A stretch of 11,556 bases of DNA from a candidate division WOR-3 bacterium (GTDB lineage: Bacteria; Hydrothermota; Hydrothermia; JBDRYB01), in assembly GCA_049969615.1 (NCBI GenBank), contig JBMFOM010000068.1, positions 1 through 11,556 on the forward strand, given 5' to 3'. Each line of letters begins with the position of its first letter. The first letter of the stretch is position 1. Position numbers and translations under genes: made by a program. This document shows positions 1-11,556 of the stretch, piece by piece. The notes beneath the pieces are model-generated. The model did not search any database. It saw only the letters and a list, made by a program, of their open reading frames with translations, and was not told the DNA's origin.

Positions 1-85
1 GAGCCATCGGATTTTCGCCGAACTCCTTGACGGTCAAGGACTTAGGAGGGGTTGAAAGTGGGTCGGGTGAGGAGTTAAAAAGGCC

Positions 86-115
86 TTGACAGTCCGTGCA
101 AAATTTTGTTATAAT
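86..115 (+). promoter_or_regulatory. Consensus sigma70-type promoter (TTGACA-18-TATAAT with extended -10 TG)
   Basis: TTGACA 86-91, TG 107-108, TATAAT 110-115; predicted start near 121-122. Confidence 0.85.
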
Positions 116-120
116 ATAGG

Positions 121-250
121 CCTATGTGAAAGGTCTCATTGCATATGGGAGAGGTCATGGGTAAAGTTATGATTAGGTAACCCCCCCAATAACATGCATA
201 TATCATTTTAAAACCTCCACCCCCGGAGCAAACGTTCCGGGGGATTTTAT
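121..250 (+). ncRNA. Candidate ~125-nt small RNA or micropeptide transcript (ORF 145-180, MGEVMGKVMIR)
   Basis: Bounded by a consensus promoter and an intrinsic terminator. The only ORF is 11 codons, preceded by AAAGGT at 129-134. Family not recognised. Confidence 0.45.
220..250 (+). terminator. Intrinsic terminator
   Basis: 10-bp stem CCCCCGGAGC (220-229) / GTTCCGGGGG (234-243) with one G-U pair, loop AAAC, followed by ATTTTAT. Confidence 0.75.
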
Positions 251-432
251 GCCTCCGTTTGGTTTTATGGCAAATGATGCCTCGAGGTCCCGCGTTCTCA
301 CAGAGTTCCTGAGTTTTGCCAGCTGTACAGGCCCGGAAGGCCGGGGTTTCTCCCTGGCATGAAAGGAGTCCGCTTCATATGTGTCCGGGGTAATAACGAA
401 TGCTACCGCTACAATTCCCACCGGGAAAACGT

Positions 433-462
433 TTCAGATTAATGCGGGTTCCAGGTTATAAT
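433..462 (+). promoter_or_regulatory. Promoter of the large outer-membrane protein gene, probably leaderless
   Basis: TATAAT 457-462 with a weak -35 TTCAGA 433-438 (18-bp spacer). An in-frame GTG begins at 469, where a transcription start is expected. Confidence 0.55.
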
Positions 463-468
463 TTGAGG

Positions 469-3339
469 GTGCTCCTTTTTTTGATCGCCCTGGATACTCT
501 ACGCCTGGTTTGGCCGGATACGGCTGTAATCCTTCGTCCCCACTTCCATGGTTCGGTGAGCCTGGAGCCTGATTTGCCTTATACCATATCCGGCGACACC
601 CTTATTGCCTTTCTTCATGATTATGATACTGTTATAGTCACATACCAGCCCCTTCCCTATGACTGGGCGAGGCCTCGCGTTCTTTTTCCGCTTCTGGAAG
701 AACCCTCTGAGAGTCTCAGAATCATTGAACGGGACACTGGGGTCAGTGGACTGGTATTCAACGGCGAAAAGACCATAGGGATAACATTTACTGGGGCTGG
801 TCCTTCCTTTGACGATGTGACGAGGCTCTCGGTCTCAGGCCAGGCCGGCGGGGTGAATCTGGATGGCAGGATTGAGGAGAGCGGTTTCTCTGGATCAGAG
901 TTCACGGGCGAGTTGGAAGAGATAGACAAAGCTTATCTTATGGCATCAAGGGGCGAATACGGGCTGAGCCTGGGAAACCTGCGGGAGGAAATGCTCATGG
1001 GCGGTTCCTATGGCACATTGAAATTTCTCGGCCTTTCGGCAAGGTCAGGCTTAGGTGAATTGAGGACAGGATACCAGAGGGGAAGTTTCGCGACGAAGGT
1101 GTTTTTCGGTTCTGAGGCATACCAAGGTCCATATCAGCTTACTGAGCCTGGCCAGCTAATAACCCCCAATTCTGAACGAATCTATCTGAACGGCGAGCTC
1201 ATGCGGCCCGGCAGGGACGCTGACTACATCCTTGACGCTTTGACCGGGACACTCATTTTCACTGCGAGGAGGCCCGTGAGGGCGGAGGACAGGATACTCT
1301 GCGAGTTCCAGCTCTCAGAATCCGGCAAGCAGTCCTATTTTGTGGCATCGGCACTAACGGAAGGGCCTTGGAGAGCCGAGGCAATGCAGTTCTGGGAGGA
1401 ATTGGCTCCAACAGGCGGTATGGATTCCCTTGGAGATACATCCTGGGCATGGGTTTCGGGCGCGAGGTTCGTGGGCAACGGAAACGGCAGCTACCAAAGA
1501 TCGGATTCAATTTTCGTATATGTTGGGCCCGGCATGGGCGACTGGGATGTCTCATTCAGCTACATGGGCCAGGGCGCAGGGGATTATACCTATGATAACC
1601 TGCTTGGTGGCTACAGGTTTGTTGGTGCGGGTGCGGGAAACTATTCCCCGGTGGTCAGGCTCTCACCACCAAGGAAAAAGATATACGGAAGCCTGGAATT
1701 CCGGCAGTGGAAGGAATCCTATGCCATTTCAGTTTTTGGGAGGGTGTCTGATTATGACAGGAACACATTCTCTCCTCTGGATGATGGGGATAATCGGGGT
1801 TTTGGCCTTGGTTCAGAGGTCTCGTTCTTCAGCTCATTTTTGTCAGCCGGCCTTGCAGGCGAGTGGCGCGATTCCTCATTTTCCTATCCGTTTACAGGCC
1901 TTTCTGGCAATGAGGACAGAATATGGGGCGTGTCCGACGCGGAGGGCATTGAAAAACAGGGCACATGGGCCTGGCTGGAGCTCAGACCCTTGGATTGGGC
2001 TTCTCTGAGGCCAGAGGCCGGCATTATCAAAATCGGAGGAATAACCTCGTTCCGCCGAGGAGGAAAACTGCTGGCCGGACCCCTGACCCTTTCCCACAGT
2101 CTTGTGACCATGAGTACCGGTTCTTGGATGGCCCTGTCGGAATCAAGGCTCGCCGGCGCCCGCGGCCTTTGGTCTGCCGGCATTGGCCTCGCGAGGGACA
2201 AGGGCGATACCATGAATGTCTGGCGAGCAGATGGTTCGCTTGGTTTCCGGACCCCGGGCATTACATGGGGCCTCGGGGGGCTTTGGCGCTTGGGTGACAG
2301 GAAGACCGAAAAAACCCTTTCCGTTAACCTCGGAGGCCCTGGCCGGTTCGTCGCCTGGGATGGCAGTTATATCCTTAGAAATTGGACCGGCGATACCCTG
2401 GGCACTGAGCACCATTTGTCGGCTGGCGCGACCGTGTCCGGACAGAGCTGGGGAGGATGGGGAAGGGCGGTTTTCTCTCAGTCCGCACGACAATTAACCG
2501 AGGAGAGGTTCATCTATGTCGGCCCCGGCCAGGGAGACTGGGCCTATGACCCTGTGACGGGTAGTTTTTACCCCTATCCTAGTGGGGATTATCTTCGCCA
2601 AATAATATATCTTGAGGCTTTCCAACCCTCCACCGAGAGAGGCATGGAGCTTGGTATCTGGGGGACAGGGGTGGGCGCAAGCGCGTCTGTTTCTGCCTCA
2701 GCCACCGAGAAACTTTCTGGAGGCCAGATATACTACTCCGATTACTCGGGCAATTTCTTTGCTTCAAGAGCCGGCAAGGGAATCCGGCCTTTCATTGAAG
2801 CATACGTTTCAAGGCTTTCTGATGCTCAGGGCTACCTGCCGCGGGTCATGGGTTCCGCTGACGGCAAACTGGGAATCCGCTTCCGCGTTCACGAGCCAGG
2901 AGTTGAGGTCGCCTATGAATCTGGCCTCATATGGGATGGCCTTGAGAGAGAGGTTATCAGGGGTTTTGCTTATTACAGGAGGACTGTCCTGGTCGGACTT
3001 GACCTGAAGGCCTCTTTTGGAAGGATGAGGGCTTCTGAACCCATTTATAATCCTGGAATCACGGCCTGGTTCTGGGAAATCGGTTTTTCGCCATCATGGA
3101 ACCAGGGACTCGGACCCTTCTTTGTCAATCTCATCCCCCAGCTCTTTTACCGGTGGGGGGAGCCGGGCGCCCGGATGAGTCAAGTCTTCGCCATATATCC
3201 GCCAGGCTTTTCCTACATGGTCTCCGCTTCACTAAAGATGGGTCGGGGCGGTTCCTTGACCCTGTCCGGATTTTTCAGGGGTGAGGAAGGAGGCCTCAGG
3301 GACAAGAGGCTCTCAGTTTCGGCGAGCCTGATCTTTTGA
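469..3339 (+). CDS. Large (~956 aa) hypothetical exported, probably outer-membrane beta-barrel protein
   Basis: Long ORF (track 400-3339). The start is placed at GTG 469 from promoter geometry, giving a hydrophobic N-terminus MLLFLIA; ATG 442 is the alternative. Gly/aromatic-rich alternating strands, C-terminal beta-signal-like LSVSASLIF, five [FY][VM]GxGxG[DNS][YW] repeats. Confidence 0.8.
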   Translation: MLLFLIALDTLRLVWPDTAVILRPHFHGSVSLEPDLPYTISGDTLIAFLHDYDTVIVTYQPLPYDWARPRVLFPLLEEPSESLRIIERDTGVSGLVFNGEKTIGITFTGAGPSFDDVTRLSVSGQAGGVNLDGRIEESGFSGSEFTGELEEIDKAYLMASRGEYGLSLGNLREEMLMGGSYGTLKFLGLSARSGLGELRTGYQRGSFATKVFFGSEAYQGPYQLTEPGQLITPNSERIYLNGELMRPGRDADYILDALTGTLIFTARRPVRAEDRILCEFQLSESGKQSYFVASALTEGPWRAEAMQFWEELAPTGGMDSLGDTSWAWVSGARFVGNGNGSYQRSDSIFVYVGPGMGDWDVSFSYMGQGAGDYTYDNLLGGYRFVGAGAGNYSPVVRLSPPRKKIYGSLEFRQWKESYAISVFGRVSDYDRNTFSPLDDGDNRGFGLGSEVSFFSSFLSAGLAGEWRDSSFSYPFTGLSGNEDRIWGVSDAEGIEKQGTWAWLELRPLDWASLRPEAGIIKIGGITSFRRGGKLLAGPLTLSHSLVTMSTGSWMALSESRLAGARGLWSAGIGLARDKGDTMNVWRADGSLGFRTPGITWGLGGLWRLGDRKTEKTLSVNLGGPGRFVAWDGSYILRNWTGDTLGTEHHLSAGATVSGQSWGGWGRAVFSQSARQLTEERFIYVGPGQGDWAYDPVTGSFYPYPSGDYLRQIIYLEAFQPSTERGMELGIWGTGVGASASVSASATEKLSGGQIYYSDYSGNFFASRAGKGIRPFIEAYVSRLSDAQGYLPRVMGSADGKLGIRFRVHEPGVEVAYESGLIWDGLEREVIRGFAYYRRTVLVGLDLKASFGRMRASEPIYNPGITAWFWEIGFSPSWNQGLGPFFVNLIPQLFYRWGEPGARMSQVFAIYPPGFSYMVSASLKMGRGGSLTLSGFFRGEEGGLRDKRLSVSASLIF

Positions 3340-3390
3340 TTCCTCAAATTTCTCCCAACGCTATGCGGGTTTTCTGAAGGATCACCCTCG

Positions 3391-3899
3391 TCCCCTGTTC
3401 GCTCAAAACTAAACCCTAACCTTAGGGCCTTCAATCGCTCAAAATAAAAAACTAACCCTAAGCGACCAGATGATAAGGTTTCAGGCTAAGGGATTTCTAT
3501 GAGGAGGGCTCGTGCAAGTTAAAAGCGCACAGGGGCACGAGGCGTGGTAGTGCCTTGAGGTTTCCTCAACTACCACGCCTCGCCGAAAGGGAATGCCCCC
3601 GTGCGCTGTTTTACTCGTCCTTCTGCCAAGCTGGTCGTTGATGAAGGCCTTATCGTTATCAGAGTCTATTCCCCTGAGGCTTTCAGGGAACAGATATAAG
3701 AGGGCAGGAGGGCCTTCAGGTTATCCGAGCACGCGAGAAAAGACGCGGCCCAACAATTGATGAGGACCCCCTCTTCCTCTGGGCCGTATATCCTTCTCCT
3801 GCCTCCGTGGCCTCCATATCTTCCTGTGGCTCATGGTTAGAATTCTATTTTGAGCGAACGAACCCATTTGGGTTAGATTTTTTGTGAGCGAACTCGCGT
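3391..3899. mobile_element. Element A: ~509-bp non-autonomous IS-derived element (MITE-like)
   Basis: Each end has two copies of a 23-25-bp motif (GTTCGCTCAAAA-N7-CTAACC): 3397-3421 and 3433-3457 on +, 3835-3859 and 3871-3893 on -. No intact transposase. Segment 3393-3469 is identical to 11480-11556. The ends are uncertain by a few bp. Confidence 0.75.
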
Positions 3900-3901
3900 C
3901 C

Positions 3902-3931
3902 TTGATCGGCCTCAAATCAAGAGCTTATAAT
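3902..3931 (+). promoter_or_regulatory. Promoter for the tRNA-Val pair and probably the rpmH operon
   Basis: TTGATC 3902-3907, 18-bp spacer, TATAAT 3926-3931, 8 nt before the tRNA. Confidence 0.8.
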
Positions 3932-3939
3932 TTCGTCCT

Positions 3940-4013
3940 GGGCGAGTAGTTCAGCTGGCGAGAACGCTGGTCTCACATACCAGAGGTCGTAGGTTCAAGT
4001 CCTGCCTCGCCCA
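3940..4013 (+). tRNA. tRNA-Val(CAC)
   Basis: Acceptor GGGCGAG/CTCGCCC, anticodon arm CTGGT-CTCACAT-ACCAG (CAC 3974-3976), T-loop TTCAAGT, discriminator A; CCA not encoded. Confidence 0.96.
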
Positions 4014-4040
4014 TGTGGACGCTCGTCCACAGGATACCCC

Positions 4041-4114
4041 GGGCGATTGGCGCAGTTGGTGAGCGCGCTTGCTTGACATGCAAGAGGTCGGAGGTTCAAG
4101 TCCTCCATCGCCCA
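4041..4114 (+). tRNA. tRNA-Val(GAC)
   Basis: Acceptor GGGCGAT/ATCGCCC, anticodon arm CTTGC-TTGACAT-GCAAG (GAC 4075-4077), T-arm GGAGG-TTCAAGT-CCTCC; CCA not encoded. Confidence 0.96.
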
Positions 4115-4135
4115 TTTTTCAAGCCGGACAAAGCA

Positions 4136-4270
4136 ATGAAAAGGACATACCAGCCATCCAGGACCAAGAGGAAGAGAACACACGGATTCCTCGTGAGGAA
4201 AAGAACCCACGGTGGCAGGGCAGTAATAGCCCGGCGCCGGCGCGAGGGCAGAAAGCGCATCTGCGTCTGA
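4136..4270 (+). CDS. rpmH: 50S ribosomal protein L34
   Basis: 44 aa, [18 protein letters not shown]... L34 signature; first gene of the canonical cluster. Confidence 0.97.
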
Positions 4271-4297
4271 TCTTGAAAAGAACCTGCTTTTTGACCC

Positions 4298-4639
4298 ATG
4301 GCGGATAGCGAAAAATCCCGCCATTTCAGGAGGGGCCTCAGACTCACCGAGGATGGTGAGATAAGACGGGTCGTCGGGGGAAAGAAAAAAGAGACCAAAT
4401 GGGCAATAGTATTCTTTCTGCCCCAACGAGAAACCAGGGCCGCTTTTTCGGCCAGGAAAACCTTGGGCAATGCAGTAGCGAGGAACAGGGCAAAGCGCCG
4501 TCTCAGGGAGTTCTTCAGACACAAAAGAACGGAGTTGCCGCTGGGGTGGTATCTGTTTGTTGCGAGGGAAGGGGCCGTGGATGGAGACTTCTCGGAAATG
4601 TGCCGCGGGTTGCTGAAAGAGCTCTCTCGGCTTTCCTAA
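4298..4639 (+). CDS. rnpA: Ribonuclease P protein component
   Basis: 113-aa basic protein with the RNR motif [15 protein letters not shown], located between rpmH and yidD. Confidence 0.93.
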
Positions 4640-5118
4640 TATTCCTAATAAAGCTTTATAAGCACGGGGTATCGCCCTTGTTTCCATCCGCGTGCAGGTT
4701 TCAACCATCGTGCTCCCAATACGCGATCACGGCGCTCGAGAAGCACGGCCCGATAATAGGCCTCGCTCTCTCGGCCTGGCGACTCCTCAGATGTGGCCCG
4801 TGGTCCGATGGCGGATATGACCCCGTGCCTGAACCCAAAAAGAAAACGGAAACTAACCATCCCGGTTCTAACAAACAAAACGATACCCCTGATAAAGCAG
4901 TGACAACTTACTGGTTTGAGCCAGGGGCACTCTGTTCAAGAGAACAGAGTTATAAGAGGGGCCCACTGAAAAATCCCGCAACAATAGCATTTCCTCAGGG
5001 TTCTTTTCTAGCTACGATGAGGCTCCCAGATAGAGACCAAGGACAAACCGGAATTTTTCAGGGGTTTCAAAACCTAAGGAGGAACGAAAAACCTGTATGG
5101 ACAAGCGAACCTGGATAG
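4600..5118 (+). CDS. yidD: Membrane protein insertion efficiency factor YidD with an extended C-terminus (172 aa)
   Basis: Motifs [10 protein letters not shown] and [20 protein letters not shown] start overlapping the end of rnpA. The core ends near 4830 and the frame stays open to TAG at 5116-5118. Confidence 0.9.
4882..5068. mobile_element. Element B: 187-bp MITE-like insertion in yidD
   Basis: TIRs GATACCCCTGATAAA (4882-4896) and the reverse complement GAAACCCCTGAAAAA (5054-5068) match at 13/15. Flanking direct repeat AAAAC at 4877-4881 and 5069-5073. The left 39 bp recur at 11366-11404. Confidence 0.75.
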
Positions 5119-6635
5119 CGCTTGGTGTCTTCACGGCACTCCTGGTGGCATATCAGGTATGGCTCTATTTCTCCGGAAGGTCAAAAGTCCAGGCGCCTAG
5201 ACCACAGGACACAACGCGGGTTCAGCCATCGGTCCTTCAGGCTCCGGACACGGCCGCCAAACCACCGCCCGAAACAACCAGAGTAGAACCAATCCCATCG
5301 CTTGCCGAAGAGGGCCTCATCACGGTTGAAACACCCAGGTTCACGGTTGAACTGACCAGAAGGGGTGGAAGGATATATTCCATGACCCTAAAGGGGTTCA
5401 AGGGGCCCGACAGGAAGGAGAACCAGGTAATAATAATAAAGCCTGGCTCGGAATTCCTCGGTACCTGGTTTGACTATGGGCTTTATTGCACATCCCAGGA
5501 AAACAGATTTGAACTGGAGGACGGGAAAAACCTTACGCTTTCCTTTGAAGGCCCGGAGGGTAAAAAATTCTATACCTTCTCTGACGGTTACACCTTTTCG
5601 GTCTGGTTGGAGGGGCCGGATACCTCCAGGTTATATCTGAGACCATCGCTGGCAGTAACAGAGGCTGACAGGACAAAGGACATAAACGAACACCACTTTA
5701 TTTATCAGCGGAACGGCAAGGTATCCTCCGAATCAATAAAAAAGGTCCTCGGCCCCGGCAAGGGGACGCCGGGGGATAACATAGGCTGGTTTGGCGCCAG
5801 GAGCAAATACTTCATGTTTATGTGCGTCCTTCAGGAAGGTTCTCTCAAAAGCCTTGTCGCGACCGCCGAATCCGACACCGGCATGAAGATAGAAGCGACC
5901 CTGGCAAAGACCCCTATTTCATTGCTCGTGTATGCTGGGCCGTTTGACTATGATGTCATGAGGAAGACAGGCTACGGCCTTGAGGAAAGCTACTCTTTTG
6001 GTTTCTGGCTCATAGCACCATTCGCCCGGTTGATATTCATCCTCTTCCGATGGCTCCACTGGCTCATCCCCAACTATGGCTGGGTGATCCTGATATTCTC
6101 GCTGGTCATGAAGATCGCGTTCTCACCCCTATCATACAAGACATACAAATCCATGAAGAAAATGCAGGACCTCAAACCAAAGATGGATGCCCTACAGGCA
6201 AAGTTCAAGGACAAGCCGGAGGAGCTGAATAGGGCGGTCATGGAGCTATACAAAGGAGAGAAGGTCAACCCCCTGTCTGGATGCATTCCGGTTCTCCTAC
6301 AGCTTCCTATTTTCTGGGCGCTTTATCAGGTGCTCAACATGACTATAGACCTTCGGGCCGCGCCCTGGATATTCTGGATCCACGACCTCTCTGCCAAGGA
6401 TCCATTCTATGTTCTGCCAATAGTCATGGGAGCGATCAGCCTGCTGAACGGATTGCTCCAGCCCTCAACGGACCGTCAAGCAAAGCTAACATCTGCCCTG
6501 ATGGCGGGGGTGTTCACATTCATATTCCTGAATTTCCCCGCGGGGATAGTTCTCTACTGGTTGAGCTATAACCTTTATAGCATAGCCGAACAGGCTATAT
6601 TCCGGAGAATACTCAAAAAGAAACCGGAGGCCTGA
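5097..6635 (+). CDS. yidC: Membrane protein insertase YidC
   Basis: 512 aa: N-terminal TM segment, periplasmic domain, and core motifs [63 protein letters not shown] at 5075-5082. Confidence 0.97.
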
Positions 6636-6637
6636 GT

Positions 6638-7255
6638 ATGGACTACGTAGACTCAGAAGGCGCGACACCGGATGAGGCACTGAGAAAGGTTCTGTCCAAG
6701 GTTGGACTTGAGCCCCGTGGAGTGAGGTACGAGGTCCTCGCCCACGGAGGCCCAACCAGCCGAGCCAAGGTAAGGGTATGGATAGAGCCAAAGGAAGTAC
6801 AGGAAGCAAAGGAGGTAATAAAGGAGTTTCTGAAAAAGCTGGGAGTCAGAGCAAAGATAGAGTTTCTCCTTCTGGAGAAAAAGCATTACCGAGTGAACCT
6901 GAGAACGCGCTCGTGGGACCGTGTTCTCATTGGTAAGGGCGGAGAGACCCTGAGGTCGCTTGAGCATCTGATAAACCTGATGATGCGCAGATGCAGGGTC
7001 AGGATACAGATTGACCTTGACATATCGGGATACAGAGAGAGGCAAAGGCAACTCTATTTGAACAAAGCCCTCGCAATAGCCGCGAGAGTCAAGGAAACTG
7101 GTCAGGAGATGACGCTGGACACCATCCCGCCAGACCAGAGACACTATATCAGGGAAGCCCTCAAGCTTGATCCGGAGATAAGAGTCTACACTGCTGGCCG
7201 AGGCAAGGAAACTTGCCTGGTAGTGGCACCCAGAAAGTCAAAATCCGGGGCATGA
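6638..7255 (+). CDS. jag: Jag/EloR/KhpB RNA-binding protein (Jag_N, KH, R3H-like)
   Basis: N-terminal EGATPDEAL, KH motif LIGKGGETLRSLEHL, linker DISGYRER, C-terminal R3H-like domain; canonical position after yidC. Confidence 0.92.
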   Translation: MDYVDSEGATPDEALRKVLSKVGLEPRGVRYEVLAHGGPTSRAKVRVWIEPKEVQEAKEVIKEFLKKLGVRAKIEFLLLEKKHYRVNLRTRSWDRVLIGKGGETLRSLEHLINLMMRRCRVRIQIDLDISGYRERQRQLYLNKALAIAARVKETGQEMTLDTIPPDQRHYIREALKLDPEIRVYTAGRGKETCLVVAPRKSKSGA

Positions 7256-7353
7256 ACAAAGCCCCAGCAAAGGCCTTGAGAGTATTCATCTCCCATGGAT
7301 ATGGCGTTTTGTTATAGTGGGCATATTTCTCCAGTTATTTCTTGGGGGCGGAA

Positions 7354-8646
7354 ATGGGCGGAACAGTAGCCGCGGTAGCAACGCCGCCTGGCAGGGGTGC
7401 GCTCGCGGTGATCCGTATAACCGGACCGGAAACAACCAGCGTCCTATCAAGGGTATTTCGCGGGAAGACGGCTCCGGAACAGTTCAAGCCCAAAAGGGTT
7501 TATTTCGGGGACCTGATTTCGGCCGGACAACTGATTGACAGGGTGGGAATCGCATTCTACAAGGGGCCGGAGAGCTACACGGGAGAAGATATGGCTGAGA
7601 TAACCTGCCACGGAGGCAGGCTTGTGTCAGCGCTCATCCTGGAGGCGCTTATCTCATCAGGGGCAAGCCCGGCAGAACCGGGGGAGTTCACTCTCCGCGC
7701 TTTCCTCAACGGCAAAATAGACCTCGCCGGAGCCGTTGGCATCAACGCCCTATCGCTTGTAAAAACCGAAAGAGCGCATCGGGCCGCCATGAATAGAATA
7801 GCCGGGGAGACCGGGACGGCCTTTGTCCGATTCAGGGACGAGCTGGCCGGGCTCCTGTTAGAGTGCGAAGCAAGGCTTGATTTTCCGGAGGATGTGCCGG
7901 ACATGGACGAAAACGACTTCCGAAAAAGATTACTGGAATTACGGGGAAAGATAATGGCATTCCTGGGTTCGGCCGGTAGGGCAGAATCTCTCTGGGAGGG
8001 CGTCTCCGTCGTGATAGCCGGACCGCCGAACGCTGGAAAGAGCACCCTTTTCAATGCCTTGCTCGGATACGAAAGGGCAATCGTTCATCACGAACCCGGA
8101 ACAACCAGGGATTACATATCCGAGTCAGTAGAACTTGGAGGATATTTAATAAGATTATACGACAGCGCGGGAACCGGAGAATTCGGAAGCTCGGTTGATA
8201 GGGAAGCGGTTAACAGGAGCCTTGAACTGGCCAGAAACGCTGATATAGTCATTTATCTACTGGAGCCGGGGTCAGGGGCTGGGTATCCTGATGGCGAAAA
8301 CATCATCAAGGTCTGCTCAAAATCAGACCTTTTGAGAGGCCAGCCGCCCGCTGGGATCATCCCGGTTTCGGGTATTACGGGCAAGGGGTTGGAGGTCCTG
8401 ATCGCAAAAATAACCACCATGGCAGAGGGAATTGCCGGCGGAGAAGATGTGCTCCTGGAAAGGGAAAGGCAACTCCTGGCAGAGGCATGTGTTCGCCTTG
8501 AGGAGGCAGGAAGAGAGGGCCTCGGCCTTGAGCTGGTGGCAGAAAACCTCTGGTCCGCCGGCAGGGCGATGGATAGGCTTTTGGGGCTTGATCTTCCCCA
8601 GGATGTAATCCGGGGAATATTCTCGCGGTTCTGTTTGGGCAAATAG
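7354..8646 (+). CDS. mnmE: tRNA modification GTPase MnmE (TrmE)
   Basis: Motifs AVATPPGRGALAVIRITG, SYTGEDMAEITCHGG, AEPGEFTLRAFLNGK, G1 GPPNAGKS, GTTRD and C-terminal FCLGK. ATG 7354 is preferred over TTG 7342. Confidence 0.96.
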   Translation: MGGTVAAVATPPGRGALAVIRITGPETTSVLSRVFRGKTAPEQFKPKRVYFGDLISAGQLIDRVGIAFYKGPESYTGEDMAEITCHGGRLVSALILEALISSGASPAEPGEFTLRAFLNGKIDLAGAVGINALSLVKTERAHRAAMNRIAGETGTAFVRFRDELAGLLLECEARLDFPEDVPDMDENDFRKRLLELRGKIMAFLGSAGRAESLWEGVSVVIAGPPNAGKSTLFNALLGYERAIVHHEPGTTRDYISESVELGGYLIRLYDSAGTGEFGSSVDREAVNRSLELARNADIVIYLLEPGSGAGYPDGENIIKVCSKSDLLRGQPPAGIIPVSGITGKGLEVLIAKITTMAEGIAGGEDVLLERERQLLAEACVRLEEAGREGLGLELVAENLWSAGRAMDRLLGLDLPQDVIRGIFSRFCLGK

Positions 8647-8678
8647 GGATCAATCTAGATAACATTGCACGGCATGAT

Positions 8679-8702
8679 TTTGGAACCCGGCCGCCGTTAA
8701 AT
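8679..8702 (+). repeat. 24-bp direct repeat, copy 1 (upstream of the tRNA-Ser promoter)
   Basis: TTTGGAACCCGGCCGCCGTTAAAT, 21/24 identical to 8844-8867. Confidence 0.7.
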
Positions 8703-8704
8703 GC

Positions 8705-8733
8705 TTGATTCTGCGCAGGAAGTGGGCTATAAT
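8705..8733 (+). promoter_or_regulatory. tRNA-Ser promoter
   Basis: TTGATT 8705-8710, 17-bp spacer, TATAAT 8728-8733. Confidence 0.8.
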
Positions 8734-8745
8734 TTCCGGTTGACC

Positions 8746-8832
8746 GGAGGGGTGTCCGAGTCCGGTTGAAGGAGCACGATTCGAAATCGTGTAGAGGGAA
8801 ACCTCTCGTGGGTTCAAATCCCACCCCCTCCG
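8746..8832 (+). tRNA. tRNA-Ser(CGA)
   Basis: Acceptor GGAGGGG/CCCCTCC, anticodon arm CACGA-TTCGAAA-TCGTG (CGA 8782-8784), long variable arm AGAGG-GAAA-CCTCT, discriminator G; CCA not encoded. Confidence 0.96.
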
Positions 8833-8843
8833 CTCAGTCTATC

Positions 8844-8867
8844 TTTGGAACCCGGGCGCCGCAAAAT
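8844..8867 (+). repeat. 24-bp direct repeat, copy 2 (downstream of tRNA-Ser)
   Basis: TTTGGAACCCGGGCGCCGCAAAAT, 21/24 identical to 8679-8702. Confidence 0.7.
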
Positions 8868-8929
8868 CTGGGATAATAACTACCCATCACAGAGACGGGG
8901 TATCAACCTCAATCTCTGGAGGTTTCTGA

Positions 8930-10672
8930 TTATCTCCTGGTTCTCTTGCCTTTCTCCTCGTTTATGAAAACCCAAGCCACTATCTCACCTGGGTTAAAGG
9001 AATAATCAACTCCGAGGGTCTTCGGGTTGAGAAATCCCCTATCTTCCCGCGAGGAGCCGGAAAGTCCACGCTTTAGTCTCCGTGAGCGTGCCCGTGCGTC
9101 GGAGATTATTGCCTTGCACCGTGCCTGCCAGGCCTCGGCGTTTTTCGGCCTGGTATCAACCCAACCAGCATCTGCCCATCTCTCAACGTTCTGAGGGGTC
9201 GCTGGCATGGAACGTTCCCTGGGAAGGGGTATGACAACATGCGGACCAGCGAGGAGCTTGCCATCAGGCAATAGAACGGGGATACCGACAGAGAGGCAGG
9301 CCTGACGAACCTTGTCATCTTTCAGGATGAACTCGGACATAGCTTTTGATATATCAGAAGGCTCCGCGGCAACAACCTTCCTCATGTCACCGTAGGTCTC
9401 TTTTAGGATATGGGCCTCGTAAAGGAGCTTGGTGAGTCTCGGGGGGCCAAGTATCTCAAACGCAACAGAGGGAAACTCCTTGTTCTTCTGCTCCAGGGCG
9501 AGAAGCCTCTTTATCGCGGTATCCCTCAGGATGCCTCCCCTGTATGTCGGGCCCATAACAGAACCTTCCAAAGCGTCTATAACATCCCTACCGGTGTTCT
9601 GGCAGAGGGACTCGTATATGGCGTAATCGGCTATCTCCTCTGGAGTTATGTATTCCATCTGTCCTAGGGCTGATAGCGCGACGAACTCGCCCAAGGAGAA
9701 CAACCCGTTCTCGCCCGTGTCAATATAAACTGACTTAAGGGTCTTCCTGGTATTCTTGAATTTCACCGATTCAAGGGCCTGTGCTATGGATTCCTTTTCG
9801 GAAAGCGAAAGCGGCTCGTTGCTATCGTATATCTCTATGGGTTTGCCGCCCTTCGTTATCTTCCCTATGCCTATTCCCTGCCAGGCTATAGCGGCCGCTG
9901 GCTTCAGCTCTTTTATCGCGGGCGCGTCGCCTGCCCTTGACATTATGAAGAATAACATGCTCTGTGCGCCAGCCATTGCGGTCTTGGAGAGCAAAACACG
10001 AGAAGGTCTGTCCTCAGAATGGGTATAAGGTATGTCCCATCCCATTCCGCCTGTTCCGGTCGTACCTATTTTAACATAGAGCTCGGTACCAGCGTCCTTC
10101 ATGGCCCTTTTCAGTATTTCCATGTGCCTGACCAACTGTGGGGTGTATGCGGTGAGGAGGAACTTCTCCGCGTCAGTCTTGACATCCTTTCCGGATTTTA
10201 TCTCCTCGTAAAGGTCAAGCGCCGCGTCATAAACATTCTGATAAGCCAAGGCGGTCGCTGTATTGATAGAATCATAAACGATGTGGGGCTTAGCCTGCAT
10301 AAAAAGCCAGTACAGATAGGAGGCATGAATTATGTCATCGTTTATCTGCAGGTAGGTGTCTTCAATGAGGGTGCGCCTAGCCTTCTCGTCAGCGAGGAGC
10401 TCCGCCCTTGGGCTATCTTTGAACTCGGTCCTGACGAACACGTTTCCCCAGAATCCCGCGAGCCTTCCCTTTCGCCAACAAGGAACCTCGCCAATCTTTT
10501 CCTTTGTGGGTGTGCCCCTGATGAGGAGGTCAAAGGTTTCCGTGATCTCGTGTTCATAGAGGCCCAGTATGGTAACGCTGGAGGCCTTAAGCGCTAGGGC
10601 CTTTTCAGCTATTATCCTGCCAACTAGGCCCGTTCCACCCAAAATGAGGACATTTTTTCCCTTGAAGTTCAT
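8930..10672 (-). CDS. Uncharacterised 580-aa NAD(P)-binding Rossmann / atypical extended SDR-like protein
   Basis: N-terminal KNVLILGGTGLVG dinucleotide-binding motif, DSINTA strand, GTTGTGGMG loop; SD GGAG 8 nt upstream of the ATG. Function not recognised. Confidence 0.8.
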   Translation of the reverse strand: MNFKGKNVLILGGTGLVGRIIAEKALALKASSVTILGLYEHEITETFDLLIRGTPTKEKIGEVPCWRKGRLAGFWGNVFVRTEFKDSPRAELLADEKARRTLIEDTYLQINDDIIHASYLYWLFMQAKPHIVYDSINTATALAYQNVYDAALDLYEEIKSGKDVKTDAEKFLLTAYTPQLVRHMEILKRAMKDAGTELYVKIGTTGTGGMGWDIPYTHSEDRPSRVLLSKTAMAGAQSMLFFIMSRAGDAPAIKELKPAAAIAWQGIGIGKITKGGKPIEIYDSNEPLSLSEKESIAQALESVKFKNTRKTLKSVYIDTGENGLFSLGEFVALSALGQMEYITPEEIADYAIYESLCQNTGRDVIDALEGSVMGPTYRGGILRDTAIKRLLALEQKNKEFPSVAFEILGPPRLTKLLYEAHILKETYGDMRKVVAAEPSDISKAMSEFILKDDKVRQACLSVGIPVLLPDGKLLAGPHVVIPLPRERSMPATPQNVERWADAGWVDTRPKNAEAWQARCKAIISDARARSRRLKRGLSGSSREDRGFLNPKTLGVDYSFNPGEIVAWVFINEEKGKRTRR

Positions 10673-10695
10673 TGCAGTATCTCCAGAAGGCCATT

Positions 10696-10725
10696 ATTAT
10701 AGGGAATATCCCCATCAGGAGGCAA
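10696..10725 (-). promoter_or_regulatory. Promoter of the SDR-like gene
   Basis: On the minus strand: TTGCCT (10725-10720), 18-bp spacer, TATAAT (10701-10696). Confidence 0.7.
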
Positions 10726-11319
10726 TCATTTTTTCTCCGCATCGTGAAAAGGCCAGATCATGTTGTCCACCGCGGCCATCATTGAGCCGGCAAGGTCTTC
10801 ATAAACCTCCCCCCTTGACTTAGCCTCGTAGAGCATCTCCCCCGTTTCTGTGTTAACTATGCGGGTCTTTAGGACAACAACATAGTAGGCCCTCATCTCC
10901 GGGTCATTGGCCTCGTGCCCCTCCAGTATGCTCTGTATCTCCACTACACACACAGCCTCTGCGCCCATTCCAAGCGCTGTTGCTCTGGCAGTGCCCATCT
11001 CAGGCACAATCTCCCATCCTGGGGATTCCCTCTTGGTAACCTGCATGATGAGACTAGTGTCCTTGGTAACCACCTCAAAGGTCTCCAGGGAATCCAGTGA
11101 GCGCATCAGATAATCCCAAAGTATATCATAGGGCCTCCTAGGAAGATCGGAATATTGCATGTAACCATAGGGTGGCAGAACAACGATTTTCCAGGTCTTT
11201 TTGCCTGCCATCTCCCTGTAGAGGGTGTATTTCAGATAGTAATCGTCAATACCCCTGTGGCAGGAAACAGGGGCCGCGGAAGCCACCAGGAGCGAGACAA
11301 CTAATAATACCCTGCTCAT
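10726..11319 (-). CDS. Putative exported protein or lipoprotein with a CsgG/LpoB/TolB-N-like fold
   Basis: Signal peptide MSRVLLVVSLLVASAAPVS-C (imperfect lipobox). The segments KIVVLPP, LGMGAEAVCVVEI and LKTRIVNTETGEMLY match that superfamily pattern. Confidence 0.7.
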   Translation of the reverse strand: MSRVLLVVSLLVASAAPVSCHRGIDDYYLKYTLYREMAGKKTWKIVVLPPYGYMQYSDLPRRPYDILWDYLMRSLDSLETFEVVTKDTSLIMQVTKRESPGWEIVPEMGTARATALGMGAEAVCVVEIQSILEGHEANDPEMRAYYVVVLKTRIVNTETGEMLYEAKSRGEVYEDLAGSMMAAVDNMIWPFHDAEKK

Positions 11320-11328
11320 GTGCTACAA

Positions 11329-11357
11329 ACTATAACCCACTTCCTGCACGGGATCAA
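11329..11357 (-). promoter_or_regulatory. Promoter of the lipoprotein-like gene (near-leaderless)
   Basis: On the minus strand: TTGATC, 17-bp spacer, TATAGT. Only 9 nt separate the -10 from the ATG and there is no SD. Confidence 0.7.
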
Positions 11358-11365
11358 GTATTTTT

Positions 11366-11404
11366 GAGACCCCTGATAAAGTAGCGATAACTTACTGGTT
11401 TGGG
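11366..11404 (+). repeat. Second left end of element B
   Basis: 34/39 identical to 4882-4920; similarity starts exactly at the TIR GAGACCCCTGATAAA. Confidence 0.8.
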
Positions 11405-11479
11405 GGAAAGCCCCTGAATTTACGCGAGGCCAGCAAATCCAGAGACCATATGGGCCAGGTATCGCTGGAAACCCAGCGG

Positions 11480-11556
11480 CCCTGTTCGCTCAAAACTAAA
11501 CCCTAACCTTAGGGCCTTCAATCGCTCAAAATAAAAAACTAACCCTAAGCGACCAG
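11480..11556 (+). mobile_element. Second copy of the element A left end, truncated by the window edge
   Basis: 77/77 identical to 3393-3469. Confidence 0.85.

Follow-up and report, generated by a model that had tools for sequence, protein, structure and literature searches.

Introduction

In the available sections of PMC10969869, the fusion of a MITE open reading frame in frame with that of a host gene is called 'not unusual', and the Rickettsia palindromic elements (RPEs) are given as the extreme case, lying in frame within dozens of unrelated functional genes and carrying a conserved peptide. The lengthening of gene 3' ends by repeats is reviewed in section 15 of PMC3184786, as far as the excerpt of that review extends. 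According to the available part of PMC5896051, the QMITE insertions of Coxiella in functional genes are all located at 3' ends, and one of them gives a 33-aa extension of EnhC. A different arrangement is described in the excerpt of PMC3184786 for MIRU units, which are found in polycistronic operons and whose ORF ends overlap the adjacent genes.

The locus described here belongs to a candidate division WOR-3 bacterium. The window, that is, the whole stretch of DNA that was analysed, has a length of 11,556 nt and carries within its yidD gene a short repeat designated element B, which an earlier note on the same DNA had read as an in-frame insertion. Element B was compared with the yidD tails of relatives, with other copies of the repeat and with the systems named above.

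Genes of the window and the yidD-yidC junction

The genes rpmH, rnpA, yidD, yidC, jag and mnmE were found in the canonical operon order with every gene on the + strand (Table 1), and two tRNA-Val genes and one tRNA-Ser gene were located upstream and downstream of the operon, respectively. The 3' end of rnpA overlaps the start of yidD by 40 nt, and the first 22 nt of yidC are shared with the end of yidD, the stop codon of which lies inside yidC. The product of yidD has 172 aa from a GTG start at 4600, with an identical protein (P0135) in the protein collection, and its match to PF01809 over residues 12-76 reached 97.6 bits, above the curated cut-off of 27. Between the end of the Shine-Dalgarno-like site of yidC and the ATG there are 14 nt, a long spacing. 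In E. coli K-12 the gap from the end of yidD to yidC is 2 nt, and the tight yidD-yidC junction is a general feature and not peculiar to the window.

The yidD frame is also open for 67 codons upstream of the GTG (4399-4599, overlapping rnpA), and a similar N-terminal 'extension' ahead of the YidD start was seen in the relative P0003 (159 aa). This longer N-terminus is most likely an over-extension by the gene caller through conserved rnpA DNA and not genuine. Three other ORFs, at 400-3339 (+), 8930-10672 (-) and 10726-11319 (-), encode 979, 580 and 197 aa, respectively, and were without a Pfam or NCBIfam family.

Table 1. Positions of element B, its parts and the neighbouring genes in the window
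Feature	Position	Strand	Remarks
rpmH	4136-4270	+	L34-like translation
rnpA (RNase P protein)	4298-4639	+	Pfam Ribonuclease_P, E = 6.7e-18
yidD	4600-5118	+	Pfam YidD PF01809, E = 3.6e-28
Left 5-nt direct repeat AAAAC (putative target-site duplication)	4877-4881	+	
Element B, 187-nt non-autonomous TIR element	4882-5068	+	No transposase; sense frame 0 open
Left terminal inverted repeat GATACCCCTGATAAA	4882-4896	+	
Internal perfect 9-bp hairpin ACTCTGTTC aaga GAACAGAGT	4929-4950	+	Fold; blastn self-match
Long hairpin module	4958-5068	+	TIR-like stretch ~4959-4975 pairs with right end; folds
Right terminal inverted repeat, reverse complement GAAACCCCTGAAAAA	5054-5068	-	
Right 5-nt direct repeat AAAAC	5069-5073	+	
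AAGGAGG, Shine-Dalgarno-like site of yidC	5076-5082	+	Read from sequence
yidC	5097-6635	+	Pfam 60KD_IMP, E = 5.9e-55; also YidC_periplas
jag	6638-7255	+	Pfam
mnmE	7342-8646	+	Pfam
Partial second copy of element B	11366-11402	+	Left 37 nt, 89% identity

Structure and boundaries of element B

Element B was confirmed as a 187-nt unit with terminal inverted repeats (TIRs) agreeing at 13 of 15 positions and with AAAAC on either flank, as the earlier note had described it, and both ends matched a degenerate 15-mer with 0 mismatches. The left boundary, for which the partial copy at 11366 had been given as independent confirmation, was likewise borne out, as the identity of the two copies begins exactly at the left end of the element and their upstream flanks differ. 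Two details of the earlier description were corrected. The third TIR-like copy that had been proposed inside the element, at 4959-4973, does form base pairs with the right end in the predicted fold, but its match to the TIR is just 11/15, and the stretch was absent among the 15-mer matches at up to 3 mismatches; the gap between the right AAAAC and the AAGGAGG of yidC is 2 nt and not 1 nt.

The 192 nt from 4882 to 5073 comprise 64 stop-free codons in the yidD frame, and by translation their removal shortens YidD from 172 aa to 108 aa, both as previously claimed. Of the six frames of element B, frame 0 alone is free of stops and reads as a 62-codon peptide; each of the other five carries 1 to 5 stops. 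The 64-aa peptide gave no usable match in the ESM Atlas and was not recognised as protein-like. A transposase was found neither by Pfam nor by NCBIfam in the window, and no cognate insertion sequence with ends of this kind came to light.

The copy in yidD is the sole complete copy of element B seen as DNA. The copy at 11366 is limited to the left end of the element, adjoins, upstream, the promoter-like sequence of the minus-strand ORF 10726-11319, and lies in a region the fold of which was not significant (z = -0.35). That this copy is a short deletion derivative whose right end has degenerated is not claimed; about 10/16 matches were counted by eye for such an end.

The TIRs of element B alone are not above chance: TIRs with at least 13/15 matches and 100-400 nt apart occurred 4 times in the window versus a mean of 2.5 in 60 shuffles. 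TIRs together with an exact 5-nt flanking repeat occurred once in the window, at element B, versus 1 of 60 shuffles (mean 0.017). The comparative evidence for an insertion, given below, is stronger than these statistics.

Relatives of YidD and the empty site

The 92 residues of YidD upstream of the insert were used as the query, and 1887 YidD matches were obtained at E <= 0.001. The closest relatives were P0002 (77% identity, candidate division WOR-3 by source name), P0003 (68%) and P0004 (66%), and these three were aligned together with 6 chosen others. The shorter form of yidD that had been expected in relatives was found at the protein level, the 64 aa being absent in 3/3 of the closest relatives and in 6/6 of the others aligned. 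The tail of P0002, which reads ...NQQ and then RGTNNEEPT, matches the window tail across the proposed empty site between these two parts; in this relative, the residues that precede the insert in the window are thus followed at once by those that the yidC ribosome site encodes. The tails of P0004 and the window end alike, in ...AIWTRKPG and ...PVWTSEPG, respectively, which suggests that the yidD stop lies inside the first yidC codons in both; judged by its protein tail, the same also seems true of P0002.

The insert corresponds to residues 95-158 of YidD, beyond the end of the Pfam domain at residue 76. As far as these alignments indicate, element B is an insertion into the poorly conserved tail of yidD and not ancestral sequence, and the putative empty site is drawn from protein tails, those of relatives with no more than 66-77% identity.

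Other copies of the repeat

The 64-aa translation was searched against 1.84 billion representative proteins, and profile searches were run against a collection of 5.8 billion. The former gave 13 matches, 6 of which were judged to be true copies at 54-69% identity, and the latter added 3 further copies, making nine in total, all known only as translations. These nine copies bear the source names candidate division WOR-3 (5) and Ca. Hydrothermia (4), come from two other genome bins, and lie each on a separate contig with unrelated flanks. P0127 and P0129-P0134 were discarded as spurious, being repeat proteins, six with other Pfam families (cadherin-like, TPR, ABC_ATPase) and P0131 without a family. 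A scan of genome contigs with a 23-nt pattern derived from both copies in the window gave the sole locus L001 in a gammaproteobacterial bin, which was discarded as a chance match with no similarity beyond the pattern. Element B had no blastn match in the plasmid and phage collections, and the C-terminal flank of P0122 reached only scores of <=0.83 in the ESM Atlas, which is in the noise range.

Among the nine foreign copies, the similarity starts at the codon of 4882 in 5, and its last codon is the one ending at 5067 in 6. As these boundaries coincide with those in the window, the TIRs mark the two ends of the repeat unit. Frame 0 is open across the part seen in five copies, the indels of which are multiples of three: P0122 is aligned to the window without gaps over 72 aa, P0123 and P0125 are gapless over the parts covered, P0124 has one codon fewer, and P0126 has one codon extra and lacks 14 codons (4897-4938). 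The frame is broken or changed in the other four: P0136 stops early, at 4965; beyond 4959, P0137 is read in frame 2; the frame of P0128 changes at the right end; and P0138 matches in frame 0 only from 5014. As the search detected copies by way of predicted proteins, the share of open frames (5/9) is biased upward. In its frame-2 part, P0137 shares 65.6% identity with frame 2 of the window, versus 61-68% for frame 0 in the other copies; being no lower, this value fits neutral divergence of DNA and not a constraint on the peptide.

No Pfam family was found in the host proteins of any of the nine copies, and no NCBIfam family in the 6 of them that were run, and a recognisable gene is the host of 1 of the 10 visible copies, namely yidD. 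The protein flanks of about four foreign copies were compared with a 5-nt duplication under assumed boundaries: those of P0122 (...YR, element, (C)+H R...), as judged from codons, are compatible with it, and those of P0124, P0126 and P0137 are not. At least some of the foreign copies are intergenic read-throughs: in P0123 and P0126 the protein sequence to the right of the element corresponds to a promoter-like stretch that is also present at two places in the window.

Other repeats in the window

The promoter-like module TTGATnCnGnGCAGGAAGTGGGnTATAAT, with a conserved spacer, is located at 8699-8735 (+) and 11327-11363 (-), with 84% identity over 37 nt, and adjoins, upstream, tRNA-Ser and the minus-strand ORF 10726-11319, respectively. 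Its translation recurs just right of the element-B copies P0123 and P0126, in two other bins; element B may have a preference for sites beside promoters of this kind, or else the module is perhaps a DNA repeat in its own right. The gene for tRNA-Ser is flanked by direct repeats TTTGGAACCCGG(C/G)CGCCG..AAAT at 8679-8702 and 8844-8867 (88% identical), and their TTGGAACCC part, as judged from codons, also follows the element in P0123 and P0126.

A second repeat, element A, is a 77-nt stretch found with 100% identity at 3393-3469 and 11480-11556, the latter copy reaching the end of the contig. At its first site the stretch forms the left arm of a unit about 490 nt long, the imperfect inverted arms of which span 68 nt each, at 3411-3478 and 3814-3881 (71%), and in which GTTCGCTCAAAA-like motifs are repeated. 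Element A is probably a further non-autonomous element with recent activity, and it would account for the assembly stop at 11556.

Coding character and in-frame read-through

GC3 of element B in the yidD frame was 0.36, versus 0.59-0.63 in six genes of the window. In the AlphaFold2 model, the insert was without secondary structure and its pLDDT stayed below 50, against 70-89 in the YidD core, and the underlying alignment held 10 rows, none covering the insert; the model thus hints, weakly, at an unstructured inserted peptide. Element B behaves as non-coding repeat DNA and has no coding signature.

From the gapless alignment of P0122, 187 nt seems to be the canonical unit. With the 5-nt duplication it gives 192 nt, a multiple of three, and together with one open sense frame this accounts for the read-through here, in this phase. 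The open sense frame and the length divisible by three look, on the translations compared, like properties of the family, and in a family with these properties roughly 1 insertion in 6 would be read through (two orientations by three phases). The earlier estimate of about 1.5% for an in-frame and stop-free insertion is fair for a random 192-mer, but it is wrong for such a family, and it therefore provides no evidence for selection at the yidD locus. Among 20,000 shuffles of composition-matched 192-mers, a given frame was stop-free in 2.5%, and at least one of the six frames was open in 18%.

In the yidD frame, 64 residues are added and the old stop in the first yidC codons is still used. The proposal that selection had kept the overlap and the translational coupling is not supported in the form in which it was made, given the family geometry, the low GC3 and the frame-broken copies (4/9); a special selection for yidD-yidC coupling is possible. 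A continued supply of ribosomes to the yidC start may result from the read-through, although the data do not require it. The extra peptide of YidD is most likely a tolerated passenger and not an adapted domain.

Discussion

The best explanation of the locus, and a probable one, is a MITE mobilised in trans that was inserted in the tail of yidD and is read in frame by virtue of its family geometry, with the added peptide as a passenger. In the proposed course of events, a transposase acting in trans would have recognised ends of the form GA(N)ACCCCTGA(W)AAA, and the 187-nt element would have been placed into an A-rich site with duplication of AAAAC. The presumed target was the C-terminal tail of yidD, 16 codons past the YidD domain and 3 nt upstream of the ribosome site of yidC. 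The features of a MITE that were observed are the small size without a transposase gene, the TIRs, and several dispersed copies with unrelated flanks, and element B is probably a member of a new MITE family in an uncultured phylum. Its in-frame outcome is probably an accident of the family geometry that was tolerated.

Three other explanations were weighed against this one. The frame could have been kept for life in genes, as in an RPE-like 'coding' element, or by selection at the locus, where an early end of yidD would uncouple the essential yidC. Such an origin would agree with frame 0 being the only open frame of six, with 187 + 5 being divisible by 3, with the five foreign copies that are open where seen and have indels in multiples of three, and with a yidD stop that lies inside yidC in the window and seemingly also in P0004 and P0002; the long spacing of 14 nt between the Shine-Dalgarno-like site and the ATG could, moreover, make coupling matter. 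It is nevertheless unlikely, because four of nine copies are broken or frame-shifted although a protein-based search favours open ones, GC3 gives no sign of adaptation to host coding, no recognisable gene hosts any of the nine other copies (by Pfam, and by NCBIfam for 6 of them), at least one open frame among six arises in 18% of shuffles, and yidC has a Shine-Dalgarno site of its own outside the element hairpin.

A function at the RNA level, as an mRNA stabiliser or a modulator of yidC translation in the rpmH-rnpA-yidD-yidC transcript, possibly with spread by transposition, is very unlikely. The RNA of element B is predicted to fold into three hairpins at -66.1 kcal/mol (z = -5.06, with 0/200 shuffles as stable), the long hairpin ends 8 nt before the Shine-Dalgarno-like site, and small RNAs derived from MITEs and effects on mRNA are reported in the available parts of the reviews PMC10969869 and PMC5896051. 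As DNA, the element also folds strongly (z = -4.17, with 0/200 shuffles as good). A predicted fold of this strength is expected of a MITE and would also fit an RNA-level function, but inverted repeats yield a strong fold as a by-product, no Rfam match was obtained in 4877-5073 at E up to 1, and whole hairpin parts are deleted in the foreign copies P0126 and P0128. A role of element B as terminator or promoter was rejected, as no such site was found inside it on the + strand. That there was no insertion, the 64 residues being a lineage-specific extension of YidD or an artefact of assembly at a repeat, is improbable in the extreme. YidD tails do vary among relatives, with listed lengths of 66-159 aa, and the window is a whole contig ending inside another repeat, which implies that repeats disturbed the assembly; against this, the segment recurs in unrelated contexts, has TIRs and a flanking repeat, and is bordered by canonical yidD and yidC on its two flanks, and the tail left after its excision matches P0002.

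On the trans-mobilised MITE reading, the oddly long YidD annotation (172 aa versus the usual 70-100 aa) is accounted for by element B, and a number of 'hypothetical proteins' from related bins seem to be translations of repeats. The MITE family had not been described before and belongs to a phylum known almost only from metagenome bins, and among the literature matches listed no paper was found that treats WOR-3/Hydrothermia and MITE jointly. Element B in yidD offers a natural test case for the tolerance of an operon junction upstream of an essential gene; the general knowledge of MITEs is unchanged by it. It is quite doubtful that the 192-nt unit and its stop-free frame have been kept by selection, allowing gene tails and operon junctions to be colonised without uncoupling by an independent RPE-like strategy in WOR-3/Hydrothermia. 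If true, such a strategy would have been caught inside the essential rpmH-rnpA-yidD-yidC operon.

Comparison with known systems

Element B is like QMITE1 and QMITE2 of Coxiella, ERIC, pneumococcal BOX and the MITEs of Anabaena in its small size, its TIRs, the short putative duplication on its flanks and its strong hairpin. Like the 3'-fused MITEs, as these are presented in the excerpts cited in the Introduction, it sits at the 3' end of a functional gene and alters the C-terminus of the product. Unlike the known 3'-fused MITEs, it has no sequence similarity in the plasmid and phage collections or Rfam, its host lineage is WOR-3 / Hydrothermia, and it is traversed whole, so that the ORF resumes behind it and ends at the original stop overlapping the next gene.

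The analogy with the Rickettsia palindromic elements that had been drawn in the earlier note is fair in the sense of 'works like': in both cases a palindromic repeat of about 150-190 nt lies in frame within a conserved gene and adds its peptide outside the conserved core. The analogy fails in the many in-frame insertions in functional genes and the maintained peptide that distinguish RPEs. Only yidD qualifies as such a gene among the 10 visible copies of element B, the frame is broken in 4/9 of the others, and neither a peptide nor an open frame is maintained among the copies.

The MIRUs, which often occur in tandem, are units of 40-100 bp between genes, unlike element B, a single 187-nt TIR element in a gene tail. 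Both are found in polycistronic operons with an ORF end that overlaps the adjacent gene, and the outcome is alike in that translation reaches the start of the next gene.
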